Shown piece by piece: positions 1 through 43,104 of a stretch of 43,104 bases of DNA. The notes beneath the pieces are model-generated. The model had not been told where the DNA came from. It did no database searches and saw only the letters and a program-made list of their open reading frames with translations. Within the stretch, counting starts at the first letter, position 1. The number at the start of each line of letters is the position of its first letter. The DNA lies in assembly GCF_003334385.1 (NCBI RefSeq), contig NZ_QOWN01000036.1. One strand, written 5' to 3'. Both the position numbers and the translations under genes were made by a program. The DNA is from Escherichia coli. Lineage in GTDB: Bacteria > Pseudomonadota > Gammaproteobacteria > Enterobacterales > Enterobacteriaceae.

Positions 1-71
1 GGTGATGACGGGATCGAACCGCCGACCCCCTCCTTGTAAGGGAGGTGCTCTCCCAGCTGAGCTAATCACCC
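1..71 (-). tRNA. valT: tRNA-Val (anticodon UAC), 3' end truncated by window edge
   Basis: Reverse complement of 1-71 gives GGGTGATTAGCTCAGCTGGGAGAGCACCTCCCTTACAAGGAGGGGGTCGGCGGTTCGATCCCGTCATCACC, a cloverleaf with anticodon loop CTTACAA; the last discriminator/CCA bases lie outside the window. Confidence 0.9.
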
Positions 72-107
72 GATACTACGCTGGATACTACAACTAACTA
101 TGTTAGT

Positions 108-124
108 GGTGGGTCGTGCAGGAT
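108..124 (-). repeat. 17-bp copy of the 3' end of tRNA-Lys (tggtgggtcgtgcagga) in the lysT-valT spacer
   Basis: Exact match of 108-124 to 207-223 (the 3' end of the lysT gene), not followed by the rest of a tRNA. Confidence 0.6.
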
Positions 125-206
125 GACTCGACTTCGTCTCGCCCTTCGGGCCGTTGCTCATGCAACGTTATCCTTCACGTTTTACTACCGCTTCCACCTT
201 AGCGAT

Positions 207-282
207 TGGTGGGTCGTGCAGGATTCGAACCTGCGACCAATTGATTAAAAGTCAACTGCTCTACCAACTGAGCTAACGACCC
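207..282 (-). tRNA. lysT: tRNA-Lys (anticodon UUU)
   Basis: Reverse complement is GGGTCGTTAGCTCAGTTGGTAGAGCAGTTGACTTTTAATCAATTGGTCGCAGGTTCGAATCCTGCACGACCCACCA, 76 nt, anticodon loop CTTTTAA, CCA encoded. Confidence 0.93.
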
Positions 283-322
283 ACTTTTTCGTTGCTTTCG
301 GTTTGTTTGATATCCCGTGGCA

Positions 323-360
323 ACGGCGGCATATATTACTGATTTCAGACTTGAGCGCAA
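323..360 (-). promoter_or_regulatory. Candidate sigma70 promoter for the lysT-valT tRNA operon
   Basis: On the minus strand: -35 TTGCGC (plus 355-360), 16-nt spacer, -10 TAATAT (plus 333-338), then a GC-rich discriminator (gccgccg) typical of stringently controlled tRNA promoters. Pattern-based only. Confidence 0.3.
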
Positions 361-404
361 CAAAAATTTCGATGTAGATCACTCAACTGCTTATGATTCG
401 CACG

Positions 405-438
405 ACACGACCAGAAATAATGCGACTTCTGGTCGTGT
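405..438 (-). terminator. 12-bp perfect stem-loop immediately downstream of the cpoB stop
   Basis: acacgaccagaa (405-416) and ttctggtcgtgt (427-438) are exact reverse complements around a 10-nt loop, 9 nt past the cpoB stop; no clear U-tract, so it may be a 3'-end stabiliser rather than a canonical intrinsic terminator. Confidence 0.3.
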
Positions 439-446
439 GTTATGCA

Positions 447-1238
447 TTACATCGCGTTCAGACGTTTTTGTGCCTGTTTAGCGCCATCAGTACCAGGGTA
501 TTTACTGATAACCTGCTGGTATACGGCTTTCGCTTTTGCGGTGTCACCTTTGTCCTGCATGATGACGCCGACTTTAAACATCGCATCTGCAGCCTTTGGT
601 GACTTCGGATAGTTTTTCACTACCGAAGCAAAATAGTACGCCGCATCATCTTTTTTACCCTTGTTGTAGTTTAACTGACCCAGCCAATAATTGGCGTTTG
701 GCAGGTAAGTTGAATCAGGGTAATTTTTGATGAAATTCTGAAATGCCACCATTGCGTCATCCTGGCGGGATTTATCCTGCACCAGCGCAATAGCTGCATT
801 GTAATCCGTGTTTGCATTACCGCTTTTCACCGGCGCGCCAGCATTCGCAGTACCAGCATCAGCTGTCGGCGTCGTTGATGCCGCCGCACCGCTTTGATCG
901 CCGCTGGTTGATTGCGCCGCTGCACCACCGCTGCTGAGGCTGTCGATCTGCAACAGGATCTGCTTTTGCCGCTCCACGACCTGATTCAGTTGATACTGAT
1001 TTTCCTGAATCTGACCACGCAGGGAATCAATATCGGATTGATTATCAGAAAGTTGTTGCTGGAGTTGGGTTAAAAGCTGGCTGTGAGCATTAGAAATACG
1101 CTCAAGTTGAGTGACGCGGTCTTCGACCGAGCCTGAGCCGACACTACTGATTGGTGCCTGAGCAAAAGCGGCCCAGGGGGCCGCTATACCAACCAGTAAC
1201 GACAGACTCAATAGTTGATGTCTGAAGTTACTGCTCAT
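447..1238 (-). CDS. cpoB: Cell-division coordinator CpoB (YbgF), periplasmic TPR protein
   Basis: 263-aa ORF with signal peptide (MSSNFRHQLLSLSLLVGIAAPWAAFA), coiled-coil Q-rich region and C-terminal TPR-like repeats; last gene of the tol-pal cluster. Confidence 0.95.
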   Translation of the reverse strand: MSSNFRHQLLSLSLLVGIAAPWAAFAQAPISSVGSGSVEDRVTQLERISNAHSQLLTQLQQQLSDNQSDIDSLRGQIQENQYQLNQVVERQKQILLQIDSLSSGGAAAQSTSGDQSGAAASTTPTADAGTANAGAPVKSGNANTDYNAAIALVQDKSRQDDAMVAFQNFIKNYPDSTYLPNANYWLGQLNYNKGKKDDAAYYFASVVKNYPKSPKAADAMFKVGVIMQDKGDTAKAKAVYQQVISKYPGTDGAKQAQKRLNAM

Positions 1239-1247
1239 GCAATTCTC

Positions 1248-1793
<546 letters not shown>

Positions 1794-1803
1794 TTAATTA
1801 TTA

Positions 1804-3096
1804 TCACAGATACGGCGACCAGGCAGGGAATTTGACCTGTCCATCAGTTGCCGGAAGACGCGCTTTGAAACGCCCATCTGTAGAAACCAAATTCAGCACG
1901 GATCCCATCCCCTGAGAAGAGCTGTAGATTACCATAGTGCCGTTAGGTGCCAGACTTGGCGTTTCATCCAGGAACGTGGACGACAGAACTTGTACGCCTC
2001 CCGTTGCCAGATCTTGTTTGGCAATGTGCTGCTGCCCACCATTGGAGCTGACCATTACCATAAATTTACCGTCGCTGCTGACATCCGCATCCTGGTTCTG
2101 CGAACCTTCCCAGGTAATACGTTGTGGCGCACCGCCGTTGATATTCACTTTATAAACCTGCGGACGACCGGCCTGGTCAGAAGTAAATGCCAGGTTCTGG
2201 CTATCCGGGAACCAGGTCGGTTCGGTATTGTTACTGCGACCATCAGTCACCTGGCGGATCTGACCAGAAGCCAAATCCATTACGTACAGGTTCAGACTAC
2301 CGGTTTTCGACAAGGCGAATGCCAGTTTGCTGCCGTCTGGCGAGAATGCAGGTGCACCGTTGTGACGCGGGAATGAAGCCACCTGACGTACAGCGCCATT
2401 TGCCAGCGTCTGAATAACCAGCGCGGAACGACCGCTTTCGAAGGTCACATAAGCCAGTTTAGAACCGTCTGGTGACCACGCCGGAGACATCAGCGGCTGC
2501 GGTGAACGGTGAACGACAAACTGGTTGTAACCGTCATAGTCAGATACGCGCAGTTCATACGGGAACTGACCGCCGTTGGTCTGAACAACGTAGGCAATAC
2601 GAGTACGGAACGCACCTTTAATGCCGGTCAGTTTTTCAAACACTTCATCACTGGCGGTATGACCAGCATAACGCAGCCACTGCTTGTTCACTTTGTACGA
2701 GTTCTGAGCAAGTACAGTACCCGGTGCGCCGCCAGTGTCAACAAGTTGATAAGCAACATTGTAAGAACCATCCGGATTCGGAGTGACCTGACCGACAACT
2801 ACAGCGTCAATGCCCAGTGCGGACCATGCAGCTGGTTGTACTTCCTGCGCACTACCCGGCTGCTGTGGCAGACGAGCGCGATCTAACGGATTAAATTTAC
2901 CGCTGTTACGCAAGTCAGCAGCAACGATGCCGCCAATATCTTCAGGTGCCGCACCAGGCCCCGCCCACTGGAAAGGAACAACACCAATAGGACGACCGGA
3001 ATCTACACCGCTGTCGATCACAATGCGGACTTCAGCATGCAGAACTGATGCCCACAGTATGAGAAAACCAAATGCTACTCGTAATGCCTGCTTCAT
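1804..3096 (-). CDS. tolB: Tol-Pal system periplasmic beta-propeller protein TolB
   Basis: 430 aa from the second Met ([21 protein letters not shown] signal peptide); sequence recognised as TolB. Confidence 0.95.
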
Positions 3097-3228
3097 CATA
3101 TCTCCCTTATCTGGACCGATGGCCCACGATAATTTAGCAGAATGTTAACAAACTAAAATACACAAAACTACCAGAACCCCGTGGCAACCGGTGCCTGATG
3201 TTGACCGTCCGAACAGTCAACATCGCGA

Positions 3229-4494
3229 TTACGGTTTGAAGTCCAATGGCGCGTTTTTGAACACTTCATATACTGCCTGGCTTGGTGGTTTCGGGATCTT
3301 CGCAAGTTTAGCTGCTGCCAACGCAGCCTGACAAAGTGCGGGATCGCCACCTTCAGGTTTGATATCCAGTAACATACCATCGGGTTCCAGTTTTATGCGC
3401 AGCGTACAGGTTTTGCCTGCATAGGACGATGCGTCATAGAACTTACTTTCGATAGCAGATTTAATCTGCCCGGCATAGTTATTGATATCGGCCCCTGATG
3501 CGCCATTGTTTTTAGTATTACCACTCCCGGCAGGCGAAGCATTGTTCCCTTTCGCCCCTCCCCCCGTTTTCGGTGCATTCTTACCAGAGCTTAGCTCACC
3601 GAAAATATCATCTGCCTCTGCGGCCGCTTTTGCTGCAGCGGCTTTTTCAGCTGCAGCTTTTGCCGCTGCCGCTTTTTTGTCTGCGGCGGCTTTTTCTGCC
3701 GCTGCTTTCTTATCAGCTGCTGCCTTTTCAGCAGCCGCTTTTTCTGCTGCTTTTTTGTCGGCTGCAGCTTTCTCTGCTGCCGCTTTCTTATCAGCTGCAG
3801 CCTTTTCAGCAGCCGCTTTCTTCTCAGCTTCTGCTTTGGCTTTTTCAGCAGCTTCAGTTGCCGCTTTCTTTCTTGCTTCAGCTGCAGCTGCTTCTGCCGC
3901 TTCCGCTTTCTTCTTCAGTGCCGCAGCGGCTGCCTCGGCTTTTTTCTGCGCTTCGGCTGCGGCTTTGGCGGCTTCTGCTTCTGCTTTTTTCTTTGCGTCT
4001 GCAGCCGCTTTCTTCGCTGCTTCTTCCGCAGCTTTAGCATCTGCTTCGGCCTTCGCTTTAGCATCTGCCGCCGCTTTCGCTGCCGCCTCTTCAGCTTGCT
4101 TCTGCTTTAACTCGGCCTGTTTTGCGGCTTCTTCAGCCTGCTTTTTCTGCTCCTGAGCCGCTAACCGCTCTTTCTCAAGTTGCTTCAGGCGTTCCTGTTC
4201 AGCCGCTTGTTTCTCACGCAGTTCTTCAGCAGCCTGCTGTTCCTTCATCTTGCGCTGTTCATCAGAACGCTTCGCGCTTGATTCCTGGCTTTGCATGCGT
4301 TTGTACTGCTCAACTACCGCACCTGAATCAACCATGACAGCGTCGATGGACGAACCTCCGCCGCCTCCGGCTGAAGCTTCTATATTCTCATCGAACGAAC
4401 TCCAGATCAGCGCCGCAAATAAGATGACATGCAGCACTGCTGAAATAATTATCGCCCGCTTGAGCTTGTCGTTTTGTTCGGTTGCCTTTGACAC
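3229..4494 (-). CDS. tolA: Tol-Pal system protein TolA
   Basis: 421-aa ORF: N-terminal TM anchor, long Ala/Lys/Glu-rich helical domain II, C-terminal domain III; recognised as TolA. Confidence 0.95.
   Translation of the reverse strand: MSKATEQNDKLKRAIIISAVLHVILFAALIWSSFDENIEASAGGGGGSSIDAVMVDSGAVVEQYKRMQSQESSAKRSDEQRKMKEQQAAEELREKQAAEQERLKQLEKERLAAQEQKKQAEEAAKQAELKQKQAEEAAAKAAADAKAKAEADAKAAEEAAKKAAADAKKKAEAEAAKAAAEAQKKAEAAAAALKKKAEAAEAAAAEARKKAATEAAEKAKAEAEKKAAAEKAAADKKAAAEKAAADKKAAEKAAAEKAAADKKAAAEKAAADKKAAAAKAAAEKAAAAKAAAEADDIFGELSSGKNAPKTGGGAKGNNASPAGSGNTKNNGASGADINNYAGQIKSAIESKFYDASSYAGKTCTLRIKLEPDGMLLDIKPEGGDPALCQAALAAAKLAKIPKPPSQAVYEVFKNAPLDFKP
3597..4287 (-). repeat. In-frame degenerate tandem repeats encoding TolA domain II
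   Basis: Nucleotide periodicity (gctgc(a/c)gc(t/c)ttt... units) is visible directly, strongest at about 3627-3852 where the protein repeats AAEKAAADKKAAAEKAAADKK. Confidence 0.7.
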
Positions 4495-4558
4495 TCTCGG
4501 TTTCCAAAAACTGTTCGCCTGTTACCCGCTCTCTTTCAAGCAAGGGAAACGCAGATGT

Positions 4559-4987
4559 TTAGATAGGCTGCGTCATTAAACCAACCGATTTCACACCCGC
4601 ACTATGTAACAAGTTCAGTGCTTTAATTATTTCATCGTAAGGCACATCTTTTGCGCCACCGATCAGAAAGACCGTTTTCGGGTTGGCCTTGAAACGGCTG
4701 GACACTTCCGCCACCACCTGCTCTGGTGGTAAACGCTCCAGGCGATCTTTCTCAACCACCACGGTGTACTGACCAATACCAGACACTTCAACAATCACTG
4801 GCGGATTATCGTTACTGCTCACCGCCTGTGATTCAGTAGCGTCTGGCAGATCGACCTCCACGCTCTGGGTGATGATGGGCGCTGTCGCCATAAAGATCAG
4901 CAACAGCACCAGCAGTACGTCCAGCAACGGTACAATGTTGATTTCGGACTTGAGATCGCGACGACCTCGTCCACGCGCTCTGGCCAT
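4559..4987 (-). CDS. tolR: Tol-Pal system protein TolR
   Basis: 142-aa ORF, single TM, ExbD/TolR family; position between tolQ and tolA. Confidence 0.95.
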   Translation of the reverse strand: MARARGRGRRDLKSEINIVPLLDVLLVLLLIFMATAPIITQSVEVDLPDATESQAVSSNDNPPVIVEVSGIGQYTVVVEKDRLERLPPEQVVAEVSSRFKANPKTVFLIGGAKDVPYDEIIKALNLLHSAGVKSVGLMTQPI

Positions 4988-4990
4988 GGC

Positions 4991-6084
<1,094 letters not shown>

Positions 6085-6182
6085 TTTACATCCCGGTAAT
6101 GCAACAAAAGTTAGAGCTTTTAAACGCTGCTACTATACGCGCGCGATTGAGGTTTGGGAATGAGGGCAAGTTAAGGGAGCGT

Positions 6183-6218
6183 AAAAATTTATGGGCCTGG
6201 AGCGGCCCATAATTTTTT
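6183..6218. terminator. Stem-loop with T/A runs on both sides between ybgE and ybgC; candidate terminator of the cyd operon
   Basis: tatgggcc-tggagc-ggcccata (6190-6211) is an 8-bp stem, with aaaaa before and tttttt after on the plus strand, so both strands see hairpin plus U-run. Confidence 0.45.
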
Positions 6219-6233
6219 AAAGAGAATTCTGAT

Positions 6234-6527
6234 TTAAAAGAAGAAGAAAATCAGCCCGACAATGAGAACAATATCGGCAAGCAATGGGCAAAAAATCCCT
6301 TGCCAAAGAACCTTCTGCGGACGAAAGCCCACGCCGTGAATCACACCAGCACAGACGGCCCACATCAGCAATAAACCATGCCAGATTTCCAGTTCACTGG
6401 TCTTCGCGGCAAAACGAGATGGGTCCCAAAACATACATCCTGCTAACAGAAGCGCCATCACGAAGGAAAGCGCCCGCAGGGGGCGCTTGTCCATTACCGC
6501 ATACAAAGTCGCGATAATCTTACTCAT
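6234..6527 (-). CDS. ybgE: Small inner-membrane protein YbgE (cyd-operon associated, function unknown)
   Basis: 97-aa hydrophobic ORF directly downstream of cydX, sharing one nucleotide with its stop (TGATG). Confidence 0.85.
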   Translation of the reverse strand: MSKIIATLYAVMDKRPLRALSFVMALLLAGCMFWDPSRFAAKTSELEIWHGLLLMWAVCAGVIHGVGFRPQKVLWQGIFCPLLADIVLIVGLIFFFF

Positions 6528-6640
6528 CAGATGTCTTCTTGACCGGCTTTGCCTGATTCGACGTGTTCAAGCGCCAGCGCGGTGATTACCCCAAACGAAC
6601 AGGCAAGAAGCGTTCCCAGAATCCATGCGAAATACCACAT
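6527..6640 (-). CDS. cydX: Cytochrome bd-I oxidase small subunit CydX (YbgT), 37 aa
   Basis: Manual translation of the minus strand gives MWYFAWILGTLLACSFGVITALALEHVESGKAGQEDI*; below the ORF-track length cut-off; sits between cydB and ybgE. Confidence 0.85.
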   Translation of the reverse strand: MWYFAWILGTLLACSFGVITALALEHVESGKAGQEDI

Positions 6641-6654
6641 TTTTAGCTCCTTAC

Positions 6655-7794
6655 TTAGTACAGAGAGTGGGTGTTACGTTCAATATCTTCTTTGGTGATA
6701 CGACCGAACATTTTCCAGTAACACCAGGCGGTGTAGAGCAGAATGATCGGTACCAGAACCACCGCAACCCAGGTCATGACGTTAAGCGTCAGCTGGCTGG
6801 AAGTTGCATCCCACATTGTCAGACTTGCGTTCATCATGGTGCTGGACGGCATCACAAACGGGAACATTGCGATACCGGCTGTCAGGATGATGCAGGCCAG
6901 CGTCAGGGAGGAGAACACAAACGCCCACGCGGCTTTATCCATACGTGCAGTCAGGATGGTCAGCAGCGGCAGAACCACACCCAGTGCCGGAATAGCCCAC
7001 AGAATTGGCGTGTTGTTGAAGTTAACCAGCCATGCGCCAGCTTCACGAACCACTTCTTTATTCAGTGGGTTAGAGGCTGCGTAATGGTCCATTGTCGATT
7101 TCACGACATAACCATCGATACCGTACATCACCCATACGCCAGCCAGTGCGAAACAGACCAGTGTCACCAGCGCAGCCACCTGAGCCGTTGCACGGGTACG
7201 CAGGTGCAGTTCGCCCACGGTACGCATTTGCAGATAGGTTGCGCCCTGAGTAATGATCATCCCTACGCTCACCACGCCTGCCAGCAGGCCGAACGGGTTA
7301 AGCAACTGGAAGAAGTTACCGGTGTAGTACAGACGCAGATATTCATCAACGTTGAACGGTACGCCCTGCAACAGGTTACCGAACGCTACACCAATTACCA
7401 GCGGCGGAACGAAGCTACCAATGAAGATGCCCCAGTCCCACATGTTACGCCAGCGGGTTTCTTCAATCTTGGAGCGGTAGTCAAAACCGACCGGACGGAA
7501 GAACAAAGACGCCAGCACGAGGATCATCGCCACATAGAAGCCGGAGAACGCAGCGGCATAGACCATCGGCCAGGCAGCAAAGAGTGCGCCGCCCGCGGTG
7601 ATCAGCCAAACCTGGTTACCGTCCCAGTGTGGTGCAATGGAGTTAATCATAATTCGACGCTCGGTGTCGTTACGACCGAGGAAACGGGTGAGCATGCCCA
7701 CCCCCATGTCGAAACCGTCAGTGACTGCAAAACCAATCAGCAGAACGCCAACCAGCAGCCACCAGATAAAACGCAATACTTCATAATCGATCAT
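6655..7794 (-). CDS. cydB: Cytochrome bd-I ubiquinol oxidase subunit II
   Basis: 379-aa polytopic membrane ORF recognised as CydB. Confidence 0.95.
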   Translation of the reverse strand: MIDYEVLRFIWWLLVGVLLIGFAVTDGFDMGVGMLTRFLGRNDTERRIMINSIAPHWDGNQVWLITAGGALFAAWPMVYAAAFSGFYVAMILVLASLFFRPVGFDYRSKIEETRWRNMWDWGIFIGSFVPPLVIGVAFGNLLQGVPFNVDEYLRLYYTGNFFQLLNPFGLLAGVVSVGMIITQGATYLQMRTVGELHLRTRATAQVAALVTLVCFALAGVWVMYGIDGYVVKSTMDHYAASNPLNKEVVREAGAWLVNFNNTPILWAIPALGVVLPLLTILTARMDKAAWAFVFSSLTLACIILTAGIAMFPFVMPSSTMMNASLTMWDATSSQLTLNVMTWVAVVLVPIILLYTAWCYWKMFGRITKEDIERNTHSLY

Positions 7795-7809
7795 TTGACG
7801 ACTCCTGTC

Positions 7810-9378
7810 TTAGCGTGCCGGCTGAGTAGTCGTGGAAGACTGCTCAAAGTGATAGCGACCGGTTTTCAGGCTGCTTGGGCCGAGGCGTGCAAACTTGAAC
7901 ATTAAGAACAATTCTGCCACCAGGAACAGGGTATACAGGCCGCAAATCAGCACCATTGAGAAGATGAGATCGCCTGCGGTCAGTGACGAGTTCGCCACAG
8001 CTGTCGGCAGCACTTCACCGATAGCCCACGGTTGGCGGCCATATTCAGCCACGAACCAGCCCGCTTCTACAGCAATCCACGGCAGCGGAATACCGTACAG
8101 CGCGGCGCGCAGAAGCCATTTTTTCTCGCCAATGCGGTTGCGGATGACACTCCAGAAAGAGAGCGCGATGATTGCCAGAAGCAGGAAGCCACACGCCACC
8201 ATGATACGGAACGCAAAGTACAGCGGCGCTACACGCGGGATGGAGTCTTTGGTTGCCTGTTGAATCTGCGCTTCAGTCGCATCAGCCACGTTTGGCGTAT
8301 AGCGTTTCAGCAGCAGACCGTAACCGAGGTCTTTCTTCATGCTATTGAACTGGTCACGAACCGCCTGGTCGGTAGAACCAGAACGCAGTTGTTCGAGCAG
8401 AGAGTACGCCTTCATCCCGTTACGAATGCGTTCTTCATGCTGCACCATCAGCTCTTTCAGGCCGATAACCGGGGTATCCACGGAACGCGTTGCAATGATG
8501 CCCAGTGCGTAAGGGATCTGAATCGCAAATTTGTTCGTCTCCTCTTCCTGATCAGGAATGCCGAACAGAGTAAAGGCAGCAGGCGCAGGTTGCGTTTCCC
8601 ACTCGGCTTCAATAGCAGCCAGTTTGGTTTTCTGCACGTCGCCCATTTCGTAGCCGGATTCATCACCCAGAACAATAACAGACAGAACAGCAGCCATACC
8701 GAAGCTGGCAGCGATAGCAAAGGAGCGTTTAGCGAAGGCGAAGTCACGACCTTTCAGCATATACCATGCGCTGATACCGAGGATGAACATCGCGCCAGTC
8801 ACATAACCAGACGCTACAGTGTGAACGAATTTCACCTGAGCAACCGGGTTAAGCACCAGCTCGGAGAAGCTCACCATCTCCATACGCATAGTTTCAAAGT
8901 TGAAATCGGACGCGATTGGGTTTTGCATCCAGCCGTTCGCAACCAGAATCCACAGTGCGGACAGGTTTGAACCGAGCGCCACCAGCCAGGTGACACACAT
9001 ATGCTGAACTTTACCCAGACGATCCCAACCGAAGAAGAACAGACCTACAAAGGTGGATTCGAGGAAGAAGGCCATCAGACCTTCGATTGCCAGCGGCGCA
9101 CCGAAGATATCCCCTACATAGTGGGAATAGTAAGACCAGTTAGTCCCGAACTGGAACTCCATGGTCAGACCGGTAGCCACACCCAGAGCGAAGTTGATAC
9201 CAAACAACTTGCCCCAGAACTTGGTCATATCTTTATAAATCTGTTTGCCGGAGAGGACGTAGACCGTTTCCATAATGGCCAGCAGGAACGCCATACCGAG
9301 CGTCAGTGGCACAAAAAGGAAGTGGTACATCGCGGTCAAGGCAAACTGTAAGCGCGACAGTTCGACTATATCTAACAT
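7810..9378 (-). CDS. cydA: Cytochrome bd-I ubiquinol oxidase subunit I
   Basis: 522 aa from [12 protein letters not shown]... (the track ORF has one extra leading Met codon); recognised as CydA. Confidence 0.95.
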
Positions 9379-9712
9379 CATGACTCCTTGCTCATCGCAT
9401 GAAGACTCCGAGAGTGAACCCCGTTAGAAAGGGTCACACGCATGCCCCAATAGAAATTTGTTTGAACACTTTCATCATACCATGTGAATGCACACAAAAA
9501 CGGCGTAAAGAAAGGTTGCAAACATGTTAATAAAAACTCAAATTGATCCCACGTATATATTACGCCGCAAAATCCTTACAATAAACAGGTTTTTGTTGAA
9601 GCAAATTTGCATTTTTCGACGGTGATCAATTTATAGCTAAATTACCGCCTTTCAGCCAATTTGATCGAGAACAATTTATCTCTTTTTGATGCCCATTTCC
9701 AAGACTTATACA

Positions 9713-9726
9713 TTGATAAATATCAA
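9713..9726. promoter_or_regulatory. Perfect FNR/CRP-family box TTGAT-AAAT-ATCAA in the cydA upstream region
   Basis: Exact palindromic match to TTGAT-N4-ATCAA about 340 bp upstream of the cydA ATG, in an AT-rich region; cydAB is known to be FNR/ArcA controlled, but the specific site is not verified here. Confidence 0.45.
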
Positions 9727-10015
9727 TTCCTACAAATTATGTTAATCATGTTTCAATAAGGTAACTTTAGTGACATTTATGTTTAAAATGTGTGAGTTAT
9801 AAGGCTGAAATTAGTTTCGGTTGGCAATTAAAGATAAAAAGAGACGAAGCAAAAACAGCACGGTTGACCTTAATTCTTTTTTTGGTCACTGGCTAATACG
9901 ACGCAGAGTTTCAGGATTACTAATAAAGGCATAAATCCACCCCGCCAATATTAACATTTAGTTAACTTATAATTATATTATAATTAACTCACCCAGGGTT
10001 ATTATTTTGTTAAAA

Positions 10016-10040
10016 ATAAAGCCACATATACGTGGCTTGA
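10016..10040 (-). terminator. Candidate intrinsic terminator downstream of mngB
   Basis: aagccac-atatac-gtggctt hairpin, followed on the minus strand by a U-rich tract (tattttt). Confidence 0.45.
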
Positions 10041-10062
10041 GAGTGAAGATAAACGCAAAATT

Positions 10063-10170
10063 ACCTGATGCGCTACGCTTGCCAGTGTCTACATCATCTC
10101 TGCAATATATTGAATTTGCCTGCTTTTGTAGACCGAATAAAGCGTTCATGCCGTATCCGGCATGAACAAA
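10063..10170. repeat. REP/BIME-type palindromic element with internal IHF-like motif (RIP-like)
   Basis: cctgatgcgctacgc and tgtagaccgaataaagcgttcatgccgtatccggcatgaac palindromic units flanking ctgcaatatattgaatttgc; the same internal motif recurs at 39820-39850. Confidence 0.6.
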
Positions 10171-10224
10171 GCGCCCTTTGTCAACAATCTGGCCGCGCAT
10201 ATGTGGCTTCGGTTTGATTGCTAT

Positions 10225-12858
10225 TCAGGCAAGCCGGTAACTGAACGTCCGTGACTGGCCGGGTAAAAAAGGCCCCGATAGATTTGAACCTTGATTTTCC
10301 TCGGTGGTAATGTGTTCATCCATCATCGTTTCTGAGCAAGAAATCACCTCGCGACTGAAAGCAACAGTCGCATCACAGGTTGCTGATTCAGCCGGATTAA
10401 ACAGCCGTAAAATCACTTCTTGTCGGTCTTCAGCTTTCTTAAGTGCGCTTATCAGGCATCCCACTGGGGGCATTTTCAACAAACTATAACTTTCCGGCAC
10501 GTTGAATCCGGCTTTGTTGAGCTTCATCACATCCCATGGGATTTTGTTGTAACACTGTACTGGAGTCAGCCATGCTCGCGCCTGCTGAGCTACACCAGCG
10601 GCGGTTGGCGTACCGGTATAACTCAATAAACTTAGGCGACAAGAAAGCAGACCACGTAGTTGTGAGTCCGGGACTGGCATTTTAATTCCCGAAGGCCGCC
10701 CAGGCCTTAAAAGCAGATCTTCTTTGCCCAGTAAGCCCACGCCACGCAGCAACGTAATGGCAAAGGTTTTCTTCTCTTCACCGATGACTTCAAATTCACG
10801 TAACCCTTCGCTAAAGACAGCCATGCCGTTACGCCCTTCCTGTAAGGCAACATAGTTGAGCATATTCCATACCGGAACCGGCGCTTCTTTCCAGCCTTCT
10901 TGCTGCCAGTTGTTCATTGCACTGTCGTTCACGGGGCGCGTTAGCGAACCAAACTGCGTATCTGCCAGAACACTGTCGGTGTTAAAAGGTGTAGGGACCA
11001 GGACACGAAGGCGATGATCGTCAGCCTGGTTATCAAGATTGATATCCACATCAATACGCCTGCTGTTATGACTAAGAGTGACAACCAACACCACCCCTAC
11101 TCTGCCAGTGGATTGCCGGGCGCTGCGTTCTGACAAATTGAGCGGCACTGCCATGTCATAGCGGATAACAGCCCTGCTCTGCCAGGCTTCATGAATAATA
11201 TCGCATTGCGGTTTCGCGTTCGCTGCGGTAATTACCCACTCTTCTTTTGCGGGTGAATAGTCATATTCATCACCATCATCAGAGCTTTCTTCAATTTGCA
11301 ATACCCGGTCATAGCGCACACCGCTGTCTTTATCTACCAGTTGCAGAGAACCATCCTCATTGAGCGCAATTTGCCAGAAAGCATTTTCCAGTATCCCTTC
11401 AGCGTCACTTTTTGCCGCAATTACGTTGCCAGGCTGATTCGCTTCGATATAAAGCGTGCGATAGCCCATAGAAGGGACAATCTGGTTGATCTGTATATCA
11501 AACTCCATAAAGGGATCGTAATTACCGTAATGAACTATTTGCCGATCGATTAGGCCTGGATCGATCTCACGGGCATGGCGAATAAAATACGGTACAGGCT
11601 GACCGCGATCGTCCCGCAAATTAAACTGGCTGGCGCGCAGCCGCACAGTGGTGTTGATAACTTCTTCACGCGGCCAGGGCATCAGGTTAAACAGGACGAG
11701 TTTGTCGGCGTCGCTCTGCGGCATGTTGTCGGCAATTTTGCGCATGTAGAAACGAATCAGATTATCCGCCATGTCTTCAGCCAGTTCGAAGCGGGCGACG
11801 ATTTCGCGATGAACTTTGTCACTACAGCAGCAGCCGATACTGTCGTGGGCATGATTTTTTAAGATCTCTTTCCACATTTTCTCCAGCAAGCCGTGGTGGT
11901 ATTCAAAACCCAACGTCCAGGCCAGTGTTGCCAGCGGTTCCAGCAGATTAACAATCTTATTTTCAATACGCGCGTGGGCAATTTTGATATCCATACGCGT
12001 AGAACCGATGGTGCGATGCACGCGCATATATTTGCCATCAATAAATTCCCCTTTCAGGGTTGCCAGATTATCTCGCTGCGCTTCGATCTTCTCAAATACC
12101 TCTTCAAAGCGGCTCATCACAAACTTACGTTGAGGGTAGATCTCACGTAGCTTATCCATCACTTCGAAGATATTTTGCTGCAATGGCATCTGGTCATGCC
12201 CATTCGGCAGCAAAATCTCTTTGGTTACAGACGCTTTTTCCAGCACGTCAAAATAACTGTCGAGGCGTTTACGTAATCCGTTTTCGTCGGCAGGTAAGTA
12301 CTTACCGATGGCGTAGCCCAGCGGCAGCACCTGCGCCGTCACTTCGCTACCGTCACTGCTTTGCCACAAAAACTCGGTTTTATCAGTACCGTGGCGCTCC
12401 GAACATCCGCGCCAGAACATGGTGCGGGTAATGCCAAATCCATTGTAGATATGCGGCAGTTGCCCGGACATGCCAAAGGAATCTGGTAAATAACCTATTT
12501 TCATCGGCTCGCCAAACGCGAGGCAGTCACGCATTCCGTACATCAGATTACGGACGATGGATTCCGCAGAAACAATCGTGGTATCGGTCTGGGTATACCA
12601 GGGGCCGATAATCAACTTGCCGGCTTCTACCTGTTTCTTCACACGGTCTTTGTTTTCCGGTTTCACCGCGAAATAATCTTCGAGGATCGCCGTTTGCCCG
12701 TCGAGTACGTAATATTTGTATTCGTTGTCCTGTTCCAGTCGGCACAGGATCTCTTCCATATTATTGACCAGCAGAATACGTGACTCTTCGGTGGTGAAAT
12801 ACCACTCTCGATCCCAGTGCATATGCGGGGTGATGTGAACGCGAGATACTGCTTTCAT
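10225..12858 (-). CDS. mngB: Alpha-mannosidase / mannosyl-D-glycerate hydrolase (GH38)
   Basis: 877-aa ORF with GH38 N-terminal motifs (HMHWDREW); downstream of mngA. Confidence 0.93.
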
Positions 12859-12875
12859 CGTCGTTTCCTTTTTGT

Positions 12876-14852
12876 TTATGGCATTACGCCATCAGTCAGA
12901 TAGTTGCCATGCTTAACCGCGTGACGCCGCCACATCAGGAGAATTGCAGTCGAGATTGCAGCCCCCACCAATGCCGCGCCAAACCAGCCAATTGCCGCCA
13001 TAACACCGCCCGCGCCATTATCATGAAGTAAAAAGAGCGAGAAAATGCCGGCACCGGGTGTCGAAAGGCCGATATTCATCGCACCGACAATAGCGCCCGT
13101 TACCATAGAGCCCAGCACAAACGAACCAATAACCCGCAGCGGATCTTCAATCGCCATCGGGATCGCCCCTTCGGTAATACCTGCCAGCCCTAACAGCCAG
13201 GTGGATTTCCCGGTCTCAATTTCAAACTCTTTAAACAGGCGCGGTGCGAGCATCGTGGAAGCGGTTACGGTAAATGCCGAAACCATTTTGACGGAGGCGA
13301 AAATGGCATACGGGCCGTAAACGCCGTTCGCCATTGCGCCCAGGCAGAATGCATAAGCGGCTTTATTCACTGGCCCTCCAAGGTCAAAGGAACACATAAA
13401 ACCGAGAATGGCACCCAGCAACAGCGCGTTACTTCCTGACAGACCGTTCAGCCAGGCGGTAAGCGAGTTATTGATCCAGGCGACAGGTTCCCCCACCACA
13501 AACAGCATCAGACTGCCCGCTCCCAACGTACCGAGCACCGGGTAGAGATAAAAAGTCAGGAATCCATTGAATTTACTGCTAAGACGCAAGTGATTTTTCA
13601 CCCAGCGCATCAAGTAACCGGCTATCAATCCGCCAACGACCGCGCCGAGAAACCCGGAGCCGATCATGTTGGCGGCAAGTCCAGCCGCAAAGCCTGGCGC
13701 TAACGCCGGTTTATCTGCCAGAGAATAGGCGGTATAGGCCGCGAGCACCGGTACCATCAAAATTCCGAGCAGCCCGCCGCCCAGCTTGCGGTACATCCAC
13801 AGCCAGGAGTTTTCTTCATTAAACAGATCTTGTAGCCCGAAGATTTGCGACAGTAATACCGCGACCGCCAGCACCGTGCCCCCCGCGACAATCAACGGTA
13901 CGGCAAAAGAGATTCCGCTCAACAGTGCCTGTTTCAGTTCCGTTTTGACACTTTTCACCGGTTGCGTATCTTGCTGTACGGTACGCGTCTCATCGCTACG
14001 CTTGAGGGTAAGCGCTTGTTGGATCAACGCTTCTGCATGGCGAATCGGCTCGGCAACAGGCACTGAAAGCGCGGGAATGCCATTAAAACGCTCACTCTCC
14101 TTGATGGCGACTTCAGCCGCAAAAATACAGGCGGTTGCACTATTGAGTTGATCCGCCGTTAAACGCCCTTCAATGCCGTTAGCGCCTTGTTTTTCAACGT
14201 AAACATTTACGCCGAGTTTGCGTCCGGCTTTTTCCAGATATTCCGCAGCCATATAGGTGTGAGCAATACCCGCCGGACAGGCCGTTACGCAGACGATAGT
14301 TGGCGCGTTGGAAAAAGAGGCAGAAGGTTGCGTGCCTCCCTTGTCATCCAGCGCCGAGAGCAACTCATCAGGCGTCGTCGCCGACTGTATACGCGCCCGA
14401 ATCTCATCATCCGCAAGGCGCGTGGTCAGCGCTGTCAGCAGTTGCATATGCGTAGTACCCGCTTCATTGGGGGGAATCGCCAGCAGCACCACTAAATCAA
14501 CTGCTTCCGGGCCATCAACGCCTTCCCACTGAAGCGGCTCGCTGAGTGTGGCGACCGCAAACGCCGCTTCTTTTACCGCAGCAGTTTTGCCATGCGGCAC
14601 AGCCAACCCTTCACCTAAGGCGGTCGGGCCAAGGCTTTCACGGCGATACACTTCTTCCAGAAATTGCTCAGTACTGGAAATTTTCCCCAGAGCAGCAAGA
14701 CGTTGAGTCAACGCGTGGATGGCCTCTTCACGGCTGGTAAAGCGCGCATTCAGACACAACGCATCGCGGTGGGTCAGAGTCGTCAGATTCATCATGATCC
14801 TCACTTGATCGTTTTTATAGTCGCGCCAGTGTGCCCGATAAAACAATACCAT
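12876..14852 (-). CDS. mngA: PTS 2-O-alpha-mannosyl-D-glycerate-specific EIIABC component
   Basis: 658-aa ORF with fused fructose-type EIIA/EIIB/EIIC domains. An internal Met pair at 14795/14792 has a much better Shine-Dalgarno (gtgagga) than the first ATG, so the true start may be internal. Confidence 0.9.
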
Positions 14853-14861
14853 TATGTGATC

Positions 14862-14881
14862 AATTTCACTTGATTGAAATT
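14862..14881. promoter_or_regulatory. Inverted repeat AATTTCA-N6-TGAAATT in the mngR-mngA divergent region (candidate GntR-family operator)
   Basis: Perfect 7-bp inverted repeat; TGTATT direct repeats lie at 14885-14901 and tcacttgat recurs at 14801 and 14866. Inference only. Confidence 0.3.
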
Positions 14882-14960
14882 ATTTGTATTGTATTTGTAT
14901 TATTTACAGGATGAATTTATCGGGCATAATGGTTAAATTCGTATTAATGAGATACTAAAA

Positions 14961-15683
14961 ATGGGACACAAACCCTTATACCGGCAGATTGCCGATCGCA
15001 TTCGTGAACAAATTGCGCGTGGCGAGCTTAAACCTGGCGATGCGTTACCCACTGAATCAGCGCTACAAACAGAGTTTGGCGTCAGCCGGGTTACGGTGCG
15101 TCAGGCTTTGCGCCAGCTAGTCGAGCAGCAGATCCTCGAAAGCATTCAGGGCAGCGGGACTTACGTCAAAGAAGAGCGGGTCAATTACGATATTTTTCAG
15201 TTAACCAGTTTTGATGAAAAACTGTCGGACCGTCACGTCGATACACACAGTGAAGTTCTGATATTCGAAGTGATTCCGGCTGACGATTTTCTTCAGCAAC
15301 AGCTACAAATCACCCCGCAGGATCGTGTGTGGCATGTGAAGCGCGTGCGCTATCGCAAGCAAAAGCCAATGGCGCTGGAAGAAACCTGGATGCCGCTTGC
15401 GTTGTTCCCGGATCTCACCTGGCAGGTCATGGAAAATTCGAAATATCACTTTATCGAAGAAGTGAAGAAAATGGTTATCGATCGTAGCGAACAGGAAATC
15501 ATTCCTCTGATGCCAACCGAAGAGATGAGCCGTCTGCTTAATATCAGCCAGACAAAGCCGATTCTTGAAAAAGTATCGCGTGGATATTTAGTTGATGGTC
15601 GGGTGTTTGAATATAGCCGCAACGCTTTTAATACCGATGACTATAAATTTACCCTGATAGCGCAGCGAAAATCATCGCGATAA
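14961..15683 (+). CDS. mngR: GntR/HutC-family transcriptional repressor MngR (FarR)
   Basis: 240-aa ORF with N-terminal winged-HTH (ESALQTEFGVSRVTVRQALRQL) and UTRA-type C-terminal domain; divergent from mngAB. Confidence 0.93.
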   Translation: MGHKPLYRQIADRIREQIARGELKPGDALPTESALQTEFGVSRVTVRQALRQLVEQQILESIQGSGTYVKEERVNYDIFQLTSFDEKLSDRHVDTHSEVLIFEVIPADDFLQQQLQITPQDRVWHVKRVRYRKQKPMALEETWMPLALFPDLTWQVMENSKYHFIEEVKKMVIDRSEQEIIPLMPTEEMSRLLNISQTKPILEKVSRGYLVDGRVFEYSRNAFNTDDYKFTLIAQRKSSR

Positions 15684-15686
15684 GCA

Positions 15687-15786
15687 CAAAAAAGGCCATC
15701 ATACGATGGCCAACCATGTCGAAACCGACAGCCCTTCGCCATTCCTGTAGAGGGAAGCGGCGAGGGCTATTTCTTATTACAGATAT
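15687..15786 (-). ncRNA. sdhX: Candidate 3'UTR-derived sRNA SdhX (RybD) downstream of sucD
   Basis: About 100 nt between the sucD stop and an intrinsic terminator (ggccatcgtatgatggcc followed by tttttt on the minus strand, 15687-15712). Assigned from memory of the K-12 annotation, not verified. Confidence 0.45.
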
Positions 15787-16656
15787 TTATTTCAGAACAG
15801 TTTTCAGTGCTTCACCGATATCCGCCAGGCTGCGAACGGTTTTCACGCCTGCGGCTTCCAGAGCAGCGAATTTCTCATCCGCAGTCCCTTTCCCACCGGC
15901 AATGATGGCACCCGCGTGGCCCATACGTTTGCCTTTCGGCGCAGTCACACCAGCGATGTAACCCACAACTGGCTTGGTAACGTGCTCTTTGATGTACGCA
16001 GCTGCTTCTTCTTCAGCGCTACCGCCGATCTCACCGATCATCACGATCGCTTCGGTCTGCGGATCTTTTTCGAACATTTCGAGAATGTCGATAAAGTTAG
16101 AGCCCGGGATCGGGTCACCGCCGATACCGACACAGGTCGACTGACCGAAACCGTAATCCGTGGTCTGTTTAACCGCTTCATAGGTCAGTGTACCGGAACG
16201 GGAAACGATACCCACTTTACCCGGTTTGTGAATGTGACCAGGCTGGATACCGATTTTGCATTCACCCGGAGTGATAACGCCTGGGCAGTTCGGGCCGATC
16301 ATACGAACGCCTGCTTCATCCAGCTTCACTTTCACGGTCAGCATATCCAGCGTCGGGATGCCTTCAGTGATGGTGATAATCAGTTTGATGCCTGCGTCGA
16401 TGGCTTCCAGAATGGAGTCTTTGCAGAACGGTGCTGGTACGTAGATAACAGAAGCGGTAGCGCCAGTGGCAGCAACGGCTTCACGCACGGTGTTGAACAC
16501 CGGCAGGCCGAGGTGGGTGGTGCCGCCTTTACCTGGGGTTACGCCGCCAACCATTTTAGTGCCGTATGCAATGGCCTGTTCTGAGTGGAAAGTCCCCTGG
16601 CTACCGGTAAAGCCCTGGCAGATAACCTTGGTGTTTTTATCGATTAAAATGGACAT
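15787..16656 (-). CDS. sucD: Succinyl-CoA synthetase alpha subunit
   Basis: 289-aa ORF recognised as SucD; 1-nt overlap with sucC. Confidence 0.95.
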
Positions 16657-17822
16657 TATTTCCCCTCCACTGCGGCAACAACCTGCTGAGCTGCATCCGT
16701 CAGACCTTTTGCTGCAATAATATTCAGGCCGCTGTCAGCCAGTTTCTTCGCGCCGAGTTCGGCGTTGTTACCTTCCAGACGTACCACGACCGGTACGTTA
16801 ACACCCACTTCTGCTACCGCGCCGATGATACCGTCAGCGATCAGGTCGCAACGAACGATACCGCCGAAGATGTTAACCAGAACGGCTTTCACTTTGTCGT
16901 CAGAGAGGATGATTTTGAACGCTTCGGTTACACGTTCTTTGGTTGCGCCGCCGCCAACGTCAAGGAAGTTAGCCGGTTCGCCGCCGTGCAGTTTAACGAT
17001 GTCCATCGTACCCATCGCCAGACCTGCGCCGTTAACCATACAACCGATGTTACCGTCCAGCGCAACGTAGTTCAGTTCCCACTGTGCAGCCTGTGCTTCA
17101 CGCGGATCTTCCTGCGACTGGTCACGCATTTCGCGCAGATCAGGCTGGCGGAACAGTGCGTTGCCGTCAGCGCCCAGTTTGCCGTCGAGGCAAATCAGAT
17201 CGCCCTGTTTGGTGATGACCAGCGGGTTGATTTCGATCAACGCCAGGTCGCGCTCCAGGAAAATGGTCGCCAGGCCCATGAAGATTTTGGTGAACTGCTG
17301 AACCAGTTTACCTTCCAGACCCAGTTTGAACGCCAGCTCGCGTCCCTGATACGGCATCGGGCCAGTCAGCGGATCAAGCGCAACTTTATGGATCAGGTGC
17401 GGAGTTTCTTCCGCCACTTTTTCGATTTCCACGCCGCCTTCGGTGGAGGCCATAAAGACCACACGACGGGAACTACGGTCAACAACGGCACCGAGATACA
17501 GCTCTTTAGCGATATCGGTCGCTGCTTCAACCAGAATCTGGTTAACCGGTTGGCCATTGGCATCTGTTTGATACGTTACCAGACGCTTGCCCAGCCAGTT
17601 TTCTGCAAAAGCACGGATGTCTTCTTTGCTGTTTACAACTTTCACACCGCCCGCTTTACCGCGGCCACCAGCGTGAACCTGACATTTCACTACCCACGGA
17701 CCGGCACCGATTTTTGAAGCGGCTTCTTCTGCTTCGCGCGGAGTAGTACAGGCATAACCCACCGGTGCTGGTAAGCCATAGCGGGCAAAAAGTTGTTTTG
17801 CCTGATATTCATGTAAGTTCAT
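16656..17822 (-). CDS. sucC: Succinyl-CoA synthetase beta subunit
   Basis: 388-aa ORF ([18 protein letters not shown]...), ATP-grasp; recognised as SucC. Confidence 0.95.
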
Positions 17823-17905
17823 GTGTTCTGTCCATCCTTCAGTAATCGTTATCTTTTAAACCGTAGACCGAATATTTCGTATCGCTTCCGGGCATTGTCG
17901 GTCAC

Positions 17906-18076
17906 CCGTAGGCCTGATAAGACACGTTAAACGTCACATCAGGCATCGCTTGTCGGATGCGGCGCTAGCGCCTTATCCGACCTACATTGGTGGTCCCGTA
18001 GGCCTGATAAGACGCGTCAGCGTCGCATCAGGCTTCAATTGCCGGAGAAGGCGATAATGCCTTATCCGGTCTACAG
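17906..18076. repeat. REP/BIME cluster in the sucB-sucC spacer
   Basis: Multiple gtaggcctgataagacgcg... and cggatgcggcg... / ccttatccg palindromic units within a 274-bp intergenic gap. Confidence 0.6.
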
Positions 18077-18096
18077 TGCAGGTGAAACTTAAACTA

Positions 18097-19314
18097 CTAC
18101 ACGTCCAGCAGCAGACGCGTCGGATCTTCCAGCAACTCTTTGATCGTTACCAGGAAGCCCACGGATTCGCGACCATCGATCAGACGGTGATCGTAGGACA
18201 GCGCCAGGTACATCATCGGCAGGATCTCAACCTGACCATTCACCGCCATCGGACGATCTTTGATAGCGTGCATACCCAGAATTGCGCTCTGCGGCGGGTT
18301 GATGATCGGCGTAGACATCAGGGAACCGAACACACCACCGTTGGTGATGGTGAAGTTACCACCGGTCAGATCTTCAACGGTCAGCTTGCCGTCACGGCCT
18401 TTGACTGCCAGCTCTTTGATTTTCTTCTCGATGTCTGCCATGCCGAGGGTATCGACATCACGCAGAACCGGCGTCACCAGGCCGCGCGGCGTAGAAACCG
18501 CCATGCTGACGTCGAAATAGTTGTGGTAAACCACGTCATCGCCGTCGATAGAAGCGTTCACTTCCGGGTAACGTTTCAGGGCTTCAACCACCGCTTTCAC
18601 GTAGAAGGACATAAAGCCCAGACGGATGCCGTGGCGTTTTTCAAACGCTTCACCGTACTGCTTACGCAGATCCATAATCGGCTTCATGTTGACTTCGTTG
18701 AACGTGGTCAGCATGGCGGTGGAGTTTTTCGCTTCCAGCAGACGCTCTGCCACACGCTTACGCAGGCGAGTCATCGGGACACGTTTTTCACTACGTGCAG
18801 CCAGAGCCGGTTGCGCCGCCGGAGCAGCCGCTGCCGGAGCAGACTCTTTCGCCGGGGCTTTCGCCAGATGTTTTTCCACATCTTCACGAGTCAGACGACC
18901 ACCCACACCGGTGCCTTTAATGGCGCTGGCGTCGAGATTGTGTTCAGCCAGCAGGCGACGGATCGCCGGGCTTAACGCATCGTTGTTTTGCTCTTCCAGA
19001 GACGCCTGCTGGCGTTGCGCCGGAGTGGACGCTTTCTCTTCAGATTTGGCGCTGGTTTCTTTACCGGCGCTGTTGCCTTCACGCAGGCGACCAAGGATCT
19101 GACGAGACGTTACCGTTGTACCTTCATCTTCCAGAACCGCATCCAGAATGCCGTCTGCTGATGCCGGTACTTCCAGTACCACTTTGTCAGTTTCGATTTC
19201 TACCAGCACTTCATCACGTACGACTGCGTCGCCGGGTTTTTTATGCCAGGTTGCGACGGTGGCATCGGCTACGGATTCAGGCAGGTCAGGGACCAGAATA
19301 TCTACGCTACTCAT
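18097..19314 (-). CDS. sucB: 2-oxoglutarate dehydrogenase E2 (dihydrolipoyl succinyltransferase)
   Basis: 405-aa ORF with N-terminal lipoyl domain (ETDKVVLEV), Ala/Pro linker and catalytic domain. Confidence 0.95.
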
Positions 19315-19328
19315 TGTGTATCCTTTAT

Positions 19329-22130
19329 TTATTCGACGTTCAGCGCGTCATTAACCAGATCTTGTTGCTGTTTCTGGTGAACGGACATATACCCTACCGC
19401 CGGAGAGGCGGAGGCCGGGCGGCCTGCATAACGCAGAGAAGCCCCAAACGGAATCACTTCACGGAAATGATGCTGGCTGCAGTACCATGCGCCCTGGTTG
19501 AGCGGCTCTTCCTGGCACCAGACAAAATCCTTGACGTGAGCAAACTGCTGCAACACTTCCTGCATCGCTTTATGCGGGAACGGGTAGAGTTGCTCGATAC
19601 GCACAATGGCGACATCGTGTTGATTGTTCTTACGACGCTGTTCCAGCAGGTCGTAATAAACCTTACCAGAACACATCACTACGCGCTTCACGCCCTTCGG
19701 ATCAAGCTCGTCGATTTCACCGATGGCTGGCAGGAAGGTGCCGTTCGCCAGTTCTTCGAGGCTGGAAACCGCCAGCGGATGACGCAGCAGGGATTTCGGC
19801 GACATCACGACCAGCGGACGACGCATCCCGCGCAGCGCCTGACGACGCAGCATGTGGTAAACCTGTGCCGGGGTAGACGGTACGCAAACCTGCATGTTTT
19901 GCTCAGCACAAAGTTGCAGATAACGTTCCAGACGCGCGGAGGAGTGCTCCGGCCCCTGCCCTTCGTAACCGTGCGGCAGCAACATCACCAGACCACACAT
20001 CCGGCCCCATTTCTGTTCGCCAGAGGAGATGAACTGGTCGATAACCACCTGCGCACCGTTGGCGAAGTCACCGAACTGCGCTTCCCAGATGGTCAGAGTG
20101 CGTGGTTCTGCGGTGGCATAACCATATTCAAACGCCAGCACTGCTTCTTCAGACAGTACGGAGTCCCAGACACGGAACGCGCCCTGCCCGTTATGGATAT
20201 GTTGCAGCGGCGTGTAAGTGGAACCGTTAGACTGGTTGTGGATCACCGCGTGGCGGTGGAAGAAGGTACCGCGACCGGAGTCTTCACCCGACAGGCGAAC
20301 CGGAATGCCTTCATCAACCAGCGTGGCGTAAGCGAGGTTTTCCGCACCGCCCCAGTCGAACAGTTTCTCACCGGCAGCCATCGCCTGGCGATCGCCATAA
20401 ATCTTGGCAACGCGAGACTGCATTTCAACTGCTTCCGGCACCGTGCTGATGCGTTTCGCCAGCTCCTGCAGGCGCTTCATCTCAACTTTGTTCGGGTACT
20501 CTTCGTCCCATTCGTGGTTGAGGTACGGCGACCAGGTGAAAGAGTGCATGTTCATCGGACGCCACTCTGCCACTACGCAATCGCCAGCATCCAGCGCATC
20601 GCGGTACAGGTTAACCATCTCGGTGGCATCTTCCAGCGTCGCCACTTTTTCCTGCTCCAGCTTGTCAGCGTAGATTTTGCGCGGTGTCGGATGTTTTTTG
20701 ATTTTCTGATACATCAGCGGCTGGGTTGCGCTCGGCTCGTCGGCTTCGTTGTGGCCGTGACGGCGGTAGCACACCAGGTCGATGAAGACATCACGTTTAA
20801 AGGTGTTACGGAAATCGAGCGCCAGACGGGTCACAAAGGCAACGGCTTCCGGATCGTCCGCGTTAACGTGGAAAATCGGGGCCTGAACCATCTTACCGAT
20901 ATCAGTACAGTACGGCGTAGAACGGGCATCCAGCGGATTAGAGGTGGTGAAACCAACCTGGTTGTTGATAACGATACGTACCGTACCGCCAACTTCATAA
21001 CCACGCGCTTTCGACATGTTCAGGGTTTCCTGAACCACGCCCTGCCCGGTCACTGCGGCGTCACCGTGGATGGTGATTGGCAGCACTTTGTTGCTGCTCG
21101 GCTCATCAAGTCTGTCCAGACGGGCACGAACAGAACCGATAACTACCGGGCTTACAATCTCAAGGTGAGACGGGTTAAACGCCAGCGCCAGGTGCACCAG
21201 GCCGCCATCGGTCTGGAAGTCAGACGAGAAGCCCATGTGGTATTTCACGTCACCCGTGCCGAGGTGTTCTTTATGTTTACCGGCGAACTCGTCGAACAAG
21301 TCTTGCGGTTTTTTACCCAGCACGTTCACCAGCACGTTCAGACGACCACGGTGCGCCATCCCGAGAACCACTTCGCGGGTGCCGCTGTTGCCAGCGTGGC
21401 GGATCATCTCTTTAAGCATCGGGATTAACGCGTCACCGCCTTCCAGCGAGAAGCGTTTTGCGCCAGGGAATTTTGCGCCGAGGTAACGTTCAAGACCTTC
21501 AGCGGCGGTCAGTTCGCTTAAGAAGCGTTTTTTCTCTTCGCTATTGAAAGTCGCGCGACCAGACTCGATACGCTGTTGGATCCAGCGTTTTTCTTCGGTG
21601 CTGGTAATGTGCATATACTCGGCACCAATCGGGCCGCAGTAGGTTTGCTTGAGGGCTTCCAGCAGCTCGCCGAGTTTCATGGTTTCTTTGCCGCTGGCAA
21701 ATGAACCGACGTTGAAGGTCTCCTGGAAGTCTGCTTCGGTCAGATCGTGGAAAGACGGATCCAGATCGGCCACTTTATCTTGCTGCCACAGTCCCAGCGG
21801 ATCGAGATTCGCATGCTGGTGACCACGGAAGCGGTATGCGTTAATGAGCTGCAGGACTTTAACCTGCTTCACATTGGTGTCAGGGTCGGAGATCGTTGAA
21901 GAGTAACGTGAAGCGTCTTTCGCCAGGCGGCGGAAATATTCACGCGTTTGAGAGTGGAATTGATCCGGTTTGACTCCCGTACCAGGTAACTGCTGGAACG
22001 TCGAACGCCAGTTAGCGTCAACCGAGTCAGGATCGGTTAAGAAGTCTTCATAGAGCTGTTCTATCCAGCTCTGGTTTGCGCCAGAGAGGTAAGAAGAGTC
22101 CAACCAGGCTTTCAAAGCGCTGTTCTGCAT
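19329..22130 (-). CDS. sucA: 2-oxoglutarate dehydrogenase E1 component
   Basis: 933-aa ORF recognised as SucA ([30 protein letters not shown]...). Confidence 0.95.
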
Positions 22131-22310
22131 CGTGATCCCTTAAGCATCTTTTTTATGCTTACTTCGCCGTGGATACTACCACGCACAGTGATGTGCGTGC
22201 CGGGGTTCACTTGCGAGCTCTTGTCTACGTAGTGGCTCGCGAAGGAACCTTTAAAAACTGTCTTAGTGTCAGGGGCAGTTTTTAAAGATTTCCTGCATTT
22301 CTTTGTTACG

Positions 22311-22428
22311 CCTGATGCGCTGCGCTTATCAGGCCTACGGGTAATGACTTGTAGGCCGGATAAGGCGTTCACGCCGCATCCGGCACTGGTTGCCTGATGC
22401 GACGCTTGCGCGTCTTATCAGGCCTACG
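22311..22428. repeat. REP/BIME cluster in the sdhB-sucA spacer
   Basis: cctgatgcgctgcgcttatcaggcctacg..., ggccggataaggcgttcacgccgcatccggc... and gcctgatgcgacgcttgcgcgtcttatcaggcctacgg palindromic units. Confidence 0.6.
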
Positions 22429-22430
22429 GT

Positions 22431-23147
22431 TTACGCATTACGTTGCAACAACATCGACTTGATATGGCCGATGGCGCGCGTCGGGTTCAGCCCCTTCGGA
22501 CATACACTGACGCAGTTCATGATGCTGTGACAGCGGAATACGCTGAATGCATCACTCAAACCGTCGAGGCGGCTGTCAGTCTCGGTATCACGGCTATCAA
22601 TCAGGAAACGATATGCCGCTAACAAGCCTGCCGGGCCGATAAACTTATCGGGATTCCACCAGAAAGACGGACAAGAGGTTGAACAACATGCGCAGAGAAT
22701 ACATTCATACAGCCCGTCGAGTTTTTCGCGCTGCTCTGGCATCTGTAAATGCTCGCGAGCTGGCGGATTTTGTCCATTATTCAACAGGTAAGGCTTAATT
22801 TTCTCATATTGCGCATAGAATTGTCCCATGTCTACCACCAAATCGCGGATCACCGGTAAACCTGGCAGCGGGCGAATCACAATCTTCTTGCCCGGCTGGT
22901 TGAGTGCCGAAATCGGGGTAATACAGGCCAGACCATTCTTGCCGTTCATGTTCAGACCGTCGGAACCGCACACACCTTCACGGCAGGAGCGGCGGAACGA
23001 CAGGCTGGGATCTTTCTCTTTTAGCTGGATAAGCGCATCCAGCAGCATCATGTCGCGACCTTCATCCGCTTCCAGGGTGTAATCCTGCATACGCGGAGCA
23101 TCATCAACATCCGGGTTATAGCGATAAATTGAAAACTCGAGTCTCAT
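22431..23147 (-). CDS. sdhB: Succinate dehydrogenase iron-sulfur subunit
   Basis: 238-aa ORF with Cys clusters for 2Fe-2S/4Fe-4S/3Fe-4S centres. Confidence 0.95.
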   Translation of the reverse strand: MRLEFSIYRYNPDVDDAPRMQDYTLEADEGRDMMLLDALIQLKEKDPSLSFRRSCREGVCGSDGLNMNGKNGLACITPISALNQPGKKIVIRPLPGLPVIRDLVVDMGQFYAQYEKIKPYLLNNGQNPPAREHLQMPEQREKLDGLYECILCACCSTSCPSFWWNPDKFIGPAGLLAAYRFLIDSRDTETDSRLDGLSDAFSVFRCHSIMNCVSVCPKGLNPTRAIGHIKSMLLQRNA

Positions 23148-23162
23148 TTTCCTGTCTCCGCA

Positions 23163-24929
23163 TTAGTAAGTACGAATCTTCGGCGGGAATGCCGGGCGCA
23201 GTTTCGGTTCCATGTTGACGCTTCGGCGCGTCATGGATTCCGACTCTGGCAGATACAGGGAGTGGCACAGCCAGTTTTCATCATCACGATCCGGGAAGTC
23301 GAAGCGGCTATGCGCGCCACGGCTTTCGGTACGGAAGTTGGCAGAAACAGCCGTTGCATACGCCGTTTCCATCAGGTTATCCAGTTCCAGGCACTCAACG
23401 CGCTGGGTGTTGAACTCGCTGGAAGTGTCATCCAGACGGGCATTTTTCAGACGCTCGCGGATCACTTTCAACTGCTCAAGCCCTTTCGCCATCGCATCAC
23501 CTTCACGGAAGACCGAGAAGTTATGCTGCATACATTCTTGCAGCGCTTTACGGATCGCCACCGGATCTTCACCGTTACGATTATTGTTCCAGCGGTTCAG
23601 GCGATCCAGAGACGCTTCAACATCAGACTCGCTGGCATCGCGCAGTGCGCCCTGCTCGGCGATAGACTCTTGCAGATGCAGACCTGCCGCGCGACCAAAG
23701 ACCACCAGGTCCAGCAGCGAGTTGCCGCCCAGACGGTTAGCGCCGTGTACCGATACACAAGCGATTTCACCAACGGCAAACAGTCCCGGAACAACCACAT
23801 CTTCGCCTTTCTCATTCACAGTCAGCGCCTGACCGGTAACTTTGGTCGGAATACCGCCCATCATGTAGTGACAGGTTGGGATAACCGGAATCGGCTCTTT
23901 CACCGGATCGACGTGAGCGAAGGTACGGGAAAGCTCCAGGATACCCGGCAGACGGGATTCGAGAACTTCTTTACCCAGGTGATCGAGTTTCAGTTTCGCG
24001 TGTGGCCCCCACGGACCATCACAGCCGCGACCTTCACGGATTTCGATCATGATGGAACGCGCAACCACGTCACGGCCCGCCAGGTCTTTGGCGTTCGGCG
24101 CATAACGCTCCATAAAACGTTCGCCATGTTTGTTCAGCAGATAACCGCCTTCACCACGGCAACCTTCGGTGACCAGTACGCCCGCACCGGCAATGCCGGT
24201 CGGGTGGAACTGCCACATTTCCATATCCTGCACCGGTACGCCGGCACGGATAGCCATGCCGACACCGTCGCCGGTGTTAATGTGGGCGTTGGTGGTGGAC
24301 TGATAAATACGCCCTGCTCCGCCAGTCGCCAGCACGGTAGCGCGGGCTTTGAAATAAACCACTTCACCGGTTTCGATGCACAGTGCGGTACAACCCACCA
24401 CCGCGCCATCCTGGTTTTTCACCAGATCCAGCGCATACCACTCGGAGAAAATGGTGGTGTGGTTTTTCAGGTTCTGCTGATAAAGCGTGTGCAACAGTGC
24501 GTGACCGGTACGGTCAGCTGCTGCCGCAGTGCGTGCCGCCTGCTCGCCGCCGAAGTTTTTCGACTGACCGCCAAACGGACGTTGATAGATACGACCATCA
24601 TCGAGACGCGAGAACGGCAGGCCCATGTGTTCGAGTTCCAGAATCGCTTCCGGCCCGGTTTTACACATATATTCAATCGCGTCCTGGTCACCGATATAGT
24701 CCGACCCTTTCACGGTGTCGTACATATGCCATTCCCAGTTATCTTCATGGGTATTACCCAGCGCAACGGTAATGCCGCCTTGCGCAGAAACGGTATGGGA
24801 ACGGGTCGGGAAGACTTTAGAGAGCAGCGCACAGGTCTGGCCGCTCTGGGAAATTTGCAGCGCCGCGCGCATACCTGCGCCACCGGCACCAATCACAACT
24901 GCATCAAATTCTCTGACTGGCAATTTCAT
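23163..24929 (-). CDS. sdhA: Succinate dehydrogenase flavoprotein subunit
   Basis: 588 aa from [24 protein letters not shown] (FAD-binding GxGxxG); the track ORF adds 4 upstream codons. 1-nt stop/start overlap with sdhD. Confidence 0.95.
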
Positions 24930-25276
24930 CACACACCCCACACCACAACGAATCCATAAATCACGTAAACCACCAGTGCAACGACAATCACCAGTTGCAG
25001 CATCAGGCGCAAAGCCAGCGGTTTAACGTAGTCGGTCAACACCTGCCACATGCCGATCCAGGCATGGATCAAGATAGAAAACAGCGCCAGCAGGGTGAAC
25101 ACTTTGGTGAACGCAGAGGCGAAGAAACCGATCCAGACTTCATATGTCAGCTCGCCACTGGTAGCGAAAAAACCGACCATATAAATGATGTAGAGCGTCA
25201 GAACGATAGCGGTAGCGCGAACGAGGATGAAATCATGTACGCCATTGCGTCCTAATGCGGAGGCGTTGCTTACCAT
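24929..25276 (-). CDS. sdhD: Succinate dehydrogenase membrane anchor subunit
   Basis: 115-aa hydrophobic ORF between sdhC and sdhA. Confidence 0.93.
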
Positions 25277-25659
25277 ACGAGGACTCCTGCGAGAAGTGAA
25301 AGCACGACAGTAATAACAAAGGAGATTTTGGCGGAGCGTTTACCCGCTTCGAATGTTTCTTCCAGATAGCCAAAATCCATCATCATGTGGCGAATACCTA
25401 CGACGACGTGATACGCCAGAGCGGTAAGGATGCCCCACATGATAAATTTGACGAAGAAGCTGCCCATAATCGCGGAAGCTTGCTCGAAACCTTCAGGGGA
25501 AGAGAGGCTGGTACCCAGAAGCCACAGCAGGATGCCCACTGCAACAAAGGTGATCACACCGGAAACGCGATGGAGAATGGACGCTATCGCCGTGATGGGG
25601 AACCGGATGGTCTGTAGGTCCAGATTAACAGGTCTTTGTTTTTTCACATTTCTTATCAT
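25270..25659 (-). CDS. sdhC: Succinate dehydrogenase cytochrome b556 subunit
   Basis: 129 aa from [31 protein letters not shown]; the track ORF has a 5-codon upstream extension. Confidence 0.9.
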
Positions 25660-26367
25660 GAATAACGCCCACATGCTGTTCTTATTATTCCCTGGGGACT
25701 ACGGGCACAGAGGTTAACTTTCTGTTACCTGGAGACGTCGGGATTTCCTTCCTCCGGTCTGCTTGCGGGTCAGACAGCGTCCTTTCTATAACTGCGCGTC
25801 ATGCAAAACACTGCTTCCAGATGCGAAAACGACACGTTACAACGCTGGGTGGCTCGGGATTGCAGGGTGTTCCGGAGACCTGGCGGCAGTATAGGCTGTT
25901 CACAAAATCATTACAATTAACCTACATATAGTTTGTCGGGTTTTATCCTGAACAGTGATCCAGGTCACGATAACAACATTTATTTAATTTTTAATCATCT
26001 AATTTGACAATCATTCAACAAAGTTGTTACAAACATTACCAGGAAAAGCATATAATGCGTAAAAGTTATGAAGTCGGTATTTCACCTAAGATTAACTTAT
26101 GTAACAGTGTGGAAGTATTGACCAATTCATTCGGGACAGTTATTAGTGGTAGACAAGTTTAATAATTCGGATTGCTAAGTACTTGATTCGCCATTTATTC
26201 GTCATCAATGGATCCTTTACCTGCAAGCGCCCAGAGCTCTGTACCCAGGTTTTCCCCTCTTTCACAGAGCGGCGAGCCAAATAAAAAACGGGTAAAGCCA
26301 GGTTGATGTGCGAAGGCAAATTTAAGTTCCGGCAGTCTTACGCAATAAGGCGCTAAGGAGACCTTAA
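25660..26367. promoter_or_regulatory. Divergent sdhC / gltA control region
   Basis: 708-bp AT-rich spacer between divergently oriented sdhC and gltA; known to carry promoters for both under ArcA/CRP/FNR control, and the sdhC leader is an sRNA target. Individual sites not mapped here. Confidence 0.6.
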
Positions 26368-27651
26368 ATGGCTGATACAAAAGCAAAACTCACCCTCAAC
26401 GGGGATACAGCTGTTGAACTGGATGTGCTGAAAGGCACGCTGGGTCAAGATGTTATTGATATCCGTACTCTCGGTTCAAAAGGTGTGTTCACCTTTGACC
26501 CAGGCTTCACTTCAACCGCATCCTGCGAATCTAAAATTACTTTTATTGATGGTGATGAAGGTATTTTGCTGCACCGCGGTTTCCCGATCGATCAGCTGGC
26601 GACCGATTCTAACTACCTGGAAGTTTGTTACATCCTGCTGAATGGTGAAAAACCGACTCAGGAACAGTATGACGAATTTAAAACTACGGTGACCCGTCAT
26701 ACCATGATCCACGAGCAGATTACCCGTCTGTTCCATGCTTTCCGTCGCGACTCGCATCCAATGGCAGTCATGTGTGGTATTACCGGCGCGCTGGCGGCGT
26801 TCTATCACGACTCGCTGGATGTTAACAATCCTCGTCACCGTGAAATTGCCGCGTTCCGCCTGCTGTCGAAAATGCCGACCATGGCCGCGATGTGTTACAA
26901 GTATTCCATTGGTCAGCCATTTGTTTACCCGCGCAACGATCTCTCCTACGCCGGTAACTTCCTGAATATGATGTTCTCCACGCCGTGCGAACCGTATGAA
27001 GTTAATCCGATTCTGGAACGTGCTATGGACCGTATTCTGATCCTGCACGCTGACCATGAACAGAACGCCTCTACCTCCACCGTGCGTACCGCTGGCTCTT
27101 CGGGTGCGAACCCGTTTGCCTGTATCGCAGCAGGTATTGCTTCACTGTGGGGACCTGCGCACGGCGGTGCTAACGAAGCGGCGCTGAAAATGCTGGAAGA
27201 AATCAGCTCCGTTAAACACATTCCGGAATTTGTTCGTCGTGCGAAAGACAAAAATGATTCTTTCCGCCTGATGGGCTTCGGTCACCGCGTGTACAAAAAT
27301 TACGACCCGCGCGCCACCGTAATGCGTGAAACCTGCCATGAAGTGCTGAAAGAGCTGGGCACGAAGGATGACCTGCTGGAAGTGGCTATGGAGCTGGAAA
27401 ACATCGCGCTGAACGACCCGTACTTTATCGAGAAGAAACTGTACCCGAACGTCGATTTCTACTCTGGTATCATCCTGAAAGCGATGGGTATTCCGTCTTC
27501 CATGTTCACCGTCATTTTCGCAATGGCACGTACCGTTGGCTGGATCGCCCACTGGAGCGAAATGCACAGTGACGGTATGAAGATTGCCCGTCCGCGTCAG
27601 CTGTATACAGGATATGAAAAACGCGACTTTAAAAGCGATATCAAGCGTTAA
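26368..27651 (+). CDS. gltA: Citrate synthase (type II)
   Basis: 427-aa ORF ([47 protein letters not shown]...) with strong Shine-Dalgarno (aaggag). Confidence 0.96.
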
Positions 27652-27679
27652 TGGTTGATTGCTAAGTTGTAAATATTTT

Positions 27680-27712
27680 AACCCGCCGTTCATATGGCGG
27701 GTTGATTTTTAT
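27680..27712 (+). terminator. Intrinsic terminator of gltA
   Basis: cccgcc-gttcatat-ggcggg hairpin followed by ttgattttta, about 30 nt after the gltA stop. Confidence 0.6.
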
Positions 27713-28039
27713 ATGCCTAAACACAAAAATTGTAAAAATAAAATCCATTAACAGACCTATATAGATATTTAAAAAGAATAGAACAGCTCAAATTATCAGC
27801 AACCCAATACTTTCAATTAAAAACGTCATGGTAGTCGCATTTATAACCCTATGAAAATGACGTCTATCTATACCCCCCTATATTTTATTCATCATACAAC
27901 AAATTCATGATACCAATAATTTAGTTTTGCATTTAATAAAACTAACAATATTTTTAAGCAAAACTAAAAACTAGCAATAATCAAATACGATATTCTGGCG
28001 TAGCTATACCCCTATTCTATATCCTTAAAGGACTCTGTT
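27713..28039 (+). promoter_or_regulatory. Strongly AT-rich upstream region of the ybgD fimbrial operon (candidate H-NS-silenced promoter)
   Basis: About 330 bp dominated by A/T runs, contrasting with the flanking gltA coding sequence; the ybgD Shine-Dalgarno (aaagga) is at its 3' end. Confidence 0.4.
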
Positions 28040-28606
28040 ATGTTTAAAGGACAAAAAACATTGGCCGCACTGGCCGTATCTCTGCTGTTCACTGCACCTG
28101 TTTATGCTGCTGATGAAGGTTCTGGCGAAATTCACTTTAAGGGGGAGGTTATTGAAGCACCTTGTGAAATTCATCCAGAAGATATTGATAAAAACATAGA
28201 TCTTGGACAAGTCACGACAACCCATATAAACCGGGAGCATCATAGCAATAAAGTGGCCGTCGACATTCGCTTGATCAACTGTGATCTGCCTGCTTCTGAC
28301 AACGGTAGCGGAATGCCGGTATCCAAAGTTGGCGTAACCTTCGATAGCACGGCTAAGACAACTGGTGCTACGCCTTTGTTGAGCAACACCAGTGCAGGCG
28401 AAGCAACTGGGGTCGGTGTACGACTGATGGACAAAAATGACGGTAACATCGTATTAGGTTCAGCCGCGCCAGATCTTGACCTGGATGCAAGCTCATCAGA
28501 ACAGACGCTGAACTTTTTCGCCTGGATGGAACAAATTGATAATGCAGTCGATGTCACGGCAGGTGAAGTAACCGCTAACGCAACCTACGTGCTGGATTAT
28601 AAATAA
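28040..28606 (+). CDS. ybgD: Fimbrial major subunit-like protein YbgD
   Basis: 188-aa ORF with signal peptide (MFKGQKTLAALAVSLLFTAPVYA) and a C-terminal beta-strand typical of pilins. Confidence 0.9.
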   Translation: MFKGQKTLAALAVSLLFTAPVYAADEGSGEIHFKGEVIEAPCEIHPEDIDKNIDLGQVTTTHINREHHSNKVAVDIRLINCDLPASDNGSGMPVSKVGVTFDSTAKTTGATPLLSNTSAGEATGVGVRLMDKNDGNIVLGSAAPDLDLDASSSEQTLNFFAWMEQIDNAVDVTAGEVTANATYVLDYK

Positions 28607-28616
28607 GTATTATTTT

Positions 28617-28637
28617 GGCGGCATCATCGCCGCCTTT
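28617..28637 (+). terminator. GC-rich hairpin between ybgD and ybgQ (candidate partial terminator/attenuator)
   Basis: ggcggc-atcatc-gccgcc followed by ttt, 11 nt after the ybgD stop. Confidence 0.35.
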
Positions 28638-28656
28638 CATAAAATATTTATCAGGT

Positions 28657-31113
28657 ATGGACACCGTGAATATTTATCGACTCTCTTTTGTATCCTGCCT
28701 GGTCATGGCGATGCCTTGCGCAATGGCGGTCGAATTCAATCTGAATGTTCTCGATAAATCAATGCGCGACCGCATTGATATTTCATTATTAAAGGAAAAA
28801 GGAGTCATTGCTCCCGGTGAATATTTTGTTAGCGTTGCGGTGAATAACAACAAAATCAGTAATGGGCAAAAAATTAACTGGCAAAAAAAGGGTGACAAAA
28901 CCATTCCATGCATCAATGATTCACTGGTCGATAAATTTGGTTTAAAACCAGATATCCGTCAGTCCTTGCCACAGATAGATCGGTGTATTGATTTCAGTTC
29001 CCGACCTGAAATGCTCTTCAATTTCGATCAAGCCAATCAGCAACTGAATATTAGTATTCCGCAAGCCTGGCTGGCGTGGCACTCAGAAAACTGGGCTCCC
29101 CCCTCTACATGGAAAGAAGGTGTTGCCGGTGTCCTGATGGATTACAACTTGTTTGCCAGCAGCTACCGCCCACAGGACGGCAGCAGCAGCACTAACCTGA
29201 ATGCCTACGGTACCGCCGGAATTAACGCCGGGGCATGGCGCTTACGCAGTGATTACCAGCTTAATAAGACCGATAGCGAAGATAACCATGACCAGTCAGG
29301 CGGAATATCGCGCACCTATCTTTTTCGTCCATTACCGCAATTAGGCTCTAAGTTAACCCTCGGCGAAACCGATTTCAGTTCCAATATTTTCGATGGTTTT
29401 TCTTATACCGGCGCGGCACTGGCGAGTGACGATCGAATGTTACCGTGGGAGCTGCGTGGCTACGCCCCACAAATTAGCGGTATTGCACAGACCAATGCCA
29501 CGGTGACGATCAGTCAATCAGGCCGCGTCATTTACCAGAAAAAAGTCCCGCCAGGCCCGTTTATTATTGATGACCTCAATCAGTCTGTTCAGGGCACGCT
29601 GGATGTCAAAGTGACGGAAGAAGATGGTCGGGTGAACAATTTCCAGGTTTCGGCAGCATCGACGCCCTTCCTGACTCGCCAGGGACAGGTTCGCTATAAA
29701 TTGGCCGCGGGTCAGCCACGGCCTTCCATGTCACATCAAACTGAAAATGAAACCTTTTTTAGCAATGAAGTTTCCTGGGGGATGCTCTCAAACACCTCGC
29801 TGTACGGCGGCCTGCTGATTTCTGATGATGACTACCATTCTGCCGCAATGGGTATCGGGCAAAATATGCTGTGGCTTGGCGCACTGTCCTTTGATGTCAC
29901 CTGGGCCAGTAGCCATTTTGATACTCAGCAGGACGAGCGGGGCTTAAGCTACCGTTTTAATTACAGCAAACAAGTGGATGCCACCAACAGCACGATTTCG
30001 CTCGCCGCTTATCGCTTCTCAGATCGTCATTTTCACAGCTACGCCAACTATCTGGATCACAAATACAACGACAGCGATGCGCAGGACGAAAAACAGACGA
30101 TCAGCTTATCCGTGGGCCAACCGATTACCCCACTAAACCTCAATCTTTACGCCAACCTGCTACATCAAACCTGGTGGAATGCAGACGCCTCCACGACCGC
30201 CAACATCACAGCAGGTTTTAATGTTGATATTGGTGACTGGAGAGATATCTCGATTTCGACGTCATTCAATACGACCCACTACGAAGATAAAGATCGCGAC
30301 AACCAGATTTATCTGTCGATTTCGCTCCCCTTCGGTAACGGTGGTCGGGTTGGCTATGACATGCAAAACAGTAGCCACAGCACCATACACCGCATGTCGT
30401 GGAACGATACGCTGGATGAACGTAATAGCTGGGGCATGTCTGCCGGACTGCAATCCGATCGTCCGGACAATGGAGCCCAGGTGAGCGGTAACTATCAGCA
30501 CCTGAGTTCAGCGGGTGAGTGGGATATTTCTGGTACCTATGCCGCCAGTGATTACAGTTCCGTCAGCAGCAGCTGGAGCGGTTCTTTCACCGCAACCCAA
30601 TATGGTGCAGCATTTCATCGCCGCAGCTCCACCAATGAACCACGCCTGATGGTCAGCACCGATGGCGTGGCAGATATTCCGGTTCAGGGCAATCTCGACT
30701 ACACCAACCATTTTGGCATTGCGGTGGTGCCGTTGATTTCCAGTTACCAGCCTTCCACCGTGGCGGTGAACATGAATGACTTACCCGACGGCGTAACAGT
30801 TGCAGAAAACGTCATCAAGGAAACATGGATTGAAGGCGCGATAGGTTACAAATCACTGGCTTCCCGTTCCGGTAAAGACGTTAACGTCATCATACGCAAC
30901 GCCAGCGGTCAGTTCCCTCCCCTCGGTGCGGATATCCGCCAGGATGACAGCGGCATTAGCGTGGGTATGGTTGGCGAGGAAGGACATGCCTGGTTAAGCG
31001 GTGTCGCTGAAAATCAACTGTTTACCGTGGTCTGGGGTGAGCAAAGCTGCATTATTCATCTGCCAGAACGTCTGGAAGACACGACCAAACGCCTGATTTT
31101 ACCTTGTCATTAA
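28657..31113 (+). CDS. ybgQ: Fimbrial outer-membrane usher YbgQ
   Basis: Large ORF with usher-family features; start ambiguous: ATG at 28657 (818 aa), GTG at 28666 (815 aa), or the track ATG at 28615, which lies inside the hairpin. Confidence 0.88.
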   Translation: MDTVNIYRLSFVSCLVMAMPCAMAVEFNLNVLDKSMRDRIDISLLKEKGVIAPGEYFVSVAVNNNKISNGQKINWQKKGDKTIPCINDSLVDKFGLKPDIRQSLPQIDRCIDFSSRPEMLFNFDQANQQLNISIPQAWLAWHSENWAPPSTWKEGVAGVLMDYNLFASSYRPQDGSSSTNLNAYGTAGINAGAWRLRSDYQLNKTDSEDNHDQSGGISRTYLFRPLPQLGSKLTLGETDFSSNIFDGFSYTGAALASDDRMLPWELRGYAPQISGIAQTNATVTISQSGRVIYQKKVPPGPFIIDDLNQSVQGTLDVKVTEEDGRVNNFQVSAASTPFLTRQGQVRYKLAAGQPRPSMSHQTENETFFSNEVSWGMLSNTSLYGGLLISDDDYHSAAMGIGQNMLWLGALSFDVTWASSHFDTQQDERGLSYRFNYSKQVDATNSTISLAAYRFSDRHFHSYANYLDHKYNDSDAQDEKQTISLSVGQPITPLNLNLYANLLHQTWWNADASTTANITAGFNVDIGDWRDISISTSFNTTHYEDKDRDNQIYLSISLPFGNGGRVGYDMQNSSHSTIHRMSWNDTLDERNSWGMSAGLQSDRPDNGAQVSGNYQHLSSAGEWDISGTYAASDYSSVSSSWSGSFTATQYGAAFHRRSSTNEPRLMVSTDGVADIPVQGNLDYTNHFGIAVVPLISSYQPSTVAVNMNDLPDGVTVAENVIKETWIEGAIGYKSLASRSGKDVNVIIRNASGQFPPLGADIRQDDSGISVGMVGEEGHAWLSGVAENQLFTVVWGEQSCIIHLPERLEDTTKRLILPCH

Positions 31114-31127
31114 TTAAGGAAAAGAGA

Positions 31128-31856
31128 ATGACATTTATTAAAGGATTACCCTTAATGTTGTTAACCATCAGCTTGGGTTGCAATGCTGCGGTGCAACCCG
31201 ATCGCACACGCATTGTGTTTAACGCCAATGACAAAGCCACCAGCCTGCGTATCGAAAACCAAAGTGACAAACTGCCTTATCTTGCTTATTCCTGGATAGA
31301 AAATGAAAAAGGGGAGAAAAGCGATGCTCTTCTGGTCGCTTTGCCCCCTATTCAACGTCTGGAACCGAAAGCGACATCGCAGGTGCGGGTTGTGAAACAA
31401 GCCTCAACCACACAATTACCTGGCGATCGCGAAACGCTATTTTTCTACAATATGCGCGAAATTCCTCCCGCTCCGGATAAAAGCAGCGACCATGCGATAC
31501 TTCAGGTCGCTATTCAAAGTCGTATTAAATTGTTCTGGCGACCGGCTGCATTACGCAAGAAAGCAGGAGAAAAGGTCGAACTGCAGTTACAGGTCAGCCA
31601 GCAGGGCAACCAACTGACACTGAAAAATCCTACCGCGTATTATCTGACCATTGCCTATCTGGGGAGAAATGAAAAAGGCGTTCTCCCAGGCTTCAAAACC
31701 GTGATGGTTGCACCTTTTAGTACGGTCAACACAAACACCGGAAGTTATAGCGGCAGCCAGTTTTATCTCGGTTACATGGATGATTACGGCGCATTACGCA
31801 TGACGACGCTCAACTGCAGCGGACAATGCCGTTTACAAGCAGTGGAGGCGAAATGA
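31128..31856 (+). CDS. ybgP: Fimbrial periplasmic chaperone YbgP (PapD-like)
   Basis: 242 aa from [20 protein letters not shown] with a good Shine-Dalgarno (aaggaaaagag); the track ORF adds 8 upstream codons. Confidence 0.9.
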
Positions 31857-32914
31857 GTGCTGGCAAGGGATTGTTGCTCGTCATCTGCCTGTTATTTCTG
31901 CCGTTGAAGTCTGCAATGGCGCTGAACTGCTATTTTGGTACATCTGGTGGCGCAGTAGAAAAATCAGAAGCGATTCAACCGTTTGCTGTACCAGGCAATG
32001 CCAAACCCGGTGATAAGATCTGGGAATCTGACGATATTAAAATTCCCGTCTATTGTGACAACAATACCAACGGCAACTTTGAAAGCGAGCATGTCTACGC
32101 CTGGGTAAACCCCTATCCGGGGGTGCAGGATCGTTATTATCAACTCGGCGTGACATACAACGGTGTCGATTACGATGCCAGTCTGGGAAAAAGTCGCATC
32201 GACACTAACCAGTGTATCGACAGTAAGAACATTGATATTTATACCCCTGAGCAGATCATCGCGATGGGATGGCAGAACAAAATTTGCTCGGGCGATCCCG
32301 CTAATATTCATATGTCGCGTACCTTTCTCGCTCGCATGCGGTTATACGTCAAAATACGAGAAATGCCGCCGCATGATTATCAAAGTACGCTTAGCGACTA
32401 TATCGTCGTGCAATTTGACGGTGCCGGTAGCGTTAACGAAGACCCTACTGCCCAAAACCTGAAATATCATATTACTGGTCTGGAAAACATTCGCGTGCTG
32501 GATTGCAGCGTCAATTTTTCCATTTCACCGGAAACACAGGTGATTGATTTTGGTAAATTTAATTTGCTGGATATACGTCGCCACACAATGTCGAAAACGT
32601 TCAGTATTAAAACGACCAAGAGCCAAAACGATCAATGCACCGACGGATTTAAAGTCAGTTCCTCCTTTTATACCGAAGAAACGTTGGTTGAAGAAGATAA
32701 AGCATTGTTGATTGGTAATGGTCTGAAGCTACGTTTACTGGATGAAAACGCCTCGCCTTATACCTTCAATAAATATGCTGAATACGCCGATTTCACCAGT
32801 GACATGTTGGTCTACGAAAAAACCTATACGGCTGAACTTTCGTCCATTCCAGGCACCCCCATCGAGGCTGGCCCCTTCGATACAGTGGTGCTTTTTAAGA
32901 TTAACTATAACTGA
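31853..32914 (+). CDS. ybgO: Fimbrial adhesin-like protein YbgO
   Basis: 353 aa from [23 protein letters not shown]; ATGA overlap with the ybgP stop; operon-terminal position typical of tip adhesins. Confidence 0.88.
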
Positions 32915-33065
32915 TTTACCATGATGCCCTTTGCCGCCGGAAAGGGCATCTCTTTCAGAAAATTGCTGATTTTCCCCTTTTCCTTGATTGCTGTTATTTT
33001 TTCCTGGCCCAGCTTTCTTTATGCTGTATCGATACACCAAAGAGAAAATAATGAGGGAGCGAAGG

Positions 33066-34112
33066 ATGCCAGTTTTGCAGTGGGGAATGTTATGTGTGCT
33101 ATCACTTCTCCTTTCTATTGGTTTCCTCGCGGTACATCTCCCGGCGGCGCTATTACTTGGGCCGATGATCGCCGGGATCATCTTTAGTATGCGCGGAATT
33201 ACTCTGCAACTTCCCCGCTCTGCTTTTCTCGCCGCCCAGGCCATTCTTGGCTGCATGATTGCGCAAAACCTCACTGGTTCGATTCTCACCACCCTGGCCG
33301 TCAACTGGCCGATCGTGCTTGCAATTTTACTGGTAACGCTGCTTTCCAGCGCCATTGTGGGTTGGTTATTGGTGCGCTATAGCTCATTGCCTGGAAATAC
33401 CGGTGCCTGGGGCTCCTCTCCTGGCGGCGCGGCGGCAATGGTCGCTATGGCGCAAGATTACGGCGCAGATATTCGCCTGGTGGCGTTTATGCAATATCTG
33501 CGAGTGCTGTTCGTCGCGGGGGCCGCTGTTCTGGTCACCCGCATGATGCTGGGCGATAACGCTGAAGCGGTTAACCAGCATATCGTCTGGTTCCCGCCAG
33601 TGAGCATTAATCTCCTGCTTACTATTTTGCTCGCGGTCGTTGCCGGTACAGTGGGATGCCTGCTGCGTCTTCCTTCCGGCACGATGCTCATCCCGATGCT
33701 GGCGGGCGCAGTGCTCCAGTCTGGTCAGCTCATCACCATCGAACTACCGGAATGGCTGCTGGCGATGGCGTATATGGCAATTGGCTGGCGGATTGGTCTT
33801 GGTTTCGATAAACAAATCTTACTGCGGGCACTACGCCCGCTACCGCAAATCCTGCTGTCGATTTTTGCTCTGCTGGCTATTTGTGCGGGTATGGCGTGGG
33901 GGCTGACCCGGTTTATGCACATTGATTTTATGACTGCCTACCTCGCCACCAGCCCCGGCGGGCTTGATACCGTGGCGGTCATCGCCGCAGGGAGCAATGC
34001 CGATATGGCGCTCATTATGGCGATGCAAACCCTACGCCTGTTCAGTATTTTGCTGACAGGGCCTGCCATTGCGCGGTTTATTTCAACCTATGCGCCGAAG
34101 CGGTCGGCCTAG
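33066..34112 (+). CDS. abrB: Membrane protein AbrB (AbrB-duplication family, putative regulator of aidB)
   Basis: 348 aa from [20 protein letters not shown]; polytopic membrane protein; the track ORF adds 26 upstream codons. Confidence 0.88.
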
Positions 34113-34900
34113 TGCTGGCAGCCAGGGCACCAGTAAAACGGGCGAGATGACAGCGTGGTTTTCTCAATGATGCTGCCACAACGTTCGCACGGTTCGCCAT
34201 CTCGATGAAAAACCTTAAAGCGAAACAGCGCCCCATGATGCTTATTCTCATCCACCTGCCCCCGCGTAGCGTAGGAAAATCGAGGAATCTCCAGTAACGC
34301 GTGTGCGAGTGCATCCAGTTGCGCCGCATTGAGATCTTTCGCTTTATGATTTCCAGTCAACCCAACCTGCCAGAGGATCTCCACCCGCAAATAATTGCCA
34401 AGCCCAGCCAGAAACGCCTGATCGAGCAGTAATCCAGCAAACTGACGGTTACGAAAGCGCGGCGACAATAATCGTTCTTTCACCACCTCCGGCGTCAGAT
34501 TCGGATCCAGCACATCGGGACCAACGCGTTGTAAAAACGGATGCGTGGTCAGTTGTTCCGGGGTCAACATCTCAATATCCGAGGCGCTATAAAGCAGAAT
34601 GGTTTTGTCAGCCGTTTGCAGTTTTACCCGCAATACTCGCGTGGTCTGCGGCTCTTCGCCGGTATCAACCACGCGCCAGACGCCGTAAAGCTGATTATGG
34701 CTGTAGAGCGTTAAGTCGTTGGAAAAATGAGTTAACAACGCCTTACCACGCGTTTCCACATGGGTAACGTGTTGACCGATAAGTTGTGATTGATAAGGTT
34801 TTAACTGCGGGAAGGCAAACCAGACATCAGTTAGTGGTTTGCCTTTGATCGCCGCCTCCAGGTTATCCGCTGCACGGCGGATCTCCGGGCCTTCAGGCAT
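34109..34900 (-). CDS. nei: Endonuclease VIII (DNA glycosylase/AP lyase)
   Basis: 263-aa ORF with N-terminal MPEGPEIRR catalytic motif and C-terminal zinc finger ([25 protein letters not shown]). Confidence 0.95.
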
Positions 34901-34935
34901 GGTGATATCCTTTTTTCATTCTTTATTAATCGGGG

Positions 34936-35670
34936 TTATGCTGCGACAACAATCCCCTTTTCGGCAAATGCAGAGCGTAGTCGGCGGGCGAACGCCAGTG
35001 CGTGCTCGCCGTCGCCATGCAGGCAGACCGTTTGCGCCGCGACCGTTGCCCATTCGCCGGTGATACTTTTGACTCTGCCGTGTTGCACCATCTCCAGCGT
35101 TTGCGCCAGCGCCTGTTCTTCGTTTTCAATCAACGCGCCTGACTGGCTTCGCGGCACCAGCGAGCCGTCAGCCTGATAACCGCGATCGGCAAACACTTCC
35201 TCGCGCGTTGTCAGACCATATTGCTTGCCTGCACGAATCAGCTCGCTTCCCGCCAGCCCGACGAGAATCAATGCTGGATCGCAAGCGTATACCGCTCTGG
35301 CGATGGCGTCTGCCAGTTGTGCTTCTTTCGCCGCCTGGTTGTACAACATGCCGTGCGGTTTGACATGACGCATTACGCCGCCTTGCGCACGGGCAATCGT
35401 TGCCAGCGCGCCAATTTGATACAGCGTCTGGGCGTAAACGGTTTCTGGCGGCAGCTGCATGGCGCTGCGACCAAAATTTTCCCTGTCGGGAAAACTCGGG
35501 TGAGCGCCAATCGCGACACCATTTTTTATTGCTTCACGCACGCAAGCCTGCATGATTTGCGCATCGCCTGCATGAAATCCACAGGCAATATTGGCAGAGG
35601 AAACCAGCGTTAATAGCTCTGCGTCGCTGGCGCAGCCTTCGCCCAGATCGGCGTTCAGGTCAATTTTCAT
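34936..35670 (-). CDS. pxpA: 5-oxoprolinase subunit A (LamB/YcsF family; YbgL)
   Basis: 244-aa ORF ([20 protein letters not shown]...). Confidence 0.92.
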
Positions 35671-36592
35671 TGTGCAGCCGCCACGCTAATTGTTCAAAAT
35701 AACGTTGCTGATCTTGCCGTGCTTTTAGTGCCTCTTCCAGTGAACACTGGACAAAATGAATCGGCTGACCGAGCGGAATTTGCGCCAGATGGTACATATC
35801 AGCCTCAATGATACAGGCAATACGCGGGTAACCACCGGTGGTCTGTGCGTCGTTCATCAACACAATCGGCTGCCCGTTATGTGGCACCTGCACCACGCCC
35901 GGTAACAAACCGTGAGATAACAGTTCGCGATCGGTGGTGCGTTTTAAAATTTGCCCCTGTAAGCGATAGCCCATGCGGTTACTTTGCGAGCTAAGCTGCC
36001 AGGGCGAACGCCAGAATGCATCCTGCGAGGCGCGATCGAACTCATGATATTCCGGCCCCGGCAAGGCGCGAATGCGGTTGCCCCACAGCAGCTGTTTAAC
36101 GCCCTGCGCTTCCATAGAATCACGCTTCGATTTGCCAATCGGGAGTCGGTCACCATCCTTCAGTAAACGGCCTTCCAGCCCGCCAATCCCCACTTTGAGA
36201 TCGGTGCTGCATGAGCCCATTACCGGCGGAACATCAATACCACCCGCGACCGCCAGATAACTGCGCATCCCGTGCTGCGGGCGTTTAAGCGTTAAACGCT
36301 GGCCTGCTTTCATCGGCAATCGCCAGCCGGTCCAGACGGCATTATCATCCAGCCGCGCTTCGCAACCGGCACCCGTCAGAGCAAACCACCCATCAGTTTC
36401 GAACTCAACAGTTAACTGACCGAGCGTGATCTCCAGCGCGGGGGCATTGGCGTCATTACCCACCAGTAGGTTAGCAATGCGTAACGCGGGCATATCCAGT
36501 GCGCCGCAGTGGCTGATACCCGACTGGCGAAAACCGTGACGACCGCCATCCTGCACAGTGGTATACATGCCCGCACGAATAATCTTCAGCAT
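35660..36592 (-). CDS. pxpC: 5-oxoprolinase subunit C (YbgK)
   Basis: 310-aa ORF; 11-nt overlap with pxpA. Confidence 0.92.
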
Positions 36593-37242
36593 ACTCCCTC
36601 CTTCTGCGGTACAAAGCGCACGCTGTCTCCCGGACGTAATAAGATGGGTTCGTCACGCGCCGGATCAAACAGGCTGAGTGAGGTATGACCAATCAACTGC
36701 CAGCCACCCGGCGTTGCCAGCGGATAAACACCAGTCTGCGGCCCGCCGATCCCGACAGAACCTGCCGGAACGAGTAAGCGCGGTTCAGCGCGCCGTGGCG
36801 TGTGTAGTTGTTCCGGCAAACTCCCGAGATACGGGAAGCCCGGTTGAAAACCTAAAAACCAGACCACGTATTCCACGGAGGAGTGCAATTCAACAACCTG
36901 TTTTTCGCTCAACCCGCAATGCGCCGCGACCACCGCCAAATCCGGTCCGCCTGCACCACCGTAAACCACCGGAATTTCAATAAAGCGAGACTCCGGCTCC
37001 AGCGCCTCGCTCTCCTCCCACCAGCGTTGCAAACGCTCTATGGCATCCAGCGCCAGCGACTCAGGATTACGCAAAATCACCGTGATATTGTTCATGCCGG
37101 GAATGGCTTCAACCACATTCGGCATATCCACCAGACGCTGCGCCAGTCGCCAGATCCGTTTCTGGCTAGCCAGCGTCACCGGCGGTTCCAGTTCCAGCAC
37201 TACCGCCGTTTCACCTATCAGATAACAACGCGCTCGTTGCAC
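36586..37242 (-). CDS. pxpB: 5-oxoprolinase subunit B (YbgJ)
   Basis: 218-aa ORF; 7-nt overlap with pxpC. Confidence 0.92.
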
Positions 37243-37264
37243 TTTCGATCCCTCTGATTATTCG

Positions 37265-38008
37265 TTATGCAGGATTAGGAATATCAATAAAGGTCACATC
37301 AAGATCGGTATTTTCATTCAGCCACTCGCTCAATGCGCGAATACCACCACGTTCAGTGGCATGGTGACCTGCAGCATAAAAATGCAATCCCTGCTCGCGG
37401 GCTGAATGAATGGTCTGTTCAGAAACTTCGCCAGTAATAAAAGCATCCACGCCAAAACGCGCGGCGCTATCGATAAAACTTTGCCCGCCGCCCGTGCACC
37501 AGGCGACGCGCTGGACCACCTCAGGTCCGGTATCGCCACACCATAACGGCTTACGTCCCAGACGCGCTTCAATCCAGGAAGCCAGCTCCAGTCCCGGCAC
37601 AGGCATGGTCAGTTCGCCCCACGGCACCAACGGCTCAATTTCGCCCATGACCGTGATCCCCAGTAACGCCGCCAGCTGTGCGTTATTGCCCAGCTCAGGA
37701 TGTGCGTCAAGCGGCAAATGCCAGCCATACAGGTTGATATCATTCGCCAGCAACGTTTTTAAACGGTTACGCTTCATTCCGCGAATGACCGGAGACTCTC
37801 CTTTCCAGAAGTAGCCATGATGCACAATGACCGCATCCGCGCCCAGACGCACTGCCTCATCGAGCAAAGCCTGGCTGGCGGTGACACCGGTAACAATTTT
37901 TTGCACCGTCTCTTTGCCTTCCACCTGCAAACCATTCGGCGCGTAATCACTAATCGCCGCGCTGTTCAGTTTTTCGTTAATCAGTTGTTCCAGTTCGGTG
38001 TTTTTCAT
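37265..38008 (-). CDS. ybgI: Nif3-family metal-binding protein YbgI (GTP cyclohydrolase 1 type 2 homologue)
   Basis: 247-aa ORF recognised as YbgI; first gene of the ybgI-pxpBCA-nei cluster. Confidence 0.92.
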   Translation of the reverse strand: MKNTELEQLINEKLNSAAISDYAPNGLQVEGKETVQKIVTGVTASQALLDEAVRLGADAVIVHHGYFWKGESPVIRGMKRNRLKTLLANDINLYGWHLPLDAHPELGNNAQLAALLGITVMGEIEPLVPWGELTMPVPGLELASWIEARLGRKPLWCGDTGPEVVQRVAWCTGGGQSFIDSAARFGVDAFITGEVSEQTIHSAREQGLHFYAAGHHATERGGIRALSEWLNENTDLDVTFIDIPNPA

Positions 38009-38095
38009 CTTCGCGCCTTCCGTATTCTGATAGCTACACCGTTAACATAGCGTTACCTCGCCAGTTCGTCGATAGCCAATCTTTTGACATATTAA

Positions 38096-39760
<1,665 letters not shown>

Positions 39761-39775
39761 TAGGCCAGCACCGAT

Positions 39776-39905
39776 GCCTGATGCGACGCTTGACGCGTCT
39801 TATCAGGCCTACGTATTTCCTGCAATTTATTGAATTTGCACAAATTTGTAGGCTGGATAAGGCGTTCACGCCGCATCCGGCATCTGGGCTCGATTGCCTG
39901 ACGCG
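39776..39905. repeat. REP/BIME (RIP-like) element in the convergent dtpD-phr spacer
   Basis: gcctgatgcgacgcttgacgcgtcttatcaggcctac and tgtaggctggataaggcgttcacgccgcatccggcat palindromes flanking ctgcaatttattgaatttgc. Confidence 0.6.
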
Positions 39906-39909
39906 TCTG

Positions 39910-41328
39910 TTATTTCCCCTTCCGCGCCGCCTCATACGCTGCCAACGTTTGTACTCTCGCTTCTTTGTGCTCGACTATCGGTTGCGGATAATCCAGCGTC
40001 ACACCTGCTTTCTGCGCCCACTTCCACGGCTCATGCACCACTTTCCCTGGCACATCGCGCAGTTCCGGTAGCCACTGGCGGATAAACTCGCCCTCATGAT
40101 CAAATTTCTCGCCCTGGGTTGTCGGGTTGAAAATACGAAAATACGGCGCTGCATCGGTTCCGGTTGAAGCGGCCCACTGCCAGCCACCGTTATTGGCTGC
40201 CAAATCACCATCAATCAGCTGCGACATGAAATATCGCTCGCCTTCGCGCCAGTCGATCAATAAATCTTTCACCAGAAAACTGGCTGTAATCATCCGTAGC
40301 CTGTTATGCATCCAGCCAGTGCTGTTAAGCTGACGCATAGCGGCATCAACAATCGGGTATCCCGTTTTGCCTTCCTGCCAGGCCTGTAAATGTGCGGGAT
40401 TGCTCTGCCACTGTACACGATCCGTCCAGGCAATAAATGGACGATGTTTACACAACGAGGGGTGATACGTTATCAGGTGACGGTAAAACTCGCGCCAGAT
40501 CAGCTCATTAAGCCAGACACTACCGGCCCCACCGTCCAGCGCCTGCGGCTGTTCAGCCAACAAGCGATGCAAGCACTGGCGAGGCGATAACCCGCCCGTT
40601 GCCAGGCTGGCCGACAAACGGCTGGTGCCTTCCACTGCCGGAAAATCTCGTTGTTGCTCATATTCTCCGGCACCGTTCTGGCAAAACTGGCGTAATTGCG
40701 CAATCGCCGCTTTTTCTTCCACCGGAAAATGCGCAGTATCGAAAGACTGACGAGGATAATTCAGCGTAATGGATGGCGAGGGCTCTATCGATCCGCTACT
40801 ACGAACTTTTGGCGCAGCGACGCACTCCGGCATCCCTTCCCGCAGCCGTTTCAGCCAGGCATTCTTAAAAGGCGTAAAGACTTTGTACATCTCGTGATTA
40901 CCGGTCATCACCGCGCCAGGCGGCAGGATCACGCTGTCATCAAATCCTTCACACACCACGTTACGCAGCGCTCTTTCAACTTCCACATCCCGCGCCCGCT
41001 CATTCACTTCATACTGATAGTTATAAAACAGGTGGGTAACGCTGTTTTCCGCGCACACCTGTTTAACTATTTCGACACTGGCGACAAAGTCATCCACTTC
41101 ACGGAACAATAAAGGAATACCTTTTTCCGCAAGCGCTATTTGTAGCCCATTCAGTTGAGCATTGATAAGTTCAGCCTGACGCGGCGACATGTTATGCGTC
41201 GCCCACTGGCGTGGTGTAGCGATATACAACGCCAGCACGCGTGCAGACGAATTGCGGCAGGCGGCAGCCAGTGCGAGATTATCGTGCAGACGTAAATCCT
41301 GGCGAAACCAGACCAGATGGGTAGTCAT
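39910..41328 (-). CDS. phr: Deoxyribodipyrimidine photolyase (CPD photolyase)
   Basis: 472-aa ORF (MTTHLVWFRQDLRLHDNLALAAA...) with photolyase/cryptochrome FAD-binding domain. Confidence 0.95.
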   Translation of the reverse strand: MTTHLVWFRQDLRLHDNLALAAACRNSSARVLALYIATPRQWATHNMSPRQAELINAQLNGLQIALAEKGIPLLFREVDDFVASVEIVKQVCAENSVTHLFYNYQYEVNERARDVEVERALRNVVCEGFDDSVILPPGAVMTGNHEMYKVFTPFKNAWLKRLREGMPECVAAPKVRSSGSIEPSPSITLNYPRQSFDTAHFPVEEKAAIAQLRQFCQNGAGEYEQQRDFPAVEGTSRLSASLATGGLSPRQCLHRLLAEQPQALDGGAGSVWLNELIWREFYRHLITYHPSLCKHRPFIAWTDRVQWQSNPAHLQAWQEGKTGYPIVDAAMRQLNSTGWMHNRLRMITASFLVKDLLIDWREGERYFMSQLIDGDLAANNGGWQWAASTGTDAAPYFRIFNPTTQGEKFDHEGEFIRQWLPELRDVPGKVVHEPWKWAQKAGVTLDYPQPIVEHKEARVQTLAAYEAARKGK

Positions 41329-41834
41329 AAAACTCCTGAATGGCGCAAGTTAATCACACGCGGCCAAAGTTCGAAATAACGCTGCCCTGAAAGCCAGGCG
41401 TCAGGATAAAGCGCCATATAGTGTTTGATACGCATCAGCGGCGCAAGAAGTGGTTGCTCGCCACGGCGATAACTGTCGATAAGCGCAGCCAGCTGCTGGC
41501 GTTCTGTGGAATCAATATGCGGGCGAAAATAACCCTGAACGTGCATCAAAACATTGGTGTGATCGCGCGGGTTGGCGGGGTGAGAAAGCAAAACAACTAC
41601 GCGTTGGCGGTACTGGTTGTAATAGTCATCCAGATTTTGCCACTGGTGAATATCAGCCACGAACGGGCCAAGTTTGCGGTACTCCGGCTGAGAATGCGCC
41701 AGAAAGACGAGTTTATAGCGGCTGTGATAATCGAGAAGCGCCCCGCGCGTTAAGCCATGTTCTTTCAGTCGATGTAACTCATGAAGGGCAAAGATACGGA
41801 TTAGGGTGCTGTCATCAAATCGTTGTAGATTCAT
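41325..41834 (-). CDS. ybgA: DUF1722-family protein YbgA, co-transcribed with phr
   Basis: 169-aa ORF whose stop overlaps the phr start (ATGA). Confidence 0.9.
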   Translation of the reverse strand: MNLQRFDDSTLIRIFALHELHRLKEHGLTRGALLDYHSRYKLVFLAHSQPEYRKLGPFVADIHQWQNLDDYYNQYRQRVVVLLSHPANPRDHTNVLMHVQGYFRPHIDSTERQQLAALIDSYRRGEQPLLAPLMRIKHYMALYPDAWLSGQRYFELWPRVINLRHSGVL

Positions 41835-41917
41835 TACTGCTCCTGAGCGGTTTACAGGAGTAAGTGTAGACGTTGAGAAATGATATTTGTGAAGTTAATC
41901 CTGTTGTAGCAGGACAA

Positions 41918-41977
41918 ATTTACGAAAGCCTGCTCCCCGCAAGGACTGACGTCAGGTAGTTTCTAACCATAGCTGCC
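41918..41977 (-). repeat. H-repeat (ISAs1-family) 3'-terminal segment, displaced downstream of truncated ybfD
   Basis: About 55 bp nearly identical to 42873-42930, which encodes the C-terminus of the ybfL ORF; here it translates as ...NYLTSVLAGSRLS* but is out of context after the ybfD stop. Confidence 0.6.
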
Positions 41978-41981
41978 CTTT

Positions 41982-42743
41982 CTATTCAAACGTGAAATCA
42001 ATAAGCTCATCAGGGACATCGCAAACAATATGAAGACGGGTTTCTTCTCTGCCGTGACTCTTTTCACTAATTGCGTAACTGTCATGCTTGGGATTATTTA
42101 ATTCTTTCAGCGGAAATTTTTCCTCGAAGGCTTTATTTAGCCGCCCCTGGTTTCCTTTTACAGCGAATAAATAATCACCTCCCTGTTTTTGTATCTTCTC
42201 TGCAATATCTTTCTGGCAACCCATCGCATCAGTTGTGATGATTTTTCCTTTAATATCCAGCATGTTAAGAAGTTCAGGGATAGCTGTGATCTCATTGGAT
42301 TTCTTATCCGTCTTGATCTGTCCGATGACCAGACTGTGCATTGTTGAGAACGCACTAATGACATGAATCGCTCCCTTACGGCGACTCTTGTCATAAGAAT
42401 GCCGGTGTATTTTTCCATCAATTGCGATGACGTCTTTATCATCTGAAGAATGGTAGTCAAGCATCCAGTTAATAAAGCTCTCATGAAATTTCGCAGGACA
42501 GATACAGGATACAACTCTGGCAATGGTATCGTGAACAGGAATACCATTTTCAAAATCACCATATTGCTTCAAAAAATCGGGATGTGTTTCCCCAAAATCC
42601 TCTATATCTTCCCAGCCTTCTGCACCAGAAATAACGGCACAAATAGTCAACAGTAGAATATCCGATAATTTATGTTCCACTTTCCAGGCTTGTCTGTAAT
42701 CGGGGATAATAGAAATATGTTCCATCAATTTTTTAAGTTCCAT
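41982..42743 (-). CDS. ybfD: H repeat-associated protein YbfD (ISAs1-family transposase, C-terminally truncated)
   Basis: 253-aa ORF with DDE-transposase-like sequence, ending abruptly at DFTFE* where full-length H-repeat proteins continue. Confidence 0.88.
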
Positions 42744-42873
42744 TTTGTTCTCCTTAATTATGTAAGAAGTATTTGATCATGTATAAGCAATAAAAAACAG
42801 CTTCAGGTAATAAGGAATATCTCAATTTTTAAACATAAAATGCGAATTATTTAGTACAAAAAGCAGGGAAAGA

Positions 42874-43104
42874 TTACGAAAGCCCGCTCCCCGCAAGGAC
42901 TGACGCGAGATAGTTTCTATCCATGGCTGCTTTTCGCATCTTACGTCTTAACCCTGCCTTGAATACCTTATCATTCGTTAAAATATTAATAGCGATGTGC
43001 CGTATCCCTGAAAATAATTCTGCGGCGTTTCCTCTTCTTATTTTGCAGTCGTCTTCATTCATTACCACGTCCAGACGCCAGTGCAGCTTATTCTCCACGT
43101 GCCA
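42874..43104 (-). CDS. ybfL: H repeat-associated protein (ISAs1-family transposase), 3' portion; continues beyond window
   Basis: 74 aa visible (…[35 protein letters not shown]…[16 protein letters not shown]), matching the conserved C-terminus of ISAs1/H-repeat transposases; the ORF is open at the window edge. Confidence 0.8.

Follow-up and report, generated by a model that had tools for sequence, protein, structure and literature searches.

A small GC hairpin that ends the major pilin cistron of the Escherichia coli fimbrial operon ybgDQPO is more than a product of chance and is conserved across several genera, and its probable effect is an excess of pilin mRNA over usher mRNA. We observe the hairpin itself, its conservation and covariation among related loci, and the conservation of the downstream codon at which the usher gene may begin. 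Since the hairpin is kept without a U-tract in most other genera, the conserved element is the stem and not a whole terminator; with a U-run that is weak in K-12 and missing in most of those genera, the shared role is more likely that of an mRNA decay barrier than that of a classic terminator.

Organization of the ybg operon

The window (the whole stretch of DNA analysed, 43,104 nt) matches E. coli K-12 records at 100% identity, and in these RefSeq places ybgD, ybgQ, ybgP and ybgO between gltA and abrB, so that the gene assignments of an earlier sequence-only reading are right. Ybg (ybgDQPO, also written ybgOPQD) is one of the 12 chaperone-usher operons of K-12 (PMC8174762, PMC3559732), and the locus is this already known operon, cryptic or normally silent in K-12, where the cryptic chaperone-usher operons have been described as H-NS-repressed (PMC3559732). 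The intrinsic terminator of gltA (27678-27705; all features lie on the plus strand) marks the upstream boundary of the unit: the terminator scan calls its 12-bp stem, followed by TTTTTATATG, and it served as positive control for our d-score (d = +24), whose formula was applied with modern energy parameters, making all d values comparative only. Beyond it, the AT-rich gltA-ybgD spacer (27706-28039) is presumed to hold the promoter and silencing region; G+C across the intergenic interval 27652-28039 is 29%, against 51% in the window.

The first gene, ybgD (28040-28606, with its TAA stop at 28604-28606), is assigned by its open reading frame, RefSeq and NCBIfam fimbrial-protein models to a major fimbrial subunit of 188 aa; PF00419 is found on orthologues, an AAAGGA ribosome-binding motif lies 6 nt before the ATG, and the N-terminus (MFKGQKTLAALAVSLLFTAPVYA, followed by A) resembles a signal peptide. 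The usher gene ybgQ, taken from a conserved GTG (28666-31113; 815 aa), is covered over its full length by usher models, with PF13954, PF00577 and PF13953 (PapC_N, Usher and PapC_C) on the cluster representative and relatives. Its stop is separated by 14 nt from ybgP (31128-31856), a periplasmic chaperone of 242 aa by RefSeq and by NCBIfam chaperone models (SteC, StfD, StdC and FimC), whose orthologues carry PapD_N and PapD_C. UAAGGA stands 6 nt before ATG 31128; the longer reading frame from TTG 31104 has no ribosome-binding motif and was rejected. The last gene, ybgO (31853-32914; 353 aa), overlaps ybgP by ATGA (31853-31856), and its GGAGG motif favours ATG 31853 over the longer-frame start at ATG 31826, which was likewise set aside. 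The tight packing and the ATGA overlap remarked on earlier are thus borne out. Only residues 218-353 of YbgO constitute a Pfam Fimbrial domain, while residues 24-222 match the solved PDB chains 9rx0_A and 9rww_A (E about 1e-131); the adhesin-like protein has the layout of a two-domain tip adhesin, with a putative N-terminal receptor-binding domain and a predicted C-terminal pilin domain. Directly 3' of the ybgO stop, a further hairpin seen in the sequence (ATGCCCTTT-GCCGCCGG-AAAGGGCAT; 32924-32949; -13.5 kcal/mol, poor T tail, d = -42) is a possible structure at the operon end.

A conserved hairpin between ybgD and ybgQ

The hairpin that closes the pilin cistron, GGCGGC-ATCATC-GCCGCC (28617-28634), is set off from the ybgD stop by a 10-nt spacer, its first base being the 11th beyond that stop, and consists of a 6-bp stem, all G/C (28617-28622 with 28629-28634), closed by the loop ATCATC (28623-28628). 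It had been proposed at exactly this place, and both sequence and folding agree: the element alone folds at -11.9 kcal/mol, and the interval 28600-28660 folds with z = -3.4, equalled by 1 of 200 shuffles. The window holds five distinct all-G/C 6-bp hairpins (six overlapping matches) against 2.6 +/- 2.1 in Markov-simulated sequence, a total not above chance, and the bare count was dropped as evidence; position and conservation, rather than count, mark the ybgD hairpin as non-random. An Rfam search of 27600-33100 returned no family, even at E up to 1, and the hairpin is not a REP element.

Within E. coli, whose compared alleles are only 77-100% identical, none of the 12 stem positions varies in eight aligned alleles, whereas 18 of the 26 positions around the stem do (Fisher p = 4.7e-5), and the stem is invariant in nine alleles while loop and flanks vary. 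Relatives were gathered by protein search and exact-protein contig look-ups; a contig scan with YbgQ brought up nothing beyond E. coli and a contaminated MAG. All ten other loci thus obtained, which come from at least six genera and have usher identities of 63-83%, carry a GC hairpin at the equivalent position, 5-14 nt after the pilin stop except in Escherichia sp. E4694, which has it at 49 nt owing to an insertion of 39 nt. Two remoter relatives (usher identity 56% and 43%) have hairpins of unrelated sequence in the equivalent place, bringing the number of further related loci with such a structure to 12.

Substitutions in the stem are compensatory. The 6-bp core is unbroken in 15 of 15 distinct sequences, with CG-to-UA, UG and GC changes at three pairs (one natural variant of the stem reads GGTGGCC/GGCCACC), and every spacer folds better than its own shuffles (16 of 16; z -0.6 to -5.0). 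The covariation score observed across the 15 sequences was reached by none of 500 shuffles and slid controls all scored far lower, a significance that the shuffle control overstates because related sequences share ancestry; four of the six core pairs, being invariant in this set, carry no covariation information either way. The structure is thus kept whatever its sequence and whether or not a U-tract follows, and it stands where a cistron needed in excess ends, as is looked for in a decay barrier.

The start of the usher gene

Comparative evidence favours GTG 28666 as the start of the usher gene. The sequence-only reading had placed the beginning of the longest usher frame inside the hairpin, which is roughly right: the frame begins at TTG 28615, whose first base lies 2 nt short of the stem and whose last base is the stem's first G. 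Its dismissal of this frame as a false start stands, the TTG having no ribosome-binding motif and occurring only in K-12-like alleles; in the O157-type allele, strain E69 and Escherichia sp. E4694 the frame has a stop 13-14 codons upstream of the GTG. The TTG is excluded. Between ATG 28657 and GTG 28666, the two starts it preferred, both are present, and the choice is narrowed towards the GTG by conservation and by the spacing of the putative ribosome-binding motif AGGU (28653-28656), which lies 8-9 nt before the GTG, but 0-1 nt before the ATG, within a block (CAGGTAnGGAyrCC) that is kept across genera even where it is unable to code. The position of GTG 28666 is GTG or ATG in 19 of 19 loci, and in four of them it is the sole possible in-frame start. 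At the position of ATG 28657, five relatives ([Enterobacter] lignolyticus, Kluyvera, Citrobacter, locus L019 and Pseudocitrobacter vendiensis) have ACG, AGG or AAG, so that the usher must start there at the GTG-equivalent codon; L019 differs from a close Superficieibacter sequence by AGG for ATG at this position and keeps the GTG.

By inspection, translation from GTG gives a 21-aa signal peptide (28666-28728; MNIYR-LSFVSCLVMAM-PCAMA, cleaved before VEF) with the Sec features of a short basic N-terminal stretch (one basic and no acidic residue), a hydrophobic core and an A-x-A cleavage site. The form from ATG has 24 aa with an added Asp, and that from TTG has 38 aa with an atypical N-terminal region of 22 aa. 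The mature usher, beginning VEFNLNVLDK at 28729, is identical from all candidate starts. That the usher starts at ATG 28657-28659 and not at the GTG, as RefSeq/PGAP annotates (818 aa), seems to us a tentative alternative and on balance unlikely: ATG is the stronger type of start codon, it is kept throughout the Escherichia alleles and in Superficieibacter and Pseudocitrobacter faecalis, and 818/819-aa forms are widely annotated, but the sole motif resembling a ribosome-binding site is too close upstream, the codon is replaced in the five relatives named above, and starting there puts an acidic residue into the N-terminal region of the signal peptide. ATG 28657, on our preferred reading a lineage-specific extra codon within the usher start region, may be used as a start. 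For annotation, the gain lies in setting the RefSeq YbgQ of 818 aa against the 815-aa form from GTG 28666, to which a UniRef source gives the name YbgQ.

Possible roles of the hairpin in termination, decay and other processes

The stem is followed by a weak, interrupted U-rich tail, TTTCATAAAATATTT (28635-28649), inside an AU-rich single-stranded stretch. The sequence-only reading had given the hairpin the role of a partial terminator. A purely leaky Rho-independent terminator, at which a fixed fraction of polymerases would stop after ybgD and alone set the ratio of pilin to usher, draws support from the GC stem running directly into UUU, the first TTT after the stem being invariant in the eight aligned E. 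coli alleles. Most E. coli alleles read TTTCTTCA directly after the stem, 5 of 8 nt being T and d running from +4 to +13, and the Kluyvera tail (d = +13) and the full TTTTTT of [Enterobacter] lignolyticus (d = +36) also score well. K-12, however, reads TTTCATAA at this place: of the opening 8 nt of its tail UUUCAUAA 4 are T, too few for the simple terminator scan, which passes over the hairpin, and the d-score is borderline (nT = 2.74, d = -3.2). No U-tract follows the hairpin retained by Superficieibacter, E. albertii, Citrobacter, both Pseudocitrobacter species, L019 and Enterobacter hormaechei, whose d runs from -18 to -36. A partial-terminator role is thus not demonstrated, given the failure of the K-12 tail and the missing U-tract in most other genera, and we judge that termination alone is unlikely to account for the element. 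Weak termination in E. coli is possible on the tails seen there, while a decay barrier independent of a U-tract would fit the comparative data at least as well as a terminator.

Other roles can be weighed against the same sequences. The hairpin could act mainly on translation, shielding ybgQ from ribosomes that end ybgD and, together with pairing across 28642-28675, holding usher translation low; a second stem, predicted in K-12 over AGGU, ATG and GTG (-7.5 kcal/mol, z = -2.45) and unproven, would suit this, as would the greater conservation of the CAGGTAnGGAyrCC block compared with the signal-peptide codons. In five relatives, however, the second stem falls short of significance (z -0.04 to -1.3). 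The end of the GC hairpin is separated by 22 nt from ATG 28657 and by 31 nt from GTG 28666, and the hairpin touches neither the ribosome-binding motif nor either start codon. We hold a mainly translational role to be very improbable. The element is also a perfect inverted repeat in DNA, so that a DNA-level palindrome (a protein-binding site, for example), or conservation unrelated to expression, has to be considered. Yet arm spacing (3-6 nt) and stem length (6-10 bp) vary across relatives, the stem of one relative carries a U-G pair valid only in plus-strand RNA, and the distant relatives have another sequence with the same fold; the U-G pair and the loops of 3-6 nt point to an RNA structure rather than to a fixed DNA palindrome, and we regard these explanations as scarcely credible. 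There is, finally, a small chance that the hairpin is no ordinary terminator but a dedicated RNA element, independent of a U-tract and belonging to the whole Ybg-type clade of the Enterobacteriaceae, that sets the ratio of pilin to usher as a processing or stability signal or as a docking site for an RNA-binding protein.

A proposed model for uneven expression of pilin and usher

We lean towards a joint explanation, which we hold to be moderately probable, in which the hairpin uncouples pilin output from the rest of the operon through an exonuclease block and, in E. coli, some leaky termination, while a weak GTG start limits the usher; its transcript ends, mRNA half-lives and protein ratios are what we infer. 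As a conserved RNA structure ending the pilin cistron, the hairpin would separate the output of ybgD from that of usher, chaperone and adhesin, and the main mechanism shared among the genera would be the stopping of 3'-to-5' exonucleases. The full-length transcript might be cut in the AU-rich spacer, or polymerase might occasionally stop there; a stable ybgD-only mRNA would then persist while the downstream portion decays. In E. coli alleles the UUU after the stem probably contributes some leaky intrinsic termination, and usher synthesis would be limited further by the weak start, GTG 28666 with only a short AGGU upstream. An excess of pilin over usher, the functional outcome proposed by the sequence-only reading, is still the likeliest.

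Polymerases must read through the hairpin, since RNA-seq of STEC shows the four ybg genes changing in concert. Term-seq supplements (PMC7815308, PMC12207403) have no ybgD/ybgQ entry and are uninformative here, the operon being silent in laboratory K-12, and termination and decay protection are indistinguishable by sequence. The major subunit gene is likewise followed by the strongest within-operon hairpin in three other fimbrial operons of K-12, in a survey made with no shuffle comparison and with longer spacers behind the major subunit genes. A small GC hairpin is an ordinary feature of such fimbrial operons, and hairpins behind pilin genes have long been known to favour the subunit mRNA over that of the assembly genes, as in pap and CFA/I; the importance of the present case, uncharacterised and well conserved in a cryptic K-12 operon, is modest. 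Where Ybg is expressed artificially, the hairpin and the weak usher start may be expected to shape the subunit-to-usher ratio.

Comparison with known systems

The operon is that of the Ybg fimbriae of K-12, with no difference in its genes, and the papers searched contained no description of the ybg intergenic hairpin or of the usher start-codon question. A close parallel is papA of P fimbriae, where papBA processing yields a stable pilin mRNA with an RNase-resistant 3' terminator structure (PMC5927463); the CFA/I fimbrial operon (cfaAB) is a case of differential decay (PMC5927463). In pap as in ybg, a stable structure ends the major pilin cistron and pilin mRNA is presumed to exceed the downstream assembly-gene mRNA. 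The mechanism in pap, however, has been shown experimentally and involves cleavage by RNase E and a stem-loop at the 5' end, whereas that of ybg is predicted from sequence; ybgD, moreover, is the first gene of its operon, with no regulator gene upstream and with a weak U-tract. The malE-malF REP and the puf operon stem-loop, with which CFA/I cfaAB is grouped, are within-operon hairpins that shield the upstream segment from 3' exonucleases and need no U-tract (PMC5927463). The ybg hairpin, with a conserved stem but not a conserved tail, matches such intercistronic decay-blocking hairpins, although it differs from malE-malF in not being a REP and in having no Rfam match. At the protein level, the best NCBIfam models are StdB for YbgQ (642 bits) and SteC, StfD and StdC for YbgP; as the scores fall far short of the curated equivalog cut-offs (642 bits against 1289), Ybg is a relative, not a member, of the Salmonella Std/Stf/Ste systems. 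The Salmonella Std, Stf and Ste operons have the same order as ybg: subunit, usher, chaperone and further subunits.

The ybg operon and its products

Genome comparison matched the segment 27652-33000 to E. coli K-12 chromosomes at 100% identity, and between gltA and abrB RefSeq places ybgD (fimbrial protein), ybgQ (usher), ybgP (chaperone) and ybgO (fimbrial protein). The operon is already known: it belongs to the 12 chaperone-usher operons known in MG1655 (PMC8174762) and is grouped with the 'core-associated' fimbriae of E. coli, a species in whose commensal strains many chaperone-usher fimbriae are described as cryptic and H-NS-repressed (PMC3559732); Ybg fimbriae raise adherence to bladder cells, a result that PMC6033998 credits to Korea et al. 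2010. The gltA-ybgD spacer has a G+C content of 29%. Across the matched stretch one K-12 chromosome, NZ_CP047127.1, is a base longer than the window (5350 versus 5349), and comparison of gene offsets puts the extra base in this spacer (27652-28039); strain MLI106K4 carries an IS1 insertion within the matched ybg region.

NCBIfam models back the pilin, usher and chaperone assignments; the usher comes nearest to StdB and the chaperone to SteC, StfD and StdC, in every case with scores far under the equivalog cut-off. Because the Pfam Fimbrial domain of YbgO is confined to residues 218-353, and residues 24-222 form a separate N-terminal domain that is a near-perfect match to the solved PDB chains 9rx0_A and 9rww_A (E ~1e-131), we infer that YbgO is a two-domain subunit of the adhesin type. 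Entries 9rwu, 9rwv and 9rwe are related to these chains; a literature search found no paper describing the 9rx0/9rww-related structures.

All features listed by the sequence-only reading were found in the sequence, including the tight packing of the four genes, with ybgQ ending at 31113 and ybgP starting at 31128, and ybgP and ybgO overlapping by ATGA (31853-31856). Nine nucleotides past the ybgO stop lies a further hairpin, ATGCCCTTT-GCCGCCGG-AAAGGGCAT (32924-32949, -13.5 kcal/mol), whose T tail, CTCTTTCAG, is poor; this structure may mark the operon end. Elsewhere in the window, Rfam places tRNAs and RtT (1-282), the CpoB/ybgF thermometer (1209-1347) and ES036 sRNA (39805-39847), all on the minus strand, and naRNA4 at 17911-17982 (minus) and 22354-22424 (plus).

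A hairpin under selection

The GC-rich hairpin noticed downstream of ybgD is present, with a 10-nt spacer separating the stop codon (28604-28606) from the 5' arm GGCGGC (28617-28622), loop ATCATC (28623-28628) and 3' arm GCCGCC (28629-28634). In isolation it folds at -11.9 kcal/mol, and 28600-28660 forms the stable fold that the reading had proposed checking (z = -3.4 against dinucleotide shuffles). Such hairpins are not in excess: the window holds five distinct all-G/C 6-bp hairpins (six overlapping matches) against 2.6 +/- 2.1 expected, and conservation is the telling evidence. Although ybg alleles within E. coli are deeply divergent (77-100% DNA identity), the stem varies at none of 12 positions across eight aligned alleles, whereas 5/6 loop positions and 8/10 positions 5' of the stem vary (stem 0/12 versus neighbouring 18/26; Fisher p = 4.7e-5); the stem is intact in a ninth allele too, that of strain E69. 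We conclude that this is a genuine hairpin under selection, and of a familiar class.

The allelic lineages are themselves unusually deep. For 27652-33000, best-match identity is at least 99% in 925 E. coli genomes, 90-95% in 1998, 80-90% in 1092 and 60-80% in 412, and 662 of 5426 have no match; the O157-type usher protein is only 83% identical, against little or no difference in the flanking gltA protein.

Usher relatives were found by search, and the comparison took in their loci from E. fergusonii, Escherichia sp. E4694, Superficieibacter, E. albertii, [Enterobacter] lignolyticus, Kluyvera, Citrobacter, two Pseudocitrobacter species and one Logan contig. The four-gene layout is identical in all of them, and a GC hairpin lies 5-14 nt past the pilin stop in all but E4694, where an insertion displaces it to 49 nt. 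The 6-bp core is unbroken in 15/15 distinct sequences, among which pair 6-20 is C-G (12) or U-A (3), pair 9-17 is C-G, U-A or U-G, and pair 10-16 is C-G, G-C or U-A; the observed covariation score was reached by 0/500 shuffles, and slid controls all scored far lower. Two remoter operons (usher identity 56% and 43%) have a hairpin in this position too, of unrelated sequence, and 16/16 spacers fold better than their own shuffles (z -0.6 to -5.0). Since loop and stem lengths vary and a U-G pair occurs, these comparisons favour a structure in coding-strand RNA over a DNA palindrome.

Operon neighbours were compared between window 26368-34112 and loci of other genomes (L015-L018, L020-L022). The related operon's end adjoins a DHBP-synthase (ribB-like) gene, not abrB, in Kluyvera, Citrobacter, Pseudocitrobacter, Enterobacter hormaechei and [E.] lignolyticus, and upstream, Citrobacter excepted, LigB-family and Zip-family genes replace gltA. 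That site is occupied in [E.] lignolyticus by two very different operon versions (usher identity to YbgQ 65% and 43%). L010, a 3.2-kb 'MAG: Collinsella sp.' contig (JAIJJM010000367.1), encodes a segment that matches E. coli YbgQ at 100% identity; the bin is almost certainly contaminated with E. coli DNA.

The usher start codon

The longest usher reading frame opens at TTG 28615, rightly doubted as the real start: it lacks a ribosome-binding motif (-1.0 kcal/mol), would yield a presequence of 38 aa, 22 of them in the N-terminal region, and is restricted to K-12-like alleles, an in-frame stop lying 13-14 codons upstream of the GTG in the O157-type allele, E69 and E4694. We rejected it. The reading had left ATG 28657 and GTG 28666 as candidates, a choice now narrowed toward the GTG, whose equivalent is GTG or ATG in 19/19 loci. 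In place of ATG 28657, the RefSeq choice, [E.] lignolyticus has ACG, Kluyvera and the relative locus L019 have AGG, and Citrobacter (following a 1-nt indel) and P. vendiensis have AAG; four of these loci, those of [E.] lignolyticus, Kluyvera and Citrobacter together with L019, lack any other in-frame start upstream. A conserved AGGU lies 8-9 nt upstream of the GTG but just 0-1 nt upstream of the ATG, and the block CAGGTAnGGAyrCC is kept even where it is by necessity non-coding. Taken together, this conservation, spacing and loss suggest that GTG 28666 is probably the ancestral start, and it is the best supported; ATG 28657 is less likely but may be used in Escherichia. Databases carry both 815-aa and 818-aa ushers, and every candidate gives the same mature protein (VEFNLNVLDK from 28729, after AMA). 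A predicted AU-rich stem (28640-28678; AAAUAUUUAU paired with GUGAAUAUUU; -7.5 kcal/mol, z = -2.45) encloses the AGGU and both codons; it was not significant in five relatives examined.

Possible termination or protection of the pilin transcript

The K-12 stem and its tail, TTTCATAAAATATTT, are not called by a simple terminator scan with a minimum of 5 T in 8 nt. Under a terminator score after d'Aubenton-Carafa 1990, with ViennaRNA energies and values that are comparative only, K-12 scores -3.2, other E. coli alleles +4 to +13, Kluyvera +13, the gltA terminator +24 and [E.] lignolyticus +36; Superficieibacter, E. albertii, Citrobacter, both Pseudocitrobacter, L019 and Enterobacter hormaechei score -18 to -36. 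The partial terminator first proposed is a plausible reading and probably an incomplete one. Read-through must occur, because ybgD, ybgQ, ybgP and ybgO shift together in STEC RNA-seq (log2 fold change 1.6-2.3; PMC6033998). Because every compared locus has the stem but only some have a U-tract, the simplest function common to them would need the stem alone: the stem may shield the 3' end of the pilin mRNA from exonucleases, with leaky termination a possible add-on in Escherichia.

A hairpin after the subunit gene had also been suggested as a common fimbrial theme, which holds, judged by raw folding energies, in the three K-12 operons surveyed: in fim, yad and sfm the strongest within-operon hairpin lies after the gene for the major subunit (-12.1, -15.1 and -10.9 kcal/mol, respectively), other spacers having -1.9 to -9.4 kcal/mol or no hairpin. 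Protection of mRNA 3' ends has been described for papA and other operons with differential decay (PMC5927463), and we propose that the ybgD hairpin resembles the protected pilin mRNA end of papA.

Follow-up and report, generated by a model that had tools for sequence, protein, structure and literature searches.

A four-nucleotide overlap between the convergent nei and abrB genes of Escherichia coli as a probable outcome of incidental compaction

Introduction

The nei and abrB genes of Escherichia coli converge so tightly that both reading frames end within the same four nucleotides. nei encodes endonuclease VIII, and abrB encodes a membrane protein genetically tied to control of the alkylation-response gene aidB. 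An arrangement of this kind raises the question of whether the shared stop codons, and the antisense transcription that comes with them, reflect a regulatory relationship between the two genes or are an incidental result of how genes have been packed at this locus. The question was addressed in a 43,104-nt stretch of E. coli DNA (RefSeq assembly GCF_003334385.1, contig NZ_QOWN01000036.1), referred to below as the window, using the junction sequence, the corresponding loci of other Enterobacteriaceae and published transcript data.

The window aligns in reverse orientation with positions 737731-780834 of K-12 MG1655 at 99.97% identity (11 mismatches and one 1-nt gap), and positions 32901-35000, which contain the junction, are 100% identical to K-12. 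Coordinates near the junction were converted as window = 780835 − K-12 coordinate, which is exact there; below about 27,800 the conversion shifts by one base because of the sole 1-nt indel relative to K-12 MG1655, located in the gltA-ybgD intergenic region (window ~27700-27800).

Results

Identity and transcription units of the two genes

abrB extends from 33066 to 34112 on the + strand and is annotated by RefSeq as a gene for a 348-aa protein, which matches TIGR03082 ('membrane protein AbrB duplication') with 286.8 bits. This is the sole NCBIfam match of AbrB; it falls in two stretches and ends at residue 339 of 348. The profile match points to a polytopic membrane protein with the duplicated AbrB domain, distinct from a DNA-binding AbrB. 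The product is named 'AbrB family transcriptional regulator' in RefSeq strains and 'putative regulator' in K-12, and the regulator-type RefSeq name looks misleading. A paper on the YdeO regulon was rejected as a source on abrB regulation, its 'AbrB' being an unrelated Bacillus protein. In Supplementary Data 2 of the SMRT-Cappable-seq study (PMC6131387), the abrB transcription start maps to window position 33032 on the + strand (K-12 747803, reverse strand), and abrB is monocistronic, forming operon 'b0715'. A mechanically called abrB ORF opens at a TTG at 32988 (374 aa), upstream of this published start. Because transcription begins downstream of the alternative TTG, the ATG at 33066 is the supported start of abrB.

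nei lies at 34109-34900 on the − strand and encodes endonuclease VIII (263 aa), which matches NF007763 with 504.8 bits over profile positions 1-263 of 263. Work by Gifford and Wallace in 2000 is said to have described nei as the terminal gene of an operon. The SMRT-Cappable-seq data place nei last in the ybgI-pxpB-pxpC-pxpA-nei transcription unit (34109-38207, − strand), with starts at K-12 742628 and 742797, corresponding to window positions 38207 and 38038 (PMC6131387). In E. coli strain 28RC1 (locus L087, NZ_CP015020.1 4590167-4590957), the annotation marks nei as a pseudogene with a frameshift, and abrB and the CTAG junction are intact.

Geometry of the shared stop codons

The two coding regions overlap in the tetranucleotide CTAG at 34109-34112, which holds the stop codons of both strands: the abrB stop is the TAG at 34110-34112 on the + strand, and the nei stop is the TAG on the − strand formed by the complement of 34109-34111. 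Both were read from the window sequence, and the number of intergenic bases between the genes is zero. The K-12 RefSeq record carries the same overlap (nei, 745935..746726 on the + strand; abrB, 746723..747769 on the − strand), as does the RefSeq annotation of every further E. coli strain checked. The first-pass annotation of the window had named the genes abrB and nei, placed both stops in CTAG and reported that no intergenic space is left; the names are right by the two profile matches, the position of the stops is correct by sequence, profile matches and RefSeq, and the zero spacing is confirmed in both the window and RefSeq.

The consequences of point changes within the tetramer were enumerated. 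Of the 12 possible single-base changes, only C34109T and G34112A leave both proteins unaltered; six of the 12 abolish both stops at once. The two silent changes produce TTAG and CTAA, respectively, and together produce TTAA, which are precisely the variants present in relatives of E. coli (see below). Loss of the shared stops would extend the proteins by only a few residues: a backup in-frame TAA at 34134-34136 (+ strand) would add only 8 residues to AbrB, and a backup in-frame TAG at 34088-34090 (− strand) would add only 7 to Nei.

Overlaps with this geometry form a recognized class. [quoted passage not shown] In the 58 genomes of that study 1890 convergent overlaps were counted, 1218 of at least 5 nt and 672 of 4 nt or less. 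E. coli was credited with 58 convergent overlaps in the same study and with 75 convergent overlapping pairs in another (PMC4161906); a rough reckoning from these two sources would give around twenty −4 junctions per E. coli genome. nei and abrB are real genes lying tail to tail, and their stops have a common central TA; their geometry is identical to that of the class (PMC2174442), without any difference, making the pair a plain member. Throughout the class, nei-abrB included, any terminator must sit inside the partner gene. The overlap is thus ordinary, and it was already known from the reference annotation and a published overlap list.

Transcription termination and antisense overlap

Several searches were made for elements that might end transcription at the junction. 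A pattern scan for intrinsic or bidirectional terminators returned 4 sites, compared with 3.0 expected, none of them placed to end either gene, and RNA folds downstream of both stops were unremarkable (z = +1.51 on the abrB strand and −1.65 on the nei strand). A GC-rich hairpin with an A-run and a T-run between the stops is absent from the E. coli junction, and no Rfam family matched positions 33000-35000 at E ≤ 1. With neither a spacer nor an intrinsic terminator at the E. coli junction, read-in of each transcript into the opposite gene is obligatory.

For the nei strand, such read-in is documented. Adams et al. (PMC7815308, supplementary file 2) report a Rho termination region at K-12 747036 on the + strand, designated 'antisense abrB', where the reads upstream and downstream were 68 and 30 without bicyclomycin and 75 and 95 with the drug (Rho score 2.87, p = 7.6e-5). 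This coordinate maps to window position 33799, about 310 nt past the nei stop and inside abrB, so that the nei-strand read-in antisense to abrB spans 33799-34108 on the − strand; because the Rho score was computed over 800-nt windows and the counts are low, the position of termination is approximate and the resolution of this interval coarse. On the same strand, 50-nt windows at +175 to +250 and at about +300 past the stop contain 18-19 C and 8-10 G, with a weak C bias over the first 400 nt as a whole (114 C and 110 G). The nei strand therefore combines published bicyclomycin-dependent read-through with C-rich, G-poor RNA upstream of the termination region, the features associated with Rho. 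The Term-seq list from the same work contains no end at K-12 7464xx-7469xx (PMC7815308), and no coordinate in the junction region occurs in the available portion of the SMRT-Cappable-seq supplements (PMC6131387).

Read-in on the abrB strand, antisense to nei, is predicted to cover 34113-34500 (+ strand). The first 400 nt past the abrB stop contain 120 C and 93 G, and the published data examined gave no mapped 3' end for this strand. Because the RNA past the stop is terminator-free, C-rich and G-poor, Rho would be expected to end abrB transcripts inside nei. The 3' antisense overlap between the two transcripts, with its abrB-strand share predicted, thus amounts to hundreds of nucleotides, far beyond the 4 nt of coding overlap.

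The first-pass annotation had argued from the coding overlap that the 3' ends of the two mRNAs are necessarily antisense to one another. The statement itself is borne out by the coding overlap together with the published nei-strand read-in of about 310 nt, but the coding overlap is not a special cause of antisense pairing: 276 of 370 convergent E. coli operons (75%) have complementary 3' ends, with a mean overlap of 286 nt, whether or not their coding regions touch (Conway et al., 2014; PMC4161252). As in those operons, transcription reads through into a convergent neighbor, and the mean of 286 nt is close to the approximately 310 nt of the nei read-in. The difference lies in how transcription ends, since many of the operons described by Conway et al. 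have an inefficient intrinsic terminator in a spacer, whereas nei-abrB has no spacer and no intrinsic terminator, and the end is made by Rho.

Comparison across Enterobacteriaceae

A comparative scan using one genome per species yielded 80 nei loci. The nei stop lies at the same codon in all 80. A convergent abrB adjacent to nei was found only in Escherichia, Salmonella and part of Citrobacter, and about 58 of the 80 species loci have nei without an adjoining abrB. The pair is fixed in Escherichia, whereas in Salmonella and some Citrobacter the genes are adjacent with variable spacing. Every Escherichia representative and eight Citrobacter-like genomes have the −4 overlap. Among 5426 complete E. 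coli genomes, 5425 carry the junction as one ungapped match of 100 nt, and all aligned sequences of the E. coli clade read CTAG.

The tetramer varies beyond that clade. On the nei strand the E. coli clade has CTAG, whereas E. albertii and two others have CTAA, and TTAG and TTAA each occur in three genomes. The alignment of relatives contains nothing conserved around the junction outside the two stops. The palindromic character of CTAG, to which the first-pass annotation had drawn attention, therefore has no special standing, since the −4 overlaps of relatives are formed by CTAA, TTAG or TTAA.

Where abrB adjoins nei without overlapping it, the gap measures 6 nt in Salmonella enterica subsp. 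arizonae, 54 nt in subsp. diarizonae, 25 nt in C. sedlakii and 75 nt in one C. amalonaticus. The 54-nt spacer of subsp. diarizonae (locus L009, 3793-3849) contains what appears by eye to be a REP-type palindromic repeat, GCCTGGTGGCGCTACGCTTATCGGGCCTAC, and the abrB stop TAG of this subspecies falls in the terminal GTAG of the REP-like element, on the other strand. In three Citrobacter genomes (L017, 3846-4706 on the + strand; L032; L033) a 286-aa ORF is situated between nei and abrB, which are then about 940 nt apart; this inserted ORF is on the nei strand and has no NCBIfam match. AbrB retains its C-terminal motif (...ARFIS..AP...) in 20 loci with differing junction types, and the length of the protein varies there by no more than 0 to +6 aa. 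Given this constancy, the two stops are essentially fixed, and the junction states differ by the indels that lie between them. The last codon of Nei ends in a pyrimidine in 13 of 13 −4 lineages (CAC, CAT or CGC), as compared with none of seven gap lineages (AAA or CGG). A pyrimidine at this position in the −4 lineages is required by the geometry of the overlap, and apart from this requirement the last residue of Nei varies freely within the family (H, K, R, Q, T, M, S, C, L or I).

In most other Enterobacteriaceae nei faces an ORF of 426-428 aa, usually 45-120 nt away, and the Klebsiella pneumoniae copy of this ORF scores as the citrate synthase gene gltA (TIGR01798, 806.9 bits). Eight nei-gltA spacers were folded, and all eight contain a strong GC-rich hairpin, in most cases between an A-run and a T-run, as exemplified by AAAAAAACGCGCC-AGCA-GGCGCGTTTTTAT in K. 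pneumoniae. In form these hairpins are terminator-like, resembling bidirectional intrinsic terminators. The nei-gltA junction of these genera and the E. coli junction have in common the same nei, with the same stop position, last in its operon and convergent with its partner; they differ in that the eight examined nei-gltA junctions have a 45-120 nt spacer with a hairpin, whereas E. coli has abrB at −4 and lacks a hairpin terminator. In E. coli, abrB and the ybgOPQD fimbrial genes separate nei from gltA. E. coli gltA keeps its own strong intrinsic terminator at 27678-27705 (+ strand), composed of a 12-bp stem, AACCCGCC...GGCGGGTT, followed by a T-run. On the other strand no T-run directly follows the stem, so in contrast to most of the folded nei-gltA hairpins the element appears to act in one direction only.

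Another type of partner is a gene for an AraC-family regulator, which converges on nei with a 2-nt gap in several Citrobacter and with a 10-nt overlap in a Pluralibacter genome. The gene lies on the − strand at 3795-46xx/47xx in loci L012, L013, L014, L023 and L026 and at 3783-4673 in L052. The slot past the nei stop is thus variable, and different genes have repeatedly been packed tightly against nei.

Origin and maintenance of the overlap

Taken together, the data are very probably explained by incidental compaction at an insertion-prone slot, followed by purifying selection on two coupled stops and accompanied by obligatory Rho-terminated read-in. In this model, abrB, together with the fimbrial operon in the case of E. 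coli, would have come between nei and gltA in the lineage of Escherichia, Salmonella and Citrobacter, and its arrival would have cut nei off from the terminator-bearing nei-gltA spacer known in other genera. In the proposed direction of change, the spacer beside nei may then have shrunk to the −4 limit, at which the stops share their central TA with neither protein changed. Once reached, the −4 state would persist, since few point changes in the tetramer leave both stops intact and the outer transitions interconvert the four permitted forms. Variation over all four forms marks the palindrome as incidental.

Since the junction leaves no space for an intrinsic terminator, both transcription units would continue into the opposite gene until Rho ends the untranslated antisense RNA, and the two mRNAs would consequently be complementary over a few hundred nucleotides at their 3' ends, as most convergent E. 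coli operons are. Mutual interference between nei and abrB, although putative, is plausible; whether by polymerase collision or RNase III, it would probably be a weak by-product of the incidental overlap, given the low nei-strand coverage in the single dataset. Purifying selection on the two stops and the rarity of precise indels suffice to explain the tetramer and last-codon patterns, and selection for the overlap is not required. The junction, of little importance in itself, illustrates well the way in which 4-nt overlaps between tail-to-tail genes may arise and persist, and how such a junction forces Rho-terminated read-in.

Alternative explanations

The strongest competing explanation, which we nonetheless consider unlikely, is that nei-abrB is a selected convergent excludon, acting through colliding polymerases, RNase III cleavage of a duplex of several hundred nucleotides, or both, and that the tight junction has been kept to guarantee transcript overlap. 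By definition, expression of one gene in an excludon excludes that of the other via RNase III or interference; for nei-abrB this effect is putative. Several lines of evidence are consistent with the idea. The pair appears in Table 1 of the ExcludonFinder study as one of the 165 convergent excludons that MG1655 showed in half or more of 58 RNA-seq samples (Sanmartin et al., 2025; PMC12288877), and overlap of transcripts from opposite strands follows from published data on the nei strand together with the predicted read-in on the abrB strand. Nei-strand read-in is documented (PMC7815308), and the terminator-free junction makes overlap obligatory. Convergent excludons as a class show less single-cell co-expression, amounting to mutual exclusion, and higher synteny than other neighbors (PMC12288877). 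In addition, the fixation of the −4 state in Escherichia and its recurrence in several Citrobacter groups could reflect selection rather than inertia.

A precedent for antisense regulation is provided by mscL-arfA, which is also convergent, with the 3' part of an mRNA complementary to the 3' coding region of the partner as in nei-abrB, and which is likewise of limited range within Enterobacterales (PMC10070815). Deletion of arfA raised mscL mRNA more than 2-fold, and complementation restored it (PMC10070815). The two systems differ in that the 3' UTR of mscL overlaps the arfA coding region, whereas in nei-abrB both coding regions overlap, by 4 nt.

Other points speak against the idea. ExcludonFinder calls any overlap of coverage-defined transcript ends (PMC12288877); since any two expressed genes with overlapping coding regions qualify, the listing of nei-abrB is nearly automatic, and the 3' transcript overlap that it has in common with the other MG1655 excludons was called from coverage only. 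The exclusion effect is a class-level statistic, and p19-based validation of dsRNA was, according to the authors, not feasible for convergent pairs as a class (PMC12288877). Overlap of convergent operons is in any case the rule, occurring in 75% (PMC4161252). The pairing itself is young and unstable: most Enterobacteriaceae lack abrB beside nei, and spacers or an inserted gene occur in Salmonella and some Citrobacter. Reads on the nei strand are also low, at 68 per 800 nt as compared with 588 for sucA in the same table (PMC7815308), and polymerase collisions should accordingly be rare. Finally, a functional link between Nei and AbrB was not found. If mutual interference were shown, nei-abrB would become one more validated convergent excludon of E. 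coli, the concept and the listing of the pair having already been published.

More speculative still, and in our judgment quite improbable, is a selected reciprocal switch in which read-in would couple the oxidative base-damage glycosylase to a membrane protein linked to aidB. Under such an arrangement, phenotypes of abrB mutants might in part reflect changed processing of nei-operon 3' ends.

There is very little likelihood that the palindromic CTAG is itself functional, either as a protein-binding site or as a site related to restriction or repair. On the nei strand the site reads CTAGG, which has the form of a target of Vsr very-short-patch repair (CTWGG), and the tetramer is depleted across the 43-kb window, with 6 copies where trinucleotide frequencies predict about 31 and base composition 168. 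The depletion, however, is a general property of the tetramer in the window sequence and not of the junction site. The functional reading was rejected because the tetramer varies among relatives, which have CTAA, TTAG or TTAA, forms reachable by doubly silent changes; neither conservation beyond the two stops nor an RNA family match points to a functional site.

That the overlap is an annotation artefact, with one frame ending earlier or being no real gene, has a negligible chance of being correct and is effectively refuted: abrB is poorly characterised and the last 9 residues of its product lie outside the family domain, but Nei is full-length on an equivalog model (1-263 of 263) with a stop position fixed in 80 loci, the AbrB C-terminal motif and length are kept in 20 loci of varied junction type, and the stops were read straight from the sequence, independently of the choice of start.

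Other features of the window

The six copies of CTAG in the window begin at 5643, 15117, 17965, 27971, 34109 and 37166. Three of them, at 5643, 17965 and 37166, are contained in the hexamer GCTAGC. Two of the copies other than that at the junction were placed exactly, in tolQ and mngR, and the placement of the rest is approximate (pxpB and two intergenic sites).

Another closely packed convergent junction is located at ~15680-15790 (K-12 765049-765153), where SdhX, an sRNA that closes the suc operon, has its end 2 nt from the stop codon of mngR. The SdhX terminator hairpin occupies 15711-15694 on the − strand. Adams et al. (PMC7815308) also report a Rho termination region at K-12 765604 on the + strand, antisense to mngR, indicating that suc-operon read-through enters mngR.

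Follow-up and report, generated by a model that had tools for sequence, protein, structure and literature searches.

The locus lies in a stretch of 43,104 nt of Escherichia coli DNA (GCF_003334385.1, NZ_QOWN01000036.1), which we refer to as the window. It contains five co-directional genes, separated by gaps of 22, -7, -11 and 35 nt, with the following features:

38009-38278, no strand assigned: ybgI/dtpD intergenic region, 270 nt, divergent; presumed operon promoter region
37265-38008, minus strand: ybgI, ATG...TAA, 247 aa, first gene in the operon; Nif3/DUF34-family dinuclear-metal protein (ORF listing)
37243-37264, minus strand: ybgI-pxpB spacer, 22 nt, with a GAGGGA Shine-Dalgarno motif before the GTG start of pxpB
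36586-37242, minus strand: pxpB (ybgJ), GTG...TGA, 218 aa; 5-oxoprolinase subunit B
36596-36603, minus strand: Shine-Dalgarno motif of pxpC, AAGGAGGG, within the last codons of pxpB
36586-36592, minus strand: pxpB/pxpC overlap, 7 nt, ATGCTGA (start ATG of pxpC; pxpB ends ...TGC TGA stop)
35660-36592, minus strand: pxpC (ybgK), ATG...TGA, 310 aa; 5-oxoprolinase subunit C
35660-35670, minus strand: pxpC/pxpA overlap, 11 nt, ATGAAAATTGA
34936-35670, minus strand: pxpA (ybgL), ATG...TAA, 244 aa; 5-oxoprolinase subunit A, LamB/YcsF family
34901-34935, minus strand: pxpA-nei spacer, 35 nt, with an AAGGA Shine-Dalgarno motif
34109-34900, minus strand: nei, ATG...TAG, 263 aa, last gene in the operon; endonuclease VIII, Fpg/Nei DNA glycosylase/AP lyase

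The stop codon of nei overlaps that of the convergent gene abrB, which ends at 34112. The ORF listing, the sequence itself and a junction script confirmed the gene calls, strand, gene order and both overlap lengths given in the first-pass annotation. Its description of the cluster from ybgI to pxpA as tightly overlapped holds for pxpB/pxpC and pxpC/pxpA but not for ybgI and pxpB, between which the 22-nt spacer lies. Likewise, nei does follow on the same strand as described, but it lies beyond the 35-nt spacer, just outside the stated interval 34936-38008.

This locus is the already described five-gene operon ybgI-pxpB-pxpC-pxpA-nei of E. coli K-12, known under the older name ybgIJKL-nei, and we found no difference from it at the operon. 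Positions 34000-38300 were 100% identical to K-12 MG1655, with the same five genes, order and annotation, and the region was found in 5423 of 5426 complete E. coli genomes. Across the whole window we counted 11 mismatches and a single gap against the compared K-12 record, all of them outside the operon. All five proteins matched NCBIfam equivalog models with scores far above the cut-off, and the gene identities agreed with the RefSeq annotation of the identical K-12 record.

The three pxp genes encode the subunits of the prokaryotic ATP-dependent 5-oxoprolinase, an activity that is predicted here from homology. PxpB matched the equivalog TIGR00370 (355.6 bits, cut-off 145.55) over profile positions 1-202 of 202, PxpC matched NF045499 (591.8 bits, cut-off 500) and PxpA matched NF003812 (511.8 bits, cut-off 378). 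Each also corresponds to a solved structure over its full length: PxpB to chain B of PDB 5DUD ('YbgJ', residues 1-218), PxpC to chain A of the same entry ('YbgK', 1-310) and PxpA to PDB 1XW8 ('UPF0271 protein ybgL', 1-244). Entry 5DUD is a co-crystal of the YbgJ-YbgK complex, and a natural PxpB-PxpC fusion protein is found in Thermus (TTHA0988, PDB 3OEP). According to the summary of Niehaus et al. 2017 (J Biol Chem 292:16360) given in PMC13274462, PxpABC converts 5-oxoproline to glutamate in an ATP-dependent reaction requiring all three subunits; in the proposed division of labour, phosphorylation of 5-oxoproline is assigned to PxpB and PxpC, and ring opening with release of glutamate to PxpA. 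The same three families are adjacent and co-directional in Bacillus subtilis (ycsF-kipI-kipA) and in Corynebacterium glutamicum (pxpTABC), but the gene order here is B-C-A, whereas it is A-B-C in these loci. C. glutamicum furthermore has pxpT and pxpR (PMC13274462), whereas no dedicated transporter or regulator gene adjoins the E. coli cluster, and the E. coli enzyme genes, unlike those of the other PxpABC loci, sit inside an operon with two unrelated genes.

Of these two genes, nei was readily assigned. Its product matched the equivalog NF007763 (504.8 bits, cut-off 252) and carries the N-terminus MPEGPEI, which includes the catalytic residues Pro2 and Glu3, together with a zinc-finger motif at its C-terminus (CERCG...CPGC). 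It shares the N-terminal Pro-Glu and the zinc finger with endonuclease VIII of the Fpg/Nei family and does not differ from it. YbgI is a structurally solved member of the Nif3/DUF34 family, to which YqfO of B. subtilis and B. cereus and human NIF3L1 also belong. It matched NF008064 (531.6 bits), TIGR00486 (276.9 bits, cut-off 130.55) and PDB 1NMO/1NMP ('Hypothetical protein ybgI', residues 1-247, E 9.9e-169), and PF01784 is precomputed on its close homologues. According to PMC8469502, the protein forms a toroidal hexamer with metal sites facing the central channel, and the dinuclear-metal ligands of DUF34 proteins comprise one Asp and one Glu besides five His. In an alignment of 32 YbgI sequences with identities down to 35%, H64, D101, H215 and E219 were invariant and H63 and H97 nearly so (at least 90% conserved); we took the metal ligands as retained on this basis, with the fifth His not individually followed. 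[quoted passage not shown]

In RefSeq the protein carries the name 'radiation resistance protein YbgI'. On the basis of this name, the radiation phenotyping of ybgI that the first-pass annotation proposed appears to have been done already. An apparent ybgI-pxpB fusion (P0002) was rejected as evidence for a functional link, being a single 425-aa entry that arose by in-frame deletion from a sequence otherwise the same as that of E. coli. The apparent mention of ybgI in PMC8464067 is a typographical error for ygbI, and the term ybgI is absent from the main text of PMC10573277.

The five genes are probably transcribed as a single message. According to its title, Gifford & Wallace 2000 (Nucleic Acids Res 28:762) describes an operon that has nei as its terminal gene. 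The five genes also appear together, as 'nei,ybgI,ybgJ,ybgK,ybgL', in an operon table that a 2015 paper reproduces. Transcription would probably start in the ybgI/dtpD intergenic region and end after nei. A strict promoter scan yielded no promoter-like site on the coding strand of the cluster or upstream of ybgI. With relaxed hexamer criteria the best sigma-70-like candidate for ybgI was the weak TCGACG-17-TATGTT (38072-38044, 8/12 matches), and no candidate was found upstream of nei. The pxpA-nei spacer contained no promoter-like or terminator-like site. Within the coding sequence there were only weak hairpins of 5-7 bp, 11 in total, a number that did not clearly exceed that in shuffled sequence (mean 5.6, sd 2.8). 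No terminator was found after nei, because nei ends inside the convergent abrB. Rfam models at the gathering threshold revealed no RNA element in the operon or the ybgI leader, and a repeat search gave only short two-copy matches, as expected by chance.

Short overlaps between same-strand genes are not unusual in this window. Seven others were present (tolQ/ybgC, ybgP/ybgO and ybgA/phrB, 4 nt each; ybgE/cydX, sucC/sucD and sdhD/sdhA, 1 nt each; sdhC/sdhD, 7 nt), so that the pxp overlaps are ordinary in this respect. They could be incidental to compact packing, with each pxp gene translated independently and no functional coupling. Independent initiation could indeed occur at pxpC, whose Shine-Dalgarno motif AAGGAGGG forms a very strong anti-SD duplex of -12.2 kcal/mol (background of 22-nt windows: mean -2.8, sd 2.5, with 1.6% at -9 kcal/mol or lower), and the pxpC/pxpA junction differs among species. 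Its spacing in 24 loci was -11 nt in 15, -14 in three, -4 in two, and -17, -8, -1 and +37 nt in one each, so that the genes overlap in 23 of 24. The pxpB/pxpC junction, however, is strongly conserved. Of the 30 Enterobacterales loci having both genes, 29 retained an overlap of exactly 7 nt, despite identities to E. coli of only 54-91% for PxpB and 52-95% for PxpC; the exception was Yersinia aldovae (L026), where pxpB was only partly matched. The heptamer at these 30 junctions was ATGCTGA in 21, ATGTTAA in five, ATGTTGA in two and ATGCTAA and GTGCTAA in one each, and the AAGGAGGG motif was unchanged or slightly changed. The Shine-Dalgarno motif of pxpA is moreover weak (GGCGG, -4.8 kcal/mol against the same background), that of pxpB giving -6.3 kcal/mol (GAGGGA), and matched synthesis would be favoured for two proteins that form a complex or, in Thermus, a fusion. 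We therefore regard purely incidental overlaps as rather unlikely.

Translational coupling of the 5-oxoprolinase subunits, which the first-pass annotation had read from the overlaps, is thus a reasonable inference, since the overlaps are conserved in about 30 species, the Shine-Dalgarno motif of pxpC lies inside pxpB, that of pxpA is weak, and PxpB and PxpC are known as a solved complex and as a fusion. The 7- and 11-nt start/stop overlaps would couple translation of pxpB, pxpC and pxpA and so lead to matched subunit amounts. In such a scheme pxpC would also have its own strong ribosome-binding site inside pxpB, and E. coli pxpA, given its weak site, would probably be the gene most reliant on ribosomes terminating on pxpC.

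We then surveyed gene neighbourhoods within 7 kb of ybgI in 80 species loci, which were the best 80 tblastn matches to E. coli YbgI and comprised Gammaproteobacteria only (34 Enterobacterales loci and 46 others). The first-pass annotation had listed a lack of co-occurrence of ybgI with its neighbours across genomes among the findings that would count against its reading. Co-occurrence was seen within Enterobacterales, where pxpB-pxpC came next after ybgI in 30 of 34 loci and where the order ybgI-pxp-nei was kept across at least four families, but not beyond them: ybgI was followed by pxpB-pxpC in 0 of 46 other loci, and no pxp or nei gene was found within 7 kb of ybgI in these 46 loci or in three loci of Morganellaceae. 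The distance between ybgI and pxpB also varied with taxonomy. It was 11-29 nt in Enterobacteriaceae loci (L003-L016, L051) and ranged from 103 to 156 nt in Erwiniaceae, Pectobacteriaceae and Acerihabitans; Yersinia, Rahnella and Hafnia had 0.4-4.2 kb between the two genes. In Vibrionaceae the order was pgm-(DUF1853)-ybgI-gltA-sdh. Neither NCBIfam nor Pfam yielded an informative function for two conserved neighbours of ybgI outside Enterobacterales, the DUF1853 protein and a 146-aa protein without a Pfam match. A relaxed tblastn search for divergent pxpA in loci seemingly lacking this gene found none.

Further genes accompany the cluster in other Enterobacterales. In 17 loci the gene pcp (pyroglutamyl peptidase), with or without DUF969 and DUF979, occupied the interval from pxpA to nei or, if nei was absent, followed pxpA, whereas the E. 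coli cluster lacks these genes; DUF969/DUF979 is a proposed 5-oxoproline transporter. Upstream, most Enterobacterales showed the order ybgA-phrB-ybgI-...-nei, with the stop of phrB and the start of ybgI a few nucleotides apart or overlapping. The gene dtpD lay between phrB and ybgI only in seven loci of the Escherichia/Citrobacter/Kluyvera group, and phrB was otherwise -11 to +108 nt from ybgI in 18 loci.

These data are best explained by lineage-specific accretion of genes around an ancestral ybgI. It is thus very likely that the locus is a known operon in which a coupled 5-oxoprolinase module was joined with ybgI and nei by lineage-specific gene accretion. The order of events, insertion versus loss, was deduced by parsimony without a tree. 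On this reading, ybgI would be an old resident of the pgm-gltA interval, as in Vibrionaceae. In an ancestor of most Enterobacterales, ybgA-phrB would have been placed directly upstream of ybgI, and pxpBCA together with the putative DUF969/DUF979 transporter and pcp, followed by nei, would have been placed downstream. The Escherichia lineage would later have lost DUF969-DUF979-pcp, bringing pxpA next to nei, and would also have gained dtpD between phrB and ybgI. Neither ybgI nor nei encodes a part of the 5-oxoprolinase enzyme. Some degree of selected co-regulation of the operon genes may nevertheless exist, because the order is kept in at least four families and because the repair genes phrB and nei bracket the radiation-named ybgI.

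This bracketing might indicate that YbgI is a DNA-damage-tolerance factor whose original partners were photolyase and endonuclease VIII, an idea to which we attach only a small probability. If true, the poorly understood Nif3 family would have a direct part in repairing DNA lesions caused by UV or oxidation, at any rate in bacteria. Slightly less probable still is a broader version, in which selection would have made the operon a stress unit: YbgI would be co-expressed with 5-oxoprolinase and endonuclease VIII, and in the ancestor also with photolyase, against oxidative or radiation damage, with YbgI acting directly in DNA-damage tolerance. Besides the RefSeq name of YbgI, the position of phrB speaks for such a unit. 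The end of phrB was -11 to +35 nt from the start of ybgI in 16 Enterobacterales loci, with overlaps of 8 or 11 nt in Pectobacterium, Brenneria and one Klebsiella species, and this Klebsiella species had phrB-ybgI-nei without any pxp genes. MutY, SplB and PhrB are also among the proteins in representative DUF34 operons (PMC8469502). The survey limits this association, however. While two Alteromonadales had ybgA-phrB at a distance of about 0.6 kb from ybgI, these were the only 2 of the 46 non-Enterobacterales loci with phrB nearby, there with an intervening opposite-strand gene, and all 46 lacked nei and pxp within 7 kb. Even within Enterobacterales, the clusters of Yersinia, Rosenbergiella and Erwinia endophytica had no nei, and in these loci the neighbourhood was covered as far as gltA. 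Gifford and Wallace are moreover said to have found that nei is not induced by DNA-damaging agents, and we know of no DNA-repair role for 5-oxoproline metabolism.

Very improbable, finally, is a role of YbgI as metal chaperone or insertase for its operon neighbours, supplying for example zinc to the finger of Nei or metal to PxpA: a metal chaperone/insertase function has been proposed for DUF34 proteins, in whose operons metal-dependent proteins are enriched (PMC8469502), and both the conserved His, Asp and Glu ligands of YbgI and the CxxC...CxxC motif of Nei would suit it, but ybgI is widespread in Gammaproteobacteria without nearby nei or pxp and is therefore not dedicated to these clients, the pxp operons of Corynebacterium and Bacillus have no ybgI beside them in their published description (PMC13274462, whose description of the Corynebacterium pxpTABC operon names neither ybgI nor nei), and we found no interaction or dependency data.

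Lineage-specific accretion thus remains our preferred explanation. The first-pass annotation had implied that the linkage of a Nif3 protein, 5-oxoproline detoxification and oxidised-base repair was an unsolved question behind which some functional logic lay concealed. This view was not borne out, as the operon had already been published and the linkage is confined to Enterobacterales among the 80 loci surveyed. Earlier work has documented the operon, the enzyme and the structures, and the naming of ybgI after radiation resistance is also on record; new is the survey of 80 species, with the conservation of the overlaps and the taxonomic limits of the linkage.

The useful outcome is a negative one, in that the mixed functions of the operon do not indicate a concealed pathway. 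The pxp genes make up a self-contained module, probably translationally coupled, to which relatives of E. coli add a putative 5-oxoproline transporter and a pyroglutamyl peptidase, while ybgI and nei are its neighbours only within Enterobacterales, as judged from the 80 loci. For the Nif3 family, the lead worth keeping is the position of ybgI directly behind the photolyase gene in most Enterobacterales, an adjacency that is concealed in E. coli because dtpD is inserted between phrB and ybgI.

All five genes of the cluster were found uninterrupted on the minus strand, based on the ORF list, a reverse-strand read of 34050-38320 and a junction script, and the coordinates and overlap lengths given by the first-pass annotation proved exact:

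37265-38008, minus strand, ybgI, 247 aa
36586-37242, minus strand, pxpB, 218 aa, GTG start
35660-36592, minus strand, pxpC, 310 aa
34936-35670, minus strand, pxpA, 244 aa
34109-34900, minus strand, nei, 263 aa

The pxpB/pxpC junction is an overlap of 7 nt (ATGCTGA) and the pxpC/pxpA junction one of 11 nt (ATGAAAATTGA); spacers of 22 nt and 35 nt separate ybgI from pxpB and pxpA from nei, respectively. The description of a tightly overlapped cluster starting at ybgI thus fits the three pxp genes but is an overstatement for ybgI, because this gene does not overlap pxpB. Overlaps as such are not unusual, and seven further same-strand overlaps of 1-7 nt were present elsewhere in the window.

The ybgI-pxpBCA-nei feature is already known. 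In a megablast search of complete E. coli genomes, region 34000-38300 matched K-12 MG1655 and several further strains at 100% identity, and at least 80% of it was found in 5423 of 5426 genomes. Across its full 43 kb the window showed 11 mismatches and a gap of one base relative to the compared K-12 MG1655 record, all outside the operon region (one example is A/G at about 1518, in pal). In strains BE2-5 (NZ_CP032986.1) and FG31-1 (NZ_CP142680.1) the match fell into two pieces spanning 5060 rather than 4301 bases, and nei was annotated twice, which suggests that nei is split by an insertion of about 760 bp. One NCBI protein of 425 aa, the only entry of its kind, joins E. coli YbgI in frame to a PxpB with an internal deletion; it probably stems from a deletion mutant or from misassembly.

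RefSeq names the products radiation resistance protein YbgI, 5-oxoprolinase subunits PxpB, PxpC and PxpA, and endonuclease VIII. The name of YbgI refers to a radiation phenotype that reportedly emerged in 2016, when Sargentini and colleagues screened a deletion library. All five proteins scored above the curated thresholds of NCBIfam equivalog models, and structures of the exact sequences are solved for YbgI (1NMO/1NMP), for YbgJ-YbgK (PxpB-PxpC) in one entry (5DUD) and for YbgL (PxpA; 1XW8). In an operon table that PMC4448311 reproduces, nei, ybgI, ybgJ, ybgK and ybgL appear as one unit. The name "GTP cyclohydrolase I type 2" has been propagated for YbgI, yet ybgI is reported to be unable to replace folE (PMC8469502). 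PxpABC was discovered by Niehaus et al. 2017, as summarised in PMC13274462, where PxpB and PxpC are proposed to phosphorylate 5-oxoproline in an ATP-dependent manner and PxpA to decyclise and dephosphorylate the product to glutamate.

Ribosome-binding sites differed sharply in strength, with a strong site for pxpC (AAGGAGGG, -12.2 kcal/mol) within the last codons of pxpB and a weak one for pxpA (GGCGG, -4.8 kcal/mol; background mean -2.8, sd 2.5). PxpB is found in complex with PxpC (5DUD), and the Thermus protein TTHA0988 (494 aa) matches PxpB with residues 17-199 and PxpC with residues 227-492. Given this local anatomy, the site strengths and the complex and fusion, the overlaps most likely serve translational coupling for matched subunit synthesis, and the coupling of all three subunits proposed by the first-pass annotation is therefore plausible. 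Tightly built, pxpBCA forms a self-sufficient module.

A promoter scan found no sigma-70-like site on the coding strand within the cluster, and a relaxed scan yielded no candidate before nei and a modest candidate ybgI promoter, TCGACG-17-TATGTT (38072-38044), about 35 nt 5' of the ybgI start. Terminator-like hairpins within the genes were weak and not clearly above shuffled sequence (11 vs a mean of 5.6, sd 2.8). The stop codons of nei and the convergent abrB overlap in a shared palindromic 4-nt CTAG (34109-34112), and no terminator-like site was found 3' of nei on its strand. Two further candidate features were located upstream of ybgI:

38108-38121, minus strand, weak terminator-like hairpin of 5 bp (GCGTCTTTTGGCGT, then a T-rich tail) between ybgI and dtpD, upstream of the candidate ybgI promoter
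39805-39847, minus strand, match to the sRNA ES036 (CssrF) between dtpD and phrB (Rfam, 75.1 bits vs a gathering score of 37.6)

Diverse homologues for a 32-sequence alignment came from a search with YbgI against 1.84 billion cluster representatives, and this alignment was used in one scan of GTDB species genomes. The resulting 80 loci (L numbers below) with 7-kb flanks comprised 34 from named Enterobacterales and 46 others (Pasteurellaceae, Orbaceae, Vibrionaceae, Aeromonas, Alteromonadales, Pseudomonadales and unclassified MAGs), and were compared by tblastn searches using the proteins of E. coli, by measuring gene junctions from ORFs and by clustering the ORFs. Downstream of ybgI, pxpB-pxpC were encoded on the same strand in 30 of the 34 Enterobacterales loci, the exceptions being Photorhabdus (two loci), Providencia and Klebsiella sp. 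BIGb0407. The first-pass annotation had named a lack of cross-genome co-occurrence of ybgI with its neighbours as an argument against the linkage; outside Enterobacterales such co-occurrence was indeed lacking, as neither nei nor any pxp gene lay within 7 kb of ybgI in the 46 loci.

Where both genes were present, the 7-nt pxpB/pxpC overlap was kept in 29 of 30 loci (the sole exception, Yersinia aldovae, had a partial pxpB match), and the AAGGAGGG motif upstream of pxpC was retained across the surveyed junctions. Genes pxpC and pxpA overlapped in 23 of 24 loci, by 11 nt in 15 and by 1-17 nt in the rest; a 37-nt gap was found in one. A relaxed search of the locus detected no pxpA in five loci with pxpB-pxpC (L007, L013, L016, L033, L035), in three of which nei followed pxpC after 9-20 nt. 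In Yersinia, Rosenbergiella and Erwinia endophytica nei was missing, although the next backbone gene gltA was reached.

In 17 loci a pyroglutamyl-peptidase I gene, pcp (NF009676, 330 bits), lay between pxpA and nei, or after pxpA where nei was absent; it was usually preceded by genes for DUF969 and DUF979 membrane proteins and stood alone in some loci. Positions include:

L003:10123-12491, and equivalent positions in L008, L009, L018-L024, L026, L027, L029-L031 and L051, pcp with or without DUF969/DUF979

DUF969 and DUF979 are a proposed 5-oxoproline transporter with preliminary mutant support in Campylobacter. The ybgI-nei block with these genes is thus a complete 5-oxoproline salvage module with a putative transporter. 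All three genes are absent from the operon of E. coli and E. albertii, and E. coli is trimmed to the enzyme genes.

The Vibrionaceae order ybfF-seqA-pgm-(DUF1853)-ybgI-gltA-sdhCDAB indicates that ybgI is an old resident of the pgm-gltA interval and that other genes arrived around it. The following features lie beside ybgI or, in the window, next to ybgA:

Vibrionaceae L040, L042, L045, L047, L048, L053, L055, L057, L058, L063 and L064 and gammaproteobacterial MAG L039, divergent, DUF1853 protein of about 266 aa just 5' of ybgI, between pgm and ybgI
L046:6472-6912 and 13 other Alteromonadales loci, divergent, protein of about 146 aa, some 90-150 nt 5' of ybgI
41985-43104, minus strand, ISAs1-family transposase pseudogenes adjoining ybgA (ybfD and a second one interrupted by a stop codon)

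Most of the Vibrionaceae loci with DUF1853 continued from ybgI to a convergent gltA and then sdhCDAB. The Alteromonadales protein had no Pfam or NCBIfam match, and cmoM or elyC lay downstream of ybgI in the same 14 loci. The ISAs1-family pseudogenes are located at an edge of the pgm-ybgI region, which has expanded in E. coli. Only within one order does pxpBCA keep company with ybgI and nei, and variably even there; the linkage is therefore most simply explained by stepwise insertion into one chromosomal interval.

A weaker alternative is that YbgI could act in damage tolerance. In 18 Enterobacterales loci ybgA-phrB lay directly 5' of ybgI on the same strand (phrB-ybgI gap of -11 to +108 nt), with an overlap of 8 or 11 nt in Pectobacterium, Brenneria and Klebsiella sp. 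BIGb0407:

L009-L024, L029, L033 and L035, phrB adjacent to ybgI (window counterpart 38279-41834)
L017:5578-8623, Klebsiella sp. BIGb0407, phrB-ybgI-nei without pxp genes, phrB/ybgI overlap of 11 nt, nei about 90 nt after ybgI

Separation of phrB from ybgI by dtpD, on the opposite strand, was limited to seven loci of the Escherichia/Citrobacter/Kluyvera group (E. coli and six relatives); Yersinia, Rahnella and Hafnia carry a class-II cAMP phosphodiesterase gene there. Two DNA-repair genes bracket ybgI in most Enterobacterales, with nothing in between in one species, the DUF34 operon neighbours listed in PMC8469502 include PhrB, MutY and SplB, and the radiation-related name of YbgI agrees with such a neighbourhood. 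However, the association ends at Enterobacterales, save for two Alteromonadales with an intervening opposite-strand gene. As for a hidden functional logic joining ybgI, 5-oxoprolinase and nei, we see none in a linkage that is variable and restricted to Enterobacterales.

The comparison contributes a modest addition rather than a discovery: the 7-nt overlap is conserved, the putative transporter and pcp genes have been lost from the E. coli locus, dtpD masks the adjacency of phrB and ybgI, and pgm-ybgI-gltA represents the ancestral backbone.

What the first reader, a model, noticed from the sequence alone, without database searches (positions are those of the whole stretch)
39761..39909. RIP-like element in the convergent dtpD-phr spacer shares a core with the one near mngB
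Both 39776-39905 and 10063-10170 have REP palindromes flanking a near-identical core (ctgcaat(a/t)tattgaatttgc, one mismatch in 20 nt) that resembles an IHF-binding motif. Two dispersed copies in one 43-kb window suggest a defined repeat family rather than chance.
Basis: seen in the sequence. Interest (0 to 1): 0.25.

Follow-up and report, generated by a model that had tools for sequence, protein, structure and literature searches.

The report
Known IHF-site REP repeat (RIP/BIME-1)
The spacer between dtpD and phr holds a copy of a long-known E. coli repeat, two palindromic REP units around a conserved site for the DNA-bending protein IHF, and a decayed sister copy lies after mngB; the finding is correct but ordinary.

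Summary
The window is E. coli K-12 MG1655, reverse-complemented. The finding covers the whole 149-bp spacer between the convergent genes dtpD and phr.

The 20-nt core occurs exactly twice in the window, against 0.01 expected. At dtpD-phr it sits in a 35-nt linker between two intact, inward-facing REP hairpins. This is the RIP/RIB (BIME-1-type) architecture described in 1993.

Its REP stems have decayed. The dtpD-phr copy is an atypical variant: long Y REP, L linker, Z REP, a short linker and a truncated REP that carries the phr stop codon.

The family is real. There are at least 40 linker copies per K-12 genome. Exact cores occur in multiple copies only in Escherichia and Pseudocitrobacter among about 100,000 species genomes, and copies lie mostly between convergent genes.

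Both cores match the in-vivo IHF consensus perfectly. Family variation spares the consensus positions. IHF binding itself was not tested here.

The Rfam "sRNA" ES036 is this very linker and behaves as a repeat model. The element is strain-variable.

Verdict: already known, low interest.

The parts
39776..39812 (+). Y-type REP, long form (GCCTGATGCGACGCTTGACGCGTCTTATCAGGCCTAC). Its CTAC foot faces the linker. The stem starts 15 nt after the dtpD stop codon (39758-39760).
   Evidence: Hairpin of -21.3 kcal/mol, z -6.7. Sequence read. It differs from the short Y form carried by most family copies.
39813..39847 (.). L linker, 35 nt, holding the conserved core 39820-39839. The IHF consensus match is at 39823-39836.
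   Evidence: Core unique to two sites in the window. Perfect match to YAWNNNNYTGAWWW. One mismatch to WATCAANNNNTTR on the - strand. The 35-nt linker length is shared by the family.
39848..39882 (+). Z-type REP (GTAGGCTGGATAAGGCGTTCACGCCGCATCCGGCA), inverted relative to the Y REP, with its GTAG foot facing the linker.
   Evidence: Hairpin of -18.7 kcal/mol, z -3.9. Matches the family consensus Z unit apart from one substitution.
39883..39895 (.). Short tail-to-tail linker (TCTGGGCTCGATT) between the Z REP and the truncated third REP. It resembles the Z-Y linker of BIME-2-type units.
   Evidence: Aligned by Infernal to the inter-hairpin linker of the naRNA4 (Y-l-Z2) model, below threshold at 39.7 bits.
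39896..39913 (+). Truncated third REP (GCCTGACGCGTCTGTTAT), a Y unit with an internal deletion. Its TTA at 39910-39912 is the phr stop codon (TAA on the - strand).
   Evidence: Sequence read. In short-allele strains a single intact REP is found in this spacer and its CTGATAA supplies the phr stop. Treating the truncated unit as homologous to that REP is my reading. ORF ends.
39805..39847 (-). ES036 (Rfam RF02751), a 43-nt RNA-seq-defined 'sRNA'. It equals the L linker plus 8 nt of the Y REP foot, in the phr sense.
   Evidence: 75.1 bits, full length and identical to the model consensus. Defined at U00096.2 740211-740253(+) with no TSS evidence (PMC4676190). Coordinates map to this site through, plus a 777-nt offset between the two K-12 sequence versions. 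That offset is my own knowledge. It is supported by the exact coincidence with the Rfam hit.
10037..10062 (+). Left flank motif of the canonical family element (consensus TTGAGACTGATGACAAACGCAAAATT).
   Evidence: Matches the 94-copy consensus with 3 substitutions. The dtpD-phr copy lacks this motif.
10063..10092 (+). Short-form Y REP, decayed (ACCTGATGCGCTACGCTTGCCAGTGTCTAC; consensus GCCTGATGCGCTACGCTTATCAGGCCTAC).
   Evidence: Homology to the consensus. It no longer forms a hairpin (z +0.65).
10093..10127 (.). L linker, 35 nt, with core 10100-10119. The IHF consensus match is at 10103-10116.
   Evidence: The Rfam ES036 model matches only its 18-nt centre, at 21.9 bits, below threshold.
10128..10162 (+). 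Z REP, decayed by 5 substitutions. It refolds into a non-canonical hairpin, TTCATGCCG...CGGCATGAA.
   Evidence: The refolded hairpin is flagged as terminator-like on the - strand at 10168-10143.
10163..10191 (+). Right flank motif of the canonical element (consensus TGAACAAAGCGCACTTTGTCAGCAATCTG). It ends 33 nt from the mngB stop codon (10225-10227, - strand).
   Evidence: consensus; ORF.
10019..10038 (-). Intrinsic-terminator-like hairpin plus T tract, immediately after the element in the mngB transcription direction. It places the element inside the mngB 3' UTR.

Best explanation
Both sequences are copies of the E. coli RIP/RIB repeat. RIP and RIB are the names used for a REP element (a BIME-1-type unit) whose linker holds an IHF site. 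The repeat consists of two REP palindromes of Y and Z type, in inverted orientation, around a conserved 35-nt L linker that carries an IHF binding site.

The mngB copy has the canonical structure: flank, short Y, L, Z, flank. Its palindromes have decayed by point mutation.

The dtpD-phr copy is an atypical BIME: long Y, L, Z, a short linker, then a truncated Y that carries the phr stop codon.

Likely mode of action, with the basis for each step:
1. On DNA, IHF binds the L core and bends it sharply between the two REPs. This was shown for the family in the 1993 papers, whose text I could not read. At these two loci it is inferred from sequence only.
2. On RNA, the element lies in the 3' UTRs of dtpD, phr and mngB. 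There the REP hairpins act as 3'-end protectors or attenuators, which is established for REPs in general and inferred here. In the dtpD-phr spacer they are the only structured element between the convergent genes.
3. The copies arose and vary through REP/BIME dynamics: action of the REP-associated transposase TnpA(REP), also called a RAYT, and recombination. This is inferred from strain polymorphism.

The 43-nt 'sRNA' ES036 is most likely a REP-bounded fragment of the phr 3' UTR, or the uniquely mappable stretch between two multi-copy REPs. It is probably not an independent gene.
For: Identity and anatomy:
- The window is identical to K-12 over the two 2.5-kb stretches compared. The spacer lies between convergent dtpD and phr.
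- Two intact inverted REP hairpins flank a 35-nt linker.
- The whole element folds at -68 kcal/mol, z -6.1.

Family:
- A consensus built from 94 Escherichia and Pseudocitrobacter copies matches the mngB copy end to end. It matches the dtpD-phr copy in Y, L and Z only.
- The linker is found at a median of 34 places per genome across 5426 E. coli genomes.
- The exact 19-mer occurs in 92 stretches of Escherichia or Pseudocitrobacter DNA. Five more sit in probable contaminant contigs, and 17 lack REPs, against 17.3 chance matches expected.

IHF site:
- Both cores match YAWnnnnYTGAWWW perfectly. That consensus comes from the top 500 in-vivo IHF peaks.
- Among 13 distinct variant cores, 32 substitutions fall almost entirely on the N and W positions or outside the consensus. 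Only one hits a specified position.
- The single A/T difference between the two window copies is at an N position.

Position:
- Of 59 family loci that could be scored, 33 are convergent, 23 tandem and 3 divergent.
- No other terminator-like site lies in the dtpD-phr spacer.
- The mngB copy lies between the stop codon and a terminator hairpin.

Literature:
- The BIME-1 L linker carries an IHF site.
- RIP is a REP element with an IHF site, and such loci are hypervariable.
- The titles of Boccard & Prentki 1993 and Oppenheim 1993 are cited.

ES036:
- It has the same coordinates as the linker and no TSS.
- Its predicted structure is weak (-5.5 kcal/mol, z -0.31).
- The Rfam model fires at many unrelated RIP loci.
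Against: IHF occupancy at these two loci was not shown by anything I could reach. No ChIP table with these genes was found. The original 1993 papers are not held.

The classical 13-nt consensus has one mismatch in both cores, and such matches are at background frequency.

The dtpD-phr copy lacks the flank motifs of the canonical element and has a third REP remnant. It is therefore not a textbook BIME-1.

The K-12 record available here carries no repeat_region features. I could not confirm the GenBank RIP labels that I recall for these loci.

Any host function of the element (topology, mRNA stability) remains inference for these copies.
Confidence: 0.92

Rival explanations
1. The conserved core is the gene for a genuine small RNA (ES036/CssrF). 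It would be transcribed from the phr-sense strand and act in trans, and the REPs would be incidental flanks.
For: RNA-seq detected a 43-nt transcript at exactly 39805-39847(-), reported as differentially expressed under stress (PMC4676190). Rfam holds a family for it, which hits at 75 bits.
Against: - No TSS evidence. The authors themselves suggest processing from a longer transcript.
- No promoter-like or terminator-like site in the spacer.
- The predicted fold is no better than shuffles (z -0.31).
- The ends coincide with the boundaries of two multi-copy REPs. That is what a decay intermediate or a mappability gap would give (inference).
- The same 'family' scores above threshold at many unrelated loci, in both orientations relative to neighbouring genes, and in tandem arrays.
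Confidence: 0.07
2. The elements are purely selfish, non-autonomous mobile DNA: REP doublets (REPIN-like) spread by the REP-associated transposase. They would have no host function, and the IHF site would serve only the element's own mobility or be a frozen accident.
For: - Presence or absence varies among strains at both loci.
- Different element types, and both orientations, occupy the same spacer in Pseudocitrobacter.
- Tandem amplification occurs in one Escherichia lineage.
- The mngB copy is visibly decaying.
- TnpA(REP) cleaves and recombines BIMEs in vitro (PMC3333891).
Against: Variation among copies spares the IHF consensus positions. However, many of those variants are related tandem copies, so this is weak evidence for selection. 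The strong bias to convergent spacers fits either tolerated insertion or a 3'-end function. This rival concerns function only and does not contradict the identification.
Confidence: 0.3
3. The spacer is simply a bidirectional transcription terminator for dtpD and phr. Its resemblance to the mngB sequence would reflect only shared REP hairpins, not a specific family with a protein-binding linker.
For: It is the only structured element between the convergent genes. REPs are known attenuators and stabilisers (literature summarised).
Against: The shared 20-mer lies in the AT-rich linker, not in the hairpins, and is conserved across dozens of copies per genome. No T tract follows the hairpins. About 60% of E. 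coli strains manage with a single REP in this spacer.
Confidence: 0.1
4. The shared core is a chance resemblance between two AT-rich intergenic stretches.
For: None beyond the AT-richness of the motif.
Against: 0.01 matches are expected in the window and 2 are found. The similarity extends over about 150 columns. There are dozens of copies per genome with the same flanks.
Confidence: 0.01

Closest known systems
RIP (Oppenheim et al. 1993) / RIB (Boccard & Prentki 1993) elements, i.e. BIME-1 with the L motif
   Same: - Two inverted REPs (Y and Z) around a conserved linker of about 35 nt that carries an IHF consensus.
- Extragenic, at the 3' ends of transcription units.
- Dozens of copies per E. 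coli genome.
- The mngB copy also has the conserved outer flank motifs of the canonical element.
   Different: The dtpD-phr copy has a long-form Y REP, lacks both outer flank motifs, and continues into a short linker plus a truncated third REP. The mngB copy has lost the palindromic character of its REPs.
[quoted passage not shown]
   Same: The dtpD-phr element combines an L-type head-to-head linker with a short tail-to-tail linker and a third REP. That makes it a mixture of BIME-1 and BIME-2 parts.
   Different: Atypical BIMEs are described as occurring in multiple tandem copies. Here there is one unit and a remnant.
BIME-2 (Y-S-Z2 arrays; gyrase targets; naRNA4/REP325)
   Same: The same REP building blocks. 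Two such clusters lie elsewhere in the window, at sucB-sucC and sdhB-sucA.
   Different: BIME-2 has short linkers with no IHF core, occurs in tandem arrays, and binds gyrase rather than IHF.
REPINs (REP doublets forming hairpins, mobilised by RAYT transposases)
   Same: An inverted REP pair that folds into one long hairpin of -68 kcal/mol. Presence or absence varies between strains.
   Different: The REPIN concept does not include a protein-binding linker. No RAYT gene lies in this window, and mobility was not tested.
Neisseria Correia/NEMIS 155-bp elements with an internal IHF site
   Same: A small dispersed intergenic repeat with terminal inverted repeats and a central IHF site that binds in vitro (PMC2229807).
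   Different: Unrelated sequence. The inverted repeats are of the transposon type with a target-site duplication. Different host.
Rfam RF02751 ES036 (CssrF) sRNA
   Same: Identical to window 39805-39847(-); this locus is where ES036 was defined.
   Different: In practice the Rfam family models the RIP L linker. It passes its threshold at many unrelated RIP loci in several species, so it is a repeat model rather than a single-gene RNA family.

Membership tests
RIP/RIB (BIME-1 with L motif) | Two REP palindromic units in inverted, head-to-head orientation (feet CTAC ... GTAG facing the linker) | tested here: met
   dtpD-phr: both hairpins intact, -21.3 and -18.7 kcal/mol. mngB: both units present by homology to the 94-copy consensus, but the Y unit no longer folds and the Z unit folds differently. 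The mngB copy is therefore a decayed member.
RIP/RIB (BIME-1 with L motif) | Conserved long (L) linker of about 35 nt between the REPs, containing the family core | tested here: met
   Both linkers are exactly 35 nt, with the core in the same register. Most REP pairs found with a linker of about 33-36 nt in 754 kb of Escherichia and Pseudocitrobacter DNA carry this core or a close variant.
RIP/RIB (BIME-1 with L motif) | Sequence match of the linker to the IHF binding consensus | tested here: met
   Perfect match to the in-vivo consensus YAWnnnnYTGAWWW. One mismatch to the classical WATCAANNNNTTR, which alone is at background frequency. Family variation spares the specified positions.
RIP/RIB (BIME-1 with L motif) | Specific binding of IHF protein to the linker | not testable with these tools
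   No binding data for these two loci could be retrieved. Binding is reported for the family in papers I could see only as citations.
RIP/RIB (BIME-1 with L motif) | [quoted passage not shown] | tested here: met
   The dtpD-phr copy lies between two convergent stop codons. The mngB copy lies 33 nt after the stop codon and before a terminator hairpin. Family-wide: 33 convergent, 23 tandem, 3 divergent.
RIP/RIB (BIME-1 with L motif) | Dispersed multi-copy family in the genome | tested here: met
Between 5 and 24 exact-core stretches per Escherichia or Pseudocitrobacter genome.
Canonical BIME-1 (single unit with conserved outer flank motifs) | Conserved motifs outside both REPs (consensus TTGAGACTGATGACAAACGCAAAATT on the left, TGAACAAAGCGCACTTTGTCAGCAATC on the right) | tested here: not met
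   Not met for the dtpD-phr copy, whose flanks are unrelated and which carries an extra REP remnant. Met for the mngB copy. Equating these flanks with the A and B motifs of Gilson et al. 1991 is from memory; that paper is not held.
Trans-acting sRNA gene (ES036) | Own promoter or TSS, and a defined terminator or a stable structure | tested here: not met
   No TSS. No promoter-like or terminator-like site. The fold is indistinguishable from shuffles.

The most novel reading that the evidence does not exclude
The L linkers of RIP elements might be more than DNA sites for IHF. Dozens of loci could yield a class of roughly 40-nt, REP-bounded RNAs (ES036-like), made from 3' UTRs and with a function of their own. 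One possibility is nucleoid-associated RNAs that work with IHF or HU, by analogy with naRNA4 from BIME-2 arrays. My evidence does not exclude this. One such RNA was seen by RNA-seq, and the Rfam model finds the same sequence at many loci.
Probability: 0.04. Interest if true: 0.4.

Novelty: already known. Interest (0 to 1): 0.1.

Why it matters
It matters little for discovery. RIP/RIB elements have been described since 1993, and from memory both loci are labelled as such in the K-12 GenBank record.

The practical value is in annotation hygiene.
- An Rfam "sRNA" family (RF02751) is in effect a model of this repeat's linker.
- PGAP calls a 75-aa "hypothetical protein" across the mngB copy in many genomes.
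- Stray RIP-bearing contigs flag Escherichia contamination in unrelated assemblies.

The locus is also a clean example of BIME gain or loss. A REP supplies a gene's stop codon, and a short patch of high divergence lies next to it.

Tried and rejected
1. I looked for direct IHF occupancy data at these loci in ChIP, ChAP and GeF-seq papers. Prieto 2012 has no held supplements. The supplements of Myers 2013, Kasho 2021 and the 2026 YgfZ paper do not list dtpD, phr or the mngB-cydA element as IHF sites.

2. I tried to read the founding papers: Boccard & Prentki 1993 by PubMed id and PMC id, and Gilson 1991. None is held. Motif names (A, B, S, Z1 versus Z2) and published copy numbers therefore rest on memory and are marked as such.

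3. I expected the RefSeq K-12 record to show the repeat_region (RIP) labels. The copy available lists only CDSs here.

4. My first reading of the pairwise alignment was that the mngB copy had a 7-nt deletion in its left REP. I rejected this after seeing the family. The mngB copy has the common short Y form, and it is the dtpD-phr copy that has the unusual long Y.

5. A classical IHF consensus scan was not discriminating. I replaced it with the in-vivo consensus and the pattern of variation among copies.

6. An exact genome-wide count in K-12 was not possible. No whole genome can be fetched, and BLAST places are capped at 40 per record. Only a lower bound is given.

7. The first literature search for ES036 returned mostly grant numbers. 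A refined search found the source paper.

Full report
WHERE WE ARE. The two 2.5-kb stretches compared, 39335-41835 and 9336-11836, are 100% identical to E. coli K-12 MG1655, reverse-complemented (window position = 780,835 minus the NC_000913.3 position). The finding's coordinates 39761-39909 are exactly the 149-bp spacer between dtpD (+, 38279-39760) and phr (-, 39910-41328), which are convergent genes. The second site lies just 3' of mngB (-, 10225-12858), in the long mngB-cydA intergenic region.

THE OBSERVATION. CTGCAATWTATTGAATTTGC occurs at 10100-10119 and 39820-39839 and nowhere else in the window, even with three mismatches allowed. Shuffles give 0.01 expected matches. The two copies differ at one base. 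The similarity extends well beyond the core, at 78% column identity over about 150 columns.

ANATOMY OF THE dtpD-phr ELEMENT. Read on the + strand, the parts are as follows.
- A 37-nt Y-type REP at 39776-39812, ending in CTAC.
- A 35-nt AT-rich linker at 39813-39847, holding the core.
- A 35-nt Z-type REP at 39848-39882, starting with GTAG.
- A 13-nt linker at 39883-39895.
- A truncated REP at 39896-39913 (GCCTGACGCGTCTGTTAT), whose TTA is the phr stop codon.

Both full REPs are strong hairpins, at -21.3 kcal/mol (z -6.7) and -18.7 kcal/mol (z -3.9). Because the two REPs are inverted and similar, the whole element can also fold into one long hairpin on either strand (-68.1 and -66.2 kcal/mol, z about -6). 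No other promoter-like or terminator-like site lies in the spacer. The Y stem begins 15 nt after the dtpD stop codon.

ANATOMY OF THE mngB ELEMENT. I took 94 copies with the exact core from Escherichia and Pseudocitrobacter genomes and built a consensus. The canonical element is about 155 bp long. It consists of:
- a left flank, TTGAGACTGATGACAAACGCAAAATT;
- a short Y REP, GCCTGATGCGCTACGCTTATCAGGCCTAC;
- a 35-nt L linker;
- a Z REP, GTAGGCCGGATAAGGCGTTCACGCCGCATCCGGCA;
- a right flank, TGAACAAAGCGCACTTTGTCAGCAATC.

The mngB copy matches this consensus from end to end (window 10037-10191), with about 14 substitutions at conserved positions. Its REPs have decayed. The Y unit no longer folds (z +0.65), and the Z unit refolds into a different hairpin. 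The copy sits between the mngB stop codon and a terminator-like hairpin with a T tract at 10038-10019 on the - strand, so it is part of the mngB 3' UTR.

The dtpD-phr copy matches the consensus only in Y, L and Z. Its Y is the long form, both outer flanks are unrelated, and it has the extra REP remnant. In the published classification, as summarised in PMC3333891, that makes it closer to an "atypical BIME" than to a textbook BIME-1.

IS IT A FAMILY?
- A 53-nt consensus of the linker plus the REP feet finds a median of 34 places per genome in all 5426 complete E. coli genomes. The K-12-specific variant of the linker finds a median of 21.
- Across one genome for each of about 100,000 species, the exact 19-mer occurs in 114 stretches.
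- Of these, 92 are in Escherichia (E. albertii 12, E. whittamii 24, two cryptic-clade genomes 11 each, two E. coli-named genomes 5 and 6) or in Pseudocitrobacter (8, 10 and 5).
- Five more have REP flanks but sit in tiny or mis-binned contigs of unrelated taxa.
- Seventeen have no REP flank, against 17.3 expected by chance.

No Salmonella, Citrobacter or Klebsiella representative has the exact core. That is an exact-match result, so it says nothing about diverged versions.

THE IHF QUESTION. On the - strand both cores read ATTCAAnnnnTTG, which is one mismatch from the classical WATCAANNNNTTR. Matches of that quality are near background in the window (48 found, 35.6 +/- 6.9 expected), so that test alone proves nothing.

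Two other lines are stronger.
- The consensus derived from the top 500 in-vivo IHF peaks is YAWnnnnYTGAWWW (PMC13036160). Both cores match it perfectly. The window has 17 such matches against 5.9 expected.
- Among 13 distinct variant cores found next to REPs, there are 32 substitutions. They fall on the N positions (including the A/T site that distinguishes the two window copies), on the W position (always A to T or T to A), or outside the consensus. Only one hits a specified base, in a copy with four mismatches. Many of these variants are tandem relatives, so this is suggestive rather than a statistical proof.

Actual IHF binding was not testable here, and I found no occupancy table covering these loci. 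It rests on the literature for the family. [quoted passage not shown] POSITION IN THE GENOME. Of 59 family loci where both neighbouring long ORFs could be scored, 33 are convergent, 23 tandem and 3 divergent. [quoted passage not shown] The dtpD-phr site is thus the typical kind of site for the family. Pseudocitrobacter species also carry an element in their own dtpD-phr spacer. There it is the canonical type, and in P. vendiensis it is inverted. These look like independent arrivals in a tolerant spacer.

STRAIN VARIATION.
- dtpD-phr. About 36-41% of complete E. coli genomes carry the long K-12-type spacer. The rest have a locus 108 bp shorter. In them a 41-bp spacer holds a single REP, and the REP's CTGATAA provides the phr stop codon. 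Divergence between the two haplotypes is local. It is 77% identity in the spacer and 90% in the last 200 bp or so of phr, against 97-100% on either side. A cryptic-clade Escherichia (E1V33) has the same atypical long structure, so the long form is not a recent K-12 peculiarity.
- mngB. The mngB segment and its element are absent from about 41% of genomes. There a TPR-protein gene lies between sucD and cydA, and no L core is present.

Such hypervariability at REP and RIP loci is already described. TnpA(REP)-mediated cleavage and recombination of BIMEs offers a mechanism.

ES036. Rfam RF02751 "ES036 (CssrF) sRNA" hits 39805-39847 on the - strand at 75.1 bits, identical to the model consensus. 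ES036 was defined from small-RNA sequencing at U00096.2 740211-740253(+). With the 777-nt coordinate offset between the two K-12 sequence versions (my own knowledge), that is this same stretch. It has no TSS evidence, and its authors suggest processing from a longer transcript (PMC4676190).

The 43 nt are the L linker plus 8 nt of the Y REP foot, in the phr sense. The predicted fold is no better than shuffles. The Rfam model passes its gathering score at many unrelated RIP loci, including Pseudocitrobacter and tandem arrays. It misses the mngB copy only because that copy's flanks are mutated (21.9 bits).

My reading, which is inference, is that ES036 is a REP-bounded piece of the phr 3' UTR, or simply the uniquely mappable part between two multi-copy REPs. 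On that reading the Rfam family is a repeat model.

HOW IT MOST LIKELY WORKS.
- On DNA, IHF binds and bends the L core between the two REPs. This is shown for the family by others and inferred here.
- On RNA, the REP hairpins protect or attenuate the 3' ends of the dtpD, phr and mngB messages. This is established for REPs generally and inferred here.
- The copies come and go through REP/BIME dynamics, as inferred from the polymorphism.
- Whether the element benefits the host or is merely tolerated remains open. I rate the "purely selfish" view at about 0.3.

VERDICT. The element is a known kind of repeat at a locus where, from memory, the K-12 GenBank record already labels it. Novelty: already known. 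Interest: low.

Noticed in passing
window 39805-39847 (-); loci L014, L021, L028, L031, L033, L048, L066, L078, L088, L104, L106: Rfam RF02751 'ES036 sRNA' passes its gathering score at many unrelated RIP loci in several species and in tandem arrays. It is effectively a model of the RIP/BIME-1 L linker rather than a single-gene RNA family.
   Followed up: yes
window 39761-40160; L117, L119, L122: The dtpD-phr BIME is strain-variable. About 60% of complete E. coli genomes have a 41-bp spacer with one REP whose CTGATAA is the phr stop codon. The two haplotypes differ by a local patch of high divergence (77% identity in the spacer, 90% in the last ~200 bp of phr, 97-100% elsewhere). The phr C-terminus differs accordingly (AAYEAARKGK versus AAYEEARKGA, my hand translation of the alignment).
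   Followed up: yes
L021, L028, L107 (Pseudocitrobacter dtpD-phr spacers): Pseudocitrobacter species carry a canonical BIME-1 with the same consensus as Escherichia in their own dtpD-phr spacer. In P. vendiensis it is in the opposite orientation. No Salmonella, Citrobacter or Klebsiella representative has the exact core. The sharing between Escherichia and Pseudocitrobacter is unexplained.
   Followed up: partly
L098, L100, L103, L104 (Escherichia sp. MOD1-EC7003): Tandem arrays of L-linker-containing BIME units with periods of about 107, 115 and 162 bp. BIME-1 is described as occurring in single copies.
   Followed up: no
window 9973-10200 (-): A 75-aa ORF runs across the mngB RIP element. 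It probably corresponds to the 'hypothetical protein' that PGAP annotates next to mngB in many E. coli genomes. If so, it is almost certainly a spurious call on repeat DNA.
   Followed up: partly
window ~9752-12858 and beyond; L120: The mngB segment, with its RIP element, is missing from about 41% of complete E. coli genomes. There a tetratricopeptide-repeat protein gene and an AT-rich region lie between sucD and cydA, with no L core.
   Followed up: partly
window 10001-10009; L121: Some strains (LR-31, KL53, FLI21) have an IS1 inserted just beyond the RIP element. In LR-31, the only one examined, window 10001-10009 is duplicated on either side of the insertion, as a 9-bp target duplication would be. 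The site is in the terminator-like hairpin and AT-rich stretch, not in the REPs.
   Followed up: partly
L016, L018, L068, L093, L105: RIP elements with full REP flanks occur in very short or low-coverage contigs assigned to Desulfosporosinus, Methylobacterium and Alkalicoccobacillus, and in MAGs labelled Bacteroides and Collinsella. This is most likely Escherichia contamination or mis-binning.
   Followed up: partly
window 17908-18074 and 22309-22427: Two other REP clusters without an L core lie in the sucB-sucC and sdhB-sucA spacers. Both hit Rfam naRNA4 above threshold. The sucB-sucC BIME-2 is a published gyrase cleavage hot spot (PMC6379681).
   Followed up: partly
window 1209-1347 (-), 107-282 (-), 1-71 (-): Rfam also finds the CpoB/ybgF thermometer, an RtT element and tRNA genes at the start of the window. 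All are expected for this K-12 region.
   Followed up: no

Follow-up and report, generated by a model that had tools for sequence, protein, structure and literature searches.

Escherichia coli ybgA, the gene upstream of photolyase, as a probable remnant of the tRNA 4-thiouridine desulfidase gene rudS

Why does Escherichia coli carry ybgA, a gene for a small DUF1722 protein, directly ahead of its photolyase gene phr? The question arose from an initial annotation of a 43,104-nt window (the whole stretch of DNA analysed, from contig NZ_QOWN01000036.1 of assembly GCF_003334385.1), in which YbgA was described as having no assigned function. For the family this description is outdated, as DUF1722 serves to bind the tRNA anticodon arm in RudS, a TudS[4Fe-4S]-DUF1722 enzyme that turns the near-UV-sensitive tRNA 4-thiouridine (s4U) back to uridine (Jamontas et al. 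2024, PMC11417400). Examples of the enzyme include P. putida PP_0741 and S. enterica STM1389, and RudS genes are often located within photolyase/LitR or light-response operons (PMC11417400).

In the published model, DUF1722 of RudS contacts the tRNA anticodon arm, with Arg244 of RudS_KT placed at an anticodon-region phosphate; the DUF1722 mutations S243M, R244M, N202M and N203M reduced RudS activity, and tRNA binding in EMSA was reported for full RudS_KT only (PMC11417400). Stand-alone DUF1722 genes make up 21% of DUF1722 genes, and YbgA was discussed as one of them, E. coli having YbgA alone and neither TudS nor RudS (PMC11417400). Overexpression of YbgA had no significant effect on s4U, in contrast to six RudS orthologues, and left growth on thiouracil unchanged (PMC11417400). 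Unchanged s4U is what would be expected of a non-catalytic protein. The gene, its family, the role of DUF1722 in RudS and the association with photolyase are already published. The present analysis makes modest additions, namely the probable origin of YbgA by in-frame deletion, the recurrence of such events, ongoing selection, a Salmonella photolyase without YbgA and a gene overlap restricted to Escherichia.

The ybgA-phr locus

Open reading frames and HMM searches identified the DUF1722 and photolyase genes as overlapping neighbours on the same strand of the window (Table 1). The sequence here matches E. coli K-12 MG1655 with 100% identity; the genes bear the names ybgA and phrB in that strain, and 5423 of the 5426 complete E. 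coli genomes have both. YbgA belongs to the DUF1722/YbgA family, matching PF08349 with an E-value of 6e-35 over all model positions (1–117 of 117) and NF007549 with 347.9 bits (cut-off 237) over residues 1–169. Phr gave an equivalog-level match to NF007955 (deoxyribodipyrimidine photo-lyase; 958.3 bits, cut-off 506). The truncated transposase gene ybfD is a strain-specific upstream neighbour and lies outside the ybgA-phr operon.

Table 1. Features of the ybgA-phr region (positions in the window)
Feature	Position	Strand	Details and basis
ybgA CDS	41325..41834	-	169 aa; ORF, Pfam PF08349, NCBIfam NF007549; ybgA in K-12 annotation
phr (phrB), class I CPD photolyase	39910..41328	-	472 aa; NCBIfam NF007955, annotation
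Pfam DUF1722 match within ybgA	41361..41714	-	residues 41–158
Pro89 codon of ybgA	41568..41570	-	proxy-mapped equivalent of RudS_KT Arg244
ATGA, ybgA stop/phr start overlap	41325..41328	-	phr ATG 41328–41326, ybgA TGA 41327–41325
AGGAG Shine-Dalgarno of phr	41333..41337	-	within final ybgA codons
AGGAG Shine-Dalgarno of ybgA	41840..41844	-	kept across Escherichia and Citrobacter
TCTACACTTA, candidate sigma-S-type extended -10 of ybgA-phr promoter	41861..41870	-	conservation
Escherichia-conserved block upstream of ybgA	41835..41872	-	alignment
ybfD, truncated ISAs1-family (H-repeat) transposase	41982..42743	-	NCBIfam NF033564, annotation

The overlap of the ybgA stop codon with the phr start codon as ATGA was confirmed by the coordinates and by the minus-strand sequence of the junction, which reads ...TCAGGAGTTTTATGACT. 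In itself this overlap is unremarkable; overlaps occur at three same-strand junctions in the 14-kb neighbourhood (pxpA/pxpC, pxpC/pxpB and ybgA/phrB). It was found in all 12 Escherichia sequences examined (4 nt) and in none of 74 other loci, with gaps of 3–163 nt separating the DUF1722 gene from phr in other genera. The initial annotation had read the overlap as a sign of co-transcription and translational coupling. It is a detail seen only in Escherichia, and since phr has its own Shine-Dalgarno sequence, obligatory coupling is not implied. The TTCAGGAGTT-ATG motif before phr is retained in Salmonella despite the absence of ybgA. Neither a consensus scan of the region nor its sequence revealed a terminator-like site between ybgA and phr, and, judging from their shared orientation, the two genes are presumably transcribed together.

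A consensus promoter scan ahead of ybgA gave no sigma-70-like promoter; the -10 element was located by conservation instead. The candidate lies within the only upstream block common to Escherichia, beyond which the sequence varies by neighbour (ISAs1/Rhs, a CDI immunity gene or ybfA). CTACACT occurs 32–35 nt ahead of the ybgA or rudS ATG in most Enterobacteriaceae genera, CTAYRCT was found in 59 of 80 loci, and the candidate element is also retained before phr in Salmonella. A sigma-38 promoter, ybgAp1, appears in a promoter compilation, and the candidate promoter may be this sigma-S-type one.

Relationship of YbgA to RudS

Homology between the two proteins spans all of YbgA and falls in the C-terminal half of RudS, which binds tRNA; residues 8–165 of YbgA align to approximately residues 160–320 of full-length RudS proteins (310–345 aa). 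Both belong to the same all-helical fold family, and the AFDB matches of YbgA were all DUF1722 proteins with TM ~0.9; a PDB sequence search with YbgA returned nothing relevant. In contrast to RudS, YbgA has neither the three Cys ligands nor the catalytic Glu, Ser and Arg, nor the [4Fe-4S] cluster. No match to PF04463 (the TudS/DUF523 domain) was found in the protein, which begins at the interdomain linker, and tblastn detected no TudS-coding remnant upstream of E. coli ybgA. TudS itself, a stand-alone DUF523 thiouracil/4-thio-UMP desulfidase (PDB 6Z92), corresponds to the remaining, N-terminal half of RudS and has no counterpart in YbgA; a combined RudS and YbgA profile matched 6Z92 solely through the N-terminal domain of its fused members.

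Gene order pointed in the same direction. The arrangement kdp-ybfA-[rudS or ybgA]-phr-ybgI is found in Citrobacter, Pluralibacter and Yersinia, and ybgA has the same place upstream of phr, the same start codon and the same -10 as enterobacterial rudS. Start codon, Shine-Dalgarno sequence and -10 align between Escherichia ybgA, the stand-alone Citrobacter genes and full-length Citrobacter rudS, and the stand-alone proteins of the C. freundii complex still start with MS.RIPVGI.TC, the N-terminus of RudS. YbgA thus occupies the RudS position, with the ancestral start codon, Shine-Dalgarno sequence and CTACACTTA -10 element. On this comparison, YbgA is evidently a RudS remnant formed by in-frame deletion of TudS and not by the gene split that the RudS authors had raised as a possibility (PMC11417400).

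Recurrent loss of TudS and linkage to photolyase

Stand-alone forms with differing junctions were found in Escherichia/C. freundii complex, Trabulsiella, a Klebsiella/Enterobacter JUb54 group and Yersinia, and pseudo-TudS forms in Pectobacterium cacticida, Samsonia, Tatumella, Leminorella and Affinibrenneria. The stand-alone DUF1722 proteins of Yersinia, Trabulsiella, some Klebsiella and the C. freundii complex resemble YbgA in architecture, place before phr and purifying selection, but differ in their N-terminal junctions. These differing junctions point to separate deletion events, and at least four lineages have undergone inactivation or loss of TudS. The basic net charge was lost in Trabulsiella and the Klebsiella group, whereas Escherichia YbgA retains it. 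At the end of this range stand Salmonella, Kluyvera and Lelliottia, which have phr at the same locus and lack ybgA entirely; a search for a ybgA remnant upstream of Salmonella phr gave chance-level matches only. Complete loss in these three genera shows that some lineages can do without the function.

Adjacency to phr, whose restriction to close relatives of E. coli, along with a ybgA deletion lacking any photoreactivation or UV phenotype, would have spoken against a shared role according to the initial annotation, was found to extend far beyond this species. The phr gene lies directly downstream of rudS or ybgA at every one of the 80 enterobacterial species loci, DUF1722-photolyase adjacency is also present in Yersinia, and it recurs in four distant RudS/DUF1722 loci at 31–39% identity. 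Two distant stand-alone DUF1722 genes lie on short contigs: the neighbour is not a photolyase gene in one (L091), and the N-terminus of a photolyase follows in the other (L096). A link between DUF1722 and photolyase has been reported for Pseudomonas and Shewanella. The converse does not hold, as phr has no DUF1722 neighbour in Salmonella, Kluyvera and Lelliottia, from which it follows that photolyase does not need YbgA.

The DUF1722 gene is co-oriented with the photolyase gene in light- and photo-oxidative-stress operons (Pseudomonas LitR/MerR; Shewanella RpoE2/ChrR ybgA-phrB-cfa), as it is in E. coli. However, the E. coli operon comprises two genes only, without MerR/LitR, BLUF or cfa, and it has a sigma-S-like -10 in place of the ECF- or LitR-controlled promoters of the Pseudomonas and Shewanella operons. 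A better explanation for the linkage is that it was inherited from an ancestral near-UV/light-stress operon of rudS and phr.

Selection, structure and likely role of the stand-alone domain

With moderate confidence, we favour the reading that YbgA is a RudS remnant whose likeliest role is that of a non-catalytic RNA/tRNA-binding accessory beside photolyase. An in-frame deletion would have taken the catalytic TudS domain from RudS and left the helical DUF1722 half as YbgA. The resulting protein cannot desulfurise tRNA but may bind tRNA or other RNA non-catalytically through its basic DUF1722 domain. It would serve under the near-UV/stationary-phase stress conditions in which photolyase also works, being neither a cofactor nor an obligate partner of that enzyme. 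Indirect support for tRNA binding may be seen in the conserved residues and in the basic character of the Escherichia domain, with a pI of ~9.5 and a net charge of +4 to +7. Among the 94 positions conserved at ≥90% in fused RudS, 63 are retained in all four stand-alone lineages; divergence in the stand-alone forms falls in the N-terminal linker and the C-terminal tail, both of which fused RudS conserves.

Individual residues were mapped by a proxy RudS (P0206), which shares 14 of 21 numbered residues with RudS_KT, and not by RudS_KT itself. On this mapping, S243, R244 and T246 of RudS_KT correspond to N88, P89 and D91 of YbgA, so that the equivalent of Arg244 is Pro in the K-12 protein. The corresponding loop in fused enterobacterial RudS is T/S-R-R-N with an invariant Arg, which occupies the Pro89-equivalent position in 61 of 61 full-length enterobacterial RudS sequences. 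Within Escherichia this position is polymorphic (P, R, T or S).

Estimates of dN/dS for the stand-alone genes were 0.13 in Escherichia, 0.084 in the C. freundii complex and 0.114 in Trabulsiella, values close to those of phr from these genomes; neutrality was rejected with p from 1e-7 to 1e-16. Constraint on the stand-alone forms was two to three times weaker than on the fused domain. Purifying selection on the non-catalytic YbgA argues that the protein has a use of its own. These values also weigh against the view, which we consider unlikely, that ybgA is a decaying relic without protein function, kept in cis for its promoter or leader and for ATGA-aided expression of phr. A relic would hardly show dN/dS of 0.08–0.13, similar to that of phr (p < 1e-7 against neutrality), and a translated leader requires no conserved amino acids, yet the same 63 of 94 RudS positions were kept in four independent lineages. 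Such decay would account for the series from intact RudS through dead TudS, truncated TudS and DUF1722 only to no gene, for the relaxed constraint, for the truncated ybgA alleles that occur in some E. coli and Shigella, and for overexpression without a phenotype. However, the overlap is found in Escherichia only, phr has its own AGGAG, and Salmonella phr appears to be expressed from the same -10 element and Shine-Dalgarno sequence without any ybgA ORF.

A single-sequence AlphaFold model of YbgA was unusable (pLDDT 48.9) and was replaced by a run with a 144-sequence alignment. This gave an all-helical model with a pLDDT of 96.9 (~98 over residues 11–160) and a structural domain of approximately residues 8–166, larger than the Pfam match; the fold has no relative among solved structures. 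The high-confidence model resembled no cofactor-binding fold, the feature for which a structure check had been proposed. Together with the retention of phr without ybgA in Salmonella, Kluyvera and Lelliottia, this leaves the suggested part of YbgA in photoreactivation or chromophore handling unsupported. It is accordingly quite doubtful that YbgA serves photolyase as a dedicated partner, whether through chromophore supply or handling, through folding or targeting of the enzyme, or in photoreactivation itself, even though phr follows the DUF1722 gene in all 80 sampled loci, including those where TudS was lost, a distant stand-alone DUF1722 gene is likewise followed by photolyase, and some databases call YbgA a 'photoreactivation-associated protein'.

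Very improbable is a function in trans, with YbgA as a substrate-recruiting subunit that hands tRNA to a separate catalyst (a TudS or RudS of accessory or phage origin, or some unrelated enzyme): the gene split suggested by the RudS authors and the additional full-length RudS in 123 of 5426 E. coli genomes and ~300 plasmids would suit it, but TudS-coding DNA was undetectable in 97.7% of complete E. coli genomes, E. coli is reported to have neither TudS nor RudS (PMC11417400), the accessory RudS copies already include their own DUF1722, and the linker and C-terminal tail conserved in fused RudS are the very parts that diverged in the stand-alone forms.

Returning to the RNA-binding accessory, a more specific and more tentative proposal is that DUF1722 has a function independent of TudS, for example as a non-catalytic tRNA binder, reader or protector (perhaps of s4U-containing or UVA-damaged tRNA) expressed with photolyase under sigma-S. 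If true, this would account for the independent loss of the catalytic domain in at least four enterobacterial lineages that nevertheless kept a selected DUF1722 beside phr. It would present a case in which the substrate-recognition module of an enzyme persists as an independent factor, and it would tie the near-UV response of E. coli via tRNA 4-thiouridine to the photolyase operon.

Several observations count against an RNA-binding role, namely Pro89 in K-12 with polymorphism of this position in Escherichia, overexpression without a phenotype, the weaker constraint, the truncated alleles and the loss of the gene in three genera. A weak hint of a connection to tRNA comes from the Keio ybgA deletion, which, together with tRNA-modification mutants, scored as hypersusceptible to epetraborole, an inhibitor of LeuRS.

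The ybgA-phr locus

Features of the ybgA-phr locus in the window.
Feature	Coordinates	Strand	Remark
ybgA ORF	41325-41834	minus	169 codons
phr ORF	39910-41328	minus	472 codons
ybgA stop codon TGA	41327-41325	minus	
phr start codon ATG	41328-41326	minus	
AGGAG before phr start	41337-41333	minus	
Candidate -10 element TCTACACTTA	41870-41861	minus	within conserved upstream block

The initial annotation placed the ybgA stop codon over the phr start, and the minus-strand junction (...CAT TCA GGA GTT TTA TGA CT...) bears this out, the four bases ATGA being common to both genes. The observation is corroborated by the ORFs, by a full-length match of the ybgA product to Pfam DUF1722 and the NCBIfam YbgA equivalog, by a match of the phr product to the photolyase equivalog, by DNA identity to E. 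coli K-12 MG1655 (annotated there as ybgA and phrB), and by the presence of the pair in 5423 of 5426 complete E. coli genomes. Other same-strand junctions in the neighbourhood also overlap, so this one is ordinary; among the 80 closest loci compared, the 4-nt overlap was found in Escherichia only.

Two E. coli assemblies encode 595-aa YbgA-Phr fusions with DUF1722 and photolyase domains (proteins P0279 and P0280), presumably owing to a frameshift or sequencing error at the ATGA overlap. Over window positions 39910-41834, 1759 E. coli genomes are just 90-95% identical to K-12, an unusually diverse segment, and this diversity may be linked to the variable Rhs/CDI/ISAs1 region adjoining the ybgA promoter. 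Near phr, at about 34800-38000, lie ybgI ("radiation resistance protein", NIF3 family) and nei (endonuclease VIII) with pxpBCA; DNA-damage-related genes are thus clustered at the locus. In several other genera ybgI directly follows phr.

Descent of YbgA from RudS

The description of YbgA as lacking an assigned function does not hold for its family, since DUF1722 was described in 2024 as half of RudS, a fusion with the [4Fe-4S] desulfidase TudS (DUF523) (Jamontas et al. 2024, PMC11417400). According to that study, RudS takes the sulfur off 4-thiouridine (s4U) at tRNA position 8, E. coli overexpressing it shows a shorter UVA-induced growth delay, and RudS genes frequently share light-responsive operons with those for photolyase and LitR. 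Docking and mutagenesis placed DUF1722 on the tRNA anticodon arm; S243M and R244M roughly halved activity, and tRNA binding was assayed with full RudS_KT only. The same work names YbgA, a stand-alone DUF1722 protein, as the sole E. coli representative, and reports no effect of its overexpression on s4U content or thiouracil use (PMC11417400).

Descent of YbgA from RudS is close to certain. In homology searches, YbgA residues 8-165 aligned with the stretch from about residue 160 to 320 in proteins of 310-345 aa that have the three TudS cysteine motifs. Scanning a single genome from each species yielded 470 confirmed related loci; of these, the 80 closest, all from Enterobacterales, were analysed. 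The adjacency to photolyase held throughout these best 80 of 470: the photolyase gene came directly next on the same strand in every one (spacing -4 to +163 nt). Full RudS with all three motifs was encoded by 57 of the 80, three differed from it solely by SPTCG for SPSCG, and 17 encoded stand-alone proteins of <200 aa. The flanking order kdp-ybfA-[rudS or ybgA]-phr-(dtpD)-ybgI is common to Citrobacter, Pluralibacter and Yersinia, which makes YbgA a positional orthologue of RudS. At the DNA level, the Escherichia ybgA ATG, its AGGAG and, 35 nt upstream, CTACACTTA align with their counterparts around the start of full-length Citrobacter rudS, and C. freundii-complex proteins join the RudS N-terminus MS.RIPVGI.TC straight to the DUF1722 half; the TudS codons were thus lost by in-frame deletion. 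A gene-split origin was rejected, as TudS-like DNA was not found in 97.7% of complete E. coli genomes.

Loss of TudS was recurrent. Stand-alone forms make up separate groups on the photolyase tree, with full-length lineages between them, and their N-terminal junctions differ: FD[DE][SN]TL, shared by Escherichia and the C. freundii complex, MCENF... in Trabulsiella, ...W L x DD x KTR in the Klebsiella / Enterobacter JUb54 group and MLESNQ... in Yersinia. Degenerate N-domains persist in other Enterobacterales: the full-length Pectobacterium cacticida protein has every cysteine and catalytic motif replaced, Samsonia carries Cys44 to Ser, and N-domains are partly deleted in Tatumella, Leminorella and Affinibrenneria. 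Complete absence of the gene, in Salmonella enterica, Kluyvera and Lelliottia, forms the extreme of this series. Within the C. freundii complex, the photolyase tree does not separate full-length from TudS-deleted alleles (loci L034, L046 and L026 versus L016-L020 and L068); the junction common to Escherichia and the deleted alleles of this complex suggests an old polymorphism or inter-genus allele exchange.

Selection and possible function

Pairwise Nei-Gojobori dN/dS for the DUF1722 region and for phr of the same genomes was 0.13 and 0.093 in Escherichia, 0.084 and 0.069 in the C. freundii complex and 0.114 and 0.094 in Trabulsiella, all stand-alone; fused lineages gave 0.027-0.053 and 0.06-0.10. 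Neutrality was rejected for all stand-alone pairs tested (p from 7e-8 to 8e-16), and 63 of 94 positions conserved at >=90% in fused enterobacterial RudS are unchanged across all four stand-alone lineages. Judged from these sequence comparisons, the stand-alone protein is maintained by selection, under constraint two to three times weaker than in the fused form. Changes at conserved positions concentrate in two stretches, residues 8-10 of what was the interdomain linker and residues 156-165 of the C-terminal tail; Escherichia alone adds a third, the loop matching RudS_KT 241-246. Mapped via a proxy RudS sequence (P0206), the invariant RudS Arg of this loop is Pro89 in K-12 and P/R/T/S across Escherichia, so that the RNA-contact loop is possibly altered. 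The basic character of DUF1722 in fused RudS (pI about 9.5) is kept in Escherichia and Citrobacter and absent in Trabulsiella and the Klebsiella group.

YbgA is a RudS remnant left by in-frame loss of the TudS codons, with the ancestral start and promoter element retained, and we propose that it may act, without catalysis, as an RNA- or tRNA-binding protein that is expressed together with photolyase. This is the best-supported reading, and as a whole statement we hold it slightly more probable than its negation. That ybgA is a functionless leader ORF is improbable, being contradicted by the selection data.

Still less probable is that YbgA serves photolyase as a dedicated partner or handles its chromophore. 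Neither ybgA nor rudS was found at the ybfA-phr-ybgI locus of Salmonella enterica (L097, 2880-3012), Kluyvera (L098) or Lelliottia (L099), where phr directly follows ybfA. Salmonella retains the -10 element TCTACACT and the phr Shine-Dalgarno/start TTCAGGAGTT-ATG, apparently after clean excision of the entire gene, and photolyase is independent of a DUF1722 neighbour. This loss in Salmonella and others and the YbgA fold contradict such a role, as initially suggested. A trans-acting recruiter for another enzyme is the least plausible, its partner being missing in most E. coli.

An additional full-length DUF523+DUF1722 (RudS) gene occurs in 123 of 5426 complete E. coli genomes, and RudS genes are carried by about 300 PLSDB plasmids (Klebsiella, Escherichia, Shigella, Thermus and others), including an IncF plasmid with a MerR-uraH-RudS arrangement without photolyase (L101, 3602-4561). 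Hypersusceptibility to epetraborole, a LeuRS inhibitor, is listed for the Keio ybgA deletion as well as for the tRNA-modification mutants trmU, trmC and yheM (PMC12457515), a weak hint, from a single unreplicated screen, of a ybgA-tRNA connection.

Published work already covers the gene and operon, the family, the role of the domain and the link to photolyase, so the finding in its stated form is not new. Added here are the in-frame deletion origin with start codon and promoter retained, the recurrent TudS loss, ongoing purifying selection, full gene loss in Salmonella, Kluyvera and Lelliottia, and an ATGA overlap confined to Escherichia.

Expression signals and upstream region

Conservation across Escherichia reaches no more than about 38 nt upstream of the ybgA ATG (41835-41872). 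The candidate -10 element in this block resembles a sigma-S extended -10 element. A sigma-38 promoter, ybgAp1, is listed in a promoter compilation, and for Shewanella one study gives ybgA-phrB-cfa as an operon of RpoE2/ChrR. CTACACT lies 32-35 nt ahead of the ybgA/rudS start in most Enterobacteriaceae genera and is replaced by CTATGCT in Pectobacteriaceae. Upstream of rudS in Rahnella and Erwinia (L029, L065, L081, L087), CTACACT is absent and TGTACAA...TTGTATA-type palindromes are present, which may be operators for a different, perhaps light-responsive, regulator.

Beyond the block, the DNA is strain-specific (window 41873-43104; upstream regions of loci L005-L009): ISAs1 H-repeat copies by rhsC in K-12 and O157, a CDI immunity gene in other strains, and ybfA where the island is missing. 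Any -35 element therefore lacks a conserved position. At window 41920-41952 and 42875-42907, a direct repeat, ttacgaaagcc.gctccccgcaaggactgacg, marks the 3' end of each of two H-repeat copies (ISAs1-family transposase), namely ybfD and the one next to it on the upstream side.

Follow-up and report, generated by a model that had tools for sequence, protein, structure and literature searches.

The ybfD gene of K-12-type Escherichia coli is best explained, with a probability of roughly 0.93, as a dead copy of ISEc1 (the H-repeat) at the edge of the RhsC element, bearing three lesions and passing through passive, neutral decay. The exact lesions are a frameshifting internal deletion of 313 bp, a nonsense substitution at codon 254 (W254*) and the loss of 24 nt from the left end, and they confirm ybfD as a pseudogene fragment of ISEc1/H-repeat. 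That ybfD is an Rhs-associated H-repeat (ISEc1) remnant of the ISAs1 family is already known and already annotated biology, and the significance of these data beyond correct annotation is small.

The sequence analysed, hereafter the window, is a stretch of 43,104 nucleotides of K-12-type E. coli, which over the portion compared (window 1-27825) shows 9 mismatches and one single-base gap relative to the J53-derived record NZ_CP068706.1. According to the annotation of a near-identical RefSeq record, it runs from tRNA-Val/Lys through tol-pal, cyd, mng, suc-sdh, gltA and the ybg fimbrial genes to phrB, ybgA, ybfD and the 3' end of ybfL. The features of its terminal part, by window position and strand, are:

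41835-41909, no strand: spacer of 75 nt from the H-repeat right terminus to the ybgA start codon, forming the border at which the variable Rhs/H-repeat region gives way to the conserved ybgA-phrB
41910-42863, minus: H-repeat/ISEc1 remnant with ybfD, 954 bp (1291 - 313 internal - 24 nt at the left end), from alignment and inverted-repeat (IR) motif
41910-41927, minus: degenerate right terminal IR of the ybfD element (CAGGACAAATTTACGAAA read from outside; consensus CAGGGCAAGATTACGAAA), in register with the termini of ybfL, ydcC and the strain 116 copy
41920-41974, minus: final 55 nt of the transposase CDS, still present, which would encode ...AAMVRNYLTSVLAGSRLS* (TAA 41922-41920); out of frame, 49/55 identical to ybfL
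41975-41976, minus: deletion junction, a 2-nt GC microhomology in the imperfect direct repeat GAAAGGGC / GAAAAGC; 313 nt gone (CDS nt 770-1082)
41982-41984, minus: ybfD stop TAG, TGG>TAG at codon 254 (W254*); TGG in full-length copies and in L005, L006, L007 and L009
41985-42743, minus: ybfD ORF of 253 codons, ATG at 42743; N-terminal DDE_Tnp_1_assoc, then the DDE domain for its first two thirds, with D109 and D172 kept and E306 missing
42744-42863, minus: what remains (120 of 144 nt) of the 5' leader of the ybfD element; its outermost 24 nt, left IR included, are missing in this strain, as judged from the left ends of ybfL, ydcC and L007
42864-43104, minus: right end of the ybfL element, with an 18-nt IR (42864-42881), TAA (42874-42876) and the CDS 3' end up to the window edge; 42931-43104 is the counterpart of the sequence deleted from ybfD

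Anatomy of the ybfD remnant

Three full-length genes of 1137 nt served as references for the deletion, namely K-12 ybfL, the copy beside ybgA in strain 116, and ydcC of strain EC32, the last being annotated as 'ISAs1-like element ISEc1 family transposase'. MAFFT global alignment put the tail in the wrong place; gap-affine pairwise alignment and a per-base register table were used instead. Aligned in this way, ybfD and its tail are collinear with the full-length gene, with a single and identical 313-nt gap relative to all three references, the outcome foreseen by the earlier note on this DNA. Read from the 5' side, ybfD keeps register up to CDS nt 769 (window 41975); read from the 3' side, it is in register as far back as nt 768; since the two registers overlap, the junction falls inside the 2-nt GC microhomology. 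Since 313 is not divisible by three, the 55 coding nt kept at the 3' end are out of frame.

The ybfD stop was not made by the deletion: W254* is a separate substitution located 7 nt upstream of the junction, and over the 7 nt from stop to junction (41981-41975; AAAGGGC as the gene reads) ybfD still follows the full-length gene. RefSeq labels ybfD as 'ISAs1 family transposase, incomplete, missing C-terminus'. The earlier note had read the ORF as ending after DFTFE, which is borne out (minus strand, 42743 to 41982, TAG next), and had placed the tail about 5 bp past the stop, which is roughly right, for 7 collinear nt precede the retained 3' segment. An internal deletion sparing the terminus, as it proposed, also stands in the form of the one 313-nt gap with the terminus present, but the ORF end is due to the separate W254* and the loss amounts to 27.5% of the CDS (codons 257-361) rather than to its last third; nor is the 3' segment 'displaced', the tail being juxtaposed and frame-shifted.

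Within 41300-43104, a repeat search yielded only one direct repeat of any substance, 69 nt long (41908-41976 and 42862-42930; spacing 954 nt, 86% identical); in BLAST, the two copies share 59/69 identities, with E = 1.2e-18 against the whole window, and 49/55 within the coding part. These are where two H-repeat/ISEc1 (ISAs1-family) elements, arranged head to tail, have their right ends, the second comprising the 3' coding end of the ybfL pseudogene (TAA 42876-42874) and its terminus, with ybfL itself cut by the window end. The match of about 55 bp to the ybfL 3' end that had been noticed earlier (41918-41977 and 42873-42930) is real and correct within 1-2 nt of register, but the repeat runs 10-12 nt further, through the element terminus; its link to ISAs1 termini likewise holds, the segments being 3' coding ends plus CAGGG-type terminal inverted repeats. 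Chance similarity and assembly artefact were considered for the repeat and are ruled out by E ~1e-18 and by its occurrence in thousands of independent assemblies.

Element ends were set by locating the terminal IR motifs in several loci, with the following lengths:

ydcC and strain 116 copies: 1291 bp, both IRs
K-12 ybfL element: 1290 bp, both IRs
ybfD orthologues in L005 and L007: 978 bp (1291 - 313), both IRs
K-12 ybfD element: 954 bp, right IR only

The IRs of the ybfL element are 18 nt long, CAGGGAAAGATCACGTAA and TTTCGTAATCTTTCCCTG (CAGGGAAAGAT...), and 16/18 complementary. In K-12, the ybfL right terminus (window 42864) directly adjoins nt 25 of the ybfD element, which is therefore without its first 24 nt and its left IR; consistent with the missing left end, an inverted-repeat search found no terminal IR pair in the K-12 ybfD element. 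The right IR of K-12 ybfD (from 41910, CAGGACAAATTTACG) is degenerate, and near-consensus in L005-L007. Thus, of the terminal repeats that the earlier note had suggested looking for, the ybfD right IR (41910-41927) and the ybfL IR (42864-42881) are in place, but the ybfD left IR is absent.

Body and tail might, in principle, have belonged to separate H-repeat copies, a larger rearrangement (and not a deletion inside one element) having brought a 5' fragment of one copy up to a solo 3' end of another, such as an adjacent tandem copy. The H-repeats stand here in tandem and demonstrably recombine (see below), and the tail, 49/55 identical to ybfL, is somewhat more diverged than the body; this extra divergence is, however, specific to the K-12 lineage, the flank by the right IR is identical in all lineages, and L005 and L007 have both IRs correctly oriented and measure exactly 1291 - 313 bp. 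Such an origin is very unlikely, and a join between tandem copies would formally equal an internal deletion, so that the distinction is largely semantic.

According to the preferred reading, that of a dead ISEc1 copy, an ancient illegitimate deletion of 313 bp at the 2-nt GC microhomology, possibly through slippage, would have joined CDS nt 769 to nt 1083 and shifted the frame, taking codons 257-361 with the catalytic E306 region but sparing the final 55 nt of the CDS together with the right terminal IR. The TGG>TAG change at codon 254 would have come later, in a K-12-type lineage, and the first 24 nt, with the left IR, would have been lost where the ybfL right end abuts ybfD. The remnant may since have persisted only as neutrally decaying repeat DNA with which its neighbours can undergo homologous recombination.

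No direct target-site duplication was found around the ydcC, strain 116, L005, L007 and K-12 copies (L003 1491-2781 and L002 5664-6974 among them), whose flanks may be rearranged; the original insertion event is therefore beyond reconstruction, and the missing duplication does not argue against homology.

At the subterminal left end, element positions 14-24 occur as two equal-length variants, CGTAACGCTG and TCAGAAGTACT (or TTAGAAGTTCA), right after a shared CAGGGAAAGATCA, as seen when L005 and L014 are compared with L001, L003 and L007.

Transposase domains and known relatives

Against the NCBIfam profile NF033564 (ISAs1 family transposase; cut-off 70 bits), YbfD scores 282.7 bits over positions 1-220 of 314 and a full copy 413.2 bits over 1-314; the C-terminal piece of ybfL in the window covers 273-314. 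Pfam recognises DDE_Tnp_1_assoc and DDE_Tnp_1 in YbfD, the latter along 3-139 of 200 positions (3-200 in the full copy). A PDB sequence search found no relative with a solved structure, and the catalytic residues were therefore taken from conservation, within a set made of the full protein and 59 representatives (34-54% identity) drawn from the 29,989 relatives that an exhaustive search gave. Among the 60 homologues, the invariant positions include D109, H302, W303, E306, H310 and D314, and D172 is nearly invariant. Conservation and general knowledge of DDE transposases indicate D109, D172 and E306 as the expected DDE triad. The ybfD deletion takes E306 together with the whole motif HW-x-x-E-N-x-L-H-W-x-L-D, all of it from H302 onward lying in the deleted codons 257-361; YbfD thus has no complete D-D-E triad, E306 being missing, and the remnant is not expected to make an active transposase.

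ISEc1 (H-rpt) is represented in K-12 by the full copies ydcC and yhhI and by the RhsC copies ybfQ, ybfL and ybfD. The retained parts of ybfD are 94-97% identical to it in nucleotides; gene, leader and the 10-nt 3' terminus match, the IRs are of the CAGGG type, and the copy occupies an Rhs element's distal end. In contrast to ISEc1, the ybfD copy is without 313 bp internally and without 24 nt at its left end and has W254*, i.e. it is a remnant and not an intact element. RhsC of K-12 was reportedly described by Zhao et al. (1993, J Bacteriol) as holding a tandem row of three defective H-repeats, their prototype being 1291 bp long.

The ISAs1 family is characterised by terminal IRs of 14-22 bp that start with CAGGG and by a target duplication of 8-10 bp (PMC11946415). 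The paper 'IS4 family goes genomic' does not mention ISAs1. The likeness to this family lies in a transposase well above the NF033564 cut-off, in the pair DDE_Tnp_1_assoc and DDE_Tnp_1, and in the 18-nt CAGGG IRs of the neighbouring and orthologous copies; the differences are that no copy examined has an 8-10-bp target duplication and that ybfD is without the catalytic E. Likewise, the family size (range 1.2-1.5 kb, about 1291 bp, with an ORF of about 378 codons) is not reached by the ybfD element, with 954 bp and 253 codons, a deficit fully explained by the losses of 313 bp and 24 nt.

Non-autonomous IS derivatives are another term of comparison, for the 978-bp form in L005 and L007 keeps both IRs around a deleted transposase gene. 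Unlike such derivatives, every copy examined stands at one locus with the same flank (the flank being part of the query), and the K-12 copy has lost one end and so could not be mobilised even in trans. H-repeats have been described as resembling ISs and as linked to the C-terminal tips of Rhs, transposition not having been observed (PMC3032704).

Distribution and decay among E. coli genomes

A 181-nt query made of flank, tail, junction and body is covered by at least 80% in 3088 of the 5426 complete E. coli genomes (57%), while the ybfL-ybfD head-to-tail junction occurs in only 1429 of the complete genomes; the deleted remnant is therefore more widespread than the tandem arrangement. The comparison of the locus between genomes, as proposed by the earlier note, accordingly reveals both this common junction and a variable Rhs edge beside the conserved ybgA-phrB. 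Two scans of 100,044 species-representative genomes, with a 33-mer and with a 21-mer including IUPAC codes, did not find the deletion junction, so that its sightings are confined to the collection of complete E. coli genomes, where it makes a handy lineage marker for more than half.

The divergent genomes L005, L006, L007 and L009 (92-95% identity) have the common flank and junction, but TGG at codon 254. Instead of W254*, they carry other nonsense mutations, namely E65* in L005 and L009, K119* in L006 and Y16* in L007. Because the junction is common and the nonsense changes differ, the deletion predates all nonsense mutations, which arose independently. The 313-bp-deleted remnant itself is probably older than the divergence of several E. 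coli lineages, and it has stayed fixed at one site.

Pairwise Nei-Gojobori pN/pS values range between 0.1 and 0.3 (0.21-0.25 for positional orthologues, below the neutral expectation), but are ambiguous, for the copies share old IS-lineage variation; counts of private substitutions were used instead. The four deleted copies entering this count (K-12 ybfD, L005, L006 and L007) have 26 nonsynonymous and 12 synonymous private substitutions, against 12 and 21 in the other copies (Fisher p = 0.009), and such an excess of nonsynonymous private changes is as expected under relaxed constraint. Non-private differences are mostly synonymous and common to other H-repeat copies. The low pN/pS is attributed to gene conversion among copies or to ancestral IS-lineage variation, either of which might also fit the chimeras described below. 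Taken together, the independent nonsense mutations and the nonsynonymous-rich private changes therefore point to ybfD as a neutrally decaying pseudogene. Along the same line, the intergenic region between ybfL and ybfD already serves engineers as a neutral site for integration (PMC7797564), in keeping with a non-functional remnant.

Four points count against a dead copy: the pN/pS of 0.21-0.25, the missing target-site duplication, the 253-codon ORF still open in K-12, and the reported up-regulation of ybfD-class transcripts in long-term stationary phase (PMC4032248), where probes or primers may have cross-reacted with ybfD paralogues. The open ORF and the transcripts, a pairwise pN/pS below 1, the presence of the remnant in 57% of complete genomes, and its position, co-directional with and adjoining ybgA-phrB 75 nt downstream, would also be expected if the truncated YbfD, with an N-terminal domain of DNA-binding type and a partial DDE domain, were kept as a domesticated protein, e.g. 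an inhibitor or regulator of transposition, or if the remnant gave regulatory signals to ybgA-phrB. Both possibilities appear highly improbable, for in other lineages the ORF is ended early, at codon 16, 65 or 119, by nonsense mutations of independent origin, private substitutions are nonsynonymous-rich, and strains 116 and Ec-042 have ybgA-phrB without the remnant. In addition, a consensus scan for promoters (41835-41990) and terminators put the region at chance level, with no site between remnant and ybgA; no Rfam RNA family was found in the region, and the defence-system models of PADLOC gave no match. Were something maintained after all, it might be the right end and flank, aiding expression of ybgA-phrB (photolyase), or the K-12-type 253-codon fragment, regulating or inhibiting full-length ISEc1 in trans; this is regarded as very doubtful, and the dead, decaying copy is the reading retained in what follows.

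Edge of the RhsC region and neighbouring copies

Past the window end, the near-identical record continues with ybfL, ybfQ, ybfC, an Rhs core fragment, ybfB, rhsC, ybfA and kdpF, and the gene order of a K-12-derived genome is rhsC, ybfB, Rhs core fragment, ybfC, ybfQ, ybfL, ybfD, ybgA. This order puts the ybfD remnant at the distal edge of RhsC, and the edge of an accessory (Rhs) region was correctly recognised by the earlier note as a variable border, here beside the conserved ybgA-phrB. As is typical of Rhs accessory sequences, the ybfD element follows downstream of an Rhs core with its C-terminal tips and immunity ORFs; in other strains, Rhs tips directly adjoin it. The flank beside the right IR, CTACAACAGG..., is the same in K-12, L005-L007, L013 and L014. 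The region upstream of ybgA exists in two forms that part about 45 nt 5' of the ATG, strains 116 and Ec-042 having the other form (L002 5536-5684 and L008 2205-2630, compared with window 41835-41909). In these two strains, ybgA-phrB is present, the ybfD remnant is absent, and full-length H-repeat copies occur at different junctions. The ybfL/ybfD array ends the RhsC accessory region at ybgA-phrB. Since the remnant is without an active transposase and, in K-12, has one end only, it may be regarded as only passive repeat DNA.

The description of the array as two tandem H-repeat copies of differing integrity holds as to the head-to-tail pair; at the full locus, however, the H-repeat pieces are three (the ybfQ fragment, ybfL and ybfD), and ybfL is a pseudogene as well. 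K-12 ybfL is full-length, with a 1290-bp element and both IRs, yet has CAA>TAA at codon 18 (Q18*; L001 11660-11662), labelled 'internal stop' by RefSeq, and a 1-nt loss in its leader.

In L010-L012, there is a single gene whose 5' part is that of ybfL (Q18*, G28, F35, S43, N101...) and whose 3' part is that of ybfD (K219, T235, W254* and the 313-bp deletion), at L010 2186-3324, L012 2186-3324 and L011 2186-2944; L011 is additionally collapsed with ybfQ. These chimeras are collapses of the tandem pair by homologous recombination and make the exchange between copies directly visible. In strain A65EC (L013 3186-3800), the whole RhsC is lost up to nt ~238 of the H-repeat, and ybfA lies 93 nt from the H-repeat fragment. 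The start of this fragment, at CDS nt ~238-240, falls within 3 nt of the end of the K-12 ybfQ fragment (nt 237; L001 11855-11860), which suggests a shared breakpoint or a hotspot at GTTGTATCC/TGTATCAG. The locus illustrates how tandem IS remnants bordering an Rhs region decay and recombine.

According to the RefSeq annotation, the transposase-type genes of the window consist of H-repeat sequences only. The claim that these were the only mobile-element-derived material in the window is right for IS-type sequences, but does not extend to palindromic units of the REP/BIME type (GCCKGATGCGRCG), with 10 matches in the window versus 0.39 expected. These units are grouped in three intergenic gaps, 17932-18033, 22372-22404 and 39776-39881 (sucB-sucC, sdhB-sucA and dtpD-phrB), and the H-repeats are therefore not strictly the sole mobile-element-related repeats of the window.
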